From Escherichia coli (lineage in GTDB: Bacteria; Pseudomonadota; Gammaproteobacteria; Enterobacterales; Enterobacteriaceae): a stretch of 64,000 bases of DNA. This document shows, one piece after another, positions 1 through 64,000 of the stretch. The stretch lies in the NCBI RefSeq assembly GCF_045037415.1, contig NZ_CP173438.1. One strand, given 5' to 3'. The translations under genes were made by a program, and so were the position numbers. Within the stretch, counting starts at the first letter, position 1, and the number at the start of each line of letters is the position of its first letter. The notes beneath the pieces were generated by a model. It worked only from the letters and a program-made list of their open reading frames with translations, did no database searches and was not told where the DNA came from.

Positions 1-93
1 GAAGCAATAATAGCATCTAACGCACGGCCAGCCGCAGCTTTAGAGATATCAGCCCCTGCAGCAATCTTGTCGATCAATTGAGATTTATTCACT
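1..93 (-). CDS. hupB: DNA-binding protein HU-beta, N-terminal ~31 codons only (gene continues past window start)
   Basis: Minus-strand translation from GTG at 91-93 gives [31 protein letters not shown], recognised as HU-beta N-terminus; lies downstream of lon as expected. Confidence 0.8.
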
Positions 94-231
94 CTTCTCT
101 TCCTCTTTATAATTTATATCGCACTTGAATCCTTCAAGGTACGAACGCGCAGCAGTTATATCAGGCCAGCCATCCCCTTACAACACCCCTTAATAAGGGC
201 AAGCCCGATCCGCCATCTAACTTAGCGAGAC

Positions 232-278
232 AAAAAAAGGCTGGCAAGCCCGAATTAGCCTGCCAGCCCTGTTTTTAT
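232..278 (-). terminator. Rho-independent terminator after lon (hairpin flanked by A-run and T-run, so bidirectional in form)
   Basis: GGCTGGCAAGCC..loop..GCCTGCCAGCC stem ~239-270, preceded by AAAAAAA and followed by TTTTT; 30 nt past the lon stop. Confidence 0.7.
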
Positions 279-300
279 TAGTGCATTTTGCGCGAGGTCA

Positions 301-2655
301 CTATTTTGCAGTCACAACCTGCATGCCAGACGGTTCATTTTGTAGCGCCAGAGTCAGAACTTCCTCAATGCGCTTCACAGGATGAATGTCCAGATCGGCA
401 ATTACGTTGTCAGGAATCTCTTCCAGATCGCGTTTATTTTCGAACGGAATTAACACTGTTTTAATCCCGCCGCGATGCGCTGCCAGTAGTTTTTCTTTCA
501 AACCACCGATCGGCAGTACCTGACCACGCAGAGTGATCTCACCGGTCATTGCCACATCGGCACGAACCGGGTTACCGGTCAGGCAAGAAACCAGCGCGGT
601 GCACATGGCAATACCGGCACTCGGACCATCTTTCGGCGTCGCACCTTCCGGTACGTGGACGTGGATGTCACGTTTTTCGTAAAAATCAGGGTTGATCCCC
701 AGTTTTTCCGCACGCGCACGAACCACCGTTAACGCCGCCTGAATAGACTCCTGCATCACTTCGCCGAGCGAACCGGTATAGGTCAGTTTGCCTTTCCCCG
801 GAACGCACGCGGTTTCAATGGTCAGCAAGTCACCGCCCACTTCCGTCCACGCCAGACCGGTTACCTGGCCGACACGGTTTTCGTTATCCGCGCGCCCATA
901 GTCGAAACGCTGAACACCGAGGTAGTCATGCAGGTTATCACCGTTAATTTCGATATGTTTTAATGACTTATCGAGCAGTAACTGCTTAACCGCTTTGCGA
1001 CACAGTTTGGAGATTTCACGCTCCAGACCACGCACGCCCGCCTCACGGGTGTAGTAACGAATAATGCCGATAATGGCGCTATCGTCGACGGTCAGCTCAC
1101 CTTTTTTCAATGCATTACGTTCAATCTGCTTCGGCAGCAGGTGACGTTTGGCGATGTTCAGTTTTTCATCTTCGGTATAACCGGAGAGGCGAATCACTTC
1201 CATACGATCCAGCAACGGTGCCGGAATGTTCATGGAGTTCGACGTAGCGACAAACATTACGTCGCTGAGATCGTAATCCACTTCCAGGTAGTGGTCGCTG
1301 AACGCTACGTTCTGCTCTGGATCCAGCACTTCAAGCAGTGCGGAGGCCGGATCACCACGCATGTCAGAAGACATTTTGTCGATCTCATCGAGCAGGAACA
1401 GCGGGTTTTTCACGCCCACTTTCGCCATTTTCTGGATCAGTTTACCCGGCATAGAACCGATGTAAGTACGGCGGTGACCACGGATTTCCGCTTCATCACG
1501 CACGCCGCCCAGCGCCATACGGACATATTTACGCCCGGTGGCTTTGGCGATGGACTGACCCAGGGACGTTTTACCTACCCCCGGCGGCCCTACCAGGCAG
1601 AGGATCGGACCCTTGATTTTGTTGACACGGCTTTGAACCGCAAGATACTCAAGGATACGATCTTTCACGCGCTCCAGACCATAATGGTCGGTATCAAGGA
1701 TTTCCTGCGCCTGACGCAGGTCTTTTTTGACCTTGCTACGCGCATTCCACGGCACCTGTACCATCCAGTCGATATATCCACGCACTACGGTCGCTTCTGC
1801 CGACATCGGAGACATCATTTTCAGCTTCTGCAGCTCTGCTTCCGCTTTCTCTTTTGCCTCTTTCGGCATCTTCGCCGCGTCGATTTTGCGCTTCAGGGCT
1901 TCGTTTTCGTCCGGCGCGTCGTCCATTTCACCGAGTTCTTTCTGAATAGCTTTCATTTGCTCGTTCAGATAGTACTCACGCTGGGATTTCTCCATCTGCT
2001 TTTTAACGCGGTTGCGAATGCGTTTCTCAACCTGCAGCAGATCGATTTCCGATTCCATCATTGCCATCAGATATTCCAGACGTTCGTTAACGTCGGACAT
2101 CTCCAGAACGGACTGTTTGTCAGCCAGTTTCAGCGGCATATGTGCAGCAATGGTATCCGCCAGACGCGCCGGATCGTCGATGCTATTCAGCGACGTCAGC
2201 ACTTCTGGTGGGATTTTTTTGTTTAGCTTGATGTAGCCTTCGAACTGGCTGATTGCAGTACGCACCAGCACTTCCTGTTCCCGCTCATCAATGGTCGGCG
2301 ACTCCAGATACTCCGCCTTCGCAGAAAAGTGTTCGCCATTGTCAGAGAGCGCAGAAATACGCGCGCGCTGTAACCCCTCGACCAGCACTTTGACGGTGCC
2401 GTCAGGCAGTTTCAGCATCTGCAATATAGAGGCCACGGTCCCGACGGTGAAAAGATCGTTTACACCCGGCTCATCCGTTGAAGCTTCTTTCTGCGCGACC
2501 AGCATAATTTTTTTATCATGGTCCATCGCCGCTTCCAGACAACGGATGGATTTTTCCCGCCCGACAAATAAGGGGATGACCATGTGCGGATAAACCACCA
2601 CATCGCGCAGCGGCAATACGGGGATTTCAATGCGTTCAGAACGCTCAGGATTCAT
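301..2655 (-). CDS. lon: ATP-dependent protease Lon
   Basis: ORF 301..2700 trimmed to internal Met (784 aa) starting [16 protein letters not shown]; Walker [12 protein letters not shown]; protease domain [11 protein letters not shown]. Confidence 0.95.
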
Positions 2656-2738
2656 AGAGCTCTCTCTTAGTTTAATTTCCGCCAGGTAATCAGATGACAC
2701 GACTGTGCTTCACGCCATCTATTAACATGTACGTCAGT

Positions 2739-2769
2739 ATATGGGGATGTTTCCCCCACATTCAACGCC
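2739..2769 (-). promoter_or_regulatory. Sigma-32 (heat-shock) promoter of lon
   Basis: Minus strand reads GGCGTTGAA (-35-like CTTGAA) ... CCCCATAT (-10), matching the heat-shock consensus and the lon promoter as I recall it. Confidence 0.65.
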
Positions 2770-2780
2770 GAGAATAGAGG

Positions 2781-2809
2781 AAAAATTAAAGGGGAGATAA
2801 AATCCCCCC
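2781..2809 (-). terminator. Terminator-like hairpin downstream of clpX
   Basis: G/C-rich stem GGGGGGAU..AUCUCCCC on the minus transcript followed by U-rich tract; ~35 nt past the clpX stop. Confidence 0.55.
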
Positions 2810-2842
2810 TTTTCGGTTAACTAATTGTATGGGAATGGTTAA

Positions 2843-4117
2843 TTATTCACCAGATGCCTGTTGCGCTTCCGGCTTACCATAAATCAGCAACGGTTTGCTT
2901 TGACCATCAATTACCGACTCGTCGATAACCACTTTTTCGACATCTTCCATGGACGGCAGATCGTACATGGTATCGAGCAGTGCGGCTTCTACGATGGAAC
3001 GCAGGCCACGGGCACCGGTTTTACGCGCCATCGCTTTCTTAGCGATAGCATCCAGCGCCTCGTCACGGAATTCCAGATCCACGCCTTCCAGATTAAACAG
3101 CGCCTGATACTGCTTGGTCAGGGCGTTTTTCGGCTCTTTGAGGATCTGAATCAGAGCTTCTTCGCTCAGTTCATTCAACGTTGCGACAACCGGCAGACGA
3201 CCAATGAACTCAGGGATCAGACCAAACTTGATCAGATCTTCCGGTTCAACCTGCGCCAGCAGTTCACCTTCGCTGGCTTTGTCGGACTTGGCTTTCACCG
3301 TCGCGCCAAAACCAATGCCGGAGCCGGTTTCAACACGATTGGCAATCACTTTATCCAGGCCAGCAAATGCGCCGCCACAGATGAACAGGATCTTAGAGGT
3401 ATCAACCTGCAAGAATTCCTGCTGCGGATGTTTACGCCCACCTTGCGGCGGAACAGCAGCTACCGTACCTTCGATCAGTTTTAACAGTGCCTGCTGTACG
3501 CCTTCACCGGAAACGTCTCGGGTAATGGACGGGTTGTCTGACTTACGAGAAATCTTGTCGATTTCATCGATGTAGACAATCCCGCGCTGCGCTTTCTGTA
3601 CGTCGTAATCGCACTTCTGCAACAGCTTCTGAATGATGTTTTCAACGTCTTCGCCCACATAACCGGCTTCGGTCAGCGTGGTTGCGTCAGCCATGGTGAA
3701 CGGAACGTCCAGCAGGCGCGCCAGCGTTTCGGCCAGCAGCGTTTTACCGGAACCGGTCGGACCGATCAGCAGAATGTTACTTTTGCCCAACTCGACGCCA
3801 TTGCTGGTATCTCCGTTGCGCAGACGTTTGTAGTGGTTGTATACCGCGACCGCCAGCACTTTTTTCGCCTGTTCCTGACCGATAACGTAATCGTCCAGGT
3901 GGTTGCGAATTTCATGCGGCGTCGGTAGCGCACTGCGTTCACGATGCGGTGCAACTTCTTTAATCTCTTCGCGAATGATGTCGTTACATAAATCAACACA
4001 TTCGTCGCAGATATACACGGATGGACCGGCAATCAGCTTGCGCACTTCATGCTGGCTTTTGCCGCAAAAAGAGCAATACAGCAATTTGCCTGAGCCATCT
4101 TTGCGTTTATCTGTCAT
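2843..4117 (-). CDS. clpX: ATP-dependent Clp protease ATP-binding subunit ClpX
   Basis: 424 aa; N-terminal zinc-binding CSFCGK..CDEC; Walker A GPTGSGKT; matches ClpX. Confidence 0.95.
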
Positions 4118-4242
4118 GGGTCAAAACCTCTTCTTTGTTCTTTGTGCCGCACACGACGACGCAAATGCCATTCTCAGGCGCAAGCCGCTTACAGCGTTGT
4201 GCCGCCCTGGATAAGTATAGCGGCACAGTTGCGCCTCTGGCA

Positions 4243-4866
4243 TCAATTACGATGGGTCAGAATCGAATCGACCAGACCGTATTCCACCGCTTCAGGGGCA
4301 GAAAGGAAGCGATCGCGCTCGGTATCACGTTCAATCTGTTCTAATGATTGACCCGTATGAAGCGCCATAAGTTCATTCATGCGCCCTTTAACTTTCAGAA
4401 TTTCACGGGCATGAATTTCGATATCGGTCGCCTGGCCCTGGTAGCCGCCCAACGGCTGGTGAATCATCACGCGCGAATTCGGCAGGCAGAAACGTTTACC
4501 TTTTGCCCCTGCAGTCAGCAAGAAAGCGCCCATCGAGGCCGCCTGGCCCATACAGATGGTGCTGACATCAGGCTTGATAAACTGCATGGTGTCATAGATA
4601 GACATCCCGGCAGTAATCACCCCGCCTGGAGAGTTAATGTACAGATAGATATCTTTTTCTGGGTTTTCTGCTTCCAGGAACAGCATCTGCGCCACAATCA
4701 GGTTAGCCATGTGGTCTTCAACCTGGCCAGTCAGAAAAATGACGCGTTCCTTAAGTAGACGAGAATAGATATCAAAAGAGCGCTCACCTCGTGAGGTCTG
4801 TTCAATGACCATCGGCACCAGCGCCATATGGGGTGCAAAGTTATCTCGTTCGCCGCTGTATGACAT
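4243..4866 (-). CDS. clpP: ATP-dependent Clp protease proteolytic subunit ClpP
   Basis: 207 aa starting [20 protein letters not shown]; active-site Ser context GQAASMGA. Confidence 0.95.
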
Positions 4867-4944
4867 TTCCGTCTCCTGGATAAAATTGAAAAAACCTGCT
4901 GTACCGATTGTAACCTTATGGACGGATTATCAGCTAGTCCCTGT

Positions 4945-4975
4945 GTTATGGGTACGGCATCACCATATTTCAAGC
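4945..4975 (-). promoter_or_regulatory. Sigma-32-type promoter upstream of clpP
   Basis: Minus strand GCTTGAAA ... CCCATAAC resembles heat-shock -35/-10; clpP is known to be heat-shock regulated. Confidence 0.5.
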
Positions 4976-5044
4976 ATAACAATCTTTTGTTGTTACGCTA
5001 ACACCGAAAGAGGCTTTTCGCACGGTTCCATGCAAAATTCATGA

Positions 5045-5077
5045 CAAAAAAAAGCCCACCACCTGGCGGTGACGGGC
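5045..5077 (-). terminator. Rho-independent terminator of tig
   Basis: 10-bp G/C-rich stem (GCCCGUCACC/GGUGGUGGGC) followed by U8 on the minus transcript, ~35 nt past the tig stop. Confidence 0.75.
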
Positions 5078-5111
5078 CTTTGTGCGAATTTAGCGCGTTA
5101 TGCTACGTAAA

Positions 5112-6419
<1,308 letters not shown>

Positions 6420-6671
6420 TCAAAAAATCACAGTGCTCGGTCAACTCTTACCCCGCAAGCACAGGTTGTTGGCTTCGCGGAACCGGGATGTTCTTATAAT
6501 CAATCACATTCCCTGTTACCAGAATCATCCCGAAAGCATTCAAATAGGACGCGGCATTATAGCGGCATCACTTTTATGAGTCGAGAACGGTTATTGCGCG
6601 CTGTCGCGTATTTTTTCACAATTCCCGGGCGATTTTCGTCTGAATGCTGGGCAAAAAGCGCAAAATCCAGA

Positions 6672-6700
6672 CAAAACAAAACGGCCCGCAGGCCGTTTTT
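6672..6700 (-). terminator. Rho-independent terminator of bolA (bidirectional in form)
   Basis: AACGGCC-CGCA-GGCCGTT hairpin flanked by A-run and T-run, ~55 nt past the bolA stop. Confidence 0.7.
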
Positions 6701-6753
6701 CATAAAATCTTTAGCAACATACTGGAAAAGCGCCGACAGTTGCAAATGCGTTT

Positions 6754-7071
6754 TTACGCGATGCTTCCTGCTCCACGACAGGGAGGAGAGGCAAAGACGG
6801 TGTCCTGCAACCCTTCCCACTCCTTAATAGTGTAAGTATGCAGAGCCAGCGCATGAACGGTAGTAGAGAGTTCCTCCGCTAAAGTACTGTAAATCATTCG
6901 ATGACGATTCAGAAAACGTTCACCCGTAAAACGATCGCTGACCAGCACAACTTTAAAATGGCTTTCAGAGCCGGCTGGGACATTGTGACGATAGCTTTCA
7001 TCCACTACTTCGAGGAATACGGGTTGGAACGCCGCCCTTAATTTTTCTTCTATCCGCTCACGTATCATCAT
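6754..7071 (-). CDS. bolA: Transcriptional regulator BolA
   Basis: ORF 6754..7104 trimmed to internal Met (105 aa) [15 protein letters not shown]. Confidence 0.9.
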
Positions 7072-7375
7072 GAAATATCTCCTCCGACAACGCTGAGATG
7101 TCATCCATCCCTTTAAATACTAGCCGCTTTTACCGTTTCCATTGCAGCTTAACAACAAATATTTAGGTTTCGTCCTGGTTTTTCCGTCAAGCGTATGAAG
7201 TTTACTGATTTAAAGATTGAAACACAGGCCTCGCATCAGCGTTTCTTTTACCAGGGGTGATTATTTCGTCAACATGATGAATTTACATGCCTTACCCACT
7301 TCCCCTCGCCGTTGGCAATGTTATGATGGCGGGAATTTTTACCAAACACGCTTAAGAGTCTCTGAGAGCCCGAAC

Positions 7376-7954
7376 ATGTTCAAAAAAATCCTCTTCCCGT
7401 TAGTTGCTCTGTTTATGCTTGCAGGATGCGCAAAACCGCCAACAACTATCGAAGTTTCCCCGACGATTACACTGCCACAGCAGGATCCAAGCCTGATGGG
7501 CGTCACCGTAAGCATTAATGGTGCCGATCAGCGTACCGATCAGGCGCTGGCAAAAGTCACCCGCGATAATCAAATCGTTACCCTGACCGCCTCCCGCGAT
7601 CTGCGTTTCCTGCTGCAAGAAGTGCTGGAAAAACAAATGACCGCCCGTGGATACATGGTTGGTCCGAATGGCCCGGTTAATCTGCAAATCATCGTTAGCC
7701 AACTGTATGCTGACGTGTCCCAGGGCAACGTGCGCTACAACATCGCGACCAAAGCGGATATCGCCATCATCGCTACCGCGCAGAATGGCAACAAAATGAC
7801 CAAAAACTATCGTGCCAGCTACAACGTTGAAGGTGCGTTCCAGGCCTCCAACAAAAATATCGCCGATGCGGTTAACAGTGTGCTGACCGATACCATCGCT
7901 GATATGTCTCAGGACACCAGCATCCACGAATTCATCAAGCAGAACGCGCGTTAA
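7376..7954 (+). CDS. yajG: Lipoprotein YajG
   Basis: ORF 7217..7954 trimmed to Met54 (192 aa); signal peptide with lipobox MFKKILFPLVALFMLAGC. Confidence 0.85.
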   Translation: MFKKILFPLVALFMLAGCAKPPTTIEVSPTITLPQQDPSLMGVTVSINGADQRTDQALAKVTRDNQIVTLTASRDLRFLLQEVLEKQMTARGYMVGPNGPVNLQIIVSQLYADVSQGNVRYNIATKADIAIIATAQNGNKMTKNYRASYNVEGAFQASNKNIADAVNSVLTDTIADMSQDTSIHEFIKQNAR

Positions 7955-7997
7955 TTTCTGCCCTCTGGCCCGGTGCAAGCCGGGCCTGTAGACGCCC

Positions 7998-9473
7998 ATG
8001 TCCAGTCAATATTTACGTATTTTTCAACAGCCGCGTTCAGCCATATTGCTGATCCTGGGTTTTGCTTCCGGGCTACCGCTCGCCCTGACGTCCGGCACCT
8101 TACAGGCCTGGATGACGGTCGAGAATATCGATCTCAAAACCATTGGTTTCTTCTCTCTGGTAGGCCAGGCTTACGTTTTTAAATTCCTCTGGTCACCACT
8201 GATGGACCGCTACACGCCCCCATTTTTCGGGCGGCGGCGCGGTTGGCTGCTCGCCACGCAAATTCTGTTATTAGTCGCCATTGCGGCGATGGGTTTTCTC
8301 GAACCAGGCACCCAGCTCCGCTGGATGGCGGCACTGGCGGTGGTGATCGCTTTTTGCTCTGCCTCCCAGGATATTGTCTTCGATGCGTGGAAAACCGATG
8401 TGCTCCCGGCAGAAGAACGTGGTGCGGGCGCGGCAATCAGCGTGCTGGGTTACCGTTTAGGGATGCTGGTTTCCGGCGGCTTAGCCCTGTGGCTGGCAGA
8501 TAAATGGCTGGGCTGGCAGGGCATGTACTGGTTGATGGCGGCGCTGTTGATCCCCTGTATTATCGCGACGTTGCTTGCACCAGAACCCACCGACACCATT
8601 CCTGTGCCCAAAACGCTGGAACAAGCGGTTGTTGCACCTCTGCGAGATTTCTTTGGTCGCAATAATGCCTGGCTTATTTTGCTTCTTATCGTGCTGTATA
8701 AGCTGGGCGACGCATTCGCTATGAGCCTGACAACCACGTTTTTGATTCGCGGCGTCGGGTTTGATGCGGGTGAAGTAGGCGTGGTTAACAAAACGCTTGG
8801 CTTACTGGCGACCATTGTTGGCGCATTGTACGGTGGGATTTTGATGCAGCGCCTGTCGCTGTTCCGTGCACTGCTGATTTTCGGCATTTTACAAGGTGCA
8901 TCTAACGCCGGTTACTGGCTGCTGTCGATTACTGATAAGCATCTCTACAGCATGGGTGCAGCCGTCTTTTTCGAAAACCTCTGTGGCGGGATGGGTACAT
9001 CAGCCTTTGTCGCGCTGTTAATGACGCTGTGTAATAAGTCATTTTCCGCTACTCAATTTGCCCTGCTCTCAGCGCTTTCTGCTGTAGGGCGAGTTTATGT
9101 CGGCCCCGTGGCGGGTTGGTTTGTTGAAGCACACGGCTGGTCGACATTCTATCTATTCTCCGTCGCCGCTGCCGTACCAGGGCTTATTTTGCTGCTGGTT
9201 TGCCGCCAGACGCTTGAATATACACGAGTAAATGACAACTTTATCTCCCGTACCGAATATCCTGCAGGTTATGCCTTTGCCATGTGGACACTGGCGGCGG
9301 GCATCAGCCTGTTGGCCGTGTGGTTACTGCTGTTGACGATGGACGCGCTGGATTTGACGCACTTCTCTTTCCTGCCTGCGCTGCTGGAAGTCGGGGTTTT
9401 AGTCGCCCTCTCTGGCGTCGTGCTTGGTGGTTTGCTGGATTATCTGGCGCTACGAAAAACACATCTGACGTAA
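7998..9473 (+). CDS. ampG: Muropeptide (anhydromuropeptide) permease AmpG, MFS family
   Basis: 491 aa multi-pass membrane protein starting MSSQYLRIFQQPRSAILLILGFASG; position next to yajG. Confidence 0.9.
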   Translation: MSSQYLRIFQQPRSAILLILGFASGLPLALTSGTLQAWMTVENIDLKTIGFFSLVGQAYVFKFLWSPLMDRYTPPFFGRRRGWLLATQILLLVAIAAMGFLEPGTQLRWMAALAVVIAFCSASQDIVFDAWKTDVLPAEERGAGAAISVLGYRLGMLVSGGLALWLADKWLGWQGMYWLMAALLIPCIIATLLAPEPTDTIPVPKTLEQAVVAPLRDFFGRNNAWLILLLIVLYKLGDAFAMSLTTTFLIRGVGFDAGEVGVVNKTLGLLATIVGALYGGILMQRLSLFRALLIFGILQGASNAGYWLLSITDKHLYSMGAAVFFENLCGGMGTSAFVALLMTLCNKSFSATQFALLSALSAVGRVYVGPVAGWFVEAHGWSTFYLFSVAAAVPGLILLLVCRQTLEYTRVNDNFISRTEYPAGYAFAMWTLAAGISLLAVWLLLLTMDALDLTHFSFLPALLEVGVLVALSGVVLGGLLDYLALRKTHLT

Positions 9474-9932
9474 TCTGTAAATATTATTTAGCTGTAGTAA
9501 TCACTCGCCGTAATTATTACGGCTAAATAAACATCAGCATCGCTTATTGATATTTGTTCTTTTGTGCGGCTTAGCGTCTGGAAATTATTGACGCCATTTA
9601 TGAATTCTATTTTTTTTACACGATTCAGCTGATGAGTCCTTATTTTCTCACCACCCAGTTGTCACCCTAATGATAGTTATTTGTTAAATAATTGTTTTAT
9701 TTTATATTGATTATACCAATTGCCCGCCCAAACTCCTTCTGCACTTCCCTTTCGTTATAACGCCCTTTTGCAACAGCTTCTTAAAATCAACTTGATATGT
9801 TTTGCAACATATGTGACCTGATAGCCAAATCCAAGTAACAGGAATTTAATCATGTTTACAGTAATGTAACCTTCCCGTAAAATGCCCACACACTTTAAAC
9901 GCCACCAGATCCCGTGGAATTGAGGTCGTTAA
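9474..9932 (+). promoter_or_regulatory. cyoABCDE promoter/regulatory region (459-bp AT-rich intergenic region)
   Basis: Long AT-rich non-coding stretch upstream of cyoA; cyo expression is known to be controlled by several global regulators; individual sites not resolved by eye. Confidence 0.6.
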
Positions 9933-10880
<948 letters not shown>

Positions 10881-10889
10881 AGGGGTTGA

Positions 10890-13826
<2,937 letters not shown>

Positions 13827-13837
13827 GAGCGGCGGTT

Positions 13838-14728
13838 ATGATATTTAAGCAATACCTGCAAGTAACGAAACCAGGCATCATCTTTGGCAACCTGATCTCG
13901 GTGATTGGGGGATTCTTGCTGGCCTCAAAGGGCAGCATTGATTATCCCCTGTTTATCTACACGCTGGTTGGGGTGTCACTGGTTGTGGCGTCGGGTTGTG
14001 TGTTTAACAACTACATCGACAGGGATATCGACAGAAAGATGGAAAGGACGAAGAATCGGGTGCTGGTTAAAGGCCTGATCTCTCCTGCTGTCTCGCTGGT
14101 GTACGCCACCTTGCTGGGTATTGCTGGCTTTATGCTGCTGTGGTTTGGCGCGAATCCGCTGGCCTGCTGGCTGGGGGTGATGGGCTTTGTGGTTTATGTC
14201 GGCGTTTATAGCCTGTACATGAAACGTCATTCTGTCTACGGCACATTGATTGGTTCGCTCTCCGGCGCTGCGCCTCCGGTGATCGGTTACTGTGCGGTAA
14301 CCGGCGAGTTCGATAGCGGCGCAGCGATCCTGTTGGCTATCTTCAGCCTGTGGCAGATGCCTCACTCTTATGCCATAGCCATTTTCCGCTTTAAGGATTA
14401 TCAGGCGGCAAACATTCCGGTACTGCCGGTGGTGAAAGGCATTTCGGTGGCGAAGAATCACATCACGCTGTATATCATCGCCTTTGCCGTTGCCACGCTG
14501 ATGCTCTCTCTTGGCGGCTACGCTGGGTATAAATATCTGGTGGTCGCCGCTGCGGTGAGCGTCTGGTGGTTAGGCATGGCTCTGCGCGGCTATAAAGTTG
14601 CTGATGACAGAATCTGGGCGCGCAAGCTGTTCGGTTTCTCTATCATCGCTATCACTGCCCTCTCGGTGATGATGTCCGTTGATTTTATGGTGCCGGACTC
14701 GCATACGCTGCTGGCTGCTGTGTGGTAA
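13838..14728 (+). CDS. cyoE: Heme O synthase (protoheme IX farnesyltransferase)
   Basis: ORF 13793..14728 trimmed to Met16 (296 aa) [22 protein letters not shown]; UbiA-family prenyltransferase motif NNYIDRDID. Confidence 0.9.
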
Positions 14729-14743
14729 CACAACCTCTCAGTT

Positions 14744-14770
14744 AAAAAGGTGCTACGGCACCTTTTTTCT
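14744..14770 (+). terminator. Rho-independent terminator of the cyo operon
   Basis: AAAAAGGTGC-TACG-GCACCTTTTTT, 16 nt past the cyoE stop. Confidence 0.85.
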
Positions 14771-14876
14771 TAGCATTAGAATCATATCCCTCTCGAAATA
14801 TTTACTAAAAAATCCGCATGTTTACCCCATTCGTTTGCCGCTTTACACTAGTCGCGAATTTAAAACAGAGGTGGTA

Positions 14877-16241
14877 ATGAACGATTATAAAATGACGCCA
14901 GGTGAGCGGCGCGCGACCTGGGGTTTAGGGACCGTATTTTCATTACGCATGCTGGGCATGTTCATGGTTCTGCCGGTTCTGACCACGTACGGCATGGCTC
15001 TGCAAGGTGCCAGCGAAGCATTAATCGGTATTGCCATTGGTATTTATGGTCTGACTCAGGCCGTTTTTCAGATTCCGTTTGGCCTGCTTTCAGACCGCAT
15101 TGGTCGCAAACCATTAATTGTCGGTGGGCTGGCGGTGTTTGCCGCCGGTAGCGTTATCGCTGCGCTCTCTGACTCCATCTGGGGAATTATTCTGGGCCGG
15201 GCGCTACAAGGCTCCGGTGCGATTGCCGCAGCCGTTATGGCGCTGCTTTCCGATCTCACGCGCGAACAAAACCGCACCAAAGCGATGGCGTTTATCGGCG
15301 TGAGCTTTGGCATTACCTTTGCCATTGCGATGGTGCTTGGCCCGATCATCACTCACAAACTTGGGCTGCACGTGCTGTTCTGGATGATCGCTATTCTGGC
15401 AACAACCGGCATTGCGTTGACCATTTGGGTTGTGCCCAACAGTAGCACTCATGTACTTAATCGTGAGTCCGGAATGGTAAAAGGCAGTTTCAGTAAAGTG
15501 CTGGCGGAACCGCGGCTGCTGAAACTCAACTTTGGCATTATGTGTCTGCATATTTTGCTGATGTCGACCTTTGTTGCCCTGCCCGGACAGATGGCTGATG
15601 CGGGGTTCCCGGCGGCTGAACACTGGAAGGTCTACCTGGCAACGATGTTAATCGCCTTTGGCTCGGTCGTGCCTTTCATTATCTACGCTGAAGTTAAGCG
15701 CAAAATGAAGCAAGTCTTTGTCTTCTGCGTCGGGTTGATCGTGGTTGCGGAAATTGTGTTGTGGAACGCACAAACGCAGTTCTGGCAACTGGTGGTCGGC
15801 GTGCAGCTTTTCTTTGTGGCGTTTAATTTGATGGAAGCCCTTCTGCCTTCACTTATCAGTAAAGAATCGCCAGCAGGTTACAAAGGTACGGCGATGGGTG
15901 TTTACTCCACCAGCCAGTTTCTTGGCGTGGCGATTGGCGGTTCGCTGGGCGGCTGGATTGACGGCATGTTTGACGGTCAGGGAGTATTTCTCGCTGGCGC
16001 AATGCTGGCCGCAGTGTGGCTGGCAGTCGCCAGTACCATGAAAGAACCGCCGTATGTCAGCAGCTTGCGCATTGAAATCCCGGCGAACATTGCCGCAAAC
16101 GAGGCGTTAAAAGTGCGTTTGCTGGAAACTGAAGGCATCAAAGAAGTGTTGATTGCAGAAGAAGAACATTCAGCTTATGTGAAAATCGACAGCAAAGTGA
16201 CGAATCGCTTTGAGGTTGAACAGGCAATTCGCCAGGCATAA
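14877..16241 (+). CDS. yajR: MFS transporter YajR
   Basis: ORF 14679..16241 trimmed to Met67 (454 aa) MNDYKMTPGERRATWGLGTVFSLRMLGMF; 12-TM-like hydrophobic pattern. Confidence 0.85.
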   Translation: MNDYKMTPGERRATWGLGTVFSLRMLGMFMVLPVLTTYGMALQGASEALIGIAIGIYGLTQAVFQIPFGLLSDRIGRKPLIVGGLAVFAAGSVIAALSDSIWGIILGRALQGSGAIAAAVMALLSDLTREQNRTKAMAFIGVSFGITFAIAMVLGPIITHKLGLHVLFWMIAILATTGIALTIWVVPNSSTHVLNRESGMVKGSFSKVLAEPRLLKLNFGIMCLHILLMSTFVALPGQMADAGFPAAEHWKVYLATMLIAFGSVVPFIIYAEVKRKMKQVFVFCVGLIVVAEIVLWNAQTQFWQLVVGVQLFFVAFNLMEALLPSLISKESPAGYKGTAMGVYSTSQFLGVAIGGSLGGWIDGMFDGQGVFLAGAMLAAVWLAVASTMKEPPYVSSLRIEIPANIAANEALKVRLLETEGIKEVLIAEEEHSAYVKIDSKVTNRFEVEQAIRQA

Positions 16242-16256
16242 AAGCGAGGCGAAATT

Positions 16257-16340
16257 GCCTGCTGCGCTACGCTTATCAGGCCTACTAAGTTCCTGAGTTA
16301 CAAACCTTTGTAGGCCGAATCAGGCGTTCATGCCGCATCT
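16257..16340. repeat. REP/BIME-like palindromic elements at the convergent yajR/yajQ junction
   Basis: Two units resembling REP consensus (..GCGCTACGCTTATCAGGCCTAC.. and ..GTAGGCCGAATCAGGCGTTCATGCCGCATC..) in opposite orientation. Confidence 0.7.
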
Positions 16341-16368
16341 GACATGAACAAAGCGCAGGTTGTCGCGA

Positions 16369-16860
16369 TTAATCGCGGAAGTTTTTGAACTGGAACGGCT
16401 GACCCAGATCGCCACCACGTACCATCGCCATGACAGCCTGTAAATCATCACGAGATTTGCCCGTCACACGGATCTCATCGCCCTGAATTTGCGCCTGCAC
16501 TTTCAGTTTGCTGTCTTTGATCATTTTGACGATTTTCTTCTGAGTCGCGCTCTCAATGCCCTGTTTCAGTTTCGCTTCCACAAACCAGGTTTTACCGCTA
16601 TGAACGATATTTTCCGGTACATCCAGTGAACTGCCTTCAATGCCGCGCTTCAGCAACTTGGCACGCAGAATATCCAGCAACTGATTGACCTGGAAGTCGG
16701 ACTCGCTCAACACTTTGATGGTTTTGCTGGCGTCATTCAGCTCAAATGAGGCTTCAACGTTACGGAAGTCAAAACGGGACTCCACTTCGCGGCTCGCGTT
16801 ATCGACCGCGTTACGTGCTTCCTGAAGATCAACTTCAGAGACAATATCGAAAGATGGCAT
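16369..16860 (-). CDS. yajQ: Nucleotide-binding protein YajQ (UPF0234 family)
   Basis: ORF 16369..17028 trimmed to Met57 (163 aa) [22 protein letters not shown]. Confidence 0.85.
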
Positions 16861-16937
16861 CTTTTCCTCTCCCTTCATTTTTGATGCGAAGCATAATACC
16901 TGCAAAGTTAAATAACCAACAGTCCTGCACCAGGACG

Positions 16938-16985
16938 TATCCCTTAATTGTGCATAGTCGCAACAGCATGCACAATTAAGGGATA
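16938..16985. other. Perfect 18-bp inverted repeat (TATCCCTTAATTGTGCAT / ATGCACAATTAAGGGATA) with 12-nt spacer, yajQ/panE divergent region
   Basis: Read directly from sequence; arms are exact reverse complements. Confidence 0.85.
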
Positions 16986-17027
16986 GCCTTATTGAACACC
17001 CGGAGTGGTTGCGGGTGAGGAGGAACA

Positions 17028-18492
<1,465 letters not shown>

Positions 18493-18493
18493 T

Positions 18494-18533
18494 GTCGGAT
18501 GCGGTAAGCGTCGCATCTGACCAGATGCGACGT
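18494..18533. repeat. REP-like palindromic element / hairpin at the convergent yajL/thiI junction
   Basis: CGTCGCATCT-GACC-AGATGCGACG perfect 10-bp stem plus overlapping GATGCG..CGCATC palindrome. Confidence 0.6.
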
Positions 18534-18545
18534 TACAACCACATA

Positions 18546-19994
18546 TTACGGGCGATACACCTTCACATTGTTAAAGCCCTGCTCGCGCAGATAGAGCGCC
18601 TGCAGGCGGCTCATCACCCCGCGCTCACACCACAACAGCCAGTTTTTGCTCTGGTCGAGATCGCCAAATTTGGTGCTCAGTTTATAGAACGGCAGAGAAA
18701 CCACATCAATCCCTTCGACTTTCAGTGGCTTATCTTCCTGTTCATCGATAGAACGGATATCGAGGATCACGTCGTTCGGGCCGAAGCCATTGACGGTTTC
18801 CACTTCCACCACTTCCTGCTCGGTCTGCTGGGCGATTTCGCGGATATCAACGTTATTCGCTTCCTCCACCACTTTATCGAGAATGCTGAAGTCGAACTTC
18901 TCTTCTTCCGCTTCAATCTTCGATTTAACCGCTTTCACCGTCGGGCTTTTGGAAATCACGCCGCAATATTCCGGCATCGTGCGGGCAAAGTCTTCGGTGC
19001 CAATCTGGCGAGCCAGGTTGATGATGTGCTCTTTGTCGTAAGAGATCAGCGGACGCAGGATCAGCGTATCGGAGACGTTATCAATCAGGCGCAGGTTGGT
19101 CAGCGTCTGGCTGGACACCTGGCCGAGCGCTTCACCGGTAACCAGCGCCTGTACGCCGTAACGTTCTGCCACTTTGGACGCGGCACGCACCATCATACGT
19201 TTGAGGATAACGCCCATCTGACCGTCGTCGATTTTCTCGAGAATTTCACCGACGACCGGCTCAAAGTTAATGGCGACAAAACGCACGCGGTGGGAGCTAC
19301 CAAAACGGTTCCACAGATAATGCGCCACCTGACGAACACCAATTTCATGCGCCGCGCCGCCGAGATTAAAGAAGCAGTAATGCACGCGGCAGCCGCGACG
19401 CATCAACATATAACTGGAAACACCGGAGTCGAAACCACCGGAAATGAGCGACAACACATCTTCCTGGGTGCCGATCGGGAAACCGCCAATACCTTCGTAG
19501 CGGCCTTTAATCAGCAGCAGACGATCGTCTTCCACTTCCAGATGGACAGTCACTTCCGGATTGGTCAGCTTCACGCGCGCGGATTCAATATGCTGATTTA
19601 AACCGCCGCCGACGTAACGTTCCACATCAATCGAGCTAAAATCATGTTTGCCGCGGCGCTTCACGCGTACGCAGAAGGTTTTGCCTTCCAGCTGATCGCG
19701 ATATTGAACCAACGCTTTCTCGAAAATATCGTGCATGTCGGTAAACGGCACGTCTTCGACTTCGAGAATATGGTGGATACCCGGAATACGGGTCAGGGCG
19801 TCGCGAATAGCCAGACGCTGGTTTTCATCTTTTGCGCGAACTTCGATGTTATCCCAGTGGCGGACGACAGCGAGCGTCTCATCATAGTGCTTTAAAACGT
19901 TACGAATGTTCCCGGTAAGGATTTTTATAAAGCGCAAGCGCACAGATTGGCTTTTGATGGTGATTTCCGGGAACAATTTAATGATAAACTTCAT
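18546..19994 (-). CDS. thiI: tRNA 4-thiouridine synthase / thiazole biosynthesis protein ThiI
   Basis: 482 aa; PP-loop SGGFDS; C-terminal rhodanese-like domain with active Cys (CERGVMS region). Confidence 0.9.
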
Positions 19995-20199
19995 GGCGGC
20001 AATGGTTCGTTGGCAAGCCTTAAGCGACTTGTATAGGGAAAAATACAGCAGCCCACACCTGCGGCTGCATCCAGGCGCGGAAGTATACCACTAACATCGC
20101 TTTGCTGCGCACATCACCTTACCATTGCGCGTTATTTGCTATTTGCCCTGAGTCCGTTACCATGACGGGGCGAAAAATATTGAGAGTCAGACATTCATT

Positions 20200-20442
20200 A
20201 TGCCGAAGAAAAATGAGGCTCCCGCCAGCTTTGAAAAGGCGCTGAGCGAGCTGGAACAGATTGTAACCCGTCTGGAAAGTGGCGACCTGCCGCTGGAAGA
20301 GGCGCTGAACGAGTTCGAACGCGGCGTGCAGCTGGCACGTCAGGGGCAGGCTAAATTACAACAAGCCGAACAGCGCGTACAAATTCTGCTGTCTGACAAT
20401 GAAGACGCCTCTCTAACCCCTTTTACACCGGACAATGAGTAA
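20200..20442 (+). CDS. xseB: Exodeoxyribonuclease VII small subunit
   Basis: 80 aa [36 protein letters not shown]; recognised XseB. Confidence 0.9.
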
Positions 20443-21341
20443 TGGACTTTCCGCAGCAACTCGAAGCCTGCGTTAAGCAGGCCAACCAGGCGCTGAGCCG
20501 TTTTATCGCCCCACTGCCCTTTCAGAACACTCCCGTGGTCGAAACCATGCAGTATGGCGCATTATTAGGTGGTAAGCGCCTGCGACCTTTCCTGGTTTAT
20601 GCCACTGGTCATATGTTCGGCGTTAGCACAAACACACTGGACGCACCCGCTGCCGCCGTAGAGTGTATCCACGCTTACTCATTAATTCATGATGATTTAC
20701 CGGCGATGGATGATGACGATCTGCGTCGCGGTTTGCCGACCTGCCATGTGAAGTTTGGCGAAGCAAACGCGATTCTCGCTGGTGACGCTTTACAAACGCT
20801 GGCGTTCTCGATTCTAAGCGATGCCGATATGCCGGAAGTGTCAGATCGCGACAGAATTTCGATGATTTCTGAGTTGGCGAGCGCCAGCGGTATTGCCGGA
20901 ATGTGCGGTGGTCAGGCATTAGATTTAGACGCTGAAGGCAAACACGTACCTCTGGACGCGCTTGAGCGTATTCATCGTCATAAAACCGGCGCATTGATTC
21001 GCGCCGCCGTTCGCCTTGGTGCATTAAGCGCCGGAGATAAAGGACGTCGTGCTCTGCCAGTACTCGACAAGTACGCAGAGAGCATCGGCCTTGCCTTCCA
21101 GGTTCAGGATGACATCCTGGATGTGGTGGGAGATACTGCAACGTTGGGAAAACGCCAGGGTGCCGACCAGCAACTTGGTAAAAGTACCTACCCTGCACTT
21201 CTGGGTCTTGAGCAAGCCCGGAAGAAAGCCCGGGATCTGATCGACGATGCCCGTCAGTCGCTGAAACAACTGACTGAACAGTCATTCGATACCTCGGCAC
21301 TGGAAGCGCTAGCGGACTACATCATCCAGCGTAATAAATAA
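20442..21341 (+). CDS. ispA: Farnesyl diphosphate synthase (geranyltranstransferase)
   Basis: 299 aa; two Asp-rich motifs (IHDDLPAMDDDDLRRG and FQVQDDILD); start overlaps xseB stop. Confidence 0.95.
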   Translation: MDFPQQLEACVKQANQALSRFIAPLPFQNTPVVETMQYGALLGGKRLRPFLVYATGHMFGVSTNTLDAPAAAVECIHAYSLIHDDLPAMDDDDLRRGLPTCHVKFGEANAILAGDALQTLAFSILSDADMPEVSDRDRISMISELASASGIAGMCGGQALDLDAEGKHVPLDALERIHRHKTGALIRAAVRLGALSAGDKGRRALPVLDKYAESIGLAFQVQDDILDVVGDTATLGKRQGADQQLGKSTYPALLGLEQARKKARDLIDDARQSLKQLTEQSFDTSALEALADYIIQRNK

Positions 21342-21365
21342 ACAATAAGTATTAATAGGCCCCTG

Positions 21366-23228
21366 ATGAGTTTTGATATTGCCAAATACCCGACCCTGGC
21401 ACTGGTCGACTCCACCCAGGAGTTACGACTGTTGCCGAAAGAGAGTTTACCGAAACTCTGCGACGAACTGCGCCGCTATTTACTCGACAGCGTGAGCCGT
21501 TCCAGCGGGCACTTCGCCTCCGGGCTGGGCACGGTCGAACTGACCGTGGCGCTGCACTATGTCTACAATACCCCGTTTGACCAGTTAATCTGGGATGTGG
21601 GGCATCAGGCTTATCCGCATAAAATTTTGACCGGGCGCCGCGACAAAATCGGCACCATTCGTCAGAAAGGTGGCCTGCACCCGTTCCCGTGGCGCGGCGA
21701 AAGCGAATATGACGTATTAAGCGTCGGGCATTCATCAACCTCCATCAGTGCCGGAATTGGTATTGCGGTTGCTGCCGAGAAAGAAGGCAAAAATCGCCGC
21801 ACCGTCTGTGTCATTGGCGATGGCGCGATTACTGCTGGCATGGCGTTTGAAGCGATGAATCACGCGGGCGATATCCGTCCTGATATGCTGGTGGTTCTCA
21901 ACGACAATGAAATGTCGATTTCCGAAAATGTTGGCGCGCTCAACAACCATCTGGCGCAGCTGCTTTCCGGTAAGCTTTACTCTTCACTGCGCGAAGGCGG
22001 AAAAAAAGTTTTCTCTGGCGTGCCACCCATTAAAGAGCTGCTCAAACGTACCGAAGAACATATTAAAGGCATGGTAGTGCCTGGCACGTTGTTTGAAGAG
22101 CTGGGCTTTAACTACATCGGCCCGGTGGACGGTCACGATGTGCTGGGGCTTATCACCACGCTTAAGAACATGCGCGACCTGAAAGGCCCGCAGTTCCTGC
22201 ATATCATGACCAAAAAAGGTCGTGGTTATGAACCGGCAGAAAAAGACCCAATCACCTTCCACGCCGTGCCTAAATTTGATCCCTCCAGCGGTTGTCTGCC
22301 GAAAAGTAGCGGCGGTTTACCAAGCTATTCAAAAATCTTTGGCGACTGGTTGTGCGAAACCGCAGCGAAAGATAACAAGCTGATGGCGATTACTCCGGCG
22401 ATGCGTGAAGGTTCCGGCATGGTCGAGTTTTCACGTAAATTCCCGGATCGCTACTTTGACGTGGCAATTGCCGAGCAACACGCAGTAACCTTTGCTGCGG
22501 GTCTGGCGATTGGAGGCTACAAACCCATTGTCGCGATCTACTCCACCTTCCTGCAACGCGCCTATGATCAGGTGCTGCATGACGTGGCGATTCAAAAGCT
22601 TCCGGTCCTGTTCGCCATCGACCGTGCGGGCATTGTTGGCGCTGACGGTCAAACCCACCAGGGCGCTTTTGATCTCTCTTACCTGCGCTGCATACCGGAA
22701 ATGGTCATTATGACCCCGAGCGATGAAAACGAATGTCGCCAGATGCTCTATACCGGCTATCACTATAACGATGGCCCGTCCGCGGTGCGCTACCCGCGCG
22801 GCAACGCAGTTGGCGTGGAACTGACGCCACTGGAAAAACTGCCAATTGGCAAAGGCATTGTGAAGCGTCGTGGTGAGAAACTGGCGATCCTTAACTTTGG
22901 TACGCTGATGCCAGAAGCGGCGAAAGTCGCTGAATCGCTGAACGCTACGCTGGTCGATATGCGTTTCGTGAAACCGCTTGATGAAGCGTTAATTCTGGAA
23001 ATGGCCGCCAGCCATGAAGCGCTGGTTACCGTAGAAGAAAACGCCATTATGGGCGGTGCAGGCAGCGGCGTGAACGAAGTGTTGATGGCCCATCGTAAAC
23101 CAGTACCCGTGCTGAACATTGGCCTGCCGGACTTCTTTATTCCACAAGGAACTCAGGAAGAAATGCGCGCCGAACTCGGCCTCGATGCCACCGGTATGGA
23201 AGCCAAAATCAAAGCCTGGCTGGCATAA
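21366..23228 (+). CDS. dxs: 1-deoxy-D-xylulose-5-phosphate synthase
   Basis: 620 aa [23 protein letters not shown]; ThDP-binding [18 protein letters not shown]; recognised Dxs. Confidence 0.95.
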
Positions 23229-23282
23229 TCCCTACTCCACTCCTGCTATGCTTAAGAAATTATTCATGGCAGGAGTGGCAGC

Positions 23283-24257
23283 ATGCAATACAACCCCTTA
23301 GGAAAAACCGACCTTCGCGTTTCCCGACTTTGCCTCGGATGTATGACCTTTGGCGAGCCAGATCGCGGTAATCACGCATGGACACTGCCGGAAGAGAGCA
23401 GCCGTCCCATCATTAAACGTGCGCTGGAAGGCGGCATAAATTTCTTTGATACCGCCAATAGCTATTCCGATGGCAGCAGCGAAGAGATCGTCGGTCGCGC
23501 ACTGCGGGATTTCGCCCGTCGTGAAGACGTGGTCGTTGCGACCAAAGTGTTCCATCGCGTTGGTGATTTACCTGAAGGATTATCCCGTGCACAAATTTTG
23601 CGCTCTATCGACGACAGCCTGCGCCGTCTCGGCATGGATTATGTCGATATCCTGCAAATTCATCGCTGGGATTACAACACGCCGATCGAAGAGACGCTGG
23701 AAGCCCTGAACGACGTGGTAAAAGTCGGGAAAGCGCGTTATATCGGCGCGTCATCCATGCACGCTTCGCAGTTTGCTCAAGCACTGGAACTACAAAAACA
23801 GCACGGCTGGGCGCAGTTTGTCAGTATGCAGGATCACTACAATCTGATTTATCGTGAAGAAGAGCGCGAGATGCTGCCGCTGTGTTATCAGGAAGGCGTG
23901 GCGGTGATTCCATGGAGCCCGCTGGCGCGGGGCCGTCTGACGCGTCCTTGGGGAGAAACCACCGCACGGCTGGTGTCGGATGAAGTGGGGAAAAATCTCT
24001 ACCAAGAAAGCGATGAAAATGACGCACAAATTGCAGAACGCTTAACGGGCGTCAGTGAAGAACTTGGTGCAACGCGAGCACAAGTTGCGCTGGCCTGGTT
24101 GTTGAGTAAACCGGGCATTGCCGCACCGATTATCGGAACTTCTCGGGAGGAACAGCTTGATGAACTGCTAAACGCGGTGGATATCACCTTGAAGCCGGAA
24201 CAAATCGCCGAGCTGGAAACGCCGTATAAACCGCATCCGGTCGTAGGATTTAAATAG
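23283..24257 (+). CDS. yajO: Aldo-keto reductase YajO
   Basis: 324 aa; AKR-family features; recognised YajO downstream of dxs. Confidence 0.85.
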   Translation: MQYNPLGKTDLRVSRLCLGCMTFGEPDRGNHAWTLPEESSRPIIKRALEGGINFFDTANSYSDGSSEEIVGRALRDFARREDVVVATKVFHRVGDLPEGLSRAQILRSIDDSLRRLGMDYVDILQIHRWDYNTPIEETLEALNDVVKVGKARYIGASSMHASQFAQALELQKQHGWAQFVSMQDHYNLIYREEEREMLPLCYQEGVAVIPWSPLARGRLTRPWGETTARLVSDEVGKNLYQESDENDAQIAERLTGVSEELGATRAQVALAWLLSKPGIAAPIIGTSREEQLDELLNAVDITLKPEQIAELETPYKPHPVVGFK

Positions 24258-24262
24258 GTATA

Positions 24263-24303
24263 CAGGCCTGATGAGACGTGACAAGCGTCACATCAGGCAT
24301 CGG
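24263..24303. repeat. REP element at the convergent yajO/pgpA junction
   Basis: AGGCCTGATGAGACGTGACAAGCGTCACATCAGGCATCGG, typical REP palindrome. Confidence 0.75.
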
Positions 24304-24310
24304 TGCACAA

Positions 24311-24829
24311 CTACGACAGAATACCCAGCGGCCAGTGATGTCCAATAAAGTACAGGATGACTGCGGAGATCACCCCGGCGACAATATCGTCAATCATGAT
24401 CCCCATGCCGCCATGTACATTGCGATCAAACCAGCGGATCGGCCACGGCTTCCACATATCCAGAATACGGAAAATCACAAATCCGGCGGTAACCCACTGC
24501 CAGTCATTGGTCGGCAGCGCCATGAGCGTAATCCACATACCAATAAATTCGTCCCAGACAATACTGCCGTGATCGTGCACGCCCATGTCTTTCGCCGTTT
24601 GATGACAAAGATAGACGCCGATACAGATCCCCAGCATCACCACCAGCGAATAGAGCTGCCAGGGCAAAAAAGTCATCAGATACCAGAAGGGAATCGCCGC
24701 CAGCGACCCCATCGTGCCAGGAACGATCGGGCTTAATCCACTTCCGAATCCGACAGCAAGCAGATGCCACGGATTACTCATTTTCAGGCGACTTTTCGCG
24801 ACATCTTTATGGCGTGGCAAAATGGTCAT
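24311..24829 (-). CDS. pgpA: Phosphatidylglycerophosphatase A
   Basis: 172 aa membrane protein [31 protein letters not shown]; recognised PgpA; overlaps thiL 3' end by 23 nt. Confidence 0.9.
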
Positions 24830-25784
24830 ATCCTTTCCAGTCTAACGTGACAGGTTCGCCGTCACGAATAAAACAAAGCCCTTCGATATCGGCGGTCATT
24901 TGCCCGATACAGGTAAACGGTACGCCCAGGTGTCCGAGAGCCACATCCAGCGCGCCACGGTTCAGTTCCGGCACCGTAAAACACAACTCGTAATCTTCGC
25001 CGCCAGAGAGCGCCCAGCGCAGCGCCTGTTCCGGTTCAACATGGCGAGAAAGCGCATCAGAAAACGGCAGCAATGCCAGGTCAATACGTGCGCCGCAGTC
25101 GCTGGCTTTCACGATATGCCCGAGATCGGAAATCAGACCGTCAGAGAGATCGATAGCTGAATTTGCCAGATCGCGCAGTGCCTGCCCCTGTAAAATACGT
25201 GGCGACGGACGGAGATGACGTTTGATCAAGTAGTCCGCATCTTTAGCATCGGCAACCTGCAAACGGTTTTGCAAAATCGCCAGCCCGGCAGCGCTATCGC
25301 CCGGTGTACCGGTCACATAGATCCAGTCACCCGGTTTCGCCCCAGAGCGCGTTAAGGCTCGTCCCATCGGAACAAAGCCGTGGATACCCAACGTCATTGA
25401 TAATGGCCCACGCGTGGTATCGCCGCCAATAAGTTGCATATCGTAATAATTGAGAAGATCAAACAAGCTGTCGCTGAAGGACTCAAGCCACGCTTCGTCT
25501 ACGTCCGGTAAGGTTAATGCCAGCGTCAGCCAGGCCGGATCGGCCCCCATCGCTGCCAGATCGCTTAGGTTCACCGCCAGTGCTTTATAAGCCAGATCAG
25601 CAGGATCGATATCAGGGAGGAAGTGGTTGCCCGCCACCAGCGTATCAGTGCTGATCGCCAGGGTCTGTTTCTCGGGGATATTGAGAAGAGCGCAATCGTC
25701 GCCGATGCCCAGTTCGACATCAAGACGAGAACTTCTTACACGGTCAAAATAACGGGCAATCAGGGAGAACTCGCCACATGCCAT
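24807..25784 (-). CDS. thiL: Thiamine-monophosphate kinase
   Basis: 325 aa [16 protein letters not shown]; AIR-synthase-related fold; recognised ThiL. Confidence 0.9.
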
Positions 25785-25861
25785 ACGTTACGCCTCAGCA
25801 GATAAAAAAGAAAAGGCCGGCGATCATGGAACGGTCTTCCGTGAATCTACCGGCTTGGATA

Positions 25862-26281
25862 TTACTTTTTGTTAGGGCGAATCACAGGTGCTGCTTTATC
25901 GAGTACGCCGTTGACGAACTTATGGCTGTCTTCTGCGCCGAACGATTTCGCCAGTTCGATCGCTTCGTTAATGGCCACTTTGTATGGCACATCGCTACGT
26001 TTAGACAGCTCGTACAGCGCAATGCGCAGTACTGCTTTTTCTACCTGGCCCAGTTCTTCCAGCAGACGGGACAGGTACGGCTTCATCAGTCCGTCGAGGT
26101 ATGCGGTGTTAGTCGCCACCCCGGCCAGCAGCTCACGGAAGTACAGGACGTCAACGTCTTTTACATCCTGTTCAGCCAGGAACTGGTATTCAACATCAGC
26201 GATGTCGTTCTGGGACAACTGCCAGGAGTAGAGCGCCTGGACGGCACACTCACGAGCGCGGCGACGAGCAGCAGGTTTCAC
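25862..26281 (-). CDS. nusB: Transcription antitermination factor NusB
   Basis: 139 aa [25 protein letters not shown]; recognised NusB; ORF-track start is a non-ATG codon. Confidence 0.9.
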
Positions 26282-26300
26282 GGATTTCCCCTTACTAATT

Positions 26301-26771
26301 TCAGGCCTTGATGGCTTTCAATACATTAATCATTTCAAGCGCGGTCAGTGCAGCTTCTGCACCTTTGTTGCCAGCTTTGGTGCCAGCACGTTCGATCGCT
26401 TGTTCAATGCTTTCAGTGGTCAGAACACCAAAAGCAACCGGAATTTCGCTGTCCTGGGCAACATGCGCCAGGCCGTTGCTTGCACCACCAGCGACATATT
26501 CAAAGTGGGCAGTGCCACCACGAATAACCGTACCCAGCGCAATCACCGCGTCGTATTTACCGGTTTTAGCCAGTGCACCCGCCGCCAGCGGCAGCTCATA
26601 GGCACCAGGCACCCAAACAACGGTAATGTTTTCATCTTTTACCTGACCGATACGTTTCAGTGCGTCAATTGCACCTTCCAGCAGGCTGTCATTGATAAAG
26701 TTGTTGAAACGCGCGATGGTGATGGCGACGCGAGCGTCCGGGGTAGCAACGTTAGCTTCAATAATGTTCAT
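26301..26771 (-). CDS. ribH: 6,7-dimethyl-8-ribityllumazine synthase
   Basis: ORF 26301..26867 trimmed to Met33 (156 aa) [26 protein letters not shown]; also called ribE. Confidence 0.9.
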
Positions 26772-26859
26772 TTTCTTCCTTCGGGTTCGAGTATGGCCCC
26801 GCAGGGGGGCGGATTTTAGCATAATATTTCGTGCGCTGCTTCCCTTTCGAGCCGGGAGA

Positions 26860-27963
26860 TCATGCACCCACTAAATGCAGGCAAACATCCGGGCCTACAT
26901 GACGTATCTCTTTGAATTTAAATTGGGGAGCGTCGGCTAATTTCTCAAGCCCTGGCAGCGTGCATAATCCACGGGCGTCGTTGCCTAATAGTTTAGGTGC
27001 GATATAGACAATCAGCTCATCGACTAAACCCGCCTGTAGCAATGCGCCAGCGAGCGTTGGCCCCGCTTCCACCCAGATGCTGTTAATCTGCTGTTTACCC
27101 AGTTGCATCATTAGTACAACCAGATCCAGGTGACCTTTATGCTCTGGAATCAGCAAGGTACGCACCGTTTCCGGCCACTCACGAGAATCTTCCTGCGTAC
27201 GCGCGAACCAGGTTTCGCCGGGCTGCTGCACAATGCGATGTTCCGGCGTCACGCGATTTTGGCTATCAATCACAATACGTACTGGCTGACGGAGATTTTG
27301 TTGCGGGTAGAGCCCCTGAGTTTGTTCATCCAGTTCAGACCAACGCACTGTTAAGGCTGGATCATCCGCCAGCACCGTGGCGCTGCTGGTTAAAATGGCA
27401 TGACTTTGCGCGCGCAGTCGTTGTACGTCGCGTCGCGCCTGAGGCGAAGTGATCCACTGGCTTTCGCCACTCGCCATCGCCGTGCGACCATCAAGCGATG
27501 CGCCAAGTTTTAACTGAATATAAGGAAAGCCGGTGCGCATCCGCTTGAGAAAGCCTTTATTCAATTGCTCAGCTTCACTCATCATCAGCCCGTGGCTGAC
27601 GTCAATGCCAGCCTGTTGCAGACGGTAAAGTCCACGTCCAGCAACCTGCGGATTGGGGTCTTGCATTGCAGCAACCACGCGCGCCACGCCCGCAGCAATT
27701 AATGCATCACAACACGGTGGCGTACGACCATGATGGCTACAGGGTTCGAGTGTGACATACGCCGTTGCGCCTTTGGCTTTTTCGCCGGCCATGCGCAACG
27801 CGTGTACCTCGGCATGCGGTTCACCCGCTCGTTGATGGTAACCTTCACCGACAATTTCGCCATCTTTGACAATGACGCACCCGACATTCGGGTTGGGATG
27901 CGTGGTAAAACGTCCTCGTTGCGCCAGCTTTAGCGCCCGCGCCATGTAATACTCGTCCTGCAC
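26860..27963 (-). CDS. ribD: Bifunctional riboflavin biosynthesis deaminase/reductase RibD
   Basis: 367 aa; CMP/dCMP deaminase zinc motif [15 protein letters not shown]; C-terminal reductase domain. Confidence 0.9.
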
Positions 27964-27966
27964 GGC

Positions 27967-28452
<486 letters not shown>

Positions 28453-28566
28453 TTACCCTGAACTGACGATACAACAAAGGCGCAACGCTTTTGAGATAAA
28501 GGATCGATGCTTTCACTGCTTTTACCCTCTACCATTAGGCTAATTGCGACGAGAAAGGGACGACCT

Positions 28567-29106
28567 ATGAATACTAACGTTTTTCGACTGCTCCTGCTGG
28601 GAAGCCTGTTCAGCCTTAGCGCCTGTGTGCAGCAAAGTGAAGTGCGACAGATGAAACACAGCGTCAGCACGCTGAACCAGGAGATGACGCAACTCAATAA
28701 AGAAACGGTCAAAATCACTCAGCAAAACAAGCTGAATGCAAAATCCAGCAGTGGGGTTTACCTTCTGCCTGGAGCAAAAACACCAGCAAGACTGGAAAGC
28801 CAGATCGGTACTTTACGTATGTCGCTGGTGAATATTACGCCTGACACAGATGGCACTACCCTGACGCTACGTATTCAGGGCGAATCCAATGACCCTTTAC
28901 CCGCATTCAGCGGAACCGTTGAATATGGGCAAATTCAGGGAACAATAGACAACTTTCAGGAAATCAATGTGCAGAATCAATTGATTAACGCCCCTGCCAG
29001 CGTCCTCGCCCCCAGCGATGTTGATATTCCGTTACAGTTAAAGGGTATTTCTGTGGATCAGTTAGGCTTTGTACGTATCCACGACATTCAACCTGTTATG
29101 CAGTAA
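28567..29106 (+). CDS. yajI: Lipoprotein YajI
   Basis: ORF 28507..29106 trimmed to Met21 (179 aa) MNTNVFRLLLLGSLFSLSAC lipobox signal. Confidence 0.8.
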   Translation: MNTNVFRLLLLGSLFSLSACVQQSEVRQMKHSVSTLNQEMTQLNKETVKITQQNKLNAKSSSGVYLLPGAKTPARLESQIGTLRMSLVNITPDTDGTTLTLRIQGESNDPLPAFSGTVEYGQIQGTIDNFQEINVQNQLINAPASVLAPSDVDIPLQLKGISVDQLGFVRIHDIQPVMQ

Positions 29107-29111
29107 ACGTA

Positions 29112-29150
29112 TTGCGGGGCGATATTGTGCGTCCCGCAACATCTTTCTCC
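29112..29150 (+). terminator. Terminator-like hairpin after yajI
   Basis: UUGCGGGGCG..CGUCCCGCAA stem followed by CAUCUUUCUCC; 6 nt past the yajI stop. Confidence 0.6.
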
Positions 29151-29404
29151 GTCATTTTGTTACTCCGCTTACATCACCTGGATTGATAGTAAAAGTTTGC
29201 AACAAGGGTGAAAGTCAGTACAATCCCCGCCCGAATGTGTGTAAACGTGAACGCAATCGATTACGTAAATGATAGAACTGTGAAACGAAACATATTTTTG
29301 TGAGCAATGATTTTTATAATAGGCTCCTCTGTATACGAAATATTTAGAAACGCAATTTGCGCCTTTTTCACTCCCGCAAGGGATTTTCAAACAGTGGCAT
29401 ACAT
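29151..29404 (+). promoter_or_regulatory. tsx promoter region (known in E. coli to carry two promoters under CRP/CytR/DeoR control)
   Basis: ~250-bp AT-rich region upstream of tsx with TGTGA-containing CRP-like half sites (e.g. CTGTGAAACGAAACATA); site-level assignment not resolved by eye. Confidence 0.5.
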
Positions 29405-30289
29405 ATGAAAAAAACATTACTGGCAGCCGGTGCGGTACTGGCGCTCTCTTCGTCTTTTACTGTCAACGCAGCTGAAAACGACAAACCGCAGTATCTTTCC
29501 GACTGGTGGCACCAGAGCGTTAACGTTGTCGGAAGCTATCACACCCGTTTCGGACCGCAGCTCCGCAACGATACCTACCTTGAGTACGAAGCATTCGCTA
29601 AAAAAGACTGGTTCGACTTCTATGGTTATGCGGATGCGCCGGTATTCTTCGGCGGTAACTCCGATGCAAAAGGTATCTGGAACCACGGTTCTCCGCTGTT
29701 TATGGAAATCGAACCGCGTTTCTCCATTGACAAGCTGACCAATACTGACCTTAGCTTCGGTCCGTTCAAAGAGTGGTACTTCGCGAACAACTACATTTAC
29801 GACATGGGTCGTAATAAAGATGGCCGCCAGAGCACCTGGTACATGGGTCTGGGTACCGACATCGATACTGGTCTGCCGATGAGCCTGTCCATGAACGTCT
29901 ATGCGAAATACCAGTGGCAGAACTACGGCGCAGCGAACGAAAACGAGTGGGACGGTTACCGTTTCAAAGTGAAGTACTTTGTGCCGATTACCGATCTGTG
30001 GGGCGGCCAGCTGAGCTACATCGGCTTCACCAACTTCGACTGGGGTTCCGACCTGGGCGATGACAGCGGTTATGCGAACAACGGTATTAAAACACGTACC
30101 AATAACTCTATTGCGTCCAGCCATATTCTGGCGCTGAATTACGATCACTGGCACTACTCTGTCGTTGCCCGTTACTGGCATAACGGTGGTCAGTGGAATG
30201 ACGATGCAGAACTGAACTTCGGCAACGGCAACTTCAACGTTCGCTCTACCGGCTGGGGTGGTTATCTGGTAGTAGGTTACAACTTCTAA
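29405..30289 (+). CDS. tsx: Nucleoside-specific outer-membrane channel Tsx (phage T6 / colicin K receptor)
   Basis: ORF 29357..30289 trimmed to Met17 (294 aa) [22 protein letters not shown] signal peptide; beta-barrel-like aromatic-rich sequence ending ..GYNF. Confidence 0.9.
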
Positions 30290-30299
30290 TTGTGAGAAT

Positions 30300-30325
30300 G
30301 CCGGATTTCATATCCGGCATTTTTT
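30300..30325. terminator. Terminator between convergent tsx and yajD
   Basis: GCCGGATTTCATATCCGGC hairpin followed by TTTTTT on the plus strand, between the two stop codons. Confidence 0.8.
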
Positions 30326-30326
30326 A

Positions 30327-30674
30327 TCACTTCTTCTTGTTCATCATCGCTTTCAAATCAGCGAATGGGTTGTACTTCGCTTCACCGACATCTTTCTGCG
30401 CATCTTCCCCTGCGATAACGGTCGTACCATACTGATCCGCTTCGGTGTATTTCGAATGCTCATGATCGTGGCAATAGAGACAAAGTAATTCCCAGTTACT
30501 GCCATCTTCCGGGTTATTAGTATGGTCGTGATCAATGTGGTGAACGGTAAGTTCACGCAGGTTGGAATAAACAAACTCGCGGGAACAGCGACCGCAGACC
30601 CACGGATAGATTTTTAATGCTTTTTCGCGATAGCCGCTTTCTAACCGCGCATAGTTTTTTGGGATGATAGCCAT
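30327..30674 (-). CDS. yajD: HNH endonuclease-family protein YajD (function unknown)
   Basis: ORF 30327..30743 trimmed to Met24 (115 aa); HNH-like motif HHIDHDHTNN..CLYCHDHEH. Confidence 0.8.
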   Translation of the reverse strand: MAIIPKNYARLESGYREKALKIYPWVCGRCSREFVYSNLRELTVHHIDHDHTNNPEDGSNWELLCLYCHDHEHSKYTEADQYGTTVIAGEDAQKDVGEAKYNPFADLKAMMNKKK

Positions 30675-30751
30675 GAAAAAGTTACCTGGATGAAATGTAG
30701 GGTTACGCGCAGTTTCCCAAGATGCGGGGATTTTCGCAATCACCTTACATC

Positions 30752-30780
30752 AAAAAAAATCCCGATCTTCTGACCGGGAT
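30752..30780 (-). terminator. Rho-independent terminator after secF (end of the yajC-secDF transcript)
   Basis: AAAUCCCGGUCAGAAGAUCGGGAUUUUUUUU on the minus transcript, ~25 nt past the secF stop. Confidence 0.8.
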
Positions 30781-30803
30781 TTTCAACATCAGCTGAAACT
30801 TGA

Positions 30804-31775
30804 TTAAGGCAGAATTGACGGCTGATCCGCCCCTTCTTTTTCCACTTTCTGCTGCAACATGTGTTCGCGCTTCATACCCAGTTTCAGAGCCAGCGCAGAT
30901 GCCACATAGATGGAAGATGCAGTACCGATGGAAACACCGATAAGCATGGTCAGCGAGAAGCCTTCCAGTACCGGACCACCGAAGAGGTACAGCATCAGGA
31001 TAACCATCAAGGTAGTACCGGATGTGATCAAGGTACGGTGCAGCGTCTGGGTCAAGGACACGTTAAAGATTTCGTAAGGCGTACCGCGACGGATCTTGCG
31101 GAAGTTTTCACGAATACGGTCCGATACCACGATACTGTCGTTAAGCGAGTAACCGATAACCGACATCAACGATGCCACAATGGTCAGGTCAATCTCGATA
31201 TGGAATAACGACAAAATACCCAGCGTAATGATAACGTCGTGCGCCAGCGCAATAACAACCCCTGCCGCCAGTCGCCACTCAAAGCGGAAACCAACGTACA
31301 CGAGGATAGACAGCAGCGCCGCCATCAACGCCATCGCACCGGTTTGCGCAAGGTCTGCCCCCACGCTCGGACCGACGAACTCAATACGCTTCACTGCCGC
31401 ATTCTGATTGGTGGATTCGTTAATCACCTTCAGAACCTGGCTGCCCAGCACCTGACCACCGGTTTCGCCTTCAGCAGGCGGCATACGGACCATGATGTCG
31501 TGGCTGCTACCAAAGTTTTGCAGCATCGGCTCTTCAAAACCGGCTTTTTGCAATGCATCACGCATTACGTCAATTTCAGCCGGTTTTTCGAGCGTAATTT
31601 CAATAACCGTACCACCGGTGAAATCCAGCCCCCAGTTAAAGCCGCGCACGCCCATAATAACGATAGCGGCGATTAACAGCAGACCAGAGATGCCGAAAGC
31701 CCAGTAGTCCCAGCGCATAAAGTCATAGACTTTACGGCCGTGGTTTAGTTGTTCAACAGTATATTCCTGTGCCAC
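30804..31775 (-). CDS. secF: Protein translocase subunit SecF
   Basis: ORF 30804..31820 trimmed to GTG at codon 16 (323 aa) (V/M)[27 protein letters not shown]; GAGGAG SD upstream. Confidence 0.9.
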
Positions 31776-31785
31776 ATCGCACTCC

Positions 31786-33633
31786 TCAGATTGACAGCTT
31801 CTTGACGCGCTTGCCGCCATATAGCAGGTTTACGATGGCACGCGTACCGACAATCGCGGTAAACATCGACGTCGCCACACCGATACCGGTAGTAATCGCG
31901 AACCCTTTAATTGCCCCGGTACCCACTGCGTACAGGATGATGACTTTAATCAGCGTGGTGATGTTCGCATCGAAGATGGAACTGAATGCGCCACGATAAC
32001 CTTCATCAATTGCCTGTTGAACAGTACGTCCGTTGCTCAACTCTTCTTTAATACGTTCGTTGATCAGTACGTTCGCATCGACCGCTACCGCAAGGGTTAA
32101 GACGATACCCGCGATACCTGGCATACTCAGCGTTGCGCCTGGCAACAGCGACATAATACCGACAATCAAGATCAAGTTGGCAATCAGAGCACTGGTCGCA
32201 ATCAGACCAAACTTCTTATAGAAGATGATCATGAACAGAATAGAAACCAGCAGACCGGCAAGGCAAGCCTCCAGCCCCTGCTCAATGTTCTGCATACCCA
32301 GGGTTGGGCCAATGGTACGTTCTTCAACAATCTGAATCGGCGCGATCAACGCACCGGCACGCAGCAGCAGTGAAAGCTGACGCGCTTCGCTTGGGTTATT
32401 GATGCCAGTAATACGGAAGCTGTTACCCAGACGAGACTGGATGTTGGCGATATTAATCACCTCTTCCTGTTTCACCAGAACCGCACGACCGTTTGCATCT
32501 TTCTTACCGCTGTCTTTGTACTCCACAAACAGGGTTGCCATCGGTTTGCCGATGTTGTCCTTGGTGAAGTTAGACATGATGTTACCACCCGCGCTATCGA
32601 GAGAGATGTTAACCTGCGGCTGGTTGTATTCGTCCTGGCTGGAAGTGGAGTCGGTGATATGGTCACCGGTCAGAATTACGCGTTTGTACAGCACAACCGG
32701 CTGACCTTCGCGGGTCTGTTTCACTTCAGAGTCGCCCGGTACGCGACCGGATGCCGCAGCGGCCTGATCAACGTTGGTGTTTACCAGACGGAATTCCAGC
32801 GTTGCCGTCGCACCCAGAATCTCTTTCGCACGCGCAGTGTCCTGAATACCTGGCAGTTCAACAACGATACGGTCAGCACCCTGACGCTGAACCACCGGCT
32901 CCGCCACGCCAAGTTGGTTTACACGGTTACGCAGGATATTGATGTTCTGCTGCACCGCATATTCACGCGCTTCACTCAGACGAGCATCGCTCATTACCGC
33001 ACGCAGCTGGTTGCTGCCCTGGCTGCTAATCACCAGGTCCGGATGGCGCTTGCTCAGATACGCAATGGCTTCATCACGAGCTTTAGCATCGCGGAAAGTG
33101 ATGCTCAGGCCGTAGTTGTTTTCTTTACGAACGGTGGTATACGGGATGCCCTTTTCACGCAGGTCGCTGCGCAGGCTATCGATATTTTGTTCCTGGAGTT
33201 TGCCAAGCGCGGTGTCCATATCCACTTCCATCAGGAAGTGAACGCCGCCACGCAGGTCAAGGCCGAGCTTCATCGGCTCAGCATGAATAGCTGCCAGCCA
33301 GCGCGGCGTTGCCGGGGCAAGATTAAGCGCCACGACGTATTTGTCACCCATAACGCCCATTAATGCTTCACGAGCGCGCAGCTGGGTGTCAGTGGAGTCG
33401 AAGCGCGCAAGAATAGCGCCCTCTTCCAGTGCCACAGACTTAGCAGTTATTTTTTCTTCTTGTAACGTTTTCTGGACCTGGATCAGCGTTTGCTCACTGG
33501 CGGCGACTCCGCGCGCACCAGTGATCTGAACAGCCGGATCCTCACCAAACAGGTTGGGAAGCGCATACAGCAGACCGATGACAATCACCACGATCAGCAT
33601 GACGTACTTCCACAAAGGATAACGGTTTAACAC
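31786..33633 (-). CDS. secD: Protein translocase subunit SecD
   Basis: 615 aa [30 protein letters not shown]; large periplasmic domain; recognised SecD. Confidence 0.95.
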
Positions 33634-33660
33634 GGCAATTCCCTTAGGGAAAAATTTTAA

Positions 33661-33993
33661 TTACAGCGCCTTCATGGTGCCTTTCGGCAGAACGGCAGCT
33701 ACGAAGTCACGTTTAATAACTACTTCAGTGGTGTCATTCAGTGCGATAGCAATGTAGCCGTTTTCCGCTACTTTGGTTACGCGACCGACCAGGCCACCGT
33801 TCGTCAGCACTTCATCACCTTTAGCGATGGAGTCCATCAGCTTTTTGTGTTCTTTGGTGCGCTTCTGCTGTGGACGCAGGATCATGAAATAGAAAATCAG
33901 ACCGAATACCACCAGCATCAAAATCAAAGACATCGGGCTACCTTGCGCCGGTGCACCCGTTGCCGCTACCGCATCAGAAATAAAAAAGCTCAT
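33661..33993 (-). CDS. yajC: Sec translocon accessory subunit YajC
   Basis: ORF 33661..34023 trimmed to Met11 (110 aa) MSFFISDAVAATGAPAQGSPMSLILMLVVFG. Confidence 0.9.
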   Translation of the reverse strand: MSFFISDAVAATGAPAQGSPMSLILMLVVFGLIFYFMILRPQQKRTKEHKKLMDSIAKGDEVLTNGGLVGRVTKVAENGYIAIALNDTTEVVIKRDFVAAVLPKGTMKAL

Positions 33994-34015
33994 TAAATTT
34001 CCCTCATTATTAATA

Positions 34016-35158
<1,143 letters not shown>

Positions 35159-35197
35159 TCAGAAAAACAGTCCAACGTTTAAACCAGCGCCGCGGAA

Positions 35198-36268
35198 TTA
35201 CTCCCCAACGCGCTCATTAATTGCCTGCGGATTGTACGTGATAAACATCGCATCACCGTAACTAAAAAAGCGATATTTCTCTTCTACCGCCGCTTTATAG
35301 GCATTCATGGTGTGTTGATAACCAGCAAATGCCGAAACCAGCATAATCAGCGTCGATTCCGGAAGGTGGAAGTTCGTCACCAGCGCATCGACCACTTTGT
35401 ACTGGAAGCCCGGATAGATAAAGATTTGGGTATCGTCAAAGAACGGTTCAATGAGATCGTTTTTCGCTGCCTGAGCCGCACTTTCCAGCGAACGTACTGA
35501 GGTGGTGCCAACCGCAATCACCCGGTTACCGCGCGCTTTCGCCGCCAGTACCGCGTCTACCACATCCTGCGGCACTTCAGCGTATTCCGAGTGCATGATG
35601 TGATCTTCAATGGTGTCGACGCGCACCGGCTGGAAGGTGCCCGCACCAACGTGCAACGTCACAAACGCCATCTCCACGCCTTTGGCGCGTAATTTTTCCA
35701 GCAAAGGTTCGTCAAAGTGCAGTCCGGCGGTCGGTGCTGCTACCGCGCCGGGTTTTTCGCTATAAACCGTTTGATAAAGTTCGCGGTCTGCATCTTCGTC
35801 CGGACGGTCGATGTACGGCGGCAGCGGCATATGGCCGATGCTGTTGAGAATATCCAGCACCGAACGTTGATCATTAAATTCGACTTCAAACAGTGCGCCG
35901 TGGCGCGCGGTCATTGTTGCGTTAATACTTTCGTCATCGCCCAGCAGCAGTTCTGCGCCAGGTTTTGGCGCTTTCGAGGCGCGAATATGCGCAAGAATGC
36001 GTTTGTCGTCGAGCATCCGCTCAACCAGCACTTCAATCTTGCCGCCGCTGGCTTTACGCCCAAACAGACGCGCCGGGATCACGCGGGTATTATTAAAAAC
36101 CAGAAGATCGCCGGGGTTGAGCTTATCGAGTAAATCGGTGAAAGTACCGTGCGTCAGCGCGCCCGTCGGCCCGTCCAGCGACAGTAAACGACAGCTACTG
36201 CGTTCAGGCATGGGATAGTGGGCAATCAGGGATTCGGGCAATTCAAAAGAGAAATCGGTAACGCGCAT
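35198..36268 (-). CDS. queA: S-adenosylmethionine:tRNA ribosyltransferase-isomerase QueA
   Basis: 356 aa [29 protein letters not shown]; recognised QueA. Confidence 0.95.
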
Positions 36269-36360
36269 GACACTGACTCAGACTAAAATAAGAGGCGGGT
36301 AGTCTAGTGCCGGGGCGCTCTCCCTGCAACCTTTACCCCCCTTTGGATAGAATATAATCG

Positions 36361-36942
36361 ATGAATTTTTTAGCTCACCTGCATTTAGCCCATCTCGCGG
36401 AAAGCTCGCTTTCCGGCAATTTACTGGCTGATTTCGTACGCGGAAATCCTGAAGAAAGTTTTCCGCCCGACGTCGTGGCTGGCATTCATATGCATCGGCG
36501 AATCGACGTATTAACCGACAATCTGCCAGAAGTCCGCGAAGCGCGGGAGTGGTTTCGTAATGAAACGCGCCGTGTCGCGCCTATTACGCTGGATGTGATG
36601 TGGGATCACTTTCTGTCCCGCCACTGGTCGCAGCTGTCGCCCGATTTTCCGCTACAGGAATTTACCTGTTATGCCCGGGAGCAAGTGATGACTATTCTTC
36701 CAGACTCACCGCCACGCTTTATCAATCTGAACAACTACTTATGGTCAGAGCAGTGGTTGGTGCGCTATCGCGATATGGATTTCATCCAGAGCGTGTTAAA
36801 CGGCATGGCAAGCCGTCGCCCACGTCTGGATGCCCTGCGTGACTCCTGGTACGATTTAGACGCCCATTACGATGCTCTCGAAACCCGCTTCTGGCAGTTT
36901 TATCCGCGGATGATGGAGCAGGCGTCACGCAAGGCGTTATAA
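36361..36942 (+). CDS. acpH: Acyl carrier protein phosphodiesterase
   Basis: 193 aa [28 protein letters not shown]; recognised AcpH (yajB). Confidence 0.9.
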
Positions 36943-36946
36943 GACG

Positions 36947-38761
36947 TTAATTCATCCACACCGTAGCCGAAATGGCAGGCAAAGCCAGAATCCCGTCCGT
37001 CAGTTGCCCGTGACCTTCTTTGCGTTGCCATTGCGCGACATTAAGCAACGGCGACGCGGGTAGCACCACTTCACAGGCTTCGCCACGGTTGATTGCCACC
37101 AGTACACGCTGCTGATTCAGCACGCGGACAAATACCACCACGTTATCTTCCGCATACAGCACCTGACAGCCGCCACGACGCAACGCCTGACTTTTCTTAC
37201 GCAGCGCAATCATTCGCTGGTACAGCGCGAATAACGCCGAATCCTGCTTTTCCACCTGCCAGGGGAACGGCTTACGGCAAAACGGATCGTTTTTGCCATC
37301 CAGTCCCACTTCATCACCGTAATAAATGCACGGTACACCAGGCCAGGTGAACAGCCAGACCACCGCCAGGGGCAGGCGCGCAACATCCCGACCGAGCAGC
37401 GTTTTAAATCGCGCAGTATCGTGGCTGTCGAGCTGATTAAACATACGTAATTGTTGTTGATGAGAAAGCCCTGCGCGGTAATTATCCATCCAGGCCATAC
37501 AGGTTTGGGCGTCAATTTGCTGCGGATCGTAAGAGATATCGGTGTTGGCAAGAAATCCCCACAACGGGAATGTGAAGCCGCGATAGTTCATGGCGGCATC
37601 TTCCACATCGGCCTGTAACCATTGCCGTGCATCGCCAAAATGTTCGCCGACAATATACGCATCCGGCTGGGTTTCTTTCGCCGCTTCGGTGATCCCGGCA
37701 ACGTGCTGCAAATTATTGCGCGCCCCACCCGCTTCCCCCAGCATATGCACCACATCCAGCCGCCAGCCATCCATATTCCACGGCGCTTTCAGCCAGTGGC
37801 GGACAATACTGTCTTCCCCGCGATAAATTTCATTCACCAGACTTTCCGACTGATAATCCAGCTTCGGCAAGCTGGCATAGCCCAGCCAGTCGAGCGCCGT
37901 GCCATCATCACTAAACGAGTACCAGTCACGCCAGGGTGATTCGGGGTTGTGACAAGCTCCCCCCGTGCCACGATTGTGCCTGTCAAACCAGGCATGGGAA
38001 TCGCCACTGTGGTTAAACACGCCGTCCAGCACCAGTCGTATTCCCAGCTGCTGCGTATTGTGTCGCAAACGCAGCAACGCCCCATCACCGCCAAACTGCG
38101 GATCGACATGGCGATAATCCTCGGTATCGTATTTATGCACGCTGGGAGCTTTAAACACCGGATTGAGATACAGCGCCGTCACGCCAAGTTTTTTCAGATA
38201 CGGCAGTTTTTCACTTATCCCGTCCAGATCGCCGCCATAGAACGTTGATCCGCCAGCCTGCGCCGTGACCGGTTCATCCCAGTCACGCAATATGATCTCT
38301 TGTCCGGCTGCGTGATGGTAATAGACATGATCCTGTTCAGCTTCACGAGGAAGATTACGGGCGAAACGATCAGGGAAGATCTGATAAAAAATCTGATCCG
38401 CAGCCCATTGTGGGCCGATATCCGGTACATCGATGGCAAACTGCTCCTGTCGTGCCGGCGGCATTCGGCTGAAGCCTTGCGGTGTAAACCAACGCTGGCG
38501 ATCGTGCCACAGCAATTTGAAACTATAACGCCGCCGAGGTTGTCCGCAGGAGAGCTCGATCGCCGCCCGCCATGCGGTGACGCCAGGCTGCGGCTGACTG
38601 CGCTGCTTATGCATCGGTACTGACATTTCTTCGTTATCGTGTTCTGTACGCAGCATAATGCGCTGCGGTGGGTCTTCGCCCGTCAGCCACAGTGTAATGA
38701 GCAGTTGATCTTTGCTTTGTTTAACAAATGGGGGCACCGGCAGATGCCATGCATTTAACAT
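36947..38761 (-). CDS. malZ: Maltodextrin glucosidase
   Basis: GH13 alpha-amylase family sequence (..[11 protein letters not shown].., ..GWRLDVVHM..); tandem ATG-ATG start, so 38764 is the alternative start; I took the second (604 aa). Confidence 0.9.
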
Positions 38762-38839
38762 CATAATTCCCCTGTGATGAAAATCTGATCACCTTGCCAT
38801 AGCCTAATGCAGGATCACTCATCATCTGAAGGATATTTG

Positions 38840-38849
38840 GGGGAGGAGG
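38840..38849 (+). promoter_or_regulatory. MalT-box-like motif GGGGAGGAGG upstream of malZ
   Basis: Exact match to the MalT box consensus GGGGA(T/G)GAGG as I recall it, ~80 bp upstream of the malZ start; malZ is a known MalT-activated gene. Confidence 0.4.
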
Positions 38850-38874
38850 ACGGGGGCGGATAACTTTCGGAATA

Positions 38875-38903
38875 GCCGGATCAGGATTTCCTCCTGAACC
38901 GGC
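38875..38903 (-). terminator. Terminator-like hairpin downstream of proY
   Basis: GCCGGATCAGGA / TCCTGAACCGGC near-perfect 12-bp inverted repeat, 17 nt past the proY stop; weak U-tract. Confidence 0.4.
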
Positions 38904-38919
38904 TTACAGAACGCAAGGA

Positions 38920-40293
38920 TTACTGGTTTTCAGCCAGCTGACGATCGTGGCGGCGCTTAAACATCCAGCCAATCAACAGCACAACAATCCACGCGAAACC
39001 AACATACAGCGAGATACGCGTATCAGGGTGATAACCAATCAACCCGATAATAAAGAGCAGGAAAATCAAACCGCCGATGGTCGTTGCTACCCCACCCGGC
39101 ACTTTAAATTTCAGCGCCTTAACTTCTTCTGGCGGCAAACGGCGACGGAAGGCGATTTGCGACAGCAGGATCATAATCCACACCCACACCGTGGCGAAGG
39201 TTGCCAGCGAAGCGATCACCAGGAAGACGTTTTCCGGCATGATGTAGTTCAGATACACCGCAAACAGCAGCGCGGTAGTCATCACCAGCACCGTAACCCA
39301 CGGAATACCGCGACGCGAGGTTTTGCTGAAAATTTTTGGCGCGCTGCCCTGCTCTGCCATACCGTGGAGCATACGGCCTACACCAAATACGTCACTGTTA
39401 ATTGCCGACAGCGAAGCGGTCAGCACAACAAAGTTAAGAATGCTGGCGGCAAAGGTAATGCCCATATGCTGGAACGTCAGCACAAACGGGCTACCGGCAG
39501 TGCCAACCTGATTCCACGGGTAGATAGACATAATGACGAACAGCGTACCGACGTAGAACACCAGAATACGCATCGGCACGGAGTTAATCGCACGCGGAAT
39601 CGATTTCTCAGGATCTTTCGCTTCACCGGCGGTAATCCCGATAATTTCGATCCCACCGTAAGCAAACATCACCATTTGCAACGACATCACCATACCAAGC
39701 CAGCCGTTACTGAAGAAGCCGCCGTTGCTCCACAGGTTATGAATACCGGTCGGTTGCCCGCCGTTGCCAATCCCCCAGATGATGATGCCGAAACCGGCGA
39801 CAATCATGATGATGATAGTGGCGACTTTAAAGAACGAGAACCAGAACTCCAGCTCACCGAATACCTTCACGCTCATCAGGTTTACGGCGCAAATGATCAG
39901 CACCACACTCAGTACCCAAATCCAGTGCGGCACCGTCGGGAACCAGACACCCATATAGATACCAAAAGCGGTCACATCGGCGATGGCGACAATAAGGATT
40001 TCAAAGCAGTAGGTCCAGCCGGTAATGTAACCTGCCAGCGGGCCGAGGTTTTCCTGCGCATAACGCGAGAAAGAGCTGGCTGCCGGGTTATGTACCGACA
40101 TTTCCCCCAGCGCACGCATAATGATATACGCCGCGATACCACCGATAATATAGGCCAACAACACGCTTGGACCGGCCATTTTGATGGCATCTGCCGAACC
40201 GTAAAACAGCCCGGTGCCAATTGCTGAACCCAGTGCCATAAAGCGTATGTGTCGGGTACTTAGCCCACGCTTTAGCTTGTTCTTACTTTCCAT
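38920..40293 (-). CDS. proY: Proline-specific permease ProY (APC family)
   Basis: ORF 38920..40296 trimmed to first ATG (457 aa) [33 protein letters not shown]. Confidence 0.9.
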
Positions 40294-40313
40294 CAATTCC
40301 TAACCCATCAACA

Positions 40314-40349
40314 CAATAAAAAACCACGGGGCATCGCAGCCCCGTGGTT
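40314..40349 (-). terminator. Rho-independent terminator of brnQ
   Basis: AACCACGGGGC-UGCGAU-GCCCCGUGGUU followed by UUUUUAUUG on the minus transcript, 20 nt past the brnQ stop. Confidence 0.8.
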
Positions 40350-40368
40350 AAAACAAATGTTCAGTGAT

Positions 40369-41688
40369 TTAGTGAGCGCTGGAGGTCACCTGACGACCTG
40401 CCGCGCGATCCCAGATAATGGCCAGAACCACCATCACCACTGTTGGCATTAACCACGCCAGACCTTGTTCGGCCAGCGGTAAACGCTGCGCCCAGGACGG
40501 TAAGATATCGCTGAATGCAGATGCCTTGATCCCGTCGAGAATACCAAAAAGCAGGCTGATAAACATCGGCGGAGCAATCACGCGGGACGAATTATGCCAC
40601 CATGAGCGTGTAAAACTTAATACAACCAGTGCGATACACGGCGGATAAATGGCGGTCAGCACCGGTACAGAGATCTGAATCAGCTGGCTCAAGCCGAGGT
40701 TAGACACCACCATCGAGAAGCCGCCGAGGATAAACACCAGCGTACGATAAGAGAGCGGTACGTACTGGGCGAAGAATTCTGCACAAGCACAGGTCAGGCC
40801 AACCGCCGTGACCAGGCAGGCGATGAAGATTAACGCCGCCAGCAGGAAGCTACCGCCGCCGCCAAAGGTATGCTGAACGTAAGCATGCAGGATCGCCGCA
40901 CCGTTTGCAGACTGATCGACCAGCGACGCGCTGTCTGAACCCAGACGGAACAGCGCCAGGTACAGCAGAGTCAGACCAACACCCGCCATCAGGCCAGCCC
41001 AGACGGTATAACGGGTCAGCAGACGCGCTTCGGTAACGCCACGAGAACGCGCCGCGTTAACAATAACGATACCAAACACCATTGCGCCCAGCGTATCCAT
41101 GGTCAGATAGCCGTTGACGAAGCCGTTAGAAAACGCAGCGTTTTGATAAGCCTCAGTCGCCGTGCTGATAGAACCCGCCGGCCAGATAATTGCGGCAACA
41201 GACAGGATGACCAGCGCGATAATTTTCAGCGGCGCAAGGAAGTTGCCCACGGTATCCAGCAGCTTGCCCGGATAGAGCGAAACCAGAATAACGATAGCGA
41301 AATAGACCAGGCTGTAAATAAACAGCGGCAGCGCGGAATCACCCGTCAGCGGCGCAATGCCCACTTCAAAAGAAACGGTAGCTGTACGCGGCGTAGCGAA
41401 AAGCGGCCCCACCGCCAGGTAACAAACTGTTGCCAGCAGTACGCCAGCGACTTTACCAATTGGCGTGCTGAGACTGTCAACACCGCCGCCAACTTTTGCC
41501 AGCGCCACTACCGTTAATACCGGTAGGCCAACGGCAGTAATGAGGAAGCCGAATGCCGCAGTCCAGACGTGTTCGCCTGCCTGCAAGCCGACCATTGGAG
41601 GGAAAATAATGTTACCTGCGCCGACGAACAACGCAAATGTCATAAAGCCCAGAGCGATGATATCGCGCGATCTTAATTGATGGGTCAT
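40369..41688 (-). CDS. brnQ: Branched-chain amino acid transport system II carrier BrnQ
   Basis: 439 aa polytopic membrane protein [31 protein letters not shown]. Confidence 0.9.
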
Positions 41689-42039
41689 AAATCATACTGC
41701 CTGTGGATGTGGTGTTGTAACGTTAAATTTTTGTGCCAATCCCTGGGGATGATACAGCGGTATATTTAAACAATTTTAGCGGGAAATACTCCCAACCAGG
41801 CGCGGCGAAGAATAGTTTTTCGATTTACCGCGTAAATGCAGTCAGTATGACAGCACCTGAAGCGCAATTTAAACGCTTATAACGTTTTAAAGCAAGAAGG
41901 GATCTAAAAACCAGAGGTATATAGCGATAAGAAATCACCAACCAGTATAAAACACTATTTCAATGAAAAAGACATGGCTAATCATGCGAACAAAAAATCA
42001 CCAACCATTGTAAAATCTAACGCCCGTATTTCGACTGCA

Positions 42040-42068
42040 AAGAAAATAAGCCAGCATCGGCTGGCTTA
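42040..42068 (-). terminator. Terminator of phoBR
   Basis: AAGCCAGC-CGAU-GCUGGCUU hairpin followed by AUUUUCUUUG, ~30 nt past the phoR stop. Confidence 0.7.
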
Positions 42069-42094
42069 TGGCAATAAAAGATGACAAAGGCGAA

Positions 42095-43390
42095 TTAATC
42101 GCTGTTTTTGGCAATTAAACGTTCCGGGATAATAAAACTGAAACGTGTACCTTTTCCTACTGTACTCTCAATATTCAGGCGACTTTCGTGATGATTCACC
42201 GCATGTTTCACGATCGCTAACCCTAATCCGCTACCACCGGTTTGCCGGGAACGCGCTTTATCAACGCGATAAAAACGCTCGGTCAGGCGCGGAATATGCT
42301 CCGGTGCAATGCCCGGTCCGTTATCTTCAACACTAAATTCGGCACCGTGCGGCACTCGCTGCCAGCGTACGGTGATATGCGTGCCTTCCGGCGTATGATT
42401 CACGGCGTTATAGACCAGGTTCGAAATCGCACTACGTAGCTGATCTTCGTTGCCTGACACCTTGAGGCCGTTATCTATCTCAAAGGTAAATGTCTGTTTT
42501 TTCTGACTCAGAGTCTGAGCCTCGCGCTCAACGACGCGCAGCATCATCGGCACATCAACCTTTTCATTGAGCAAATGCGTCGGTGCGGCTTCTATTTTCG
42601 ACAGCGTCAGCAATTGCTTCACCAACCCTTCCATCCGCTGGGTCTGCTCACGCATGGTGTGCAACGCTTTTTCACGTACCGCGCCTTCCAGCGGTTGCTC
42701 ATCCATCATCTCCAGGTAACCCTGTAACACGGTCAATGGCGTACGTAACTCATGGCTCACGTTGGCAAAAAAGTTACGCCGCGCCCCTTCCAGTTGATGC
42801 ATTTGCGTGACATCTCGCGCCACCATCAGCAACTGTTTGTGGGTATAAGGCATGACGCGAATCTCCAGATGCCGCCCGGTATTGAGCACCAGATTGAGCG
42901 GGCGAGAGAAATCACGCGTTTTCAGATATTGCGTAAACTCCGGGTAACGCAGCAAGTTAAGGATGTTCTGCCCGTTATCTTCCGGCCAGCGCAAGCCAAG
43001 AATCTGTTGCGCCAGACCGTTGCACCAGAAAATACCGCCCTCTTCCGTGGTCAGCACCACCGCGTCGGGCAGCGACTCCGCGCCGCTACGAAAGCGTTTA
43101 ATCAGATTGCCCAGTTCACGGCGGCGTTTTTTATTTCGCAGCTGCATCTGGTGTAAGCCGTATAGTAGCGGTTCCCAGCTACCACGCCCCGGTGGCGGGG
43201 TCATACTACGATCCACCCACAGCCACCATGAAAGGCGCAATAAATTCCAGAAATGCCAGATAAGCAGTCCTGTTACCGATGCCAGCAAAAACCAGGGCAG
43301 GTAACCCAAAAATGCACCCAGGATGAAAGCCGGGAGGCAGCAAAATAGCAGCTCCAGCACCAGCCTTTTCCACGACAGCCGTTCCAGCAC
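42095..43390 (-). CDS. phoR: Phosphate regulon sensor histidine kinase PhoR
   Basis: 431 aa; H-box [14 protein letters not shown]; ATPase G-boxes [30 protein letters not shown]; ORF-track start is a non-ATG codon. Confidence 0.95.
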
Positions 43391-43447
43391 GTAAGATACT
43401 CCAGTTAAGAAATCATAAGCCCTGCTCTACGTCCGATGAGCAAGGCC

Positions 43448-44137
43448 TTAAAAGCGGGTTGAAAAACGATACCCTGTACCGCGCACGGTCTGCACCATGC
43501 GGTCATGCCCGCCGGGCTCCAGTGCTTTACGCAGGCGACGAATGTGGACATCGACCGTACGATCTTCCACATACACGTTGGTTCCCCATACGTGATTTAA
43601 CAGTTGCTCGCGACTGTACACGCGCTCGGGATGCGTCATAAAAAAGTGCAGCAGTTTAAATTCAGTTGGCCCCATCTCCAGCGGTTCTTCGCCCGCCATC
43701 ACCCGGTGAGATGTCGGATCGAGACTTAGCCCCTGCATCTCAATCACCTCTTCCACCGCCATCGGCGATATACGGCGCATTACCGCTTTAATTCGCGCCA
43801 CCAGCTCCTTCGGAGAAAACGGCTTGGTGATATAGTCATCCGCACCGGTTTCAAGGCCGCGCACGCGATCTTCTTCTTCCCCTCTGGCGGTCAACATCAC
43901 CACTGGAATATCCCGGGTCATCGACTCGCGCTTGAGGTGTTTGATGAACTGGATACCGGAGCCGCCAGGTAACATCCAGTCAAGGAGAATTAAATCCGGC
44001 CAGGGTTCATTCAGTTGATTCACAGCACTGTCATAATCTTCCGCTTCGACCGGCTGAAAGCCATTTTGTTCGAGCACGAAGCAGACCATTTCGCGAATTG
44101 GAGCTTCATCTTCTACGACCAGAATACGTCTCGCCAT
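43448..44137 (-). CDS. phoB: Phosphate regulon response regulator PhoB
   Basis: 229 aa [27 protein letters not shown]; receiver Asp in [13 protein letters not shown]; OmpR-type winged helix. Confidence 0.95.
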
Positions 44138-44191
44138 GATTTGCCCTGTTGTAATAAATAGGTTGCGATCATTAATGCGACGTCATTATGC

Positions 44192-44218
44192 GTCAGATTT
44201 ATGACAGATTTATGAAAA
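44192..44218 (-). promoter_or_regulatory. Pho box (PhoB binding site) in the phoB promoter
   Basis: Minus strand reads TTTTCATAAATCTGTCATAAATCTGACG, two CTGTCAT-type repeats with 4-nt spacing as in the Pho box consensus. Confidence 0.8.
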
Positions 44219-44326
44219 GCTCGTCGCACATATCTTCAGGTTATTGATTTCCGTGGCACAGAAAAAAGCAAATGGCACATCTGTTTGGGTATAATCGCGC
44301 CCATGCTTTTTCGCCAGGGAACCGTT

Positions 44327-45529
44327 ATGCGCATCCTTCACACCTCAGACTGGCATCTCGGCCAGAACTTCTACAGTAAAAGCCGCGAAGCTGAACATCA
44401 GGCTTTTCTTGACTGGCTGCTGGAGACAGCACAAGCCCATCTGGTGGATGCGATTATTGTTGCCGGTGATGTTTTCGATACCGGCTCGCCGCCCAGTTAC
44501 GCCCGCACGTTATACAACCGTTTTGTTGTCAATTTACAGCAAACTGGCTGTCATCTGGTGGTACTGGCAGGAAACCATGACTCGGTCGCCACGCTGAATG
44601 AATCGCGCGATATCATGGCGTTCCTCAATACTACCGTGGTCGCCAGCGCCGGACATGCGCCGCAAATATTGCCCCGTCGCGACGGGACGCCAGGCGCAGT
44701 GCTGTGTCCCATACCTTTTTTACGCCCGCGTGACATTATTACCAGCCAGGCGGGGCTTAACGGTATTGAAAAACAGCAGCATTTGCTGGCGGCTATTACT
44801 GATTATTATCAACAACATTATGCCGATGCCTGCAAACTGCGCGGCGATCAGCCTCTGCCCATCATCGCCACTGGACATTTAACGACCGTGGGTGCCAGTA
44901 AAAGTGACGCCGTGCGTGACATTTATATTGGCACGCTGGACGCGTTTCCGGCACAAAACTTTCCACCAGCCGACTACATCGCGCTCGGGCATATTCACCG
45001 CGCGCAGCTTATTGGCGGCATGGAACATGTTCGCTATTGCGGCTCCCCCATTCCACTGAGTTTTGATGAATGCGGTAAGAGTAAATATGTCCATCTGGTG
45101 ACATTTTCAAACGGCAAATTAGAGAGCGTGGAAAACCTGAACGTACCGGTAACGCAACCCATGGCGGTGCTGAAAGGCGATCTGGCGTCGATTACCGCAC
45201 AGCTGGAACAGTGGCGCGATGTATCACAGGAGCCGCCTGTCTGGCTGGATATCGAAATCACTACTGATGAGTATCTGCATGATATTCAGCGCAAAATCCA
45301 GGCATTAACCGAATCATTGCCTGTCGAAGTATTGCTGGTACGCCGGAGTCGTGAACAGCGCGAGCGTGTGTTAGCCAGCCAACAGCGTGAAACCCTCAGC
45401 GAACTCAGCGTCGAAGAGGTGTTCAATCGCCGTCTGGCACTGGAAGAACTGGATGAATCACAGCAGCAACGTCTGCAGCATCTTTTCGCCACGACGTTGC
45501 ATAGCCTCGCCGGAGAACACGAAGCATGA
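44327..45529 (+). CDS. sbcD: Nuclease SbcCD subunit D (Mre11-like phosphoesterase)
   Basis: ORF 44285..45529 trimmed to Met15 (400 aa) [13 protein letters not shown]; phosphoesterase motifs GDVFD, GNHD. Confidence 0.9.
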
Positions 45530-48500
45530 AAATTCTCAGCCTGCGCCTGAAAAACCTGAACTCATTAAAAGGCGAATGGAAGATTGATTTCACCCGCGAG
45601 CCGTTCGCCAGCAACGGGCTGTTTGCTATTACCGGCCCAACCGGTGCGGGGAAAACCACCCTGCTGGACGCCATTTGTCTGGCGCTGTATCACGAAACTC
45701 CGCGCCTCTCTAACGTTTCACAATCGCAAAATGATCTCATGACCCGCGATACCGCCGAATGTCTGGCGGAAGTGGAGTTTGAAGTCAAAGATGAAGCGTA
45801 TCGCGCGTTCTGGAGCCAGAATCGGGCGCGTAACCAGCCGGACGGTAATTTGCAGGTGCCACGCGTAGAGCTGGCGCGCTGTGCAGACGGCAAAATTCTC
45901 GCCGACAAAGTGAAAGATAAGCTGGAACTGACGGCGACGTTAACCGGACTGGATTACGGGCGCTTCACCCGTTCGATGCTGCTTTCGCAGGGGCAATTTG
46001 CTGCCTTCCTGAATGCCAAACCCAAAGAACGCGCAGAATTGCTCGAGGAGTTAACCGGCACTGAAATCTACGGGCAAATCTCGGCGATGGTTTTTGAGCA
46101 GCACAAATCGGCCCGCACAGAGCTGGAGAAGCTGCAAGCGCAGGCCAGCGGCGTCGCGTTGCTCACGCCGGAACAAGTGCAATCGCTGACAGCGAGTTTG
46201 CAGGTACTTACTGACGAAGAAAAACAGTTAATTACCGCGCAGCAGCAAGAACAACAATCGCTAAACTGGTTAACGCGTCTGGACGAATTGCAGCAAGAAG
46301 CCAGCCGCCGTCAACAGGCCTTGCAACAGGCATTAGCCGAAGAAGAACAAGCGCAACCTCAACTGGCGGCGCTCAGTCTGGCACAACCGGCACGAAATCT
46401 TCGTCCGCACTGGGAACGCATCGCAGAACACAGCACGGCGCTGGCGCATACTCGCCAGCAGATTGAAGAAGTAAATACTCGCTTACAGAGCACAATGGCG
46501 CTTCGTGCGAGCATTCGCCACCACGCGGCGAAGCAGTCAGCAGAATTACAGCAGCAGCAACAAAGCCTGAATGCCTGGTTACAGGAACACGACCGCTTCC
46601 GTCAGTGGAACAACGAACTGGCGGGTTGGCGTGCGCAGTTCTCCCAACAAACCAGCGATCGCGAGCATCTGCGGCAATGGCAGCAACAGTTAACCCATGC
46701 TGAGCAAAAACTTAATGCGCTTGCGGCGATCACGTTGACGTTAACCGCCGATGAAGTTGCTAGCGCCCAGGCGCAACATGCTGAGCAACGCCCACTGCGT
46801 CAGCGCCTGGTCGCACTGCATGGGCAGATTGTTCCCCAACAAAAACGTCTGGCGCAGTTACAGGTCGCTATCCAGAACGTCACTCTGGAGCAGACGCAAC
46901 GTAATGCCGCACTTAACAAAATGCGCCATCGTTATAAAGAAAAGATGCAACAACTTGCCGATGTGAAAACCATTTGCGAGCAGGAAGCGCGCATTAAAAC
47001 GCTGGAAGCCCAGCGCGCACAGTTACAGGCGGGTCAGCCTTGCCCACTTTGTGGTTCCACCAGCCACCCGGCGGTCGAGGCGTATCAGGCGCTGGAACCG
47101 GGCGTTAATCAGGCCCGGCTATTAACGCTGGAAAAAGAAGTGAAAAAGCTCGGCGAAGAAGGTGCGACGCTACGTGGGCAACTGGACGCCTTAACAAAGC
47201 AACTTCAGCGCGATGAAAACGAAGCGCAAAGCCTCCGACAAGATGAGCAAGCACTTACTCAACAATGGCAAGCCGTCACGGCCAGCCTCAATATCACCCT
47301 GCAGCCACAGGACGATATTCAACCGTGGCTGGATGCACAAGATGAGCACGAACGCCAGCTGCGGTTACTCAGCCAACGGCATGAATTACAAGGGCAGATT
47401 GCCGCGCATAATCAGCAAATTATCCAGTATCAACAGCAAATTGAACAACGCCAGCAGCAGCTCTTAACGGCATTGGCGGGTTATGCACTGACATTGCCAC
47501 AGGAAGATGAAGAAGAGAGCTGGTTGGCGACGCGTCAGCAAGAAGCGCAGAGCTGGCAGCAACGCCAGAACGAATTAACCGCGCTGCAAAACCGTATGCA
47601 GCAGCTGACGCCGATTCTGGAAACGTTGCCGCAAAGTGATGAACTCCCGCACAGCGAAGAAACTGTGGCGCTGGAAAACTGGCGGCAGGTTCATGAACAA
47701 TGTCTCGCATTACACAGCCAGCAGCAGACGTTACAGCAACAGGATGTTCTGGCGGCGCAAAGTCTGCAAAAAGCCCAGGCGCAGTTTGACACCGCGCTAC
47801 AGGCGAGCGTCTTTGACGATCAGCAGGCGTTCCTTGCGGCGCTAATGGATGAACAAACACTAACGCAGCTGGAACAGCTCAAGCAGAATCTGGAAAACCA
47901 GCGCCGTCAGGCGCAAACGCTGGTCACTCAGACAGCAGAAACGCTGACACAGCATCAGCAACACCGACCTGGCGGGTTGTCTCTCACTGTGACGGTGGAG
48001 CAGATTCAGCAAGAGTTAGCGCAAACTCACCAAAAGTTGCGTGAAAACACCACGAGTCAAGGCGAGATTCGCCAGCAGCTGAAGCAGGATGCAGATAACC
48101 GTCAGCAACAACAAACCTTAATGCAGCAAATTGCTCAAATGACGCAGCAGGTTGAGGACTGGGGATATCTGAATTCGCTAATAGGTTCCAAAGAGGGCGA
48201 TAAATTCCGCAAATTTGCCCAAGGGCTGACGCTGGATAATTTAGTCCATCTCGCTAATCAGCAACTTACCCGGCTGCACGGGCGCTATCTGTTACAGCGC
48301 AAAGCCAGCGAGGCGCTGGAAGTTGAGGTTGTTGATACCTGGCAGGCTGATGCGGTACGCGATACCCGTACCCTTTCCGGCGGCGAAAGTTTCCTCGTCA
48401 GTCTGGCGCTGGCACTGGCGCTTTCAGATCTGGTCAGCCATAAAACGCGTATTGACTCGCTGTTCCTTGATGAAGGTTTTGGCACGCTGGATAGCGAAAC

Positions 48501-48669
48501 GCTGGATACCGCCCTTGATGCGTTGGATGCCCTGAATGCCAGTGGCAAAACCATCGGGGTGATTAGCCACGTTGAAGCGATGAAAGAGCGTATTCCGGTG
48601 CAGATCAAAGTGAAGAAGATCAATGGACTGGGCTACAGCAAACTGGAAAGTGCGTTTGCAGTGAAATAA
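45526..48669 (+). CDS. sbcC: Nuclease SbcCD subunit C (Rad50-like SMC ATPase)
   Basis: 1047 aa; Walker [10 protein letters not shown]; long Q-rich coiled coil with central CxxC hook (CPLCGS); C-terminal signature [17 protein letters not shown] and Walker [12 protein letters not shown]; ATG overlaps sbcD stop (ATGA). Confidence 0.95.
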
Positions 48670-48794
48670 CTATTCAGCAGGATAATGAATACAGAGGGGC
48701 GAATTATCTCTTGGCCCGACTGGTCGTTATCCTGCAAGCTATCACTTTATTGGCTACGGTGATTGGTAGCCGTTCTGGTGGTTGTGATGGTGGT

Positions 48795-49979
48795 ATGAAA
48801 AAAGTTATTTTATCTTTGGCTCTGGGCACGTTTGGTTTGGGGATGGCCGAATTTGGCATTATGGGCGTGCTCACGGAGCTGGCGCATAACGTAGGAATTT
48901 CGATTCCTGCCGCCGGGCATATGATCTCGTATTATGCGCTGGGGGTGGTGGTCGGTGCGCCAATCATCGCGCTTTTTTCCAGTCGCTACTCACTCAAACA
49001 TATCTTGTTGTTTCTGGTGGCGTTGTGCGTCATTGGCAACGCCATGTTCACGCTCTCTTCGTCTTACCTGATGCTCGCCATTGGTCGGCTGGTTTCCGGC
49101 TTCCCGCATGGTGCATTTTTTGGCGTCGGCGCGATCGTGTTATCAAAAATTATCAAACCCGGCAAAGTCACCGCCGCCGTGGCAGGGATGGTTTCCGGGA
49201 TGACAGTCGCCAATTTGCTGGGCATTCCACTGGGAACGTATTTAAGTCAGGAATTTAGCTGGCGTTACACCTTTTTGTTGATCGCTATTTTTAATATTGC
49301 GGTGATGGCATCGGTCTATTTTTGGGTGCCGGATATTCGCGACGAGGCGAAAGGAAAACTACGCGAACAATTTCACTTTTTACGCAGCCCTGCCCCGTGG
49401 TTAATTTTCGCTGCTACGATGTTTGGCAACGCAGGTGTGTTTGCCTGGTTCAGCTACGTAAAGCCATACATGATGTTTATTTCCGGTTTTTCGGAAACGG
49501 CGATGACCTTTATTATGATGTTAGTTGGGCTAGGGATGGTGCTGGGGAATATGCTAAGTGGCAGGATTTCAGGACGTTATTCACCACTGCGCATTGCAGC
49601 AGTGACTGACTTTATCATTGTACTGGCACTGCTGATGCTCTTTTTCTTCGGCGGTATGAAAACAACGTCGCTTATTTTTGCTTTTATTTGTTGCGCGGGA
49701 TTATTTGCCCTTTCAGCACCTCTACAAATATTATTACTGCAAAATGCCAAAGGCGGAGAGTTATTAGGTGCCGCAGGTGGGCAAATAGCGTTTAACCTCG
49801 GTAGCGCCGTCGGCGCATATTGCGGTGGTATGATGCTGACGCTGGGGCTGGCATATAATTACGTGGCGCTGCCCGCCGCCCTGCTTTCGTTTGCTGCGAT
49901 GTCGTCGTTGCTGCTGTATGGTCGCTATAAGCGCCAGCAAGCGGCGGATAGTCCGGTGCTGGCGAAACCACTGGGGTAG
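48795..49979 (+). CDS. araJ: MFS transporter AraJ (arabinose-inducible, substrate unknown)
   Basis: ORF 48711..49979 trimmed to Met29 (394 aa) MKKVILSLALGTFGLGMAEFGIMGVLTELA. Confidence 0.85.
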   Translation: MKKVILSLALGTFGLGMAEFGIMGVLTELAHNVGISIPAAGHMISYYALGVVVGAPIIALFSSRYSLKHILLFLVALCVIGNAMFTLSSSYLMLAIGRLVSGFPHGAFFGVGAIVLSKIIKPGKVTAAVAGMVSGMTVANLLGIPLGTYLSQEFSWRYTFLLIAIFNIAVMASVYFWVPDIRDEAKGKLREQFHFLRSPAPWLIFAATMFGNAGVFAWFSYVKPYMMFISGFSETAMTFIMMLVGLGMVLGNMLSGRISGRYSPLRIAAVTDFIIVLALLMLFFFGGMKTTSLIFAFICCAGLFALSAPLQILLLQNAKGGELLGAAGGQIAFNLGSAVGAYCGGMMLTLGLAYNYVALPAALLSFAAMSSLLLYGRYKRQQAADSPVLAKPLG

Positions 49980-50006
49980 ATTGCAGTCACGGTGCACGTT
50001 GCTTAT

Positions 50007-50223
50007 TGCCGGATGCGGCGTGAACGCCTTATCCGGCCTACGGGACTGTTCATTTTGTAGGCCTGATAAGACACGCCAGTGTCGCATCAGGCATCGGAGC
50101 ACCGGGGGGTTGCCGCCACTGTGCGCGTTATTTGTTGCCGGATGCGGCGCGAGCGCCTTATCCGGCCTACCGGACGGCTCACTTTGTAGGCCTGATAAGA
50201 CGCGGCAAGCGTCGCATCAGGCA
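50007..50223. repeat. BIME cluster: four REP elements in two tandem REP pairs between araJ and mak
   Basis: TGCCGGATGCGGCG(T/C)GA(A/G)CGCCTTATCCGGCCTAC occurs twice and GTAGGCCTGATAAGAC(A/G)CG..GTCGCATCAGGCA occurs twice in alternating order. Confidence 0.9.
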
Positions 50224-50247
50224 TGATACGCCAATTGCCTGGGTTTT

Positions 50248-51156
50248 TTACTCTTGTGGCCATAACCATGCAGCGCCGCGTACGCCGCTCGAATCACCAT
50301 GTTTCGCCTTGTGTACCGGCGTTTCACATTCTCCGCCGAAGACAAATTGTTTAATCAACTGCGGAACCGTTTGATATAAACGGTCTACATTGCTCATTCC
50401 GCCGCCCAGGACAATCACATCCGGATCGAGAATATTCACGACATGTGCCAGCGATTTTGCCAGCCGCAGCTCGTAGCGACGCAATGCCAGTTCCGCTACC
50501 GGATCGCTTTCTTCAACCAGGCGGATAATTTCACTGCCTTTCAGCGCATGTCCGCTCAAACGACGATAATCCGTCGCGAATCCCGTGCCTGAAATAAAGG
50601 TTTCAATACAACCTTGTTTACCGCAATAACAAGGGACTTCCTCGCGATAACGCAGTTCGTCTTCGTCCATCCACGGTAGCGGATTGTGTCCCCACTCGCC
50701 TGCCGTGCCATTGCCGCCGATATGCGCCCGCCCATTGAATGCCACGCCCGCGCCGCATCCCGTGCCGATAATCACGGCAAAAACCGTCTGCGCTCCCGCT
50801 GCCGCGCCATCTACCGCTTCTGAAACCGCCAGACAGTTGGCGTCATTTGCCAGCCGCACTTCCCGCTGCAACCGCGCGCTTAAGTCTTTATCGAATGGCT
50901 GACCGTTGAGCCAGGTTGAATTGGCATTCTTCACCACGCCGGTGTAGGGCGAAATCGAACCTGGAATGCCCATACCTACCGTTCCGCGCTGCCCTGTTGC
51001 CTGCTCCGCCATATCAACCAACGTGGCGATCGTTTCAATAGTCTGCCGGTAATCATCACGCGGCGTGGGCAGACGATGGCGGTACAACTGCTCCCCTGCA
51101 TCGCCCAATGCAATCACTTCAGTTTTGGTGCCGCCTAAATCGATACCTATACGCAC
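50248..51156 (-). CDS. mak: Fructokinase / manno(fructo)kinase Mak (ROK family)
   Basis: ORF 50248..51294 trimmed to GTG at codon 47 (302 aa) (V/M)[15 protein letters not shown]; AAGGAG SD upstream; ROK zinc motif CYCGKQGC. Confidence 0.85.
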
Positions 51157-51280
51157 GGTACTCTCCTTATTTTTTTCAATATCAATAGCGTAGAGACGGA
51201 CAACCGGATTGGCAATGCAAGGCCGCCGACAATTCGTTATCATGCCCGCTAAATTTAACGACAAGGCCGTGGAAATTATC

Positions 51281-52192
51281 ATGCTGTGGTTCAAAAATTT
51301 AATGGTTTACCGTCTTAGCCGCGAGATTTCGCTGCGTGCAGAAGAGATGGAAAAACAGCTAGCCTCGATGGCATTTACCCCATGCGGCAGCCAGGACATG
51401 GCGAAGATGGGCTGGGTACCTCCGATGGGATCGCACAGCGATGCGTTAACGCACGTTGCCAATGGTCAAATTGTTATCTGTGCGCGCAAAGAAGAAAAAA
51501 TCCTCCCGTCCCCGGTGATTAAACAGGCGCTGGAAGCGAAAATCGCCAAACTGGAAGCGGAACAGGTGCGTAAGCTGAAGAAAACCGAAAAAGATTCGCT
51601 GAAAGACGAAGTGCTGCACTCTCTGCTGCCGCGTGCTTTCAGCCGTTTTAGCCAGACAATGATGTGGATCGATACGGTTAACGGTTTGATTATGGTGGAC
51701 TGCGCCAGCGCCAAAAAAGCGGAAGATACGCTGGCACTGCTGCGTAAAAGCCTGGGGTCGTTACCGGTTGTACCATTGAGCATGGAAAACCCGATTGAAC
51801 TGACGCTGACCGAATGGGTACGTTCCGGCAGCGCGGCACAGGGCTTCCAGCTGCTTGATGAAGCCGAGCTGAAATCGTTGCTGGAAGATGGCGGCGTGAT
51901 CCGCGCGAAGAAACAAGATCTGACCAGCGAAGAGATCACCAACCACATTGAAGCCGGAAAAGTGGTGACTAAACTGGCGCTCGACTGGCAGCAGCGCATT
52001 CAGTTTGTGATGTGCGACGATGGTTCGCTCAAGCGTCTGAAGTTCTGCGACGAGCTGCGCGATCAAAACGAAGATATCGACCGTGAAGATTTCGCCCAGC
52101 GCTTTGATGCCGATTTCATCCTGATGACTGGTGAACTGGCAGCGTTAATTCAAAACCTGATTGAAGGATTAGGTGGCGAAGCACAACGTTAA
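51281..52192 (+). CDS. rdgC: Recombination-associated protein RdgC
   Basis: ORF 51209..52192 trimmed to Met25 (303 aa) [27 protein letters not shown]. Confidence 0.9.
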
Positions 52193-52208
52193 TTGCTGAT
52201 TTACCTTT

Positions 52209-52247
52209 AATGCCGGATGCGACGCCTGCCGCGTCTTATCCGGCGTA
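52209..52247. repeat. REP element downstream of rdgC
   Basis: AATGCCGGATGCGACGCCTGCCGCGTCTTATCCGGCGTAC palindromic REP-like unit. Confidence 0.7.
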
Positions 52248-52349
52248 CGAAGCCACACCAGGAATATAATCGTTAGCTACAGCGGGCAATAATTCTTAGC
52301 GCAGCAATATTATGCGTTTTATGCTGTAACTTGCTCCAGGGGCGTTGTG

Positions 52350-52631
52350 TCATTGTTTTTCCTCAAGCCGGTGACGCGCTTCACTGCGAATTTTTCGCGT
52401 TGCCCCGGTTTTCACTAAATCACGTAACAGCGAAAGATCGGGTTGTTCGACAAATAAGAGTAATGATGGATCCTCTTTTAACCACGCCGTTTTCACATCG
52501 GCAGCCAGCTGTGAATTATTAATAGCCAGCGACCGCTCCTGAGGCTCAGTCAATGTCGTTAACAACAACACCGGGGTATGTGCGTTGTGCAATGCCGTTT
52601 GGCGCAAATGATCATTGCGACTTTGCAGCAA
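52350..52631 (-). CDS. Hypothetical small protein (possibly the ykiA locus); start and true extent uncertain
   Basis: 93-codon ORF (..LLLFVEQPDLSLLRDLVKTGATRKIRSEARHRLEEKQ) in the rdgC-ppnP gap where K-12 carries ykiA as I recall; begins at a non-ATG (TTG) codon and has no internal Met. Confidence 0.4.
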   Translation of the reverse strand: MLQSRNDHLRQTALHNAHTPVLLLTTLTEPQERSLAINNSQLAADVKTAWLKEDPSLLLFVEQPDLSLLRDLVKTGATRKIRSEARHRLEEKQ

Positions 52632-52794
52632 TGCACGCCACCATTCATCATCTGATTTATCTTTTATCGTCGCCAGTTCCGCAACAATATCTGGAGATCT
52701 TCGCTGATATTGATATCAACCTTGATGAATTATGAATATATCGGAAATCGAAAAAATCCCAGCAAAGGAAATATTATTATGGGTTAAAGAGAGG

Positions 52795-52835
52795 ACATTT
52801 CAGAAAAATGCCCTCCCGTTCAAGGGGAAGGCGAG
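52795..52835 (-). terminator. Terminator-like hairpin downstream of ppnP
   Basis: GCCUUCCCC..GGGAGGGC stem followed by AUUUUU on the minus transcript, just past the ppnP stop. Confidence 0.5.
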
Positions 52836-52838
52836 GAA

Positions 52839-53123
52839 TTACAGATAGCGGCACAGATAAGAGGTGGGTTCGGCAACTTGCAGATGAAACTCGCTGTGAC
52901 CGGGAACATTAAACACCGAACCGGCTTCATACACTTGCCAGTCGGTCGCGTCAGGCAGTAACACATTCAGCGCGCCACTGATTACCGTCATCTCTTCAGG
53001 CTCAGCGGTGCTGAAGGTGTATTCACCTTCAACCATAACACCCACGCTGGCGCGACCAGTGCTGCTGCTGGAAAAGCCGATCGATTTCACTTTGCCGGAA
53101 AAGTACTCATTACTTTGAAGCAT
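52839..53123 (-). CDS. ppnP: Pyrimidine/purine nucleoside phosphorylase PpnP
   Basis: 94 aa [30 protein letters not shown]; recognised PpnP (yaiE). Confidence 0.9.
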
Positions 53124-53194
53124 AAACTGGCCCTGTCTGGTAGTTGAACATCTACTTCACTATAGGGGCCAGAGGCGCTGGCTGTCACGCAAAA

Positions 53195-53872
53195 TTACAT
53201 CAGTAATTCCGCAGCCAGCCGTGCAATCAATACGTTAGAGAGCAAGACAGGAACATCGAGCTGTTTTTGCAGTAAATCGCGATGACGCTGGTTAAATCCC
53301 AAACAATCCAGCATGATGACATCTGCACCTTTTGCCAGTAATTCTTTCCCGGCATCAATGATTTTTTGTTCCGAATCATGAATGGGGTTACCCAATGAAA
53401 ATACTGGCGGTTTCTGCAAAATTTGCCATTTTTGCGCCTGAACGGTCAGCAACTCCTCAACCGGTACGATAACCCCCACCTGATGATCTTCAACAATAGA
53501 GGAAACCAGCGGTGGCAATATCCGCGACGGCTCAAGAAAGATCGTATTACGCGCGGTCATACTACTAATGTTTGCTGTACTCATTAATATAATGACGTCG
53601 TAACCCTGATTATCGAGCACTTCAACCACACCTTGCAGGTCTCGCTCAACTTTGCGACGCGAAACATGGGCCAGATGGTTGTCATTTAATAATGTGAGAA
53701 TTGTGTCTTCGCCTGCTTCTGGCGCGTACTCCGCCATCACTTCTTCGCGGCTTAACTTCCCCAGCAGGCTATGATGGGAAATATTATCTTCGTCAATGTA
53801 TTCTGTCAGGAGCGGCAAAACTTCCTGCATAGGTACAATGCCGATAGTCAGGATCGCCAACGACGCACTCAT
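53195..53872 (-). CDS. aroM: Protein AroM (function unknown, aroL operon)
   Basis: 225 aa [30 protein letters not shown]; position downstream of yaiA-aroL. Confidence 0.85.
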
Positions 53873-54129
53873 TGTTCTTCCACCTTACTTTTATTTCGTC
53901 GTTAATTACCGGGCAAGTGTTAAGCACCACTGCTGACACTTACTTGTGCTACAAATGACAAAAAGCGTAGCAGCAGACCTGCACTGCATAATGTAAAGAT
54001 TCCAAATGATTCCAGTAATGGATTGTTATTGTTTAATATTCTAATTATTTGAAAAACATGAATTGTGAAAAATGTGACGCAGATCCCTTGTGGCGGCACT
54101 CAGAATCCCTTCCGAGCGGTCTGATGCGG

Positions 54130-54330
<201 letters not shown>

Positions 54331-54370
54331 TTATTTCACGGGATGAACGTTAAGTATAGGCGCTCGAAAA

Positions 54371-54895
54371 TCAACAATTGATCGTCTGTGCCAGAGCGCT
54401 GCGAATTTCAGAAATCACCTGGCTGGGTTCGTTTGTTGCGTCGATGATAATATGCGCAACTTCGCGATATAGCGCATCGCGTTCTTCCAGCACTTCCTGA
54501 ACTTCTTCGCTCAGTGGTTTTCCCGTTAAGGTTGGCCGTAAATCTTCTTCCGGTGCAGCTTGCAGTCGGTTAACCAGGACTGATACTGGCGCACACAAAT
54601 AAACCACGATCCCGTTATTTTGCATGAAGTGACGATTAAATTCCGTCAGAATAATGCCGCCGCCCGTGGCGATAACGGTGGATGGCGCAGTTACCGCTTC
54701 CAGTGCCGCCGTTTCTCTGGCGCGGAATCCCGCCCACTCTTCCCTTTCGACGATCTCCGCGACCGTCATATTGAGCTGTGATTGCAACCACTGGTCGGTA
54801 TCGACAAACCGACGGTTAAGCGAATCGGCAAGGGCCATTCCGACCGTTGTTTTACCACAGCCCCGAGGCCCGATCAGAAAAAGAGGTTGTGTCAT
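54371..54895 (-). CDS. aroL: Shikimate kinase II
   Basis: 174 aa [19 protein letters not shown] (P-loop); recognised AroL. Confidence 0.95.
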
Positions 54896-54962
54896 CGTGG
54901 GTTTTCCCCAATAGGTCGCAATGCGGCGAAAGCCGGTGTCATGAGAATGGCGATCATACCAT

Positions 54963-55076
54963 CAAACTAGTACAATTTCGATTGTAAAGAAAAAATTCCA
55001 CTTAAAGTGAAAATCTCAATACATCCCTTACTATACCAATAAATATTCAAGAATGAAGTGTAAATAATAAATTACA
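54963..55076 (-). promoter_or_regulatory. aroL regulatory region: two TyrR boxes plus a TrpR-operator-like ACTAGT core
   Basis: TGTAAATAATAAATTACA (~55059-55076) and TGTAAAGAAAAAATTCCA (~54983-55000) fit TGTAAA-N6-TTTACA; CAAACTAGTAC (~54963-54973) resembles the trp operator core; aroL is known to be TyrR- and TrpR-regulated. Confidence 0.75.
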
Positions 55077-55077
55077 T

Positions 55078-55536
55078 TTAGCCACGACTACGTTGCACTT
55101 CCAGCCACCACTTCTCCAGCTCCGCAGCAAAAGCCTGGCGGTCACGTTGTGAAAGACTATCTGGTCCTCCGGTCTGGATCCCACTGGCACGTAAGGTATC
55201 CATAAAATCGCGCATCGTCAGGCGCTCACGAATGGTCGCTGGCGTATAACGTTCGCCGCGCGGATTAAGCGCCGCCGCGCCTTTCTCAATGGCTTCAGCA
55301 GCCAAAGGTATATCTGCGGTGATCACCAAATCGCCCGCTTCACACTGCCGAACAATTTCGTTATCGGCAACGTCGAAACCTGCCGCGACGCGCAGCGTAC
55401 GAATAAATCGTGATGGCGGCACGCGTAAACTCTGGTTTGCTACCAGTACCAGCGGCATCTGCATACGTTCCGCCGCGCGATACAAAATCTCTTTAATTAC
55501 ATTGGGACACGCGTCGGCATCCACCCAAATTGTCAT
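55078..55536 (-). CDS. yaiI: UPF0178 family protein YaiI
   Basis: ORF 55078..55656 trimmed to Met41 (152 aa) [26 protein letters not shown]. Confidence 0.85.
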
Positions 55537-55655
55537 AAAGTCATCCTTTGTTGGGTAATCCTCTATTGTGTCGCGCTTTTGCCTTCCGGCATAGTTCTGT
55601 TTATGCTTCTGCCAGCGATTATCAAAACAATGAATTTCACGGCAGGAGTGAGGCA

Positions 55656-56465
55656 ATGGAAAAGAAAATCGGTTTTATTGGCTGCGGCAATATGGGAAAA
55701 GCCATTCTCGGCGGTCTGATTGCCAGCGGTCAGGTGCTTCCAGGGCAAATCTGGGTATATACCCCCTCCCCGGATAAAGTCACCGCCCTGCATGAACAGT
55801 TCGGCATCAACGCCGCAGAATCGGCGCAAGAAGTAGCGCAAATCGCCGACATCATTTTTGCCGCCGTTAAACCAGGCATCATGATTAAAGTGCTTAGCGA
55901 AATCACCTCCAGCCTGAATAAAGACTCTCTGGTCGTTTCTATTGCTGCAGGTATCACGCTCGACCAGCTTGCCCGCGCGCTGGGCCATGACCGGAAAATT
56001 ATCCGCGCCATGCCGAACACTCCCGCGCTGGTTAATGCCGGGATGACCTCCGTAACGCCAAACGCGCTGGTAACCCCAGAAGATACCGCTGATGTGCTGA
56101 ATATTTTCCGCTGCTTTGGCGAAGCGGAAGTGATTGCTGAGCCGATGATCCACCCGGTGGTCGGTGTGAGCGGTTCTTCGCCAGCCTACGTCTTTATGTT
56201 TATCGAAGCGATGGCCGACGCCGCCGTGCTGGGCGGGATGCCACGCGCCCAGGCGTATAAATTTGCCGCTCAGGCGGTAATGGGCTCCGCAAAAATGGTG
56301 CTGGAAACGGGAGAACATCCGGGAACACTGAAAGATATGGTCTGCTCACCGGGAGGCACCACCATTGAGGCGGTACGCGTACTGGAAGAGAAAGGCTTCC
56401 GTGCCGCAGTGATCGAAGCGATGACGAAGTGTATGGAAAAATCAGAAAAACTCAGCAAATCCTGA
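55656..56465 (+). CDS. proC: Pyrroline-5-carboxylate reductase
   Basis: ORF 55548..56465 trimmed to Met37 (269 aa) [21 protein letters not shown] (NADP-binding). Confidence 0.95.
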
Positions 56466-56481
56466 TGGCTTTTGCCGGACG

Positions 56482-57597
56482 TCAGGCCGCCACTTCGGTG
56501 CGGTTACGTCCGGCTTTCTTTGCTTTGTAGAGCGCCAAATCTGCCGATTTCAACCACTCGCGATAGTGACTCATTTGTGGATTCAGCGGCGCAACCCCCA
56601 CACTAATCCGTAAAGTTACCTGTGGCGTATTCGGCAAGCGTAACGTGTTTAGCCCTTCATGCACCCGTAACATGGCGGTGATGGCGCTCTCAGCTGGCGT
56701 ACCGGACATGATTACTGCAAACTCATCGCCGCCAAACCGACCAATCACATCGCTACCGCGCAGGGTAATTTGTAACTGTCGGGTAAGCGCCACAATCGCT
56801 TCATCACCCACATCATGGCCCCAGGTATCGTTGATGCTCTTGAAATGGTCGATATCGATAATCAGTAACGTTGCATCGCGATTATGCCGCCGACAGTTAT
56901 CAAATTCATTGCGTAACATAGTTTCCCAATGACGTCTGTTATACACGCCCGTCATACCGTCGCGGGTACTCATGACCTGCAACCTGCGTTTATGTTCCGC
57001 CAGTTTAGTCGCCGTCTGGTAGCTGACCCAGCCAAACAGCAGAGGATAAATGACAATAATGGGAAGGGAGAGCCACCATTCCAGCGGTGCGCTATTGAAC
57101 GACACGGTGATGCCCGTCAGTTCGAGGGTGACAAGGCAGGAAACCACCATCAACACCAGACCCGCAACAAACAGACGGGGGCCGCCTGCCCCCATCAAAT
57201 TCAGACACATAATCATCAACATCGCGGTGGAAGGCAGCACGTTTACGCCCATTACGCCTACCCACATTCCCGCTAATACTGCATCGGTTTTTAAGTTGTA
57301 AATTTCCCGGCTAAGCGGATCGACGGCCCTGCTCGCTATCTGCCAGGCTAAATGCGGCCAGACGAACGCCCAGCCGACCAACACCAGCCACCACCAGCCC
57401 GGCGGCGGGTGCGAAACCAGCGTTGAAGCAATCGGTAAGAACATGCCAGCCAGACCAACCGCGCGGGGTAGTCTGACGCGACGGGCGAAGCGCAGCCCGG
57501 ACCGCTGATGTTCGTTTTGAGGAGTTAAAGGAGGTTCCTCCCCATGCGCCGCCGCTTTTTTGAAAAAGTTTTCATCATTCATTATTTTTGGGAACAT
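56482..57597 (-). CDS. dgcC: Diguanylate cyclase DgcC (AdrA/YaiC)
   Basis: 371 aa; N-terminal multi-TM MASE2-like region; C-terminal GGDEF domain with RFGGDEFAV. Confidence 0.9.
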   Translation of the reverse strand: MFPKIMNDENFFKKAAAHGEEPPLTPQNEHQRSGLRFARRVRLPRAVGLAGMFLPIASTLVSHPPPGWWWLVLVGWAFVWPHLAWQIASRAVDPLSREIYNLKTDAVLAGMWVGVMGVNVLPSTAMLMIMCLNLMGAGGPRLFVAGLVLMVVSCLVTLELTGITVSFNSAPLEWWLSLPIIVIYPLLFGWVSYQTATKLAEHKRRLQVMSTRDGMTGVYNRRHWETMLRNEFDNCRRHNRDATLLIIDIDHFKSINDTWGHDVGDEAIVALTRQLQITLRGSDVIGRFGGDEFAVIMSGTPAESAITAMLRVHEGLNTLRLPNTPQVTLRISVGVAPLNPQMSHYREWLKSADLALYKAKKAGRNRTEVAA

Positions 57598-57644
57598 TCA
57601 GAAACAATTTTCCCAAATTATAGAGACGGGACTAAAGGCAGAAG

Positions 57645-57681
57645 TATGAAATTTCGGGTGAGCCATTTTCGTAGCTCACCC
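57645..57681 (-). terminator. Terminator-like hairpin after psiF
   Basis: GGGTGAGC..GCTCACCC perfect 8-bp stem with 10-nt loop, 18 nt past the psiF stop. Confidence 0.5.
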
Positions 57682-57698
57682 GTTAGCACTATCAGGTA

Positions 57699-58019
57699 TC
57701 AGGCGGCTTTCTTGAGGCAGGCACTCATAAACTTATTACGATCATCCCCTTTCAGAGATTGTTGTGTTGCTTGATTATTACATTCGCGCATCTTTTGCTG
57801 CTGTGGCGTCAAACTTTTTTCACCAGGCGCAGATTTGCTGTTCTTCAGGCAATCACTCATGTAGGTCTTACGAGCATCCCCTTTCAACGCCTGCGCCGTC
57901 GCCTGCTGATTACAAGAGGTCATACGCTGTTGTTGTGGGGTTAAGGTTCTCTCGGCAGCGCCGACGGTGGTTAAAAAAACCAGACCGAAAAGCAAGGTAA
58001 CCAGTAATGTAATTTTCAT
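57699..58019 (-). CDS. psiF: Phosphate starvation-inducible protein PsiF
   Basis: ORF 57699..58037 trimmed to Met7 (106 aa); signal peptide MKITLLVTLLFGLVFLTTVGAA; internal repeat LTPQQQ(R/K)M..CN(Q/N)QAT. Confidence 0.85.
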   Translation of the reverse strand: MKITLLVTLLFGLVFLTTVGAAERTLTPQQQRMTSCNQQATAQALKGDARKTYMSDCLKNSKSAPGEKSLTPQQQKMRECNNQATQQSLKGDDRNKFMSACLKKAA

Positions 58020-58093
58020 CGCACCATCCCTCTTCATGTTTTAACCATGAGCGTATGCGCCCGTGATCTGTCATTAAGTCTGGTTGCTAACAG

Positions 58094-58130
58094 CAAAAAA
58101 ACCACCCGGCAGCGAAAATTCACTGCCGGG
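58094..58130 (-). terminator. Hairpin plus U-tract between phoA and psiF (partial intra-operon terminator)
   Basis: CCCGGCAG..CUGCCGGG stem followed by UGGUUUUUUUG on the minus transcript, 8 nt past the phoA stop. Confidence 0.7.
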
Positions 58131-58137
58131 CGCGGTT

Positions 58138-59553
58138 TTATTTCAGCCCCAGGGCGGCTTTCATGGTGTAGAAGAGATCGGTCTGGTCGGTCAGTCCAAC
58201 AACATTGGCGGCATGCGGGCCATACGCCGCAATACGCAACTGACTGCCGGTATGTTCTTGTGAATCCTCTTCGGAGTTCCCGTAACTCATCACCATCACT
58301 GCGCCATCTTTGGTATTTAGCGCCTGGGTGAGGCCCGGAGCTTTGGTATCTGGCGCAACTATCTGGCTGGCATGGGCGTGATCAGCGGTGACTATGACCA
58401 ACGTGTTACCATCCTTTTTAGCGAATTCCAGCGCCCGTTGTACGGCTTCATCGAGATCGACCGTCTCGCCAATTTGCCCACAAGGATTCGCAGCGTGATC
58501 CTGTTTATCGATTGACGCACCTTCAACTTGCAGGAAAAAGCCTTTCTCATTTTTACTCAACAATTCAATGGCTTTGTCGGTCATCTGCGCCAGGGTCGGT
58601 ACACTGTCATTACGTTGCGGATTAGGCGTACAGGTGACTGCGGGCTTATCTATATTACCGTGGTACGTTGCTTTCGGTCCTTGCCAGCGCACTGGCATAT
58701 TGCCGTCAGCAAACAGTCCTAATAGGGGTTTTTGCTGATTCGCTTCCGTCACCGAATTCAGTGAGGCAGCATCGCTCACCAACTGATAACCACGCGCCTG
58801 TGCCTGTTCACGCAGCGTTTTTCCCTGCCATTCACCGGCGGTTGCCGTTTCAGCAAAGGTTTTTGCACCGCCGCCAAGCGTAACATCGGCACGGGCGTTA
58901 AGCAGCTGTTCGGTAATCGATCCTTTTCCGCCTTTTTCCAGAGCGTTACCCGGACATTTTTCACTGGTCGCACTTGGACCGTAGCATTTGCGCGAGGTCA
59001 CATGCGCCACCAGCGCAGCGGGCGTGGCATCCTGCAACTCTGCGGTAGAAACGTTACCGGTCGCCAGACCTGCGGCTTTTGCCATTTCCAGAATCGTTGG
59101 GTGATCTTTTTCGTGAATATCGACGCCCAGCGCGCCGTTATAGGTTTTGACACCAGTTGACCAGGCGGTTGCTGATGCAGCCGAGTCGGTGACGTAGTCC
59201 GGTTTGCCGGTTTTTTTATTCAGCGCATAGTGAGTGTATTGCCCGGTAAGCGGTAAGGCATCGATACCTTTAAAAAAGCCGCCCGCACCTTCGGCATAAT
59301 TGCGTGCGGCAGTAATTTCCGAGTCCCCCATCCCATCGCCAATCAGCAAAATAATATTTTTTGCAGGTTTATCGCTAAGAGAATCACGCAGAGCAGCGGT
59401 CTGATCACCCGTTAAGCGGCGAGCACCGCCGGGTGCAGTAATATCGCCCTGAGCTGCCCGGTTTTCCAGAACAGGCATTTCTGGTGTCCGGGCTTTTGTC
59501 ACAGGGGTAAACAGTAACGGTAAGAGTGCCAGTGCAATAGTGCTTTGTTTCAC
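58138..59553 (-). CDS. phoA: Alkaline phosphatase
   Basis: ORF 58138..59622 trimmed to GTG at codon 24 (471 aa precursor) (V/M)[20 protein letters not shown] signal peptide; GGAG SD (TACATGGAGAAAATAAAGTG); active-site region [12 protein letters not shown]. Confidence 0.95.
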
Positions 59554-59615
59554 TTTATTTTCTCCATGTACAAATACATTAAAAAATAAAAACAAAGCGA
59601 CTATAAGTCTCGGCC

Positions 59616-59633
59616 GTGACAACTTTATGACAG
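59616..59633 (-). promoter_or_regulatory. Pho box in the phoA promoter
   Basis: Minus strand reads CTGTCATAAAGTTGTCAC with a TATAGT-like -10 downstream. Confidence 0.85.
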
Positions 59634-59653
59634 CTGTTGAAAAGATTAACTTT

Positions 59654-59914
59654 TTACTGACGAGGATGCCTCAATAACTTCTTTACGTAATCGCGCAGCA
59701 GCTCCGTATCGTCGTCAGGAATGCTGGCATCGGGCTTTACCTCGTACAGCGCCCCCTCTACCTGATCAATCAACCGCTGTTGATCATTTTGCGCCATATT
59801 GCGAAGCATTGCCGTGACGATAATCTCCAAAGCTTCTACCTGCGCACACAGTTCTTTCGACTCTTCTTCTTTTTGGGCAAGCTTAAATAACAACTCAGCA
59901 ATGAGATTTTTCAT
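59654..59914 (-). CDS. iraP: Anti-adapter protein IraP (RpoS stabiliser under phosphate starvation)
   Basis: 86 aa [33 protein letters not shown]; recognised IraP (yaiB) upstream of phoA. Confidence 0.9.
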
Positions 59915-60376
59915 GTCTGTATTTCCTTATCCAAAGTATGGAGAAGTTAACATTATGTTTCACAACTTCATAGTGTCTGGAAGTATTATTTTTATGACAA
60001 AGGAAATACTTTGCGCAAATATTTTTTGTTTGATTACCAGCGAAACGTTTCTCTTATTTAAATAATTACCCACATAAAATATAGGTCTTTAATTATCAAC
60101 CTTTATTATAAATAAAAGTTATGAAATATATTCTCTTCGTTATCTTATAATTAAGAGAAAAAAACTCACCACATGGTCATTTAAGCCAGGAATAAATTAG
60201 CTTCCCGTTCATCATTTTTGTGATCTTGCACACATCTTTGAGATAACGCACTTTCTTCACCAGTACGTTGCTCGCTTTGTCAGCAGAAGATTGCAACATT
60301 CTGTCAGAAGGCCGCGAATCCCCCGTTTTGTCGTGGTAATGTATGCACTTTGTGTTAGACGGGATAGGTTTTTAAG

Positions 60377-61471
60377 ATGGAAAAACTGCGGGTAGGAATC
60401 GTTTTTGGTGGTAAATCAGCGGAACATGAAGTGTCTCTGCAATCGGCAAAAAACATTGTCGATGCCATTGATAAAAGTCGCTTCGATGTTGTGCTGCTGG
60501 GCATTGATAAACAAGGGCAATGGCACGTCAGCGATGCCAGCAATTATCTGCTAAATGCAGACGATCCTGCCCATATTGCGTTGCGTCCTTCGGCGACCAG
60601 CCTTGCGCAGGTGCCAGGTAAACATGAGCATCAGCTTATCGACGCACAAAACGGTCAGCCGTTGCCGACGGTGGATGTCATTTTCCCGATTGTCCACGGT
60701 ACGCTGGGCGAAGATGGTTCCTTGCAGGGAATGCTGCGGGTCGCCAATTTACCGTTTGTAGGTTCTGATGTTCTGGCTTCAGCGGCCTGTATGGATAAAG
60801 ATGTCACCAAACGTCTGCTGCGCGATGCCGGGCTGAACATTGCGCCATTTATTACCCTGACGCGCGCTAATCGTCACAACATCAGTTTTGCCGAAGTGGA
60901 GTCTAAACTGGGGTTACCGCTGTTTGTAAAACCGGCTAATCAGGGCTCTTCTGTTGGTGTCAGCAAAGTAACCAGTGAAGAACAGTACACAATTGCCGTC
61001 GATCTGGCGTTCGAGTTCGATCATAAAGTGATCGTTGAGCAAGGGATCAAAGGTCGTGAAATCGAATGCGCAGTTCTTGGCAACAATAACCCGCAAGCAA
61101 GCACCTGTGGCGAGATCGTACTCACCAGCGATTTCTATGCCTACGACACCAAGTACATTGACGAAGATGGCGCGAAAGTGGTAGTTCCGGCAGCCATTGC
61201 GCCAGAAATCAACGATAAGATCCGGGCGATTGCCGTTCAGGCTTATCAGACGTTGGGATGCGCAGGCATGGCGCGTGTAGACGTGTTTTTAACCCCAGAG
61301 AACGAAGTGGTGATCAACGAGATCAACACCCTGCCTGGCTTCACCAACATCAGTATGTATCCGAAGCTGTGGCAAGCCAGCGGTCTGGGTTACACCGACC
61401 TGATCACGCGTTTGATTGAGCTGGCGCTGGAGCGTCACGCTGCGGATAACGCACTGAAAACCACAATGTAA
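60377..61471 (+). CDS. ddlA: D-alanine--D-alanine ligase A
   Basis: 364 aa [27 protein letters not shown]; ATP-grasp fold; recognised DdlA. Confidence 0.95.
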
Positions 61472-61477
61472 TATTCA

Positions 61478-61512
61478 AACGCCCGGTAATATTCTTATTG
61501 GGCGTTTTCAGT
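61478..61512 (+). terminator. Terminator-like hairpin after ddlA (overlaps yaiZ 3' end)
   Basis: AACGCCC..GGGCGTT stem followed by TTCAGTTTCTT, 7 nt past the ddlA stop. Confidence 0.55.
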
Positions 61513-61707
61513 TTCTTCATCGCGACGACGAATAATCAATCCCGCCAGCCAGAAACTAATCACCCACGTCACCAGACCGACGGCATAGGTCTGCCAACCT
61601 TTTGCTTCAAATCCCAGTAACCCCACCACGCCATTAAGAATGAATATAAGGCCAATGGCGAACGCATAGTAGTGCCAGTCACGGCGGATTTTTACAGGCA
61701 GATTCAT
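61495..61707 (-). CDS. yaiZ: Small inner-membrane protein YaiZ (DUF2754)
   Basis: ORF 61495..61839 trimmed to Met45 (70 aa) MNLPVKIRRDWHYYAFAIGLIFILNGVVGLLGF; two predicted TM helices. Confidence 0.8.
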   Translation of the reverse strand: MNLPVKIRRDWHYYAFAIGLIFILNGVVGLLGFEAKGWQTYAVGLVTWVISFWLAGLIIRRRDEETENAQ

Positions 61708-61966
61708 GGCAGCTCCGTTAACGAAAAACAACATCTTTTCATATTCTGTAACAACTGTCTGTGGTGTAGACAACACTTTCGCAATTGTTAATAAATTTAA
61801 CTTAAGGTTGCTATTTTGTGACTCGCAACGAAGATTCACGCTTCGGGAATATTCCCAACATCAATTTACCATGATTCTGATATTGACAATCTAAATGACC
61901 TGTCAGACTTGCCATAAGCCGCTGGTATCACACCAGAAGAGAAGCAGATGACTTCCGGAGGTTTTT

Positions 61967-62275
61967 ATGGCTGATTTCACCCTGTCAAAATCGCTGTTTA
62001 GCGGAAAATATCGCAATGCCTCTTCAACGCCTGGCAATATTGCCTATGCGTTGTTTGTGCTGTTTTGCTTTTGGGCTGGGGCACAATTGCTGAACCTGCT
62101 AGTGCATGCGCCCGGCGTCTATGAGCGTTTAATGCAGGTCCAGGAAACAGGTCGCCCACGGGTGGAAATTGGTTTAGGTGTCGGCACCATTTTTGGGCTG
62201 ATCCCGTTTTTAGTAGGCTGCCTCATTTTTGCAGTAGTGGCGCTATGGCTGCACTGGCGACATCGCCGCCAGTAA
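61967..62275 (+). CDS. yaiY: Inner-membrane protein YaiY (DUF2755)
   Basis: 102 aa [33 protein letters not shown]; hydrophobic helices. Confidence 0.85.
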
Positions 62276-62279
62276 GATT

Positions 62280-62325
62280 TACGTTGCCAGATGCGGCCTA
62301 AAACGCCTTATCTGGCGTGACATTC
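62280..62325. repeat. REP-like palindromic element at the convergent yaiY/yaiW junction
   Basis: GCCAGATGCGGCCTAAAACGCCTTATCTGGC resembles a degenerate REP unit. Confidence 0.5.
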
Positions 62326-62333
62326 CTGTTTGA

Positions 62334-63428
62334 TCACTGTTTCATACAACGCGCCCGCCGTTCGTCTACGCGCTTCGCAAACCAGGCCGTAGTCAGATTG
62401 CGGGTGATTTTCGGGCTTTCCAGTTGAATGCCAGGCAACATTTCGCGGGGTAGTGATTTACCGGTTTTCGCTTCGGCAAGTTGATAAACTTTCTTGTACA
62501 GCGCCGTCTCCTCAAAAGAGAAGCTGTCCCCTTTCTCTAACTGACGGCGAATTTCGCTGTCACTCATCCCCAGTTTTCCCGCCAGTTTGCGCGTTGCCAG
62601 TTCGGTTTTCCCGGGCTCTTTACTGTCGTAACGAATTAAATCACCGTCCAGTGCCAGCTTCACGCCGCTGGCCTTACTGACCGCGTTCTGAAACGCGGCA
62701 TTACGGCTGGCGTACCAGCCAGCGTTAAAATCAGCAAAACGGTATATCGGCGCGCTATAGCTGGCGGGATAATTCAGTAAATGGTAAGTACCAAACCACA
62801 ACCCGCCGCGGCGACTGAAGACTTCCTGACGGACTGTACCGTCCATTTTCCACGGATACCCTTTGGTATGCTGTTCGGCAAAAGCAATACTGACCTGCAT
62901 CGGCCCACCGGTGCGCACCGGATTGAGCGAACCAAACAGCGTCTGCCCCATTGGCACCATGCTGATCAGATCGTCAAAAATCGCGCTCAATTGCTTTTCT
63001 GTACGCACCGAATCTAACCGTTCGCTATAGCTTTTGCCGTTTGGCGATTTGATTTTTAGCGCGGTATGCACCAGAAAAGCAGGAATGTGCATCCGTTCAG
63101 CACGACGGTCAATCTCTTGCCAGGCGATCTTGCTTAAGCCCGGAACGGCCGGATCTGCCTGATAATTTGACTCCTGCTGCGCCACCGCCAGCACCGAGCA
63201 GACGTTTTCCAGCGTCGGTGCCAGCCCCTGACTTTCAAAGGTGGTGGCGAGATCTTTCGCCCAGGCATCGCGGTCTTTCACGCTCGCAGGCATCTTCTGC
63301 CGCACGACGCTCGCCACATCTATCGCTTTTTCGCCCTTTTTCAACGGTTGCGGAGCCTGACTACTACACCCCGCTAAAACCAGAACCGCCAACAATGACA
63401 GCGAAGATAGAGGATTGACGCGCGACAT
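62334..63428 (-). CDS. yaiW: Lipoprotein YaiW (co-located with sbmA; surface-exposed OM lipoprotein)
   Basis: 364 aa; lipobox signal MSRVNPLSSLSLLAVLVLAGCSS; immediately downstream of sbmA on the same strand. Confidence 0.85.
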   Translation of the reverse strand: MSRVNPLSSLSLLAVLVLAGCSSQAPQPLKKGEKAIDVASVVRQKMPASVKDRDAWAKDLATTFESQGLAPTLENVCSVLAVAQQESNYQADPAVPGLSKIAWQEIDRRAERMHIPAFLVHTALKIKSPNGKSYSERLDSVRTEKQLSAIFDDLISMVPMGQTLFGSLNPVRTGGPMQVSIAFAEQHTKGYPWKMDGTVRQEVFSRRGGLWFGTYHLLNYPASYSAPIYRFADFNAGWYASRNAAFQNAVSKASGVKLALDGDLIRYDSKEPGKTELATRKLAGKLGMSDSEIRRQLEKGDSFSFEETALYKKVYQLAEAKTGKSLPREMLPGIQLESPKITRNLTTAWFAKRVDERRARCMKQ

Positions 63429-63440
63429 TACTTCTCCTTT

Positions 63441-64000
63441 TTAGCTCAAGGTATGGGTTACTTCCTGAATTTTGTCACCATCCAGCTCATGTTCAAAGCT
63501 GCGCAGACGTTTGTAGATAGACATCAACTCAACCAGTGTGGTCCATGAGTTAATCAGGTACTGGAAAGCACCGCGAACCTGACCAAAAACGTTAGTAATC
63601 TGCGTCATCAGGCCGAGTGTAATCGTACCGGCAACAATTGACGGAAACAGCAAGAACAAACCGAAAACGTTATCGACCTGCAAATAGAGAATGCGGGCGA
63701 TATTGAAATACATATAGTGAAAATAGAGGCGGAAATAGTTTTTCCGTACGGCGCTAAAAAGCTCGCGTACCGTAGGCGGCGTCACGCGCGTGGCATCGTC
63801 TTCACCATAAACCAGTTCTTTACGGTAGGCAGCCTCTACACGCTGGTTTTTAAACTCCAGCCCCGGCAGTTTGATCCCTACCACTGCCAGTAATCCGGTC
63901 CCCATCAGCGACCAGACGATAGCGGCAATCACCAGACCATACGGAATGTGCCCGACAATCGGCAGCTCCGGCACATGTGCGGAGAGCGTTACCAGCACCG
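63441..64000 (-). CDS. sbmA: Peptide antibiotic / microcin transporter SbmA, C-terminal ~186 codons only (gene continues past window end)
   Basis: Open frame running into the window edge, hydrophobic membrane-protein sequence ending ..[13 protein letters not shown]; identity assigned mainly from conserved position upstream of yaiW. Confidence 0.75.

Follow-up and report, generated by a model that had tools for sequence, protein, structure and literature searches.

The 459-nt spacer that separates ampG from cyoA in Escherichia coli opens with inverted repeats that could serve either gene, and the question is to which of the two they belong. The earlier note on this DNA had described them as two nested repeats and had read them as a structure at the 3' end of ampG, as an operator at the far edge of the cyo promoter, or as both. 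The locus was analysed within a 64,000-nt stretch of E. coli DNA (hereafter the window, whose coordinates are used unless stated otherwise). Several E. coli chromosomes match positions 9400-9960 with 100% identity, and K-12 does so with about 96%; the RefSeq features beneath the matching stretch are ampG, named 'muropeptide MFS transporter AmpG' in the annotation of identical and near-identical E. coli records, and cyoA. The interval that had been noted (9474-9932) is the entire spacer; the inverted repeats occupy 9484-9530 and begin 10 nt past the ampG stop codon, in the 3' UTR of the yajG-ampG transcript (Table 1).

Table 1. Features of the ampG-cyoA region, in window coordinates.
Feature	Position	Strand	Basis and remarks
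ampG CDS	7998..9473	+	491 aa, stop TAA at 9471-9473; ORF list; transcript ends at the hairpin
ampG 3' UTR	9474..9536	+	about 63 nt, between stop codon and mapped terminus
Hairpin 5' arm TTATTTAGCTGTAGTAATCAC	9484..9504	+	repeat search, RNAfold, covariation; outer part 9484-9492 covaries, inner part 9493-9504 nearly invariant
Hairpin loop TCGCC	9505..9509	+	variable between genera and within E. coli; entropy 1.77 bits
Small palindrome CCGTAATTATTACGG	9508..9522	+	arises from the 3' arm together with two loop bases
Hairpin 3' arm GTAATTATTACGGCTAAATAA	9510..9530	+	repeat search, RNAfold, covariation
ampG mRNA steady-state 3' terminus	9529..9541, dominant 9536	+	TRS; 6 nt after the last paired base
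cyoA start	9933	+	ORF list

The bases quoted in the note are present, with CCGTAATTATTACGG at 9508-9522 and TTATTTAGC (9484-9492) facing the complementary GCTAAATAA (9522-9530), and they are parts of one imperfect RNA stem-loop, which is AU-rich, 47 nt long and has about 20 pairs. A repeat search returned a single inverted repeat with 21-nt arms, 86% complementary and separated by 5 nt; on the plus strand the departures from Watson-Crick pairing are two G.U wobbles and one C.A mismatch. RNAfold gave a free energy of -21.1 kcal/mol compared with -8.2 ± 2.3 kcal/mol for shuffled sequences (z = -5.6; none of 200 shuffles was as stable), and the long hairpin came out as minimum-energy and as centroid structure alike. 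Folding of the last 137 nt of the mapped transcript again gave this stable stem-loop as the terminal structure. An Rfam scan with E-values up to 10 returned only a plant miRNA hairpin, which scored 17.7 bits where the gathering score is 211, and membership of an Rfam family was rejected, this sole match being due to chance.

The repeats are thus not nested: the nested fold reached -7.6 kcal/mol, as against -20.5 kcal/mol for the long hairpin. The small palindrome, which extends to GCCGTAAT/ATTACGGC at 9507-9523 in the repeat search, is self-complementarity inside the 3' arm and no conserved structure. Its pairs have an ensemble probability of about 5e-6, and an alignment of 41 homologous sequences (described below) showed no covariation in it (65% of cells paired, 406 of 500 shuffles scoring as high). 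The palindrome pair 39:45 occurs only in the six rows with a T at column 45, namely five Escherichia sequences and one Pseudocitrobacter MAG (L084), and the palindrome is perfect in Escherichia because of a compensatory flip from U-A to A-U at pair 23:45 of the long stem in E. coli. Two natural E. coli variants, G9521A and C9508G, break it. A nested double structure or cruciform of the kind first described, although the small palindrome is perfect in the window strain, was rejected for a fold that is 13 kcal/mol worse and for the lack of covariation.

To locate the hairpin on the ampG message, we used the TRS 3'-terminus map of E. coli K-12, which lists a minus-strand peak at 452002-452014 with its dominant position at 452007 as 'ampG, Primary' (PMC10687069). 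K-12 positions (K) were converted to window positions (x) by x = 9473 + (452070 - K), and both this mapping and the sequence conventions of the table were validated with the thrL attenuator entry and an ampG-internal terminus (452390 = 9153). In the LB RNAtag-seq data (Supplementary Data 3 of that study), the adjusted p-value of the peak was 1e-32 to 1e-38 in three libraries, and the fold column for this terminus contains the same hairpin, at -18.2 kcal/mol and with a longest U run of 3; in Supplementary Data 4 the ampG CDS (452070-453545) is followed by a 3' UTR of 64 nt with its terminus at 452007 (PMC10687069). This single dataset is the source for the position of the ampG 3' end; Adams et al. 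(2021) list no 3' end, Rho-dependent or other, in the ampG-cyoA spacer in their Term-seq tables, and ampG is absent from the TERMITe tables. Read density in the ampG 3' UTR was about twice that of the CDS, the gene was not flagged as an outlier, and no transcription start site (TSS) was listed within 150 nt upstream of the terminus (TRS, PMC10687069), which argues against an independent small RNA. With the published terminus 6 nt past the stem, and with the hairpin kept through compensatory changes (see below), the first of the two proposed readings, a structure at the 3' end of ampG, is supported.

Further 3' ends lie within ampG itself. The ORF-internal small RNA 'ampG int' ends within 9100-9160 on the plus strand, its Term-seq 3' end at K-12 452393 corresponding to 9150 and the TRS terminus at 452390 to 9153; it is abundant, unaffected by deletion of hfq and present in RIL-seq chimeras with CyaR (Adams et al. 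2021). A Rho-dependent 3' end at K-12 453334 (about 8209; Adams et al. 2021) and an internal TRS terminus at K-12 453186 (about 8357; PMC10687069) suggest premature termination within the 5' part of the gene.

Rho-dependent transcripts of E. coli have been reported to possess precise steady-state 3' ends just downstream of stable stem-loops that lack a U-tract, the stem protecting the RNA against PNPase and RNase II (Dar & Sorek 2018, PMC6061677). The configuration at ampG matches this description, with a stable stem in the 3' UTR directly after the stop codon, a 3' end a few nucleotides downstream and no U-rich tail, and it leads us to read the hairpin as a putative exonuclease-blocking 3'-end stem-loop of the yajG-ampG message. 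In line with the earlier statement that no U-tract is present, the tail after the stem is ACATCAGCAT, with a longest U run of 3. We consider it likely that the hairpin defines where the mature ampG mRNA ends, as a protective stem-loop of this U-tract-less type, and it probably protects the ampG message. RNA polymerase would stop at or beyond the hairpin, and 3'-to-5' exonucleases would then trim the transcript back until blocked by the stem, leaving a stable end about 6 nt downstream of it. Because no U-tract follows the stem, the underlying termination would most likely be Rho-dependent, or else a weak hairpin-only event, further into the spacer. As a side effect, ampG transcription may be kept out of the densely packed cyo regulatory region.

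The agreement with the class of Dar & Sorek (2018) is not complete, and Rho dependence and exonuclease protection are properties described for their transcripts that are putative for the ampG hairpin. Unlike members of that class, the ampG hairpin has no C-rich, G-poor stretch of the kind expected of a rut site immediately downstream: across 9531-9620 the GC skew is about 0, an excess of C over G being confined to about 9600-9800, and the 90 nt downstream are not C-rich and G-poor. A passive barrier, moreover, would require far less sequence conservation than the inner stem has (see below). We take the hairpin for an ordinary representative of this known class, one that a published supplementary table (TRS) already contains implicitly, and the value of identifying it is mostly one of annotation: the ampG transcript gains a defined 3' UTR and a 3'-end structure, a false 'operator' lead is removed from the cyo promoter, and a well-documented example, supported by covariation, is added to the 3' stem-loops without a U-tract.

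An intrinsic terminator, which the hairpin resembles in lying right after the gene and on the sense strand, was considered and rejected. The stem is AU-rich and, with about 20 bp, unusually long; a U-tract is absent in E. coli and in most genera (mean of 3.1 T in the 10 nt after the stem, 39 genera), and a pattern scan for terminators and promoters found no terminator-like site in 9300-10100. The homologous hairpin of Yokenella has a U-rich tail and was called terminator-like on the plus strand, and in two loci (L061 and L071), in which a different context follows ampG and no downstream cyoA was detected, the hairpin is absent and canonical U-tract terminators are found. Both observations fit the reading of the hairpin as an element that defines the 3' end. 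In phage lambda, mRNA stability depends on whether the sib element, a long stem at the 3' end downstream of a gene, stays intact, a case of RNase III retroregulation. The likeness of the ampG hairpin to sib is one of analogy only and bears on the speculative reading of a recognised stem (see below); RNase III cleavage or alternative read-through forms at ampG would be hypothetical.

Within E. coli, a 68-nt query spanning the hairpin matched 5424 of 5426 complete genomes (blastn), as a rule once per genome and with at least 95% identity in all but three. Among the aligned strains the stem varies at one pair only, 9493:9521, with free variation in the loop and flanks. The pair reads U.G in the window, C-G in strain GPEC996 (T9493C) and U-A in strain 105 (G9521A); both changes turn the wobble into a Watson-Crick pair and so improve the long hairpin, the second at the expense of the small palindrome. 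In strain AHM8C160RI the changes fall in the loop (T9505C, C9508G) and on two flank bases, and the long stem is untouched.

Across genera, 80 Enterobacteriaceae loci were retrieved by a scan for AmpG relatives, and most of them have a hairpin with the core CCGTTGTAATnAC-N5-GTAATTATAACGG after the ampG stop codon. Covariation was counted on a gapless alignment of 41 sequences with a structure of 21 pairs, alignments fitted by a covariance model leaning towards the model. Eighty-four percent of the cells were paired, compared with 30-55% when the partners were slid by 1-3 columns, changes on both sides were found at 13 of the 21 pairs, and none of 500 shuffles reached any of five covariation measures; RNAalifold recovered the stem independently. 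In some lineages the outer stem has been swapped wholesale with complementarity retained, the outer arms being CTAATAAGCC/GGCTTATTAG in Klebsiella, AACGGCC/GGCCGT in L067 and CATGCGAGTCC/GGGACTCGCCATG in L084. Conservation of both arms in related genomes, on which the earlier note had staked its observation, thus holds for the outer repeat, which was kept, but not for the inner palindrome, which this criterion refutes. A covariance model built from the 41 sequences (cut-off E <= 0.01) matched the plus strand of 51 of the 80 loci, exactly once each and always just after ampG, and matched once in the 64-kb window. Such a hairpin can therefore be kept through the whole history of the Enterobacteriaceae.

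Some lineages depart from this picture. In Kluyvera (L017, L021 and L023; about 3998-4040 of these loci), the 5' arm finds its partner further downstream (TACGCTGTAGTT/GACTGCAGCGTA) and the conserved GTAATAATAAC is left in an enlarged loop. In Atlantibacter (L063, L064 and L073; about 3996-4045), GTAAT forms the loop of a different, G.U-rich stem, and Buttiauxella, Pseudescherichia and Cedecea have fragments of the hairpin only.

The core motif was also found 14 times in a metagenome collection, in every case at the 3' end of ampG and in the same orientation; 12 of the 14 matches lie between ampG and cyoA, and the other two (L101 and L102) are on DNA that ends before cyoA. No match was found in viral contigs. 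A REP-, ERIC- or MITE-like repeat or a mobile element was rejected, with one copy per window, locus and genome and no variety of contexts. That the repeats are a copy of such an element, or a nested double structure or cruciform, is hardly credible: the element is single-copy in the window, by pattern search as well as by covariance model, and in the 5424 E. coli genomes, all 14 metagenome matches are at the ampG 3' end and none is viral, and the small palindrome, perfect as it is in the window strain, is limited to rows with a T at column 45.

The strand on which the structure is selected can be told from its imperfect pairs. Read on the plus strand, the alignment contains 72 G.U cells and 30 A.C cells (34 and 9, respectively, without two near-invariant positions), and this excess favours the ampG sense strand. 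The plus-strand fold was the more stable one in 28 of 39 genera, and with the covariance model, plus-strand scores were about 7 to 37 bits higher than minus-strand scores for the same site. Together, these three results indicate that the selected structure is an RNA in the sense orientation of ampG. They bear directly on the reading of the hairpin as a terminator, or bidirectional terminator, for a minus-strand transcript running from the cyo upstream region towards ampG. The stem is nearly palindromic and folds on the minus strand too (-19.1 kcal/mol, z = -3.25), and an A-rich run, which would be a U-rich tail on the minus strand, comes before the hairpin in several genera (as in L059 and L040; mean of 3.9 in 10). 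Yet the minus-strand fold is the weaker one in those 28 genera, the U-tail is inconsistent, the conserved G.U pairs become A.C mismatches, and model scores are lower; in E. coli a U-tract is found on neither strand, and no minus-strand gene or transcript is known or annotated at the hairpin. We regard a minus-strand terminator as very improbable. A minus-strand promoter was likewise set aside on the sequence alone: TATAAT occurs on the minus strand of the 3' arm in most genera, but a conserved -35 element was not found and E. coli has AATAAT.

The second proposed reading, a cyo operator at the outer limit of the promoter, found no support in the ArcA and PdhR data. Upstream of cyo, ArcA sites are located at -38 to -7 (9852-9883) and at -231 to -189 (9659-9701), and a third ArcA ChIP-seq region, in which no ArcA motif was found, lies near -110 ('cyoA2'; Park et al. 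2013). From these coordinates the cyoA TSS is placed at about 9890 and the hairpin at -406 to -360. The sole strong promoter-like site in the pattern scan was the known cyoA promoter (9855-9883), and the ArcA site at 9852-9883 overlaps its -35 (TTTACA) and -10 (TAAAAT) elements. The ArcA regions and the PdhR box are 130-370 bp downstream of the hairpin. An ArcA site at the hairpin was rejected, as no ChIP-seq region is present there and its GTAAT repeats are 13 bp apart, compared with 11 bp for ArcA repeats; a PdhR site was rejected because the PdhR box maps to 9705-9721, and the RpoS SELEX peak at 451740 is inside ampG and off the hairpin. A literature search on cyoA with ArcA footprints returned nothing relevant.

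A palindromic DNA operator for some transcription factor, acting at about -384 from the cyoA promoter, would be compatible with several properties of the locus. The 459-bp spacer consists, up to the hairpin, of a patchwork of blocks that are conserved between genera, the distance between hairpin and cyoA is fixed at 401-419 nt, and the inner arms are conserved in sequence. Part of the spacer conservation, on the other hand, may stem only from a lack of room for indels. Besides the missing ArcA region, the GTAAT spacing and the PdhR box lying elsewhere, the replacement of the outer arms by unrelated complementary sequences in L067 and L084 speaks against an operator, as a protein-binding palindrome would not allow it. 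In addition, a conserved asymmetry of the half-sites (G versus A, C versus T) together with the G.U excess points to RNA, and 31-47 bp is a long span for an operator. On these data a DNA operator at the hairpin is improbable.

Two properties of this stem-loop are explained by a plain exonuclease barrier in neither case, namely its near-invariant inner stem and its fixed distance from cyoA. Mean entropy was 0.16-0.31 bits in the inner stem, compared with 1.15-1.17 bits in the outer stem, 1.77 bits in the loop and 1.6-1.8 bits in the flanks, the conservation of the inner stem being inflated by a seed pattern that required parts of it. Columns 25, 26, 28, 30, 31, 39-41, 43 and 44 of the inner stem are near-invariant, while loop and flanks are saturated with change, and the G.U pair 24:44 was retained by 38 of 41 sequences, with no replacement by G-C or A-U. 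The distance from the hairpin to the cyoA ATG was 401-419 nt in 36 loci from more than 20 genera. Three types of insertion (54, 135 and 276 nt) were found, all of them between the ampG stop codon and the hairpin, so that the hairpin-cyoA distance is unchanged.

These insertions occur in some Citrobacter, Raoultella and Enterobacter loci (276 nt in L012 and L028, 3977-4252; 135 nt in L016, 3977-4111; 54 nt in L046 and L079, 3977-4030). The 54-nt insertion is a GC-rich hairpin, and the longer ones resemble what we take to be ERIC/IRU elements (…AATCCCCAGGAGCTTAC…AAGTAAGTGACTGGG…).

One explanation of the inner stem would be a protein or RNase that recognises it, including the conserved G.U pair, and controls ampG mRNA stability, with or instead of the barrier; RNase III acting on the AU-rich stem of about 20 bp, or a 3'-end binder of the ProQ/FinO type, would be candidates. 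The near-invariance of the inner stem amid saturated loop and flanks, the G.U pair 24:44 that is never resolved to Watson-Crick, and the retention of GTAATAATAAC in Kluyvera, where the 5' arm pairs with a different downstream segment, are in its favour. Against it, the hairpin should, to judge from the mapped 3' end, be intact at steady state, the invariance is partly a product of alignment selection, and literature searches on ampG with ProQ returned nothing relevant, as did those on cyoA with ProQ. We hold recognition of this kind by such a putative factor to be unlikely. The invariant inner stem (GUAAU.AC / GUAAUUAUAAC), the unresolved G.U pair and the fixed 401-419 nt also suggest, as a possibility that we likewise rate as unlikely, a sequence-specific RNA element (or RNA and DNA element) for some factor, beyond the passive barrier. 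Such an element could couple ampG mRNA stability, and with it cell-wall recycling, to the respiratory cyo promoter, or could alternatively shield that promoter from ampG transcription. Among the properties described here, it is only the invariance of the inner-stem sequence that could open a new direction.

Several other features were observed in the spacer. A block at 9549-9595, strongly conserved across genera (consensus ATATTTGTTnTTTTGTGCGC ... TTTGGAAATTATTGGC), is 20-65 nt past the hairpin, at about -340 to -295 relative to the cyoA TSS; no known site could be assigned to it. A second block, TTAACCGATTCAGC at 9616-9629, has the core CGATTCAGC, which is invariant across 18 genera. Its minus strand, GCTGAATCGTGTAA, matches RSTGAAWCSNTHHW, which we take to be the Cra/FruR consensus; the pattern is perfect in most genera and has one mismatch in E. 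coli, and its matches in the window (10, with 12.8 expected) were not significant. The PdhR box at 9705-9721 is polymorphic, being ATTGATTATACCAAT in the window strain, PMV-1 and strain 105, and the consensus ATTGGTTATACCAAT in K-12, O157:H16 and GPEC996. Finally, a perfect 10-nt direct repeat, TTTTGCAACA, is present at 9766-9775 and 9800-9809, at a spacing of 34 nt; both copies belong to short palindromes, one each, and the first coincides with the ArcA ChIP-seq region 'cyoA2'.

Follow-up and report, generated by a model that had tools for sequence, protein, structure and literature searches.

The cyoE gene described here is found in a 64,000-nucleotide stretch of Escherichia coli DNA (the window; positions are numbered from its first base). 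It is the last gene of the cytochrome bo3 operon cyoABCDE, the genomic context expected of a heme O synthase gene. The features of the operon and of the cyoD-cyoE junction are as follows.

9933–14728, plus strand: cyoABCDE operon, in which the variant lies, with cyoE last
9933–10880, plus strand: cyoA
10902–12893, plus strand: cyoB
12883–13497, plus strand: cyoC
13497–13826, plus strand: cyoD, encoding subunit IV of cytochrome bo3; the N-terminal allele MSHSNASS co-occurs with Ile2 of CyoE in six of the six carriers examined
13824–13837, plus strand: cyoD stop codon TAA and the 11-nt cyoD-cyoE spacer, GAGCGGCGGTT; 24 outgroup species have the same first 7 spacer bases
13838–14728, plus strand: cyoE, heme O synthase (protoheme IX farnesyltransferase), 296 aa; exact-match strains have the identical protein annotated as RefSeq WP_000576425.1
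13838–13840, plus strand: cyoE start codon ATG, which is the RefSeq CDS start in Ile2 strains; the NCBIfam profile is aligned from residue 1
13843, plus strand: polymorphic base, A in the window and G in MG1655, CFT073 and 25 of 25 outgroup species

The window CyoE scored 535.2 bits against NF003348, the NCBIfam heme o synthase equivalog (cut-off 285), with residues 1 to 292 of the protein aligned to positions 1 to 292 of the profile. It scored 305.4 bits against TIGR01473 (cut-off 210.3). The first Asp-rich motif of UbiA-type prenyltransferases, N-x-x-x-D-x-x-x-D, is found at approximately residues 57 to 66. A search of PDB sequences for a CyoE relative gave no match at E ≤ 0.001. CyoE of K-12 MG1655 (b0428, NP_414962.1; 446815–447705, minus strand) has the same place in the operon after cyoD, is also 296 aa long and shares 295 of 296 residues with the window protein; residue 2 is Met in MG1655 and Ile in the window. 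From this identity to the K-12 enzyme we infer that the window CyoE would farnesylate protoheme IX to heme O. There is no protein-level difference between the window CyoE and the RefSeq heme o synthase WP_000576425.1. In strain SK1144, a 1.2-kb stretch with cyoE is 100% identical to the window and its CDS, annotated from the same ATG, encodes WP_000576425.1. The same protein record is annotated in APEC O1, 536, DCE7, FDAARGOS_1253 and 2022H047.

The nine bases at 13838 to 13846 are ATG ATA TTT, followed by AAG, and cyoE of the window begins with Met-Ile-Phe-Lys as the initial annotation had read it. The matching nine bases in MG1655 (NC_000913.3) are ATG ATG TTT, which bears out the Met-Met-Phe-Lys start that the same annotation had given for K-12. 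These codons are not an exact match in the two genes, as one base differs. This base, 13843, ends codon 2 of cyoE, where one G to A transition changes ATG to ATA (Met2Ile); the A corresponds to G at MG1655 447700 in the coding-strand reading. The nearest flanking differences between the window and MG1655 are at 13775 (68 nt upstream) and 13916 (73 nt downstream). Over the entire cyoE gene the two sequences differ at 25 nucleotides; 24 of these changes are synonymous, and M2I is the sole amino acid change. The Ile2 allele keeps one AUG where most E. coli have an AUG-AUG tandem. ATA accounts for 48 of the 1,163 Ile codons in the window's genes (2.6 per 1000 codons), and cyoE is the only one of 60 window genes with ATA as its second codon.

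CFT073 (phylogroup B2, ST73) differs from the window by 8 nucleotides in cyoE and keeps ATG ATG (CyoE, WP_000971336.1). The N-terminus of its CyoD reads NVSG, in contrast to NASS in the window. Codons 5 to 8 of cyoD (13509–13520) form a small hypervariable patch: TDHS in K-12, NASS in the window and in the examined Ile2 carriers, and NVSG in CFT073. In the patch, three residues in a row are unlike those of K-12, while the protein is conserved elsewhere. In the Ile2 carrier FDAARGOS_1253 (stretch L031, 8604–12053), yajR is followed by genes for SEL1-like repeat and tetratricopeptide repeat proteins and not by yajQ-panE-yajL. This arrangement beside the cyo operon is a strain-specific insertion or replacement.

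The whole window was aligned to MG1655 NC_000913.3 (395,000–475,000) with its annotation. It is collinear with MG1655 397,300–461,542, reverse-complemented, from lon to yaiW. Of 63,973 aligned positions, 1,454 are SNPs (97.73% identity). These comprise 1,087 transitions and 367 transversions and are spread over all 2-kb bins with 12 to 71 per bin. Among 60 CDSs of equal length, 1,032 codon differences are synonymous and 107 non-synonymous. M2I is thus not statistically special, being one of the 1,454 SNPs and one of the 107 non-synonymous codon differences. The few differences over tens of kb that would mark a K-12-like strain were not found; besides the SNPs, there are insertions of 137 and 123 bp present in MG1655 only. 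The initial annotation had proposed a strain close to, but not identical with, MG1655. The DNA is indeed from E. coli and not from MG1655, but at this level of divergence it is not close. The single-residue differences it had proposed for two other proteins held up, with YajL carrying L140Q and PhoA differing from MG1655 at two residues rather than one (L291Q and E381D).

Several other differences from K-12 were observed in the alignment. In the yajO-dxs spacer (junction 23266/23267) the window is without a 123-bp element found at MG1655 438153–438275, which we take from its sequence to resemble an ERIC/IRU intergenic repeat. In the yajD-tsx spacer (junction 30321/30322) it is without a 137-bp stretch of MG1655 (430959–431095) that contains REP-like palindromes (GCCTGATGCG...CAGGC and GCCGGA...CATCCGGC). 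The mak-araJ spacer (50002–50224) is repeat-rich and aligns poorly; it carries a 29-bp insertion, CGGGGGGTTGCCGCCACTGTGCGCGTTAT, at 50103–50131 that is found in the window only. Parts of the window between 39001 and 64000 are found again at 24 sites (median) in each E. coli genome, which is consistent with REP/BIME-type elements. ykiD (52270–52353, minus strand) is far more divergent than its neighbours, with 89% identity to K-12 and 5 non-synonymous differences in 28 codons, and its stop codon comes one codon earlier in the window than in K-12 (E27*). sbcC (45526–48669, plus strand) has an in-frame 3-bp deletion near 47971 relative to MG1655 (1,047 vs 1,048 aa) and its frame is intact. The genes most divergent from K-12 are acpH (36361–36942, 94.7%), yajO (23283–24257, 94.7%) and ribD (26860–27963, 95.6%), compared with 97.7% overall; their divergence may mark old recombination tracts. 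MalZ differs from K-12 by 15 amino acids, ClpX (2843–4117, minus strand) has the adjacent substitutions S259A and H260N, and Mak (50248–51156, minus strand) has G265P, which involves two nucleotide changes in one codon.

The lineage of the window was assigned by its matches to complete genomes. Positions 1–25000 and 39001–64000 (50 of the 64 kb) are 100% identical to O25b:H4-ST131 genomes, including EC958, JJ2434, uk_P46212, 81009, H105, a record named 'O25b:H4' and many others. Approximately 1,040 of 5,424 E. coli genomes are at least 99% identical to the window, and approximately 4,380 of the 5,424, K-12 included, fall in the band of 95 to 99%. Judged by these long matches to reference ST131 genomes, the source is an O25b:H4-ST131-type strain, of a pathogenic lineage in phylogroup B2. 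The ST131 assignment is made from best matches only, because none of the seven MLST loci (adk, fumC, gyrB, icd, mdh, purA and recA) and none of the Clermont phylogroup markers is among the genes that were mapped here. Phylogroup B2 is one of the lineages of E. coli farthest from K-12, which belongs to phylogroup A. With an ST131/B2-type source, the other differences from the reference seen in the window would be normal divergence between phylogroups.

The frequency of the allele was determined in 5,426 complete E. coli genomes by megablast with 53-nt queries that had the SNP in the middle and 26 nt to either side. Since megablast needs a 28-nt exact word, a query that mismatches at the SNP gives no match at all. 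The ATA (Ile2) query found 796 genomes and the ATG (Met2) query 4,628; the sum, 5,424, equals all genomes with cyoE. Ile2 thus has a share of 14.7% among complete E. coli genomes. The carriers include APEC O1, 536, F11 and strains labelled ST131. A cyoD-cyoE match was absent from 2 of the 5,426 genomes, and one copy of cyoE is on a record classed as plasmid. M2I is a standing polymorphism that can be seen in public genomes.

The polarity of the change was examined by scanning species-representative genomes for the conserved CyoE N-terminus with codon 2 left free. Twenty-five species were returned, among them Escherichia whittamii, two or three other Escherichia species, Salmonella enterica subsp. 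arizonae and diarizonae, many Citrobacter, Pseudescherichia, Intestinirhabdus and others. Each of the 25 species carries ATG ATG, in a sample that is dominated by Citrobacter, phylogenetically unbalanced and chosen by a conserved N-terminal peptide. Since all 25 outgroups have ATG, Met2 is the ancestral state and Ile2 the derived one. Over 45 kb, CFT073 matches the window at 99.3% identity and yet has Met2. As CFT073 belongs to B2, the mutation originated inside B2 and has not reached fixation in it.

Six Ile2 carriers (the window, APEC O1, 536, DCE7, FDAARGOS_1253 and 2022H047) were compared over 1,232 nt of cyoD-cyoE. They differ among themselves at 0 to 9 positions, by synonymous changes, from CFT073 at 14 to 19 nt and from MG1655 at 37 to 41 nt. 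All six match a single protein record for CyoE and a single one for CyoD. The exact 91-nt haplotype of the window is found in 546 of the 796 Ile2 genomes. This count first suggested multiple origins, which were set aside when the six carriers proved to be one closely related haplotype family. Only 546 exact matches were found because other carriers differ at nearby sites. Position 13784 is C in the window and T in the other five carriers compared, and DCE7, FDAARGOS_1253 and 2022H047 differ from the window at 13763. A single origin followed by ordinary diversification would be the simplest reading of the six haplotypes. A non-B2 background was considered for three carriers that stood out, one isolated from a pig lung and two with small genomes. 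It was rejected, as all three are B2-like by identity (99.2 to 99.4% to the window, 98.0 to 98.1% to MG1655). One G to A transition would have occurred, most likely once, in the ancestor of a large sub-group of phylogroup B2 that includes ST131-like strains, APEC O1 and 536 and not CFT073. The window would have Ile2 because its source is an O25b:H4-ST131-type strain, approximately 2.3% from K-12 across the window.

We examined the cyoE start region for an effect on translation. A putative Shine-Dalgarno-like AAGAG/GAG overlaps the cyoD stop codon ahead of cyoE. This element, the 11-nt spacer and the start codon are unchanged between the two alleles, and translation would start at the same first AUG in both. 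Removal of the initiator Met by methionine aminopeptidase is blocked by a bulky Met or Ile at position 2. As both residues are bulky, the initiator Met should stay in both forms, and the mature N-termini should differ by one side chain. Residue 2 comes before the first predicted membrane segment, some 55 residues upstream of the Asp-rich motif; it would thus precede the first transmembrane helix and be far from the catalytic motif. mRNA folding was modelled for both alleles from −30 to +42 around the start. Neither allele folds better than shuffled sequence (z = −0.13 and +0.57), and the ensemble energies are −12.0 and −12.8 kcal/mol, a difference of less than 1 kcal/mol. Since folding of the start region is weak and alike in both alleles, no structural mechanism is supported.

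Diversity at third codon positions was calculated from 24 outgroup species and the window. It is 0.030 for cyoE codons 1 to 10 and 0.071 for codons 11 to 20, with a mean of 0.247 over the first 200 codons. Two other 10-codon blocks of cyoE, codons 51 to 60 and 91 to 100, are also low (0.062 and 0.101), and the constraint signal is therefore not confined to the start of the gene. The synonymous sites of 13838–13900 are nearly frozen in Escherichia, Salmonella, Citrobacter and their relatives, and the spacer bases 13827–13833 are invariant. These data suggest nucleotide-level constraint on the cyoE initiation region, and cyoD-cyoE coupling is perhaps its cause.

Other explanations of the ATA codon were weighed against an ordinary polymorphism. 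A sequencing or assembly error has in its favour that a single base is involved, and nothing else. This base is shared by 796 complete genomes, each assembled independently, and many of them are identical to the window over the 25 kb around it. Because the exact allele occurs in so many independent genomes, an error at 13843 was rejected and is given practically no weight. A near-MG1655 source, in which M2I would be one of a handful of strain-level differences, agrees with the fully collinear gene order and with the fact that most proteins differ by zero to few residues. This origin was rejected by the whole-window alignment, in which every 2-kb bin carries SNPs; in addition, the 100% identity is to ST131 genomes instead, and K-12 derivatives have ATG, with just 96.7% identity to the 91-nt haplotype that spans the site. 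We consider such an origin extremely unlikely.

Loss of the AUG tandem together with a rare A/U-rich AUA at the second codon could alter cyoE translation initiation and hence the heme O supply for cytochrome bo3 in the B2 lineages carrying the allele. In support of such an effect, the start of cyoE is under strong nucleotide-level constraint across genera, the tandem is kept in all 25 outgroups, and ATA is rare in the window and the second codon of this gene alone. Against it, the allele is stable in 796 complete genomes of successful lineages, local mRNA folding is weak and does not distinguish the alleles, and low diversity is found elsewhere in cyoE too. The outgroup sample is Citrobacter-heavy and was picked by the conserved N-terminal peptide, and a search of the available literature found no mention of cyoE M2I. 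A modest change in initiation is conceivable. It is regarded as improbable, though less so than a sequencing error or a near-MG1655 source. We are confident that M2I is an ordinary, catalogued cyoE polymorphism that would have arisen by a single transition in B2, reached the window through its ST131-type source and be neutral or nearly so. The effect of M2I itself we infer to be none or nearly none.

The biological weight of the variant is very small, as it is one conservative substitution among about a hundred amino acid differences between the window and K-12, and a protein record with Ile2 is already in RefSeq and present in hundreds of genomes. If the translation effect were true, CyoE synthesis would be retuned and the heme O supply altered in a major sub-group of the extra-intestinal pathogenic B2 lineages. 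On the preferred reading of an ordinary polymorphism, Ile2 and the 2.3% divergence together serve as a provenance marker, which points to an ST131/B2-type strain and not to a laboratory K-12 derivative. The allele also shows that natural strains can do without the second AUG of the conserved cyoE AUG-AUG tandem, in agreement with the annotated start at the first AUG.

Follow-up and report, generated by a model that had tools for sequence, protein, structure and literature searches.

A perfect palindrome between yajQ and panE of Escherichia coli is a published RNase III processing site that probably also serves as a divergent promoter element

The 64-kb stretch of E. coli DNA that was analysed (the window) contains the genes yajQ and panE, which diverge from a 167-bp spacer. 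This spacer holds a long inverted repeat and, next to it, a small palindrome, both of which had been singled out in an earlier note made from the sequence alone. The genes and the parts of the inverted repeat are as follows.

16369-16860, - strand: yajQ coding sequence, 163 aa, with its ATG at 16860
17028-17939, + strand: panE coding sequence, 303 aa, with its ATG at 17028
16938-16955: left arm of the perfect inverted repeat, TATCCCTTAATTGTGCAT, from the repeat search and the sequence
16956-16967: spacer or loop of 12 nt, agtcgcaacagc, the RNA hairpin loop and the central part of the 17-bp spacers of the putative promoters
16968-16985: right arm of the perfect inverted repeat, ATGCACAATTAAGGGATA, from the repeat search and the sequence

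The two arms are 18 nt long each, 100% complementary and 12 nt apart, so that the palindrome measures 48 bp in all. The earlier description of the repeat, of the small palindrome GTCCTG-CAC-CAGGAC (16922-16936) and of a 167-bp divergent region bounded by the two start codons was accurate in each respect. Among perfect inverted repeats of at least 12 bp with loops of 3-20, the palindrome is alone in the 64-kb window. Shuffling the window 20 times produced stems of at most 12 bp, and ~1.7e-5 stems of 18 bp are expected analytically, which bears out the earlier view that the repeat is much more than chance. When up to 3 mismatches were allowed, the half-site matched the window twice, the two matches being the arms themselves, and two matches were obtained in 0/100 shuffles. 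The 167-bp yajQ-panE spacer as a whole was predicted to fold far better than its shuffled versions on the two strands (z = -5.0 and -5.5). The stem of the palindrome comprises 18 perfect pairs plus 2 extra G-C pairs inside the loop, with hairpin energies of -27.6 kcal/mol on the yajQ strand and -27.1 kcal/mol on the panE strand, and it provides the continuous duplex of ~20 bp (about two helical turns) that an RNase III site requires.

Of 5426 complete E. coli genomes, 5424 carry the palindrome, each at a single locus; the second match position reported for each genome is the palindrome matching itself. In 5383 of these 5424 genomes all 48 bp match exactly. The whole spacer is 100% identical in many E. 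coli strains, and it is less than 99% identical (at least 2 positions differing) in 2229 genomes; in a B2 example, all 3 SNPs of the spacer lie outside the palindrome. As judged from this comparison of sequences, the invariance of the palindrome within a variable spacer is a purifying pattern. Phages and true plasmids yielded no copies or relatives of the palindrome, and five matches labelled as 'plasmid' belong to records of 1.2-4.9 Mb, which are therefore chromosomes. An Rfam scan of positions 16300-17600 at a permissive E-value returned two chance-level matches only, none of them on the palindrome. A dispersed repeat of the REP, BIME, ERIC or MITE type was rejected, because the palindrome is single-copy both in E. 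coli genomes and in the window. The search for further half-site copies that the earlier note had proposed thus revealed no dispersed family, in agreement with its remark that the repeat does not look like a REP. An intrinsic terminator formed by the large stem was likewise rejected, as the consensus scan did not flag this stem and it has no T-tract; here, too, the first impression had been correct.

The palindrome is an already published RNase III processing site in the long leader of the yajQ mRNA. Gordon, Cameron and Pfleger (mBio 2017, PMC5371410) compared the RNA-seq coverage of the wild type with that of an rnc deletion mutant and listed position 444573 of NC_000913.3, 'Intergenic (panE-yajQ)', among the novel RNase III sites, with read ratios of 48 and 32 for the rnc mutant over the wild type. 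Because panE starts at 444515 and yajQ at 444683 in NC_000913.3, a window position equals 461543 minus the v3 position, and this conversion places the site at 16970, within the right arm. Purified RNase III cut in vitro transcripts of the panE-yajQ spacer from either strand with the partner RNA absent, and 5' RACE showed that the cuts fall in a long predicted intramolecular duplex (PMC5371410). The T7 templates used by Gordon et al. cover the spacer both ways ('panE' from 16815 on the + strand, 'yajQ' from 17166 on the - strand); their primers GG421 and GG423 have no verbatim match in the window. Since both template strands were cut in vitro, either strand is cleavable, which is no proof that a natural panE transcript carries the stem. 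No evidence for a natural panE-strand transcript containing the stem was found. The authors note that a complementary hairpin could form on the panE strand too (PMC5371410).

When its 5' UTR is cleaved, the yajQ transcript becomes more stable and has a half-life of ~6 min in the wild type versus ~3 min in the rnc mutant (PMC5371410); this two-fold effect comes from one study. The authors proposed that the remaining 5' hairpin slows RNase E (PMC5371410), and a later review-type discussion places yajQ among the mRNAs that RNase III regulates positively through a mechanism yet to be elucidated. RNase III is, accordingly, a described post-transcriptional regulator of yajQ, and the earlier statement that no regulator has been described for either gene is out of date. 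By contrast, the suggestion made in the same note that the repeat may be a stem-loop in the 5' UTR of the yajQ mRNA coincides with the published site, at which cleavage stabilises the mRNA (PMC5371410).

The transcription starts around the palindrome were taken from Cappable-seq, which captures triphosphorylated ends only (Ettwiller et al. 2016, PMC4782308; U00096.2 coordinates, where a window position equals 460767 minus the v2 position), and from maps of RNA-seq coverage and double-stranded RNA. The features that matter for this purpose are the following.

17127 (v2 443640), - strand: distal primary yajQ start, inside the panE coding sequence; Cappable-seq RRS 35.9; 267-nt leader with the whole palindrome
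17134-17139, - strand: -10 of the distal promoter, TACAAT, at -12 to -7, made by the panE codons TAT-TGT-AGT
16940 (v2 443827), - strand: primary yajQ start 'P-pal' at the outer edge of the left arm; Cappable-seq RRS 43.2; 80-nt leader
16922-16936, - strand: mini-hairpin GUCCUG-gug-CAGGAC, at +5 to +19 of the P-pal transcript
16885 (v2 443882), - strand: proximal yajQ start; Cappable-seq RRS 63.7; 25-nt leader without hairpins
16898 to 16893, - strand: -10 of the proximal promoter, TATTAT, within the invariant GGTATTATGC; promoter span 16885-16898
16865 (v2 443902), - strand: minor start in the yajQ direction; Cappable-seq RRS 2.3
16983-16984, + strand: 5' end of the panE mRNA (Conway v2 443783 = 16984, quoted second-hand); leader of 44-45 nt
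16931-17129 (v2 443638-443836): immunoprecipitated dsRNA MS-115 of Lybecker, class 'Divergent', quoted second-hand

All four Cappable-seq starts in the yajQ direction fall on purines, which supports the mapping of the coordinates. The distal start at 17127 lies upstream of the palindrome on the yajQ strand and the stem is therefore transcribed into RNA, whereas the proximal and P-pal promoters give yajQ mRNAs without the full hairpin. Table S1 of Huang et al. 2020 (PMC7373196), in which the data of Conway et al. are quoted, gives a + strand operon of U00096.2 that starts at 443641 and shares 142 nt with the panE operon opposite, the overlap ending at 443783 (16984 in the window). The same paper relates that the seed of MS-115 (Lybecker et al.) spans v2 443638-443780, or 16987-17129 in the window, and that p19-captured 22-nt RNase III duplexes tile positions 16990-17124. 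On these second-hand coordinates, the MS-115 seed and the p19 duplexes are the sense/antisense overlap of the panE and yajQ 5' ends, and the extension of MS-115 beyond this overlap, to 16931, covers the hairpin at 16938-16985. The panE 5' end rests on the RNA-seq coverage of Conway and on the dsRNA boundary of Lybecker at 16987, both as quoted by others, and it could instead be the RNase III-processed end of a longer transcript. Mapping of the transcription starts, which had been proposed as a check on the palindrome, has thus been achieved for yajQ by way of primary Cappable-seq starts, and for panE it comes down to an RNA-seq 5' end at ~16984 only. The supplements of the SMRT-Cappable-seq study do not mention yajQ or panE, and the supplement of Romero 2014 contained no relevant match.

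The centre of the palindrome is at 16961.5, and the yajQ start at 16940 mirrors to position 16983, which is an A. The reported panE 5' end at 16984, as quoted second-hand, lies within 1 nt of this mirror position. Both strands read TTGTGC-N17-CACAAT-N6-A(+1), with the following placement.

16948-16953, + strand: panE -35-like TTGTGC, in the left arm
16971-16976, + strand: panE -10-like CACAAT, in the right arm
16975 to 16970, - strand: -35-like TTGTGC of yajQ P-pal, in the right arm
16952 to 16947, - strand: -10-like CACAAT of yajQ P-pal, in the left arm

Each arm thus carries a heptamer, ATTGTGC / GCACAAT, that reads as a -35 on one strand and as a -10 on the other, and the N17 spacing on both strands falls within the 16-18 bp that separate the hexamers of a sigma-70 pair. 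The hexamers are weak (3/6 for TTGTGC and 4/6 for CACAAT), and a strict consensus scan called no promoter in the spacer. In the yajQ direction, the Cappable-seq start at 16940 is located 6 nt past CACAAT. In the panE direction, the RNA-seq 5' end at 16984 and the dsRNA boundary at 16987, both from secondary quotation, are near the predicted start. The published 5'-end maps combined with the sequence suggest that the arms appear to be two superimposed, outward-firing promoters for yajQ and panE. Since both promoters would share the same 44 bp and fire outward, polymerase would be able to occupy only one of them at a time. The perfect symmetry of 18 bp exceeds the needs of two such promoters: it runs 9-10 bp past the promoter-like hexamers, and the parts of the arms beyond the hexamers are TATCCCTTA and TAAGGGATA.

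The transcript from P-pal begins with AUAC, which is immediately followed by the mini-hairpin. On the yajQ strand, the mini-hairpin is also the first structure downstream of the stem that RNase III cuts, and we infer that it is the obvious candidate for the protective 5' hairpin proposed by Gordon et al. (PMC5371410). Towards its 5' end, the product of RNase III would be expected to carry the same structure as the P-pal transcript, which fits the proposal of a protective hairpin.

For a view of the distribution of the element, 80 genome loci were compared together with nine more that were collected via PanE homologues. The divergent panE-yajQ arrangement is kept throughout the Enterobacterales loci compared. 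The perfect stem was present only in E. coli, E. albertii and an Escherichia-like genome (L030, L094), being identical in all three. Six sequences of the Citrobacter freundii complex contain a homologous element in which 12-15 of 19 pairs are Watson-Crick pairs. A block of ~55-60 bp is missing at the exact site in Salmonella (125-nt spacer) and in C. amalonaticus and C. farmeri (113 nt), as well as in Enterobacter, Leclercia, Lelliottia, Kluyvera, Pseudescherichia and others. The hexamers of Citrobacter are TTGTTC-N18-TACAAT toward yajQ and TTGTAC-N18-AACAAT toward panE. Within a genus, neither the hexamers nor the distance between them changes. The six Citrobacter sequences differ from one another in the spacer sequence and in the outer arms; their outer half-sites have decayed, and only the -35-like and -10-like hexamers with their spacing are kept. 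Formal pair counts over the aligned elements put the paired cells at 75.9% for the yajQ strand and at 87.2% for the panE strand, since a C·A mismatch on the former is a G·U pair on the latter. The Citrobacter stem pairs better on the panE strand and, with 12-15 of 19 pairs, it is a poor fit to an RNA role on the yajQ strand in that genus. The two genera differ by two double-sided changes in the inner stem, which leave it paired, and neither measure of covariation was convincingly above shuffles in this set of seven distinct sequences from two genera only. Across the Enterobacteriaceae, which the earlier note had suggested aligning, most genera lack the element. That note had regarded absence from close relatives as a reason to doubt a dedicated regulatory element; by this standard the element would fail as a conserved regulatory site, yet experiments show that it functions in E. 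coli.

Where the element is missing, the yajQ strand carries AGTATAGCG, whose panE-strand reading is TATACT, or TATAAT in the case of Salmonella. At this position E. coli has TGCACC, forming half of the mini-hairpin, whereas C. freundii, with its imperfect stem, still has an intact TATACT. TATACT/TATAAT would be the ancestral -10 of panE, and the mini-hairpin would derive from this ancestral block. The element itself looks like a recent insertion specific to its lineage, by which the ancestral panE promoter of Escherichia seems to have been displaced. The distal -10 TACAAT depends on the codon TGT for a Cys of PanE, which is found in this setting in Escherichia only. The other genera examined have TGC, resulting in TGCAAT without the A at -11, with the exception of Kluyvera, where TGT occurs in a different context. 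The co-occurrence of the perfect stem with the distal promoter in Escherichia is suggestive, with two lineages only to compare.

Altogether, these observations are probably best explained if the 48-bp palindrome is a dual-use element of lineage-specific origin, which acts as an RNase III hairpin in RNA and as a pair of divergent promoters in DNA. As published experiments show, the distal yajQ promoter inside panE (start at 17127) produces the 267-nt leader, in which the palindrome folds into the ~20-bp hairpin. RNase III cuts this hairpin (16970) and severs the coding part from the upstream leader, which is antisense to the 5' end of panE and is itself a target of RNase III. The processed yajQ mRNA lives about twice as long (~6 versus 3 min), an effect that the original authors credit to the remaining 5' hairpin slowing RNase E; the mini-hairpin at 16922-16936 would be this stabilising structure. 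At the DNA level, the palindrome may drive initiation both at 16940, where yajQ has its primary start, and at ~16983/4 for panE, and the two superimposed promoters could then never be occupied simultaneously. The Escherichia element may have taken over from the ancestral panE -10, which would have decayed into the mini-hairpin, and a synonymous change from TGC to TGT in panE may have created the distal promoter and thereby made the palindrome an RNA substrate. As a complete sequence of events, in which a palindromic insertion brought mirror promoters that replaced the ancestral panE promoter, a codon change then installed an RNase III switch, and panE and yajQ became coupled at both levels, this remains a tentative proposal that may well be wrong in some of its steps. 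What is new here are the superimposed mirror promoters and the lineage-specific insertion, both of which we propose on the basis of published 5'-end maps and comparative sequence.

Other readings of the palindrome have to be weighed against this dual use. The palindrome could matter as DNA only, being a bidirectional promoter, with the hairpin and its cutting by RNase III as side effects, not under selection, of read-through from the distal promoter. This view would account for the conservation of hexamers and spacing across genera while the Citrobacter stem decays, for a covariation that is not significant (seven distinct sequences, two genera) and for the absence of the full hairpin from the proximal and P-pal mRNAs. 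We nevertheless consider it unlikely, as RNase III cleavage measurably alters the half-life of the yajQ mRNA (PMC5371410), the perfect stem is found together with the distal promoter that transcribes it and that is confined to Escherichia, pairing in the inner stem is preserved between the genera through two double-sided changes, and the symmetry extends 9-10 bp outside the hexamers. It is less probable still that the true substrate of RNase III is an intermolecular duplex between the 5' end of the panE mRNA and the long yajQ leader, the hairpin being incidental. As quoted second-hand, MS-115 is classed as 'Divergent' and the p19 duplexes at 16990-17124 correspond to the overlap rather than to the hairpin. 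However, single in vitro transcripts were cut without a partner, at the long intramolecular duplex (PMC5371410), and position 16970, where cleavage occurs in vivo, is not part of the overlap at 16984-17127. Cleavage of the hairpin and of the intermolecular duplex probably operate side by side. With respect to the mini-hairpin, it appears very improbable that it serves as a weak intrinsic terminator or insulator that halts read-through from upstream promoters before the proximal yajQ promoter. Although the consensus scan does flag it on the - strand (6-bp stem, 4 G-C pairs, tail TGTTGGTTAT), this single flagged candidate compares with 0.5 expected in shuffles and is not significant, and its T-tract is interrupted. 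Moreover, the RNA-seq-based operon maps, in the form in which they are quoted by others, carry the distal transcript through to yajQ, and Gordon et al. treat the region as yajQ 5' UTR (PMC5371410).

The idea of a dimeric operator, raised in the earlier note, would make the arms 18-bp half-sites for a DNA-binding regulator common to yajQ and panE-yajL. The half-site centres lie 30 bp apart with 18-bp arms, which is atypical for bacterial operators. The perfect dyad symmetry within a divergent control region and the near invariance of the palindrome in E. coli would suit an operator, and a low-resolution genomic-SELEX peak of NtrC (41% intensity, v2 443846 = ~16921) is situated in the spacer, adjoining a TGCACCA half-site in the mini-hairpin. 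No NtrC box TGCACCAnnnTGGTGCA was found in 16861-17027, however, with up to 3 mismatches for the 17-mer or up to 1 for the core, so that an NtrC operator was rejected in spite of the gSELEX peak, and the available part of the NtrC study does not name the spacer among its gel-shift probes. Apart from this peak, no regulator site was reported here in the literature searched. Most genera with this gene pair, Salmonella and Enterobacter among them, lack the element, and Citrobacter retains the promoter-like hexamers only, with degenerate outer arms. With no motif match, a patchy phylogeny and such degenerate arms, an operator strikes us as distinctly improbable. The least credible reading of all is that the palindrome is a functionless relic, left behind by a hairpin-mediated duplication or by a small mobile palindrome of a REP, BIME or MITE-like type. 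Palindromes easily arise and easily vanish, and an indel of ~55-60 bp that is patchy across lineages behaves as such a relic might. Yet the palindrome sits at just one place in each of 5424 E. coli genomes, has no relatives in phages or true plasmids and no Rfam family, shows no visible target-site duplication at its boundaries, and is active according to the published cleavage and transcription start data.

As a dual-use element, the palindrome resembles several known systems in part. Like the RNase III hairpins in the rnc and pnp leaders, in adhE and at R1.1 of phage T7, it forms an intramolecular 5' UTR duplex of ~20 bp, and it shares with them rnc-dependent cleavage in vivo, cleavage by the purified enzyme and an altered mRNA stability. 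The processed mRNA is more stable for yajQ as it is for adhE, ahpC and pflB, whereas cleavage of the rnc and pnp leaders triggers decay. Unlike these leader hairpins, the palindrome has a perfect stem that overlaps promoter elements, and one of three yajQ promoters yields the substrate. Its likeness to overlapping divergent 5' transcripts (the 'Divergent' class of Lybecker et al. 2014, the 5'-overlap clusters of Huang et al. 2020 and excludon-like arrangements) consists in the ~142-nt overlap of panE and yajQ and, as quoted second-hand, in the immunoprecipitated dsRNA MS-115 and the 22-nt p19 duplexes; the palindrome differs from them in that it lies just outside the overlap and its duplex forms within one molecule. 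With symmetry-driven or back-to-back divergent promoters it would have in common that two outward starts arise from one symmetric stretch, the symmetry explaining divergent initiation. The symmetry-born bidirectional promoters of Warman et al. (2021, Nat Microbiol) reportedly have overlapping -10s and starts ~18 bp apart. Measured against this definition, the starts here are ~43 bp apart and each -10 overlaps the -35 of the other promoter, so that the palindrome does not belong to that type; in addition, its symmetry covers 18 bp per arm. REP/BIME and ERIC sequences are similarly extragenic and able to form RNA stem-loops, but the palindrome is single-copy and not G+C-rich, and its place is between divergent promoters, not at 3' ends.

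The palindrome is thus no undiscovered operator or riboswitch, but a catalogued RNase III site. If the dual use proposed here is true, one 48-bp sequence would couple panE and yajQ both by exclusive binding of RNA polymerase and by post-transcriptional control. It would be a compact case of one sequence that is read twice, as bidirectional promoter DNA and as an RNA processing hairpin, and also a dated case of promoter turnover through a small insertion between very close genera. The locus may offer a clean model for the distinction between DNA-level and RNA-level selection on palindromes, and possibly one for the coupling of divergent genes, here pantothenate synthesis and YajL on one side versus the nucleotide-binding protein YajQ on the other.

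Lastly, some further observations concern the neighbourhood of the palindrome. Two promoter or operator motifs were assessed by eye and rejected: a sigma-54 promoter, for which the GG-N10-GC spacing is not present around TTGCA, and a CRP-like TGTGC...GCACA, in which the spacing is 16 and not 6. A paper on Salmonella Dublin that names both panE and yajQ deals with an IS1 insertion in panE and is unrelated to the palindrome. A weak naRNA4-like Rfam match is located at 16313-16349, downstream of yajQ, and this is most likely the place of REP40a, the REP that is associated with yajQ.

The leader that runs antisense over the start of panE is driven by a distal yajQ promoter located within panE itself, the -10 element of which arises from a synonymous choice of Cys codon in panE (TGT, not TGC). 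Among the close relatives examined, this TGT-made -10 is restricted to Escherichia. Two features are relevant here:

17134-17139, yajQ strand: -10 TACAAT of the distal yajQ promoter, inside panE codons 35-38
16991-17330 (U00096.2 coordinates 443437-443776): cluster S-46 of p19-captured dsRNA

Cluster S-46 runs past the distal yajQ transcription start at 17127 and extends about 200 nt deeper into panE. This implies that there is further antisense transcription in panE, from a putative start other than 17127.

The promoter nearer to yajQ is marked by strict sequence identity in the aligned spacers:

16890-16899: invariant 10-mer, GCATAATACC on the + strand and GGTATTATGC on the yajQ strand

This 10-mer was unchanged in all 18 enterobacterial spacers of the first alignment, and it contains TATTAT, the -10 element that serves the yajQ start with the highest score, at 16885. 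The opposite strand of the same 10-mer reads CATAAT, which, judged by its sequence, is a possible candidate for an upstream -10 element in the panE direction. If it acts as such, panE would have a leader of 124 nt that includes both hairpins.

The panE leader also carries a small hairpin, which is kept across the Enterobacteriaceae and is followed immediately by the ribosome-binding site:

16997-17017, + strand: small hairpin, CACCYG-N9-CRGGTG
17018-17023, + strand: panE Shine-Dalgarno sequence, AGGAGG

Read on the yajQ strand, the stem is CACCCG...CGGGTG in E. coli, whereas it is CACCTG...CAGGTG in most genera; the change is compensatory. A mixed form is found in P. vulneris, E. cloacae and C. 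amalonaticus/farmeri, and this form pairs (G.U) on the panE strand only. This pattern suggests that the hairpin adjoining the panE ribosome-binding site is a real RNA structure.

The mini-hairpin (16922-16936) also varies naturally. A T-to-C change at 16927 in B2/APEC strains (APEC E16002, locus L084) keeps pairing on the yajQ strand only (U.G), whereas a G-to-A change in E. albertii (L030) keeps it on the panE strand only (G.U). Because these variants point in opposite directions, the population sequences favour neither strand's RNA as the user of the mini-hairpin.

Two rare strains, E. coli 13TMH22 (L083) and E. coli LT883142 (L085), carry IS3-family insertions in the yajQ/panE spacer. One of these, IS1203-like, lies near 16977 and splits the palindrome's right arm; the other, at about 16913, leaves the mini-hairpin on one side and the proximal yajQ promoter on the other.

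Lastly, a repetitive element lies beyond the other end of yajQ:

16313-16349, downstream of yajQ: weak Rfam match to the REP-derived naRNA4 (15.9 bits, below threshold)

This match is most likely REP40a, an element linked to yajQ in a 2023 paper. It is the real REP of this locus and bears no relation to the palindrome.

Follow-up and report, generated by a model that had tools for sequence, protein, structure and literature searches.

The 77-nt spacer between nusB and thiL of Escherichia coli very probably contains a constitutive, leaky intrinsic (Rho-independent) terminator, located inside the ribH(ribE)-nusB-thiL-pgpA operon. Its effect is most likely to lower thiL-pgpA expression relative to ribH-nusB. 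RNA polymerase leaving nusB would transcribe a GC-based hairpin and, immediately after it, a U-rich tract; in some rounds the hairpin would form while the weak rU:dA hybrid sits in the enzyme, and the transcript would be released. The released products would be ribH-nusB mRNAs ending in the U-tract, while the remaining polymerases would read through to produce the sole transcripts able to express thiL and pgpA, and the element would in this way make expression drop from the first gene pair to the second.

The nusB-thiL spacer and its hairpin

The DNA analyzed here, a stretch of 64,000 nucleotides referred to as the window, is part of an E. coli chromosome. Its nusB-thiL region is 100% identical to strain SK1144 over 901 bases and was present in 5424 of 5426 complete E. 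coli genomes. SK1144, the closest genome, carries a 1435-bp IS1397 insertion at about 49996..50050, downstream of araJ, which the window lacks; the insertion site lies in the REP-like palindrome GCCGGATGCGGCGTGAACGCCTTATCCGGCCTAC, and IS1397 has been reported to target REP-like palindromes.

The RefSeq annotation contains no feature at the nusB-thiL terminator site, and a literature search found no paper naming or studying this site; the 1984 nusB sequence papers reportedly may have remarked on a terminator-like structure past the gene. An earlier note on this DNA had tentatively proposed a partial terminator here, with Term-seq, RNA folding and conservation of the U-tract as checks. Its coordinates for a 77-nt gap on the minus-strand transcript were confirmed, and the elements it described, namely the GCCGG...CCGGC arms, the nested CGG-AAGA-CCG and the tail CUUUUCUUUUUUAUC, are all present in the minus-strand RNA of the spacer, UAUCCAAGCCGGUAGAUUCACGGAAGACCGUUCCAUGAUCGCCGGCCUUUUCUUUUUUAUCUGCUGAGGCGUAACGU. 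However, the stem length of about 5 bp given there was an understatement, as the outer arms are joined to an inner helix, forming an interrupted helix of 15-17 bp. The folding check favored the hairpin (15 bp, -19.0 kcal/mol), though the window spacer showed no excess stability when compared with 200 dinucleotide shuffles (shuffles -16.9 +/- 2.7 kcal/mol; z = -0.8; 37/200 as stable).

The minimum-energy fold of the spacer comprises 15 pairs interrupted by three 1-nt bulges, in which positions 8-25 pair with positions 31-46 around the loop GACCG; the hairpin alone accounts for about -18 of the -19.0 kcal/mol calculated for the whole spacer. The hairpin begins 7 nt past the nusB stop codon in the window and 5-6 nt past it in K-12, and the stem is followed by one C, UUUUCUUUUUU and then the thiL ribosome-binding site. 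The spacer thus combines the two parts of an intrinsic terminator, a GC-rich stem-loop with a GCCGG/CCGGC base and a U-tract directly 3' of the stem (C plus UUUUCUUUUUU in the window, without the intervening C in K-12). The hairpin was retained in 161-nt context folds of both the window and K-12 alleles, and in the K-12 context fold the A-rich end of nusB paired with the U-tract, as A-tracts do upstream of many terminators. The features of the locus are listed in Table 1.

Table 1. Positions of the nusB-thiL element and neighboring features in the window.
Feature	Coordinates	Strand	Basis
Gene order nrdR-ribD-ribH-nusB-thiL-pgpA		-	Annotation
nusB	26281..25862	-	
thiL	25784..24807	-	
nusB-thiL spacer, 77 nt	25861..25785	-	
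nusB stop codon (TAA here, TGA in K-12)	25862..25864	-	
A-rich last nusB codons AACAAAAAG	25865..25873	-	Predicted pairing with the U-tract in the K-12 context fold
Polymorphic base at the stem foot (RNA position 7)	25855..25855	-	Allele comparison
Hairpin 5' arm GCCGGUAGAUUCACGGAA (RNA positions 8-25)	25837..25854	-	Minimum-energy fold
Hairpin loop GACCG (RNA positions 26-30)	25832..25836	-	Minimum-energy fold
Hairpin 3' arm UUCCAUGAUCGCCGGC (RNA positions 31-46)	25816..25831	-	Fold; basal pairs covary
C, then U-tract UUUUCUUUUUU (RNA positions 47-58)	25804..25815	-	Sequence and fold; T enrichment over 81 spacers
Equivalent of K-12 Term-seq 3' end 435608(+)	25810..25810	-	Coordinate mapping; measured on the K-12 allele, in another strain
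thiL Shine-Dalgarno GAGG, 8 nt upstream of ATG	25793..25796	-	Sequence
thiL start codon ATG	25782..25784	-	
Early thiL RNA stretch with C > G	25600..25699	-	Composition; overlaps the approximate K-12 Rho region (weak)

Scanning the window with a consensus terminator model did not list the nusB-thiL site, because that scan accepts loops of 3-8 nt and tolerates no break in the stem. A looser hairpin-plus-T scan returned 36 matches inside genes and 20 between genes; among its sense-strand post-gene matches the site ranked 4th in stability, behind phoA, lon and brnQ and above tig, tsx, clpX and secF. In the phoA-psiF spacer, at 58102..58139 (-), lies a hairpin of -26.4 kcal/mol with seven T after it, which exceeds all other terminator-like hairpins of the window in stability. 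It starts 3 nt past the phoA stop codon, upstream of the co-oriented psiF, and its A and T runs on both sides make it look bidirectional. The brnQ-proY spacer contains a compact canonical terminator at 40324..40347 (-), CCACGGGGC-UGCG-AUGCCCCGUGG followed by UUUUUUAUU, which is positioned 21 nt past brnQ and before the co-oriented proY.

Within E. coli, the element exists in several alleles. The window spacer differs from that of K-12 at three positions, one of which is RNA position 7, where the window has A and the majority of E. coli, including K-12 and EDL933, have G. With A7 the basal G7-C47 pair is lost, and a single C separates the stem from the U-tract. The predicted spacer energies are -19.0 kcal/mol for the window, -25.4 kcal/mol for K-12 and -27.3 kcal/mol for EDL933, and the window A7 allele is predicted to be a somewhat weaker terminator than that of K-12. 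Exact matches to the hairpin allele of the window occurred in 546 of 5409 complete E. coli genomes, a minority of about 10%; a further 2747 genomes differed from it at one position and 2113 at about three. Together with the genus-divergent stem interiors described below, the three main E. coli alleles provide a natural series for the study of terminator strength.

Conservation of the hairpin and U-tract across Enterobacterales

One genome per species was scanned, which yielded 80 Enterobacterales loci ranging from Escherichia to Hafnia and Edwardsiella, and 81 spacers were analyzed. In each of the 80 species loci, thiL lay directly 3' of nusB, and the spacer between them measured 44-137 nt. 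A GGCCGG/CCGGCC-based hairpin followed by a T-rich run was found just past the nusB stop codon in 80/80 species and looks impaired in only two of them: in Candidatus Erwinia dacicola, an insect symbiont, the hairpin has decayed to -6.2 kcal/mol (L081:2921-2972), and in Acerihabitans arboris the U-tract lies 7 nt away from the stem (L075:2921-2991). The median z of the orthologous spacers was -2.9, and 69 of the 81 were more stable than 95% of their own dinucleotide shuffles; the window allele is among the weakest.

RNAalifold predicted no structure on a 42-sequence MAFFT alignment, as stem interiors cannot be aligned between genera; therefore, we counted the basal stem explicitly and turned to a closer clade. 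Across the 42-sequence alignment, the nine pairs of the basal stem were paired in 84% of cases, compared to 30-58% when the 3' partners were slid by 1-3 columns. Changes on both sides of a pair, such as G-C to A-U, were observed in 7 of the 9 basal pairs, and the observed score was reached by 0/500 shuffles. For the 16-sequence Enterobacter/Kosakonia subset, RNAalifold did predict a structure; it has 15 pairs, and 5 of these show compensatory changes.

The geometry around the stem is likewise shared. Over the 81 spacers, T frequency after the stem was 0.69-0.81 at seven of positions +1 to +8, against 0.22 within the hairpin; the remaining position, +4, had a T frequency of 0.45 and is where E. 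coli carries its interrupting C. The distance from stop codon to stem was 4-7 nt in 64/81 spacers, with a mode of 5 nt, and the stem end lay 27-29 nt from the thiL ATG in 48/81. Erwiniaceae possess a short textbook terminator, for example AAAGGCCGG-UUCA-CCGGCCUUUUUU. Enterobacteriaceae have the same base extended by a further helix to a total of 17-20 pairs; the sequence of this helix is unrelated between genera, but it always pairs. This comparison between species, and not the window sequence alone, settles the question of whether the palindrome is more than chance.

Next to the element, the block CUGCUGAGGCAUAACGUAUG (25785..25803, -), covering the 20 nt up to and including the thiL start, is near-invariant across Enterobacteriaceae. 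Its conservation exceeds the need of a ribosome-binding site alone, while the interior of the adjoining upstream hairpin turns over freely.

The 3' end in vivo and its possible origins

Published Term-seq data place an RNA 3' end at this element in vivo. A dominant 3' end of K-12 MG1655 is recorded at 435608(+) in Supplementary file 1 of Adams et al. 2021 (PMC7815308), with average read counts of 4139.75 in LB at OD 0.4 and 2616.98 in M63 glucose; this end is absent from the LB OD 2.0 list. The sequence printed around it, ATCCAGGCCGGTAGATTCACGGAAGACCGTTCCATGATCGCCGGCCTTTTCTTTTTTACCT (PMC7815308), matches the nusB-thiL hairpin and U-tract exactly. With the K-12 nusB gene ending at 435556, 435608 corresponds to spacer position 52, and the RNA ends in ...GCCGGCCUUUUC, 5 nt past the stem. 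For the K-12 allele, RNA 3' ends therefore lie within the U-tract in vivo, both in LB at OD 0.4 and in M63.

In that study, 435608(+) was classed as "orphan" and carried no gene name (PMC7815308), because it lies 52 nt past nusB and the "primary" class requires a distance of <= 50 bp from the gene end. We assign this end to the nusB terminator, a step whose value is mainly one of annotation. The end was also left out of the 5'-UTR table of Adams et al. (PMC7815308), which under the filtering rules of that study means that the first feature upstream of it is a stop codon, with no transcription start within 200 nt upstream. This argues indirectly that thiL has no nearby promoter.

From the mapped 3' end to the thiL ATG there are about 26 nt, taken up mostly by the ribosome-binding site and what remains of the U-tract, and a promoter scan found no promoter-like site between the terminator and thiL. 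Consequently, any ThiL-encoding transcript would have to read through the terminator. In E. coli, thiamine pyrophosphate is made by ThiL in both the de novo and salvage routes, and the cell has no other way to it. The E. coli operon is listed as ribE-nusB-thiL-pgpA (PMC8743547), an RT-PCR product from V. cholerae spans the nusB-thiL junction (PMC5312566), and K-12 3'-end reads are present downstream of the junction (PMC7815308). We infer that termination is incomplete. A leaky terminator at this position would explain how one operon could deliver different amounts of ribH-nusB and thiL-pgpA.

Farther upstream, the ribD-ribH spacer contains a sigma-70-like promoter match, TCGAAA-18-TATTAT, at 26850..26821 (-). 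Window position 26796 corresponds to 434622(+), a second "orphan" 3' end in the K-12 Term-seq data. This end lies just past a CCCC...GGGG hairpin that has no U-tract, and < 20 nt downstream of the would-be start of this promoter; it could be a processed or hairpin-protected end of the ribD transcript.

The short distance between the nusB stop codon and the hairpin raises the matter of translation. In the in vivo work of Li et al. (PMC4824070), the tR2 terminator lost nearly all its activity at a distance of 8-9 bp from a stop codon and had an efficiency of about 0.9 beyond 30 bp; the authors ascribed the repression to a trailing ribosome that blocks the hairpin. A ribosome finishing nusB would cover the foot of the stem, and termination would then be largely confined to rounds in which the ribosome has fallen behind the polymerase. 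We tentatively raise the possibility, on balance doubtful, that the terminator is translation-gated via the nusB ribosome, with the ribH-nusB : thiL-pgpA ratio reporting how closely transcription and translation are coupled and the set point tuned by stem extensions particular to each lineage and by natural alleles such as the G-to-A change at the stem base in the window. A short stop-to-hairpin distance is not unique to this locus, given that the phoA terminator in the window starts 3 nt past its stop codon. The element is a candidate site for ribosome-proximity effects on termination, and our understanding of termination itself is unchanged by it.

We consider that the 3' end in the U-tract probably arises by termination rather than by processing, although Term-seq cannot tell termination from processing followed by trimming back to the hairpin. 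An alternative that we regard as unlikely is that the hairpin is a 3' stabilizer: polymerases would read through, the RNA would be cut downstream, and 3' exonucleases would trim it back to the hairpin, which would protect the ribH-nusB mRNA and yield the observed end. This would be in keeping with the steady-state nature of the ends seen by Term-seq, with the assignment by Adams et al. of most otherwise unassigned 5'-UTR and ORF-internal ends to processing (PMC7815308), and with the unusual length of the Enterobacteriaceae stems (17-20 bp), which is suited to blocking an exonuclease. Yet an exonuclease block needs no U-tract, and the T-rich run is kept in nearly all 81 spacers; moreover, the Erwiniaceae element, AAAGGCCGG-loop-CCGGCCUUUUUU, is a textbook short terminator. 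The stabilizing and terminating roles are also not mutually exclusive.

Rho activity has been detected nearby. Supplementary file 2 of Adams et al. reports a bicyclomycin-sensitive Rho region, "internal thiL", at 435798(+) (PMC7815308), with upstream/downstream 3'-end read counts of 244/61 without bicyclomycin and 185/106 with it, that is, a downstream:upstream ratio rising from 0.25 to 0.57. Its Rho score is 2.29 (p = 1.1e-5), and its position is approximate, as 800-nt windows were used (PMC7815308). The region maps to about window position 25620, ~190 nt downstream of 435608, within the stretch of RNA in which C exceeds G; the 435608 end itself carries no Rho score. These data hint that a second, Rho-dependent polarity layer may remove some of the transcripts that escape the hairpin, and part of the drop at the junction may be Rho-dependent. 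It is improbable that the drop is mainly Rho-dependent, with weakly translated thiL RNA recruiting Rho and the hairpin only marking the point where trimming stops. The bicyclomycin response and the C > G stretch at 25600-25699 speak for such a scenario, but the Rho call is approximate and its score modest, the mapped end falls within the U-tract and precedes the Rho region, and a conserved hairpin with a U-tract is the signature of intrinsic termination. Furthermore, intrinsic and Rho-dependent mechanisms can act in series.

Regulated attenuation, in which readthrough would answer to thiamine pyrophosphate, a leader peptide, NusB/NusE at a boxA or a similar signal, is very improbable, despite the location of the site between the gene for an antitermination factor and a thiamine gene and despite the stop codon abutting the hairpin. 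An Rfam search of positions 24000-29500 found no family, including TPP, that matched the spacer even at E <= 10, and a TPP riboswitch was rejected on this ground; the 77-nt spacer is also too short for one. The 161-nt contexts of the window and K-12 alleles revealed no competing antiterminator structure, and a leader-peptide attenuator was rejected for lack of an alternative fold. Matches to boxA occurred at the chance rate, with none in the operon. Across the whole window, the sole Rfam family at gathering score is the sraA small RNA (RF02029, 105.6 bits), located at 2727..2822 (+) between clpX and lon on the opposite strand.

Finally, a functionless chance palindrome is scarcely credible: the single-sequence z of -0.8 and the many hairpin-plus-T matches inside genes in the loose scan would allow it, but the hairpin is conserved with covariation in 80 species and a dominant in vivo 3' end maps to its U-tract.

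The partial terminator uncoupling ribH-nusB from thiL-pgpA that the earlier note had suggested is thus favored by all three of its checks: by folding, by Term-seq, with the dominant K-12 3' end in the U-tract under two growth conditions, and by conservation, with the hairpin and U-tract in 80/80 species and compensatory changes in the stem; its leakiness is deduced. The term "attenuator" used there is apt in the loose sense of a partial terminator but not in the sense of a regulated one, since neither an antiterminator fold nor an Rfam family nor a boxA was found.

Comparison with known terminators and intra-operon hairpins

Canonical intrinsic terminators, such as lambda tR2 and those of lon, tig and phoA in the window, share with the nusB-thiL element a GC-rich stem-loop followed by a U-tract, an RNA 3' end that falls in this tract and, upstream of the stem, a run rich in A that can pair with the tract. 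In contrast to them, three bulges interrupt the nusB-thiL stem, which is long at 15 bp (17-20 bp in other Enterobacteriaceae), its U-tract is broken by one C, and the hairpin stands 5-7 nt past a stop codon between genes that are probably co-transcribed instead of at the end of an operon.

In leader-peptide and riboswitch attenuators (trp, thr and his; the TPP thi-box), a biosynthetic gene is likewise preceded by a terminator hairpin, beside which a translated reading frame ends. Unlike these, the nusB-thiL element has no antiterminator fold, leader peptide or ligand-binding domain, and the reading frame that ends beside it is nusB, a complete gene. Intercistronic hairpins of the REP/BIME type, for example in malE-malF, are GC-rich palindromes within operons that can stabilize upstream mRNA. 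The nusB-thiL element shares the GC-rich intra-operon palindrome, but REPs are dispersed repeats, whereas this element is single-copy, is followed by a U-tract and has a sequence unrelated to the REP consensus. A REP element was accordingly rejected, as each of the 5409-5424 E. coli genomes has the element in a single place.

The closest relatives are found among terminators within operons. rplL-rpoB and rpsU-dnaG are operon-internal partial terminators, and the nusB-thiL element would belong with this group by its position and its presumed leakiness. The cases described in PMC4824070 are likewise constitutive leaky terminators between co-oriented genes, of which the upstream ones are needed in larger amounts, and likewise have no known dedicated regulator; their termination efficiencies were measured, and the leakiness at nusB-thiL is putative. 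Collectively, the nusB-thiL element is real, conserved and experimentally supported, and is an ordinary instance of a well-known mechanism.

Follow-up and report, generated by a model that had tools for sequence, protein, structure and literature searches.

The window, a 64,000-nt stretch of Escherichia coli DNA (NCBI RefSeq contig NZ_CP173438.1, assembly GCF_045037415.1), carries the gene yajD between secF and tsx (Table 1). Translation from the ATG at 30674 gives a 115-aa product (MAIIPKNY...MMNKKK; whole sequence, MAIIPKNYARLESGYREKALKIYPWVCGRCSREFVYSNLRELTVHHIDHDHTNNPEDGSNWELLCLYCHDHEHSKYTEADQYGTTVIAGEDAQKDVGEAKYNPFADLKAMMNKKK), which contains both of the strings that the initial annotation had quoted from it, HHIDHDHTNN at residues 45–54 and CLYCHDHEH at residues 65–73. 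In RefSeq E. coli, the locus flanked by secF and tsx likewise carries the yajD annotation. The product scores 210.3 bits, against a cutoff of 87, with the NCBIfam equivalog model NF008448, "YajD family HNH nuclease" (match spanning residues 2–113; profile of 113 positions). The gene in the window is the family itself (NF008448; E. coli YajD, b0410) and shows nothing different from it; yajD is a known, named E. coli gene in a known family, and is not a new kind of system. The name of the family reflects the assignment of a domain and implies no tested function.

Table 1. Features of the yajD locus, with positions in the window
Feature	Position	Strand	Basis
Hairpin common to convergent tsx and yajD, candidate bidirectional terminator	30297..30321	.	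inverted repeat I2, 10 nt, 100% complementary
yajD coding sequence (115 codons and TGA stop)	30327..30674	-	NCBIfam NF008448; RefSeq annotation
Conserved C-terminal peptide, residues 99-111 (AKYNPFADLKAMM)	30342..30380	-	family alignment
Variable net-acidic linker, residues 76-98	30381..30449	-	alignment; pLDDT ~53
HNH / His-Me finger core, residues 27-75	30450..30596	-	PF01844; AF2 model; conservation in 348 relatives
N-terminal helical lead-in, residues 1-26 (R16, L20 and P24 92-93% conserved)	30597..30674	-	alignment; AF2 model
Interval required to contain the yajD promoter	30675..30754	-	lies between secF terminator and ATG; position inferred
Likely Shine-Dalgarno sequence AGGT	30684..30687	-	read from sequence; putative function
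secF terminator-like hairpin and T-run	30755..30784	-	13-pair stem, inverted repeat I1

Two other readings of the frame were considered. A longer ORF of 138 aa would begin at an upstream GTG at 30743; it was rejected, relatives across orders being 110–117 aa long and starting at the ATG. A chance ORF is excluded by the Pfam HNH score, by the NCBIfam equivalog score, and by a dN/dS of ~0.01–0.05.

The organization of the locus is that of an isolated gene. The gaps flanking yajD are 37 bp and 129 bp long, and neither contains an ORF. On the plus strand, tsx runs toward yajD and stops at 30289; on the minus strand, secF stops at 30804, upstream of yajD, and the yajD ATG is located 80 bp past the terminator-like hairpin of secF. 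This arrangement agrees with the earlier description of yajD as a gene that converges with tsx and lies just past the secDF terminator. Because secF is followed by a hairpin and a T-run, yajD is its own transcription unit, monocistronic between two terminator hairpins. The likely Shine-Dalgarno sequence sits in a block, (A/C)CAGGTAAC, that is conserved before the ATG in many Enterobacterales genera. A sigma-70 consensus scan upstream of yajD returned no site, an Rfam scan around yajD returned nothing over threshold, and a repeat search at yajD returned the two terminator hairpins only, with no terminal repeats and no target duplications. We make no claim that the upstream block (CTTGGGAAA-N-CCCTACAT) is sigma-32-like, since the spacing fits poorly.

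The predicted structure of YajD reveals an HNH core with a complete set of candidate catalytic residues. Single-sequence AlphaFold gave a pLDDT of 36.6, and a model computed with a 50-sequence alignment was used instead (AF2; pLDDT 75.7 overall, ~86–92 in the core). In this model, two short helices (residues 8–12 and 15–22) are followed by strand beta1 (42–46, ending in H45-H46), a loop (47–60), strand beta2 (61–65), a long helix (66–82), a low-confidence linker (pLDDT ~53), and a C-terminal helix (107–112). The core has the beta-beta-alpha topology of the HNH / His-Me finger (beta-beta-alpha-metal) fold, and the Pfam HNH profile PF01844 matches residues 27–75 (E=1e-12; 48.4 bits against a cutoff of 21.4). 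In particular, the residues that correspond to the HNH motif are H46 at the end of beta1, N60 immediately preceding beta2, and H69 on the helix, each 98–99% conserved in the 348 relatives that cover the core, and E72 and H73 are on the same helix. C27-x2-C30 and C65-x2-C68 form a putative structural zinc site of the [CxxC]x2 type. Across the same 348 relatives, C27, C30, C65, C68, H45, H46, N60, and H69 are 97–99% conserved, as are D57-G58, W61, E62, E72, and H73. The active site of YajD looks complete, and catalysis is predicted. The HNH-like nuclease motif proposed in the initial annotation is thus borne out by the Pfam and NCBIfam matches and by the near-invariance of the catalytic and zinc residues, and the check that had been suggested for it, structure prediction and comparison with HNH nucleases, yielded a beta-beta-alpha core and matches to HNH folds.

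Comparison of the model with solved structures gave fold-match scores of 6.1 for the HNH domain of ZRANB3, 5.6 for McrA, 5.6 for the HNH protein of phage GVE2, 5.4 for DotN, 5.0 for Cap5, and 4.5 for Gme HNH. A Foldseek search with the model gave, for DotN, T4 endonuclease VII, Cap5, McrA, Gme HNH, and Cas9 HNH, no match at E<=0.001. The fold scores are modest, and every informative match is an HNH fold. Sub-threshold matches of the family profile to C2H2 zinc fingers among PDB sequences (E ~0.03–0.04) were attributed to chance C-x2-C...H-x3-H spacing.

The core is followed by a linker of variable sequence, net-acidic in E. coli (net charge -4 over residues 76–100), and by a conserved C-terminal peptide. 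In most relatives, 26–29 residues separate the end of the core from the proline of the peptide motif. The family consensus is A-T-x-[NQ]-P-F-A-[ND]-L-K-x-[LM]-[LM], then basic residues (lysines), and conservation reaches 90% or more at P103, F104, A105, and L107. A pattern search finds the motif 6–9 residues from the C-terminus in 187 of 250 relatives with an intact core, and many of the remaining proteins are fragmentary metagenome calls. Drawn as a helix, the tail is amphipathic (muH 0.5–0.67) and net positive. Because its sequence conservation is so strict (P-F-A-x-L), the tail appears to be better explained as a motif for docking to a protein than by generic binding to membranes; it could equally be a membrane-targeting helix or an autoinhibitory element. 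To our knowledge, the tail is unlike the consensus sequences of the beta-clamp, SSB-tail, and FtsZ C-terminal peptides. By crude muH and charge, it is numerically close to the membrane-targeting helices of MinD and FtsA. As read from the alignment, the peptide is a descriptive addition to the known yajD family.

The initial annotation had called yajD a core gene, and the genomes agree: 5424 of the 5426 complete E. coli genomes carry one copy of it, mostly at ~98–100% identity to the window. Against 40 enterobacterial orthologues, dN is 0.007–0.11, and dN/dS is ~0.01–0.05 where computable, synonymous sites being at or near saturation against most genera. yajD is under strong purifying selection. 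Identity of the protein is up to 96% in Pantoea, ~90% in Kosakonia, 65–80% in Vibrionales, Alteromonadales, Pseudomonas, and Endozoicomonas, and ~55% in Rhodocyclales, a betaproteobacterial order; proteins named after the YajD family are also found in Myxococcota and Hydrogenedentota. A family search of 1.84 billion cluster representatives returned only 640 clusters at E<=1e-3, and the family is therefore compact. Phage genomes yielded no full-length YajD relative, the best matches being 47–51% identical over residues 27–86 only. Domain fusions were rejected as a clue to function: an AlkZ-like domain joined to YajD was confined to a single metagenome contig of 761 bp, and a fusion with BNR was seen once only.

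The genomic surroundings of yajD change from genus to genus. The order secF-yajD-tsx is common to E. coli, Salmonella, Kluyvera, and Pseudocitrobacter, with an Ldr toxin gene inserted in the Salmonella version. The flanks differ in Ferrimonas, Vibrio, Accumulibacter, and Propionivibrio, and in Ferrimonas the gene adjoins a variable segment in which a SIR2 and DUF87 gene pair is found. From translated ORFs, we take yajD to lie near pncA, beside yeaC-msrB-gapA, in Citrobacter; presumably it lies between fadE and mtnK in Pectobacterium, adjoins speD-speE in Pluralibacter, is near what appear to be yggS-yggW in Dickeya and Pantoea persica, and adjoins a gene that we take to be ychF in Rahnella. 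In Pantoea, yajD is located on plasmids in 61 records, mostly of ~130–180 kb (full range ~130–930 kb). Since yajD sits elsewhere in most other genera, its adjacency to tsx is without functional information. The position beside this phage receptor gene, to which the initial annotation had drawn attention, therefore holds for the window but fails as a functional signal, the adjacency being limited to the Escherichia/Salmonella/Kluyvera group. When 132 flanking proteins from ~40 contexts were compared, each Pfam family was seen three times at most, no partner of yajD recurred, no repair gene recurred, and PADLOC gave scattered generic matches, with one or two per model. The secF and tsx flanks, the weak and generic PADLOC matches to HNH domains, and the lack of a recurring partner also sustain the earlier view that yajD is not part of a defence or toxin-antitoxin cassette.

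The sequence upstream of yajD falls into types that cross genus boundaries. Type 1, with the block GGAAACTGCGCGTAACCCTACATTT, is located in the interval 30675–30754 and is found in E. coli and E. albertii; a diverged GGAAACTGCGCGTAACCCTACATTT is found in three "Enterobacter sp." genomes whose flanks are unlike those of E. coli. Type 2 comprises ~70–85 bp including TATGGGATATATT and ACAGGTAAC, accompanied in some members by ~12 bp after the stop codon. The type-2 cassette is found in Dickeya, Morganella, Moellerella, Rahnella, Mangrovibacter, Enterobacter asburiae, and a Pantoea plasmid, and Rouxiella has a more diverged version; the cassette is present in five families overall, with different flanks in each carrier. 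In a neighbour-joining amino-acid tree, the type-2 proteins group together, apart from the other proteins of the families to which their carriers belong. The proportion of synonymous differences (pS), calculated on yajD codons alone, over the first 78 codons and ~55 synonymous sites with a standard error of ~0.06, is 0.27 for Dickeya and Morganella and 0.32–0.36 for a soil MAG versus either, compared with 0.7–1.0 for most inter-family pairs and 0.76 for the syntenic pair E. coli and Salmonella; given this standard error, the gap between 0.27 and 0.7–1.0 is real. Neither terminal repeats nor target duplications were seen. We read these patterns as hints of a self-contained promoter-gene cassette that is occasionally replaced or relocated horizontally, and not of an active mobile element.

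A full-text literature search on yajD returned no paper that characterises its function and no biochemical assay of YajD, consistent with the statement in the initial annotation that the product has no established function. In Salmonella Typhimurium, deletion of yajD alone gave no growth, stress, or mouse-virulence phenotype, and the double mutants cbpA/yajD and ychN/yajD were more sensitive to H2O2 (PMC3878590). In E. coli, yajD was classified as a non-essential orphan and was placed in a set assigned by prediction to COG category J, translation (Hu et al. 2009); the pncA-yajD module of the same study probably reflects an adjacency of the Citrobacter type. Raw colony sizes of the E. coli yajD deletion in that study, on amikacin, neomycin, streptomycin, and tetracycline, did not stand out by eye from those of other mutants. 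YajD is absent from the list in the supplement of a Peptidisc membrane interactome.

The characterised protein whose active site can be aligned with that of YajD is Gmet_0936 (Gme HNHE) of Geobacter metallireducens, a stand-alone HNH protein with a crystal structure (PDB 4H9D), zinc cysteines C38/C41/C73/C76, and a putative active site comprising D53, H54, N68, and N77, which were chosen for mutagenesis; it weakly nicks acid- and heat-treated (AP-site) DNA in a Mn2+-dependent manner, prefers AP-site DNA, and has been proposed to be a repair enzyme (PMC3765158). YajD residues C27/C30/C65/C68, H45, H46, N60, and H69 are in exact register with Gmet_0936: 14 residues lead from H46 to N60, five lead from N60 to C65, and H69 directly follows C68. 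The roles of the YajD residues are inferred by this register. The two proteins differ in that they share ~18–20% identity, belong to different sequence families, and have different last metal ligands, N77 in Gmet_0936 versus H69 in YajD.

A second small protein, Bacillus subtilis HlpB (YisB; 100 aa), is together with Gmet_0936 the nearest analogue of YajD to have been characterised. HlpB is reported to bind DNA with no cleavage detected, to interact genetically with AddAB, and to be implicated in DNA repair; hlpB is located beside addAB and sbcCD, and its deletion is lethal unless addAB is removed. Like HlpB, YajD is a small, conserved, chromosomal, stand-alone protein of the HNH type with no fused domain; unlike hlpB, yajD is non-essential and has no conserved neighbour. 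YajD was rejected as an HlpB orthologue (NF058586), with 13.4 bits against a cutoff of 130 and no linkage to addAB or sbcCD.

T4 endonuclease VII is the best PDB sequence match to YajD (E=0.008) and also appears in the fold searches. The two proteins share H-x-D-H-D-H ... LLC-x-x-C and a CCCC zinc site, and they differ in the length of the phage enzyme, 157 aa, and in the metal ligand, N62 versus H69 of YajD, in which H46 is the base in our model. T4 endonuclease VII is a domain-swapped dimer. Membership of YajD in the Endonuclease VII family (PF02945) was rejected, with no Pfam match at E<=1. The HNH domain of human ZRANB3, 19% identical to YajD, is one domain of a large helicase, and the resemblance is one of fold only. 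The best Foldseek match to the YajD model, at E=0.02, is DotN/IcmJ, a subunit of a Legionella type IV coupling complex that is not known as a nuclease. Free-standing and terminase-associated HNH proteins of phages have the same Pfam domain, with matches to PHROG HNH families down to E=6e-12, matches to BFVD structures down to E=3e-4, and 47–51% identity in the YajD core; they differ in lacking the YajD tail and in having extra N-terminal parts, and yajD has no phage neighbours. In phage Av-05, the split in a DNA polymerase gene is occupied by a YajD-like HNH gene, which is the context of a homing endonuclease.

Several assignments to known systems were set aside. A phage terminase-associated HNH protein (HK97 gp74 type) is at odds with the secF and tsx flanks and with the lack of a full-length phage relative; a colicin- or pyocin-type nuclease toxin, or a toxin-antitoxin system, is at odds with a monocistronic gene that has no adjacent immunity or antitoxin ORF. 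The PADLOC match to ZorE of the Zorya defence system is at the level of the domain (residues 22–76, E=4e-7), and no partner genes accompany it. A homing endonuclease was rejected on the composition of the protein, an HNH core and a tail only, on its presence in 5424 of 5426 genomes, and on the low dN/dS.

We propose that YajD is a stand-alone, metal-dependent enzyme that nicks or processes DNA and is steered by DNA structure or by a tail-bound partner, a reading to which we assign about an even chance. Specifically, C27, C30, C65, and C68 would coordinate a structural zinc; H46, with which beta1 ends, would be the general base that activates water; N60 would brace the hairpin; and H69, together with H45, would hold the catalytic divalent metal for hydrolysis of the phosphodiester bond. 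YajD has no sequence-reading domain, and weak, sequence-nonspecific nicking or cleavage of DNA is therefore to be expected. Targeting would be provided by the structure or damage of the DNA (nicked, abasic, or branched) or by a partner, which would bind the amphipathic C-terminal peptide on its flexible acidic linker; the linker itself may damp non-specific DNA binding. The gene would stand by itself as a unit, with a promoter and a terminator of its own, and would be retained by strong purifying selection as a host gene. Our best guess for the pathway, drawn by analogy, is DNA repair or recombination, because of the endonuclease VII-like motif, the structure-specific nucleases among the structural neighbours, the analogies with Gmet_0936 and HlpB, and the H2O2-sensitive double mutants. 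On the other side, the close structural analogues of YajD include proteins with no detected or known nuclease activity (HlpB, DotN/IcmJ), the single deletion in Salmonella has no phenotype, and the E. coli deletion is non-essential.

Few of the E. coli genes without an experimentally shown function are as strongly conserved as yajD. An intact chromosomal nuclease active site, as predicted here, together with the lack of an immunity partner, would imply that activity is tightly controlled, and the conserved C-terminal peptide offers a concrete handle toward a controlling partner. Once the substrate of YajD is identified, bacterial DNA repair, recombination, or some other nucleic-acid pathway could gain a component. 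The present analysis confirms the annotation and supplies descriptive detail: an intact active site, the C-terminal peptide, the lack of a conserved genomic partner, and the hints of cassette relocation and exchange.

The same fold could serve without catalysis. As a zinc-finger adaptor for DNA or protein, in the manner of HlpB or DotN/IcmJ, YajD would use its histidines to bind metal or ligand; we consider this rather unlikely, given that the catalytic set H46, N60, and H69, with H45, is 98–99% conserved, that the YajD residues match the putative active site of Gmet_0936 in exact register, and that the HlpB model scores far under its cutoff. That YajD instead acts on RNA, or in a process linked to translation, is the least probable of the alternatives: it draws on the COG category J prediction and on the fact that HNH enzymes, colicins among them, can cleave both RNA and DNA (His-Me finger review), and it is opposed by the undistinctive colony sizes on four translation antibiotics and by the prediction itself, for which Hu et al. 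give no yajD-specific basis and which may mirror the proximity to tgt-yajC-secDF found in E. coli only.

Two further readings are both improbable in our judgement. In one, yajD is, or recently was, a selfish HNH gene, a free-standing cassette of the homing type that enters new intergenic sites. Its position differs in nearly all enterobacterial genera examined and extends to Pantoea plasmids, one cassette type is present in five families, the amino-acid tree is incongruent with the carrier families, the Dickeya–Morganella pS is far below that of other inter-family pairs and of E. coli and Salmonella, and the nearest phage relatives lie inside a split DNA polymerase gene. The pattern of yajD is unlike that of homing endonuclease genes, which usually decay: yajD is single-copy in E. 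coli and present in 5424 of 5426 genomes, its dN/dS is 0.01–0.05 with synonymous sites saturated against most genera, it has no DNA-recognition domain, flanking repeats, or target duplication, its closest phage homologue is 51% identical, in the core only and without the tail, and the conserved C-terminal peptide would point to a conserved host partner. In the other, YajD is a single-gene nuclease directed against incoming phage or plasmid DNA, possibly placed at the membrane by its C-terminal helix. Consistent with such a role, HNH domains are common among defence effectors, the model resembles Cap5, McrA, and retron- or Cascade-associated HNH domains, PADLOC returns the weak ZorE match, the gene is portable and horizontally exchanged, the Ferrimonas copy is at the edge of a variable segment with the SIR2 and DUF87 pair, and the amphipathicity and charge of the tail are like those of MinD and FtsA membrane helices. 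Defence genes typically evolve fast and have a patchy distribution; yajD is present in nearly every E. coli and is extremely conserved, it has no sensor or partner gene, the PADLOC matches among its 132 neighbours are scattered, and the P-F-A-x-L conservation would suit a protein interface over membrane binding.

The proposal of a DNA-processing enzyme can be extended, tentatively and with a probability well short of even, to a portable single-gene genome-maintenance nuclease whose tail would dock on a conserved hub, either protein or membrane, and whose promoter-gene cassette would have been repeatedly relocated and exchanged in Enterobacterales with the protein nearly unchanged. If this is so, E. 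coli DNA metabolism would include an unrecognised nuclease and a new docking motif.

Two published observations concern transcription of the gene. RNET-seq in vivo detected a NusG-suppressed pause site inside E. coli yajD (PMC10268239). Term-seq detected a 3' end downstream of E. coli yajD that was validated in vitro as a terminator (PMC12207403), for which the hairpin shared with tsx is a candidate.

The genomic position of yajD varies among enterobacterial genera, and no conserved neighbour of the gene was found among the loci compared in other genomes (L005–L084, L088, and L089). The neighbourhoods encountered include secF/tsx, pncA/yeaC-msrB-gapA, fadE/mtnK, speDE, the yggS-yggW region, and ychF. 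Pantoea carries yajD on plasmids, which are mostly ~130–180 kb in size. One yajD cassette type is common to five enterobacterial families, and comprises ~70–85 bp of upstream sequence and the coding sequence, together with, in some members, ~12 bp of downstream sequence. The synonymous difference in yajD is 0.27 for Dickeya vs Morganella, as compared to 0.7–1.0 for most inter-family pairs. The sharing of the cassette by five families, together with this low synonymous difference, suggests horizontal transfer of the yajD cassette.

In one Ferrimonas genome, a SIR2_2 gene and a DUF87/AAA_10 gene are present as a pair ~2 kb upstream of yajD; the pair looks like a candidate defence system. In a second Ferrimonas genome (locus L002), unrelated genes are present in place of the pair, indicating that a variable segment borders yajD.

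Coordinates of features in the window and in related loci of other genomes (L-numbers)
Feature	Sequence	Position	Strand	Remark
Upstream in-frame extension of yajD	window	30675-30743	-	
Upstream block CTTGGGAAACTGCGCGTAACCCTACATTT	window	30694-30720	-	identical in E. albertii
YajD residues 23-50	window	30525-30608	-	
Conserved C-terminal peptide, YajD residues 99-111	window	30342-30380	-	family conservation
yajD-tsx spacer	window	30290-30326		37-bp hairpin
yajD-tsx spacer	L005	6349-6386		
yajD-tsx spacer	L006	422-500		
yajD-tsx spacer	L088	4786-4893		
Shared cassette	L020 (Dickeya)	5930-6360		
Shared cassette	L024 (Morganella)	5930-6360		
Shared cassette	L012			
Shared cassette	L089			
SIR2_2 and DUF87/AAA_10 pair	L001 (Ferrimonas)	847-3872		
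DNA polymerase pieces and HNH genes	L092 (Escherichia phage Av-05)	563-5419		

Upstream of yajD, an in-frame GTG at 30743 would yield a 138-aa open reading frame, and an upstream start of this kind is probably used in the 138–139 aa database entries P0004, P0006, and P0022. Sequence relatives in other orders lend support to the ATG at 30674 as the start. A sigma-70 scan of the upstream block detected no promoter within it; a diverged version of the block is present in three 'Enterobacter sp.' genomes, with flanks unlike those of E. coli.

The C-terminal peptide of the YajD family is strongly kept, with the consensus A-T-x-[NQ]-P-F-A-[ND]-L-K-x-[LM]-[LM]-K-K, is basic and amphipathic, and is preceded by a variable linker of ~27 residues. 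Among phage sequences, the closest relative of the YajD core is one of three HNH endonuclease genes of Escherichia phage Av-05, which are located between or after the three pieces in which the phage DNA polymerase is annotated. Residues 23–50 of YajD show a recurrent, sub-threshold likeness to eukaryotic C2H2 zinc fingers (matches to ZBTB17 and SALL4; E 0.003–0.7), with the pattern P-x-x-C-x2-C-x3-F...H-x3-H in common; this likeness is probably due to chance.

The yajD-tsx spacer is variable between genomes. In the GTDB E. coli representative, the locus of which stops partway through the element, and in E. albertii, the spacer contains a palindrome that looks REP-like, and that in E. albertii reads GCCTGATGCGCTA(C/T)GC(C)TTATCAGGCCTAC. 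In Salmonella, an Ldr-family type I toxin gene occupies the position of the spacer.

Follow-up and report, generated by a model that had tools for sequence, protein, structure and literature searches.

Two pairs of convergent genes meet almost stop codon to stop codon in the window analysed here, which is a stretch of 64,000 nucleotides of Escherichia coli DNA given as one strand. In the first pair, acpH (ACP phosphodiesterase) occupies positions 36361..36942 on the + strand and ends with TAA at 36940-36942, and it is faced by malZ (maltodextrin glucosidase; 36947..38764, - strand, stop 36947-36949), the spacer between the two stop codons being the 4 nt GACG (36943..36946). The second pair consists of proC (pyrroline-5-carboxylate reductase; 55656..56465, + strand, TGA 56463-56465) and the diguanylate cyclase gene dgcC, also called adrA (56482..57597, - strand, stop 56482-56484), with 16 nt between the stop codons (56466..56481). 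All four gene ends were taken from the list of open reading frames and from the RefSeq annotation. It was also observed that acpH is the lone plus-strand gene within a run of minus-strand genes.

Both gaps, reported by the original prediction as 4 and 16 bp, are exact in the window sequence, and the same gaps and gene ends are annotated in RefSeq for MG1655 and for SK1144, a strain identical to the window across the acpH-malZ query. A mis-called stop codon or gene end, hiding wider true gaps, has a negligible probability and was discarded because the protein ends are conserved: the C-terminus of AdrA (...GRNRTEVAA) is kept to the final residue across genera, the ends of AcpH and MalZ match across genera, and the RefSeq annotations of several strains concur on the gene ends.

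Tight convergent junctions such as these are common in E. coli and nothing unusual. We collected 26 convergent pairs, 10 from the window and 16 from two arbitrary 50-kb stretches of MG1655, and found gaps of at most 16 nt, or overlaps, in six of them, four of these six being overlaps. The gaps in the window are 127, 53, 53, 37, 4, 268, 80, 16, 23 and 58 nt; those in the first MG1655 stretch are -4, 69, 75, -38, 31, 44, -4 and 114 nt, and those in the second 39, 220, 35, -4, 43, 39, 195 and 56 nt.

Hairpin and Rho regions at proC/dgcC

Folding of the proC/dgcC junction on the proC strand, together with conservation, identified a putative terminator hairpin at 56474..56514 (+), in which GCCGGACGU and ACGUCCGGC enclose an inner stem. 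The stem begins 9 nt past the proC stop; spacer and dgcC stop together supply its 5' arm, and dgcC codons supply the remainder. The folding energy is -27.9 kcal/mol (z -5.2), and none of 200 shuffled sequences folds as well. Directly after the hairpin lies a T-rich tract, TTTCTTTGCTTTG (56515..56527, +), whose opposite strand carries the dgcC codons K-A-K-K; as RNA it gives a U tract with interruptions, UUUCUUUGCUUUG (56515-56527), and thus no pure U-run; conservation of the tract extends over 10 taxa. proC is therefore followed by both the stem-loop and the U tract of an intrinsic terminator, even if a consensus terminator scan gave no site at this junction and only folding detected the element, because the stem has internal loops. 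This long hairpin forms on the reverse (dgcC) strand as well, where AAAAG, and no U-run, comes after it.

The original prediction had assumed that there is no room for terminators between the genes of either pair. At proC/dgcC this assumption is misleading, since a strong and conserved hairpin with its T-run is present. This classical-looking terminator would sit in the 3' half of the spacer, the dgcC stop and the last ~10 dgcC codons, with the T-run covering the next four codons, and being encoded in this way it needs no intergenic space. Lying inside the end of dgcC, it would stop the proC mRNA a few tens of nucleotides within the opposing gene.

The gap between proC and dgcC measures 14-17 nt in nine other Enterobacteriaceae (E. 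ruysiae, E. fergusonii, four Citrobacter species, Salmonella, Lelliottia and Enterobacter), and the layout is ancient and conserved across the family. The first 8 nt of the spacer differ between genera and its last 8 nt begin the 5' arm of the terminator, so that the first half of the spacer is variable while the hairpin and T-run are almost invariant. Cells of the alignment corresponding to hairpin pairs are paired in 94% of cases, against 24-40% under shifted pairings, and a covariation check of the hairpin found zero compensatory double substitutions. The comparative support is thus that of sequence conservation and of the contrast with shifted pairings, and constraint on the protein may contribute to it. 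The last 16 dgcC codons have a synonymous uniformity of 0.83, compared with 0.62 elsewhere in the gene, and rank 4 among 145 windows. An Rfam search of both junctions gave nothing relevant, its single match being a chance miRNA far below threshold.

A 3' end of proC has been mapped by Term-seq at MG1655 404791 (-), with an average read count of 24,962 and the class 'primary proC, antisense dgcC' (Adams et al. 2021, PMC7815308, Supplementary file 1, M63 sheet). We verified the register of the Term-seq sequence strings against thrL, ppnP and ddlA; the equivalent position in the window is 56509 (+), which is 44 nt past the proC stop and 28 nt inside dgcC. We infer that this end is set by the hairpin. 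It should be considered, however, that termination at the T-run would be expected about 10 nt further downstream, the mapped position lying 5 nt into the outer stem's 3' arm, and the mapped end may be a product of trimming or endonucleolytic processing and not the termination point. The original interpretation is supported in part. Its inference that transcripts end inside the opposing gene holds for proC, and at acpH/malZ it is unavoidable, since a 3' UTR of more than 4 nt already overlaps; but at proC/dgcC the overlap of the mature transcripts should be short and bounded because a hairpin and T-run terminator is present there.

The window contains a third tight convergent pair, to which the original prediction made no reference, namely ddlA(+)/yaiZ(-), with 23 nt at 61472..61494 and a ddlA terminator hairpin (61478-61506) that runs into yaiZ. 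The likeness to proC/dgcC is close: in both cases a GC-rich hairpin with a T-run behind it starts just past the stop and enters the opposing coding sequence, and both have a strong Term-seq 3' end of the class 'primary, antisense'. The two differ in that the mapped end of ddlA lies 4-5 nt beyond the stem, as expected, whereas that of proC lies within the 3' arm of its stem and not in the T-run.

Concerning Rho, data obtained with its inhibitor bicyclomycin (BCM) show that the factor halts transcription on both strands near proC/dgcC (PMC7815308), the regions listed being 404769 (+), with a score of 6.6, and 404394 (-), with a score of 8.0 (Supplementary file 2 of the same work). Read-through in the dgcC sense rises 6.6-fold with bicyclomycin at 404769 (+); termination in this direction is bicyclomycin-sensitive and therefore Rho-dependent. 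Adjoining this region we found a C-rich, G-poor stretch in the dgcC read-through RNA, antisense to the proC 3' end (56365..56442, -; C/G 2.08). On the proC strand the Rho region peaks about 400 nt downstream, at 404394, which fits Rho acting on read-through. It is thus possible to propose that Rho would stop, about 400 nt downstream, those polymerases that pass the proC terminator, and that it would end dgcC-sense transcription near the end of the dgcC gene.

The acpH/malZ junction and its history

Between acpH and malZ neither scanning nor folding revealed a hairpin with a U tract. The consensus terminator scan gave nothing there, folding found no significant structure on either strand (z -0.09 and +0.07), and on neither strand is there a hairpin followed by a U tract within reach of the stop. 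Variable sites amount to 14/60 at the junction and 25/60 at the malZ 3' end, with a mean of 12/60, and the sequence of the junction is not conserved in the way expected of a selected element. The data sets of Adams 2021, SMRT-Cappable-seq and TERMITe gave neither 3' ends nor Rho regions for acpH or malZ, and malZ-acpH-queA is not among the three noncontiguous operons listed for E. coli.

The arrangement in related bacteria suggests how the junction may have arisen. In 63 of 80 other species acpH is followed by a peroxiredoxin (peroxiredoxin C) gene, and in the loci that we inspected this gene is followed by a terminator hairpin, which is strong in Salmonella. Gene and hairpin are both absent from the loci of four Escherichia species, from the window and from K-12, all of which have instead a gap of 4 nt whose bases vary (GGCT, GGTA, AACG). 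The common enterobacterial order is acpH, the peroxiredoxin C gene, a hairpin terminator and malZ facing back, and the Escherichia lineage has apparently lost the peroxiredoxin gene along with its terminator, leaving a scar of 4 nt. The junction therefore appears to be young, the loss being assigned to Escherichia by parsimony over the 80 species and not by a formal tree. About 21% of E. coli genomes, O157:H7 and other strains among them, carry an insert with an orphan gene at exactly this junction; homologues of the orphan gene are confined to E. coli, and no match to it was found in Pfam, PADLOC, PHROGs, NCBIfam or PDB sequences.

If the lost terminator was not replaced, as these data suggest, both transcripts run into the opposite gene, where Rho, acting on antisense RNA that is not translated, would presumably end them. 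A candidate Rho loading region, C-rich and G-poor, lies in the acpH read-through RNA, antisense to malZ (37099..37215, +). Its C/G ratio of 2.1-2.3 is about the 99th percentile of the window (2.15), with one 78-nt window just below this value and one above, while in the malZ read-through the ratio does not exceed 1.32 across the first 600 nt. As a guide to where Rho loads, this ratio is no more than a heuristic, although at proC/dgcC it concurs with the published Rho regions. We infer from this that Rho ends both the acpH and the malZ transcripts, and sequence composition favours such an ending more clearly for the acpH read-through than for that of malZ.

Possible transcriptional coupling and other readings

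The excludon concept is reportedly due to Sesto et al. 2013. In its convergent form it concerns convergent genes with no terminator between them and with overlapping 3' UTRs (PMC7154746, Fig. 3b), so that terminator-less convergent overlap is already a published idea, and malZ-acpH itself is present in the 2025 E. coli map. There it is one of 165 convergent excludons, called where RNA-seq coverage overlaps in 50% or more of 58 MG1655 transcriptomes (ExcludonFinder, PMC12288877), and it shares with the others the absence of an intergenic terminator and the mutual 3' overlap. Two further pairs of the window, ddlA-yaiZ and yaiW-yaiY, are in the same list. Overlap of transcripts is in fact documented by the literature at both of our junctions, by this call for malZ-acpH and by the proC end inside dgcC. 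If coupling of the excludon type were at work, antisense read-through would lower the partner through polymerase collision or RNase III cleavage of the duplex, so that acpH expression would fall when maltose induces malZ, and dgcC expression when proC is transcribed. We regard this as unlikely, although several observations agree with it. For 600 nt the malZ read-through over acpH encounters neither a hairpin and T-run nor a C-rich stretch, the proC 3' end within its stem could be a processing product, and E. coli offers a validated precedent in mscL/arfA, where RNase III is involved (PMC10070815). The members of that pair are convergent and overlap in 3' UTR and 3' coding sequence, and the antisense control with RNase III proposed for them is the mechanism that the original prediction had put forward. 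However, mscL/arfA has experimental support and is co-located across Gammaproteobacteria, whereas proC/dgcC, though conserved, has a terminator that bounds it, and acpH/malZ is particular to one lineage.

Further points weigh against coupling. The excludon call for malZ-acpH says little on function, because with a gap of 4 nt any 3' UTR scores as overlap; dgcC-proC is missing from the published E. coli core list, and the double-stranded-RNA validation with p19 proved unworkable for convergent excludons in the source study (PMC12288877). The class is defined by reciprocal expression and RNase III dependence, while acpH/malZ and proC/dgcC are known by overlap only. Moreover, the acpH/malZ junction is unconserved in sequence and is apparently a by-product of gene loss, not a conserved arrangement, it is interrupted by the insert in about 21% of E. 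coli, and at the other junction the hairpin and Rho both restrict read-through from proC. To our knowledge no functional link exists between the partners of either pair, and probably there is no selected coupling at either junction.

Overlapping bidirectional terminators between convergent E. coli genes are said to have been described by Ju, Li and Liu in 2019 with SEnd-seq. Applied to proC/dgcC, a collision model would have the hairpin pause polymerases in both transcripts, with head-on and trailing collisions causing release; such a model, and its prevalence in 'hundreds of E. coli genes', have been described (bioRxiv 10.1101/2022.10.23.513370). The shared hairpin-forming element, folding on the reverse strand as well and conserved across genera, would suit this model, but we consider it improbable. 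The hairpin of the dgcC strand is followed by AAAAG with no U-run, a mapped 3' end exists for proC only, and the class is described as Rho-independent, unlike what is found at proC/dgcC, where dgcC-sense termination nearby is Rho-dependent (score 6.6): an intrinsic-looking side is combined with a Rho-sensitive one. acpH/malZ differs from the class more simply, having no hairpin at all.

Our preferred reading, which we hold to be quite probable, is that both are ordinary compact tail-to-tail junctions with different histories and with no evidence of a dedicated regulatory device. A bolder reading, of the coupling kind, appears rather unlikely to us. In it, Escherichia lost the sole terminator downstream of malZ, and malZ RNA driven by MalT and maltose would run antisense across all of acpH, the coupling being inverse. 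If that were true, in Escherichia, though not in Salmonella, expression of the ACP phosphodiesterase would vary inversely with the use of maltodextrin, malZ read-through might extend into the queA-tgt-yajC-secDF operon, and the orphan-gene insert, with a hairpin of its own, would re-insulate acpH and malZ in about 21% of E. coli. At the other junction, the proC 3' end within its own stem is a possible RNase III cut of a proC/dgcC duplex.

Significance of the two junctions

On our preferred reading, as ordinary compact junctions, these sites matter little outside good annotation practice. They do indicate, however, that a very short convergent gap is not the same as an absent terminator, as at proC/dgcC and ddlA/yaiZ the terminators lie in the last codons of the neighbour, and those codons are therefore under two constraints. 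The same picture was apparently reached by two routes, as an ancient shared design at proC/dgcC and as a recent deletion scar at acpH/malZ. At the latter site three natural states could be compared to learn whether convergent overlap has a regulatory cost at all: Salmonella has the peroxiredoxin gene with a terminator, most E. coli have the scar of 4 nt, and O157:H7 and other strains carry the insert with the orphan gene.

Convergent junctions and the frequency of tight gaps

The window is E. coli chromosomal DNA in the orientation opposite to the MG1655 map. In it, acpH (36361-36942, plus strand; stop TAA 36940-36942) faces malZ (36947-38764, minus strand; stop 36947-36949) across the four bases GACG (36943-36946), while proC (plus strand; stop TGA 56463-56465) faces dgcC (adrA; 56482-57597, minus strand) with 16 bases between the stops. 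The same gaps are found in MG1655 (malZ 422518-424332 and acpH 424337-424918; dgcC 403703-404818 and proC 404835-405644), and the coordinates and gap sizes of the original prediction, 4 and 16 bp, are exact. Over a 1.3-kb query spanning acpH-malZ (36300-37600), several strains match the window at 100% identity, among them SK1144 and an O25b:H4-ST131 isolate, and K-12 matches it at about 95.6%.

To place these gaps, we surveyed every convergent pair of the window and of two 50-kb MG1655 stretches chosen arbitrarily; across this small sample of 26 pairs the gaps ran from -38 to 268 nt (median near 44), and roughly one pair in five was as tight as the two under study, which are therefore not unusual. 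The convergent araJ and mak, 268 nt apart in the window (49980-50247), are separated in the near-identical strain SK1144 by an IS1397 copy that the window does not have. A third tight pair, ddlA (plus strand) and yaiZ (minus strand), has a gap of 23 nt (61472-61494); the ddlA terminator hairpin (61478-61506) extends into yaiZ, the Term-seq 3' end of ddlA (MG1655 399790) lies 16 nt inside yaiZ and Rho regions are reported on both strands (PMC7815308). This pair is included in the ExcludonFinder list (PMC12288877).

A probable proC terminator within the end of dgcC

A simple terminator scan gave no match at proC/dgcC. When the proC strand was folded, GCCGGACGU (56474-56482) paired with ACGUCCGGC (56506-56514), with an inner stem and a UUCG loop between them, and a T-run, UUUCUUUGCUUUG, directly 3' of the hairpin. 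This fold has an energy of -27.9 kcal/mol (z = -5.2), which not one of 200 shuffled sequences equalled. The 5' arm combines the 3' half of the 16-nt spacer with the first base of the stop codon of dgcC, the other parts of the hairpin fall in the ten codons that end dgcC (...A-G-R-N-R-T-E-V-A-A-stop), and the four codons before these, K-A-K-K, are spanned by the T-run; a terminator-like element therefore exists at this junction, though outside the intergenic DNA. The claim that there is no room for terminators is thus wrong in spirit, since here, as at ddlA/yaiZ, the terminator is embedded in the last codons of the neighbour.

Published Term-seq and Rho data agree in substance with an embedded proC terminator. 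In the M63 sheet of Supplementary file 1 of Adams et al. 2021 (PMC7815308), a 3' end at 404791 (minus strand), with an average read count of 24,962, is classed as primary for proC and antisense to dgcC, and its flanking sequence is that of the proC hairpin; it is the dominant proC 3' end and is reported in the minimal-medium data set only. The listed strings, whose register we checked against thrL, ppnP and ddlA, comprise 50 nt upstream, the 3' end and 10 nt downstream. The proC 3' end accordingly falls at 56509 (plus strand), 44 nt past the proC stop, which places it 28 nt into dgcC, and the deduction that transcripts end within the opposing gene is right. This position is in the outer stem, on its 3' arm, some 10 nt before the T-run, unlike the ddlA end in the same table, which lies 4-5 nt beyond its stem (PMC7815308); trimming by an exonuclease, processing by an endonuclease or cleavage by RNase III may each be the cause. 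The bicyclomycin comparison gives one Rho-dependent region at 404769 (plus strand; dgcC sense, Rho score 6.6) and another at 404394 (minus strand; proC sense, about 400 nt beyond the terminator, Rho score 8.0) (PMC7815308). Both fit our C/G scan, in which the ratio is 2.08 immediately after dgcC ends and about 1.8 on the path of proC read-through. Past the dgcC stop, within the last proC codons (56425-56470, minus strand), UUUUU comes directly after a weak AU-rich hairpin, AUCAGGA..UUCUGAU; this may be a minor intrinsic stop for dgcC, but the published data point to Rho dependence here.

The arrangement is old, judging from its distribution: proC faces AdrA orthologues across 14-17 nt in E. 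ruysiae, E. fergusonii, four Citrobacter species, Salmonella, Lelliottia and Enterobacter, and at a Phytobacter locus proC is absent beside the AdrA orthologue. In the alignment the hairpin and T-run are almost invariant and the first half of the spacer is free to vary; 94% of the hairpin pair cells are paired, against 24-40% in shifted pairings, with one-sided wobble changes only and no compensatory double changes. Synonymous codon uniformity is 0.83 in the last 16 dgcC codons against 0.62 over its other codons, a rank of 4 among 145 windows, which is suggestive, if not strongly so, of a double constraint from protein and hairpin.

The acpH/malZ junction

At acpH/malZ, neither strand folded better than shuffled sequences (z = -0.09 and +0.07), and neither the terminator scan nor an Rfam search gave a match. 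The gap is always 4 nt in four Escherichia loci, the window and K-12, with differing bases, and the junction (14 of 60 sites variable) and the malZ 3' end (25 of 60) are among the most variable 60-nt windows (mean 12 of 60).

The junction is also unstable within E. coli. It is an insertion site (36943-36946): the match splits exactly at the malZ stop in 1,130 of 5,424 complete genomes, about the number taken to carry an insert, and all three split genomes that were opened (O157:H7 and two others; loci L002 7348-9000, L099 950-2600 and L100 1011-2600) have a low-GC (33-40%) insert of 1.65 kb. The insert's single orphan gene, read from the malZ strand, encodes 461-493 aa; the length differences are multiples of 4 aa, and a 12-bp tandem repeat in five copies lies inside the gene (L002 7914-7974). 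Its homologues are confined to E. coli, and searches of Pfam, PADLOC, PHROGs, NCBIfam and PDB sequences gave no match. Here a 20-nt gap separates acpH from the orphan gene facing it, and a 10-bp inverted repeat follows malZ.

A scan with AcpH across 80 species of Enterobacteriaceae, one genome each, found in 63 a gene for a 200-residue peroxiredoxin C (NF011576, 473 bits), presumably Salmonella tsaA, located 71-252 nt past acpH on the same strand (for example L013 3583-4468, Salmonella enterica subsp. arizonae; the other 62 are among loci L010-L085). The gene is highly conserved. In the ten loci that have malZ in the vicinity, two of them from Salmonella, malZ faces back from beyond the peroxiredoxin gene; the two genes are separated in Salmonella by a strong hairpin and T-run (z = -4.1), and a similar GC hairpin and T-run is visible 3' of the peroxiredoxin gene in several other such loci. 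The gene is absent from all four Escherichia loci; it is also absent from four scattered other lineages, whose gaps are -4, 10, 38 and 358 nt. The most parsimonious reading is that Escherichia lost the peroxiredoxin gene and, with it, the terminator serving malZ, and the 4-nt gap would be the scar of this loss.

Transcript ends and possible coupling

Neither acpH nor malZ has a 3' end or a Rho region listed in the Adams 2021, SMRT-Cappable-seq and TERMITe data; weak expression of both in LB and glucose media is the probable reason. In MG1655, malZ-acpH is one of the 165 convergent excludons of Sanmartin et al. 2025 (PMC12288877), whose calls rest on RNA-seq coverage that overlaps in 50% or more of 58 transcriptomes; with a 4-nt gap such a call is nearly automatic, and dsRNA validation failed for convergent pairs in that study. 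The acpH read-through RNA is C-rich and G-poor from +157 to +273 (C/G 2.1-2.3; 99th percentile of the window 2.15) and is therefore a plausible Rho substrate, while C/G does not exceed 1.32 for 600 nt of malZ read-through. If either direction matters, we can only infer from this composition that it would be induced malZ transcription crossing acpH. Between about 30800 and 40300, acpH is the sole plus-strand gene amid minus-strand secF, secD, yajC, tgt and queA, and malZ, proY and brnQ; if malZ transcription reads through, this topology would resemble a noncontiguous operon, and malZ-acpH-queA is absent from the three reported for E. coli. Strain AH21E028 (locus L003, about 470-690) has some 126 more bases between queA and acpH than the window.

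The suggestion that overlap couples expression corresponds to the published excludon concept (PMC7154746, Fig. 3b), for which mscL/arfA is a validated E. coli precedent (PMC10070815); collision termination is a competing model (bioRxiv 10.1101/2022.10.23.513370). At acpH/malZ a selected function is disfavoured, because the junction appears to be a deletion scar, is not conserved and is often interrupted. At proC/dgcC, which is not in the published excludon list (PMC12288877), the evidence points only to a short and bounded overlap, embedded terminators holding it to a few tens of nucleotides here and at ddlA/yaiZ. Both junctions are thus real but ordinary features, whose general mechanism is known and one of which was already catalogued; what is added here is the probable evolutionary origin of the acpH/malZ scar, and the embedded, conserved terminator of proC, whose 3' end is oddly placed.

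Follow-up and report, generated by a model that had tools for sequence, protein, structure and literature searches.

The exact match to the MalT box that lies between proY and malZ, GGGGAGGAGG, is very probably the middle one of three MalT sites in the sigma-70 promoter of malZ, from which transcription is predicted to start near position 38784 of the window (the whole 64-kb stretch of DNA analysed here). MalT is a regulator activated by maltotriose and ATP, malZ encodes maltodextrin glucosidase, and this gene has been counted in the MalT regulon since the early 1990s. In the mechanism that we propose, a MalT oligomer would bind sites 3, 2, and 1 cooperatively, the first two pointing away from malZ and the last one towards it, and would bring RNA polymerase to a promoter that lacks a -35 hexamer and carries the extended -10-like element TGGCAAGGT. 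The hairpin found between proY and these sites would belong to the 3' end of proY, where it would terminate transcription weakly or stabilise the transcript end and so keep proY transcription apart from the malZ promoter.

The genetic context of these elements is that of the reference strain. Of 5,426 complete E. coli genomes, 5,424 have a match to a 501-bp stretch around them, and the annotation there gives proY and then malZ. Both genes are read on the minus strand: the coding sequence of proY spans 38920..40293 (annotated in 5,424 E. coli genomes; stop codon at 38920-38922) and that of malZ spans 36947..38761, with the K-12-annotated ATG at 38761 and a second in-frame ATG at 38764. The proY-malZ spacer of the window is identical at every base to that of K-12 MG1655, and K-12 coordinates are obtained as 461279 minus the window coordinate. 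Published data place malZ among the MalT-regulated genes and show that it drops with other mal operons in malT-mutant lines (PMC9645810), and its membership in the regulon is also given in PMC4451989. MalT multimers bind their boxes cooperatively and recruit RNA polymerase (PMC10427625, PMC4381067). Nothing in the malZ promoter is structurally unusual. A three-box, maltose-inducible promoter for this gene is already known and ordinary: Tapio et al. (1991) reportedly described MalT boxes and MalT dependence for malZ, and Vidal-Ingigliardi, Richet and Raibaud (1991) are said to have described MalT promoters as having a proximal site at -37.5/-38.5 and two upstream sites in direct repeat. The importance of the present analysis is small beyond correct annotation. 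Its value lies in a precise map, supported by conservation, that locates the three boxes, the extended -10, and the probable start; this map corrects the impression of a single box and places the exact match at a distal site and not at the one adjacent to RNA polymerase.

We used as consensus the asymmetric MalT box 5'-GGGGA(T/G)GAGG-3' (GGGGAKGAGG), as quoted in PMC7567727. The decamer GGGGAGGAGG, at 38840..38849 on the plus strand, matches it at 10/10 positions and is the sole exact match in the 64 kb. Since 10 of 100 shuffled sequences also contain at least one exact match (0.10 are expected in the window), and since there are 6 matches with one mismatch when 4.6 are expected, the decamer taken alone exceeds chance only modestly. 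The frequency of such decamers, one in 10% of shuffles, is what speaks for the G-rich motif being a coincidence devoid of regulatory role. We nevertheless find this hardly credible, because the geometry in which the decamer is embedded is common to other mal promoters, is conserved in about 78 loci, and does not turn up in random sequence. The original prediction had placed an exact MalT box near the proY hairpin, roughly 80 bp upstream of malZ and within about 25 bp of the hairpin, and the measurements agree with it: the box, inside the range of that prediction, is 79-88 nt upstream of the K-12-annotated malZ ATG and 24 nt from the base of the hairpin. Its assignment to the malZ promoter also appears sound, as judged from the three-box geometry, the conservation, and the likeness to the other mal promoters. 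On the malZ coding strand the site reads CCTCCTCCCC and is thus directed away from malZ. Because it lies in a CCT-periodic run (38837-38852, enclosing the whole site), box-like matches are also found in registers shifted by 3 bp (CGTCCTCCTC, 8/10, and CCTCCCCCAA, 7/10).

The exact decamer, hereafter site 2, had been taken for the one clear copy of the box. This is refuted by a scan in both orientations, covering the malZ spacer and the K-12 upstream regions of malP, malE, malK, and malS, which found three conserved boxes in the spacer. Site 3, GGGGCGGATA, lies at 38853..38862 on the plus strand, in the same orientation as site 2, and matches 7/10 positions. The starts of these two sites are 13 bp apart, with a 3-bp spacer, and they form a direct repeat, reverse to malZ, of which site 2 is the promoter-proximal member. 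Site 1, GATGATGAGT, lies at 38817..38826 on the minus strand, forward to malZ, matches 7/10 positions (5/6 in the core), and is offset from site 2 by 23 bp (13 nt between them). The number and orientation of the boxes, which had been left to be checked, are thereby given as two reverse boxes separated by 3 bp and one forward box 23 bp downstream, the exact box being reversed relative to malZ like the distal boxes of malP, malK, and malS. Read in the direction of malZ, the layout is TATCCGCCCC-CGT-CCTCCTCCCC-13 nt-GATGATGAGT-17 nt-TGG-CAAGGT. A composite motif of this layout has one match in the window, at malZ, and, with the score cut-off slightly relaxed, also matches the K-12 malP and malS loci. 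A set of 100 random 64-kb sequences gave no match. Sites 1 and 3 are the weaker matches to the consensus in E. coli, each only 7/10, site 3 scoring 9-10/10 in many other genera, and site 1 is the one expected to contact RNA polymerase.

Other box-like sequences of the spacer were considered and set aside. Both lie in the hairpin. One is CCGGATCAGG (38876-38885), a reverse match at 7/10 positions, and the other is a GGAGGA core that points towards malZ, in the 5' arm and the loop. They were rejected because they are unconserved even within Escherichia (loci L003 and L004 differ) and because they are off the 13-bp repeat spacing. Just downstream of site 2, an A/T-rich block (38827-38839) is moderately conserved despite its position in a spacer. 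It contains CAAATAT in E. coli and CAATAAA in most genera, and its malK counterpart is CATAAAAAA, at the same place. This block may act as a bend or be part of the MalT contact.

The boxes are maintained far beyond E. coli. We sampled one genome per species, which gave 80 MalZ loci across Enterobacteriaceae, 79 of them usable, in genera including Escherichia, Citrobacter, Salmonella, Enterobacter, Klebsiella, Raoultella, Leclercia, Kosakonia, and Kluyvera. The best-scoring arrangement has the exact 17-nt, 23-bp, and 13-bp spacing in 76 of the 79 loci. Scores of at least 9/10 are reached by site 2 in 55 loci and by site 3 in 39, and site 1 scores 6-7/10 in nearly all of them. When 75 loci are aligned without gaps and anchored on the TG, the most conserved block is the extended -10, TGGCAAGGT, with 1.67 bits per column, followed by site 3 (1.46), site 2 (1.45), and site 1 (1.36); the spacers have 0.5-0.7 bits and the 32 columns upstream, in the hairpin region, 0.11 bits. 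The boxes are still kept in the 11 loci that lack proY upstream, and therefore they serve malZ, not proY. At the scale of the species, 5,099 of 5,424 E. coli genomes have an identical 91-bp core, the segment running from site 3 as far as the predicted start, and the adjacent 91 bp, which hold the hairpin and the end of proY, are identical in 3,252 of 5,406. A divergent allele of the spacer is found in E. coli AST81 (L087, 52-232), with 94.5% identity over the 91-bp core. Its site 2 is GGGGATGAGG, i.e. the other form allowed by the consensus (G to T at the K position), its site 3 has changed from CCGCCCCC to CCACCCCC, its hairpin mismatch is closed, and one base differs just upstream of the predicted start.

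The comparison with the other mal promoters shows that malZ, K-12 malP, and K-12 malS have in common the box layout followed by 17 nt-TGG-CAAnnT. The malPQ promoter, malPp, is the reference MalT-dependent promoter. Like malZ, it carries a pair of reverse boxes spaced by 13 bp (GCTCATCCCC and ACTCCTCCCT), a forward box 23 bp past the second (CAGGATGAGG), and TGG CAAACT 17 nt further on, so that all spacings are equal in the two promoters; the box scores are 9, 8, and 8 out of 10 in malPp and 7, 10, and 7 in malZ. Unlike malZ, malPp contains an additional box-like sequence, CCTAATCCCC, that lies between its sites 2 and 1; its -10 hexamer is CAAACT instead of CAAGGT, and its upstream neighbour is the divergent malT, whereas that of malZ is a co-oriented gene with a hairpin. 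The promoter of the alpha-amylase gene, malSp, shares with malZ a forward box, AGGGATGAGT, followed by 17 nt and then TGGCAAACT, which in both malP and malS is at a malZ-like distance from the forward box. A reverse box, TCTCATCCTG, is 24 bp upstream of the malSp forward box, and the distal reverse box is weaker (6/10). The promoter of malK-lamB-malM, malKp, contains the identical decamer, also reversed, within CCTCCTCCCCCA, in the order TCTCATCCTC, 3 bp, CCTCCTCCCC, and then the forward box GGGGTGGAGG; the second reverse box is 13 bp upstream, as in malZ, and the forward box is at 24 bp instead of 23. The malK -10 does not fit TGGCAAnnT, unlike that of malZ. The exact box is flanked by box-like matches shifted by 3 bp at both malKp and malZ, and MalT is known to shift its register by 3 bp at malK upon CRP binding, malKp being co-activated by CRP and sharing a divergent control region with malEp. 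Finally, malE resembles malZ in the spacing between the forward box and the hexamer, since its forward box is 20 nt before GAAACT.

The extended -10-like element TGGCAAGGT (38791..38799, minus strand) begins 17 nt after site 1 and consists of TG, n, and the hexamer CAAGGT. An A at position 2 and a T at position 6 of the hexamer are kept in all genera, always after TG-n, and the base 7 nt past the hexamer is a near-invariant A among the 75 aligned loci, which corresponds to 38784. The malZ promoter has no -35 hexamer; a consensus sigma-70 scan called no promoter for malZ, as would be expected if the promoter depends on an activator and lacks this hexamer. The malE start was taken from a published 454 read (PMC2760140 supplement), which maps to -44 and differs by 1 nt from the catalogued malEp. 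This start falls 8-9 nt after GAAACT, so that the hexamer occupies the -10 position and the forward box of malE is centred at about -38.5. Given the conserved hexamer with its TG-n, the near-invariant A, and the analogy with the malE start, we predict that malZ transcription starts at the A in 38784 (minus strand; K-12 422495, +/-1 nt), with a leader of about 23 nt. If so, the centres of sites 1, 2, and 3 would be at about -37.5, -60.5, and -73.5, good to about 1 nt, and site 1 would sit in place of a -35 hexamer. An inverted repeat, GTGAT-N9-ATCAC (38774-38792), covers both the predicted start and the beginning of the leader, and a TCATTTT block conserved in other genera coincides with this region.

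The exact box could instead be the promoter-proximal MalT site itself, over the -35, with a start 33-38 nt downstream (around 38807) and GATGAT or AGTGAT as the -10. This would fit a secondary source that puts the MalT box beside the -35 region (PMC7567727), and GATGAT (38821-38826) does have an A at position 2 and a T at position 6. A number of arguments make it very unlikely. First, the box nearest to the -10 in malP, malS, and malE is a forward one, spaced by 17 nt plus 3 from the hexamer. Second, the malE start agrees with the forward box as the proximal site. Third, the most conserved block of the region, the extended -10, would be left unexplained in the leader. Fourth, the GATGAT block is AAAGAGGAGG or AAGAAGGAGG in several genera, which is box-like and not -10-like. 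We thus retain site 1 as the candidate proximal site and the exact box as the middle one.

The hairpin is a stem-loop, AGCCGGUUCAGGA-GGAAA-UCCUGAUCCGGCU (38874..38904, minus strand), that begins 15 nt past the proY stop codon and whose base is 11 nt from site 3. It has 12 pairs, 8 of them G-C, and one U.U mismatch, with a folding energy of about -22 kcal/mol (z = -3.2). It is like an intrinsic terminator in being a stable, G+C-rich stem-loop directly after the stop codon, and unlike one in that the E. coli hairpin has no U-run, whereas other genera have a T-run there: its tail, AUUCCGAA, has 2 T in the 8 bases after the stem. Because there is no U-run, and because the terminator scan does not call it in E. 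coli, the hairpin does not qualify as a canonical intrinsic terminator in this species. The suggestion that it is a leaky terminator thus holds in part: the hairpin is stable, and the 2 T in 8 bases together with the silent scan make leakiness plausible, but the canonical terminator is not there. The E. coli hairpin probably terminates only weakly. Among Escherichia variants, compensatory changes are found at 2 of the 13 stem pairs, and where the K-12 and window allele has its U.U mismatch, one lineage has an A-U pair and another a U-A pair. As the stem is kept by changes on both sides, we conclude that selection acts on the structure. Across genera the hairpin sequences are unrelated, yet in 57 of 78 loci there is a hairpin at most 70 nt from site 3, with a median gap of 5 nt. 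At least 5 T are found in the next 8 bases for 10 of those 57 hairpins, and several more have a T-run drawn into the stem. The simplest reading is that of a proY terminator or 3'-end stabiliser repeatedly maintained in front of the malZ promoter, which it would insulate. The supplement of the E. coli 3'-end map (eLife) has no entry for the 3' ends of proY or malZ.

The origin of this stem-loop may differ between lineages. A search of Rfam assigned it to no family, and the sole match, to a plant miRNA, is a chance one (E = 0.58). We rejected the possibility that the E. coli hairpin is a REP element, since a 91-nt query including it is single-copy per genome, and the K-12 annotation has no repeat feature at this place. 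Palindromes that we take to be REP-like, GCCGGATAAG...CTTATCCGGC, occupy the position of the hairpin in Salmonella and some Citrobacter (L009, L010, L012, L022, L025), 60-80 nt upstream of site 3, and in one E. coli allele (L004) the ends of the hairpin arms are REP-like. In some lineages, the stem-loop that follows proY may have been derived from, or replaced by, REP elements.

The proximity of the hairpin to the boxes raises the question of whether they are functionally coupled, in either direction. On the one hand, a hairpin without a U-run might let transcription read through from proY, resulting in basal, MalT-independent malZ expression or in promoter occlusion. On the other hand, MalT bound to sites 3 and 2 might stand in the way of polymerase coming from proY and produce a maltose-dependent proY 3' end. 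Geometry allows such coupling: the hairpin base is merely 11 nt from site 3 in E. coli, the short gap recurs in the 57 of 78 loci mentioned above, only 2 of the 8 bases in the E. coli tail are T, and a polymerase ending at the hairpin would, judging from typical polymerase footprints, overlap sites 3 and 2. We still think any measurable coupling unlikely, as a terminator adjoining the next promoter is the usual layout in compact bacterial spacers and the boxes are retained where proY is not upstream. Moreover, hairpins differ in sequence between genera, many with a proper T-run, which fits insulation rather than coupling. The proY starts are also weak, with 7-10 reads versus 54 for brnQ (PLoS Genetics 2012 start-site table). 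In the more specific form of the idea, where the MalT complex at sites 3 and 2 is a maltose-dependent roadblock that sets the proY ends or where read-through provides the basal malZ expression, we regard it as quite unlikely. If true, the spacer would form a small module of interference between terminator and activator, more than a terminator followed by a promoter, and the mutual influence of proY hairpin and MalT would be a minor regulatory detail. A single metagenome-assembled locus speaks for coupling: in L044 (Enterobacteriaceae bacterium UBA7338, ~1946-2003), malZ begins 55 nt after proY and has no boxes at all. This locus has no hairpin either, and an extended -10-like TGGCAGGGT remains. 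Here malZ may naturally rely on read-through from proY, or the locus may be an artefact of assembly.

We favour insulation of the malZ promoter from proY by the stem-loop. Among the rows listed in the PLoS Genetics 2012 start-site table, from cells that we assume were not maltose-induced, the sole malZ start has 5 reads and is inside proY. It maps to about 39283 (K-12 U00096.2 421220), 519 nt upstream of malZ, and a similar internal start is listed for Klebsiella proY, with 3 reads. These weak starts may be noise or may reflect a weak internal promoter reading towards the hairpin.
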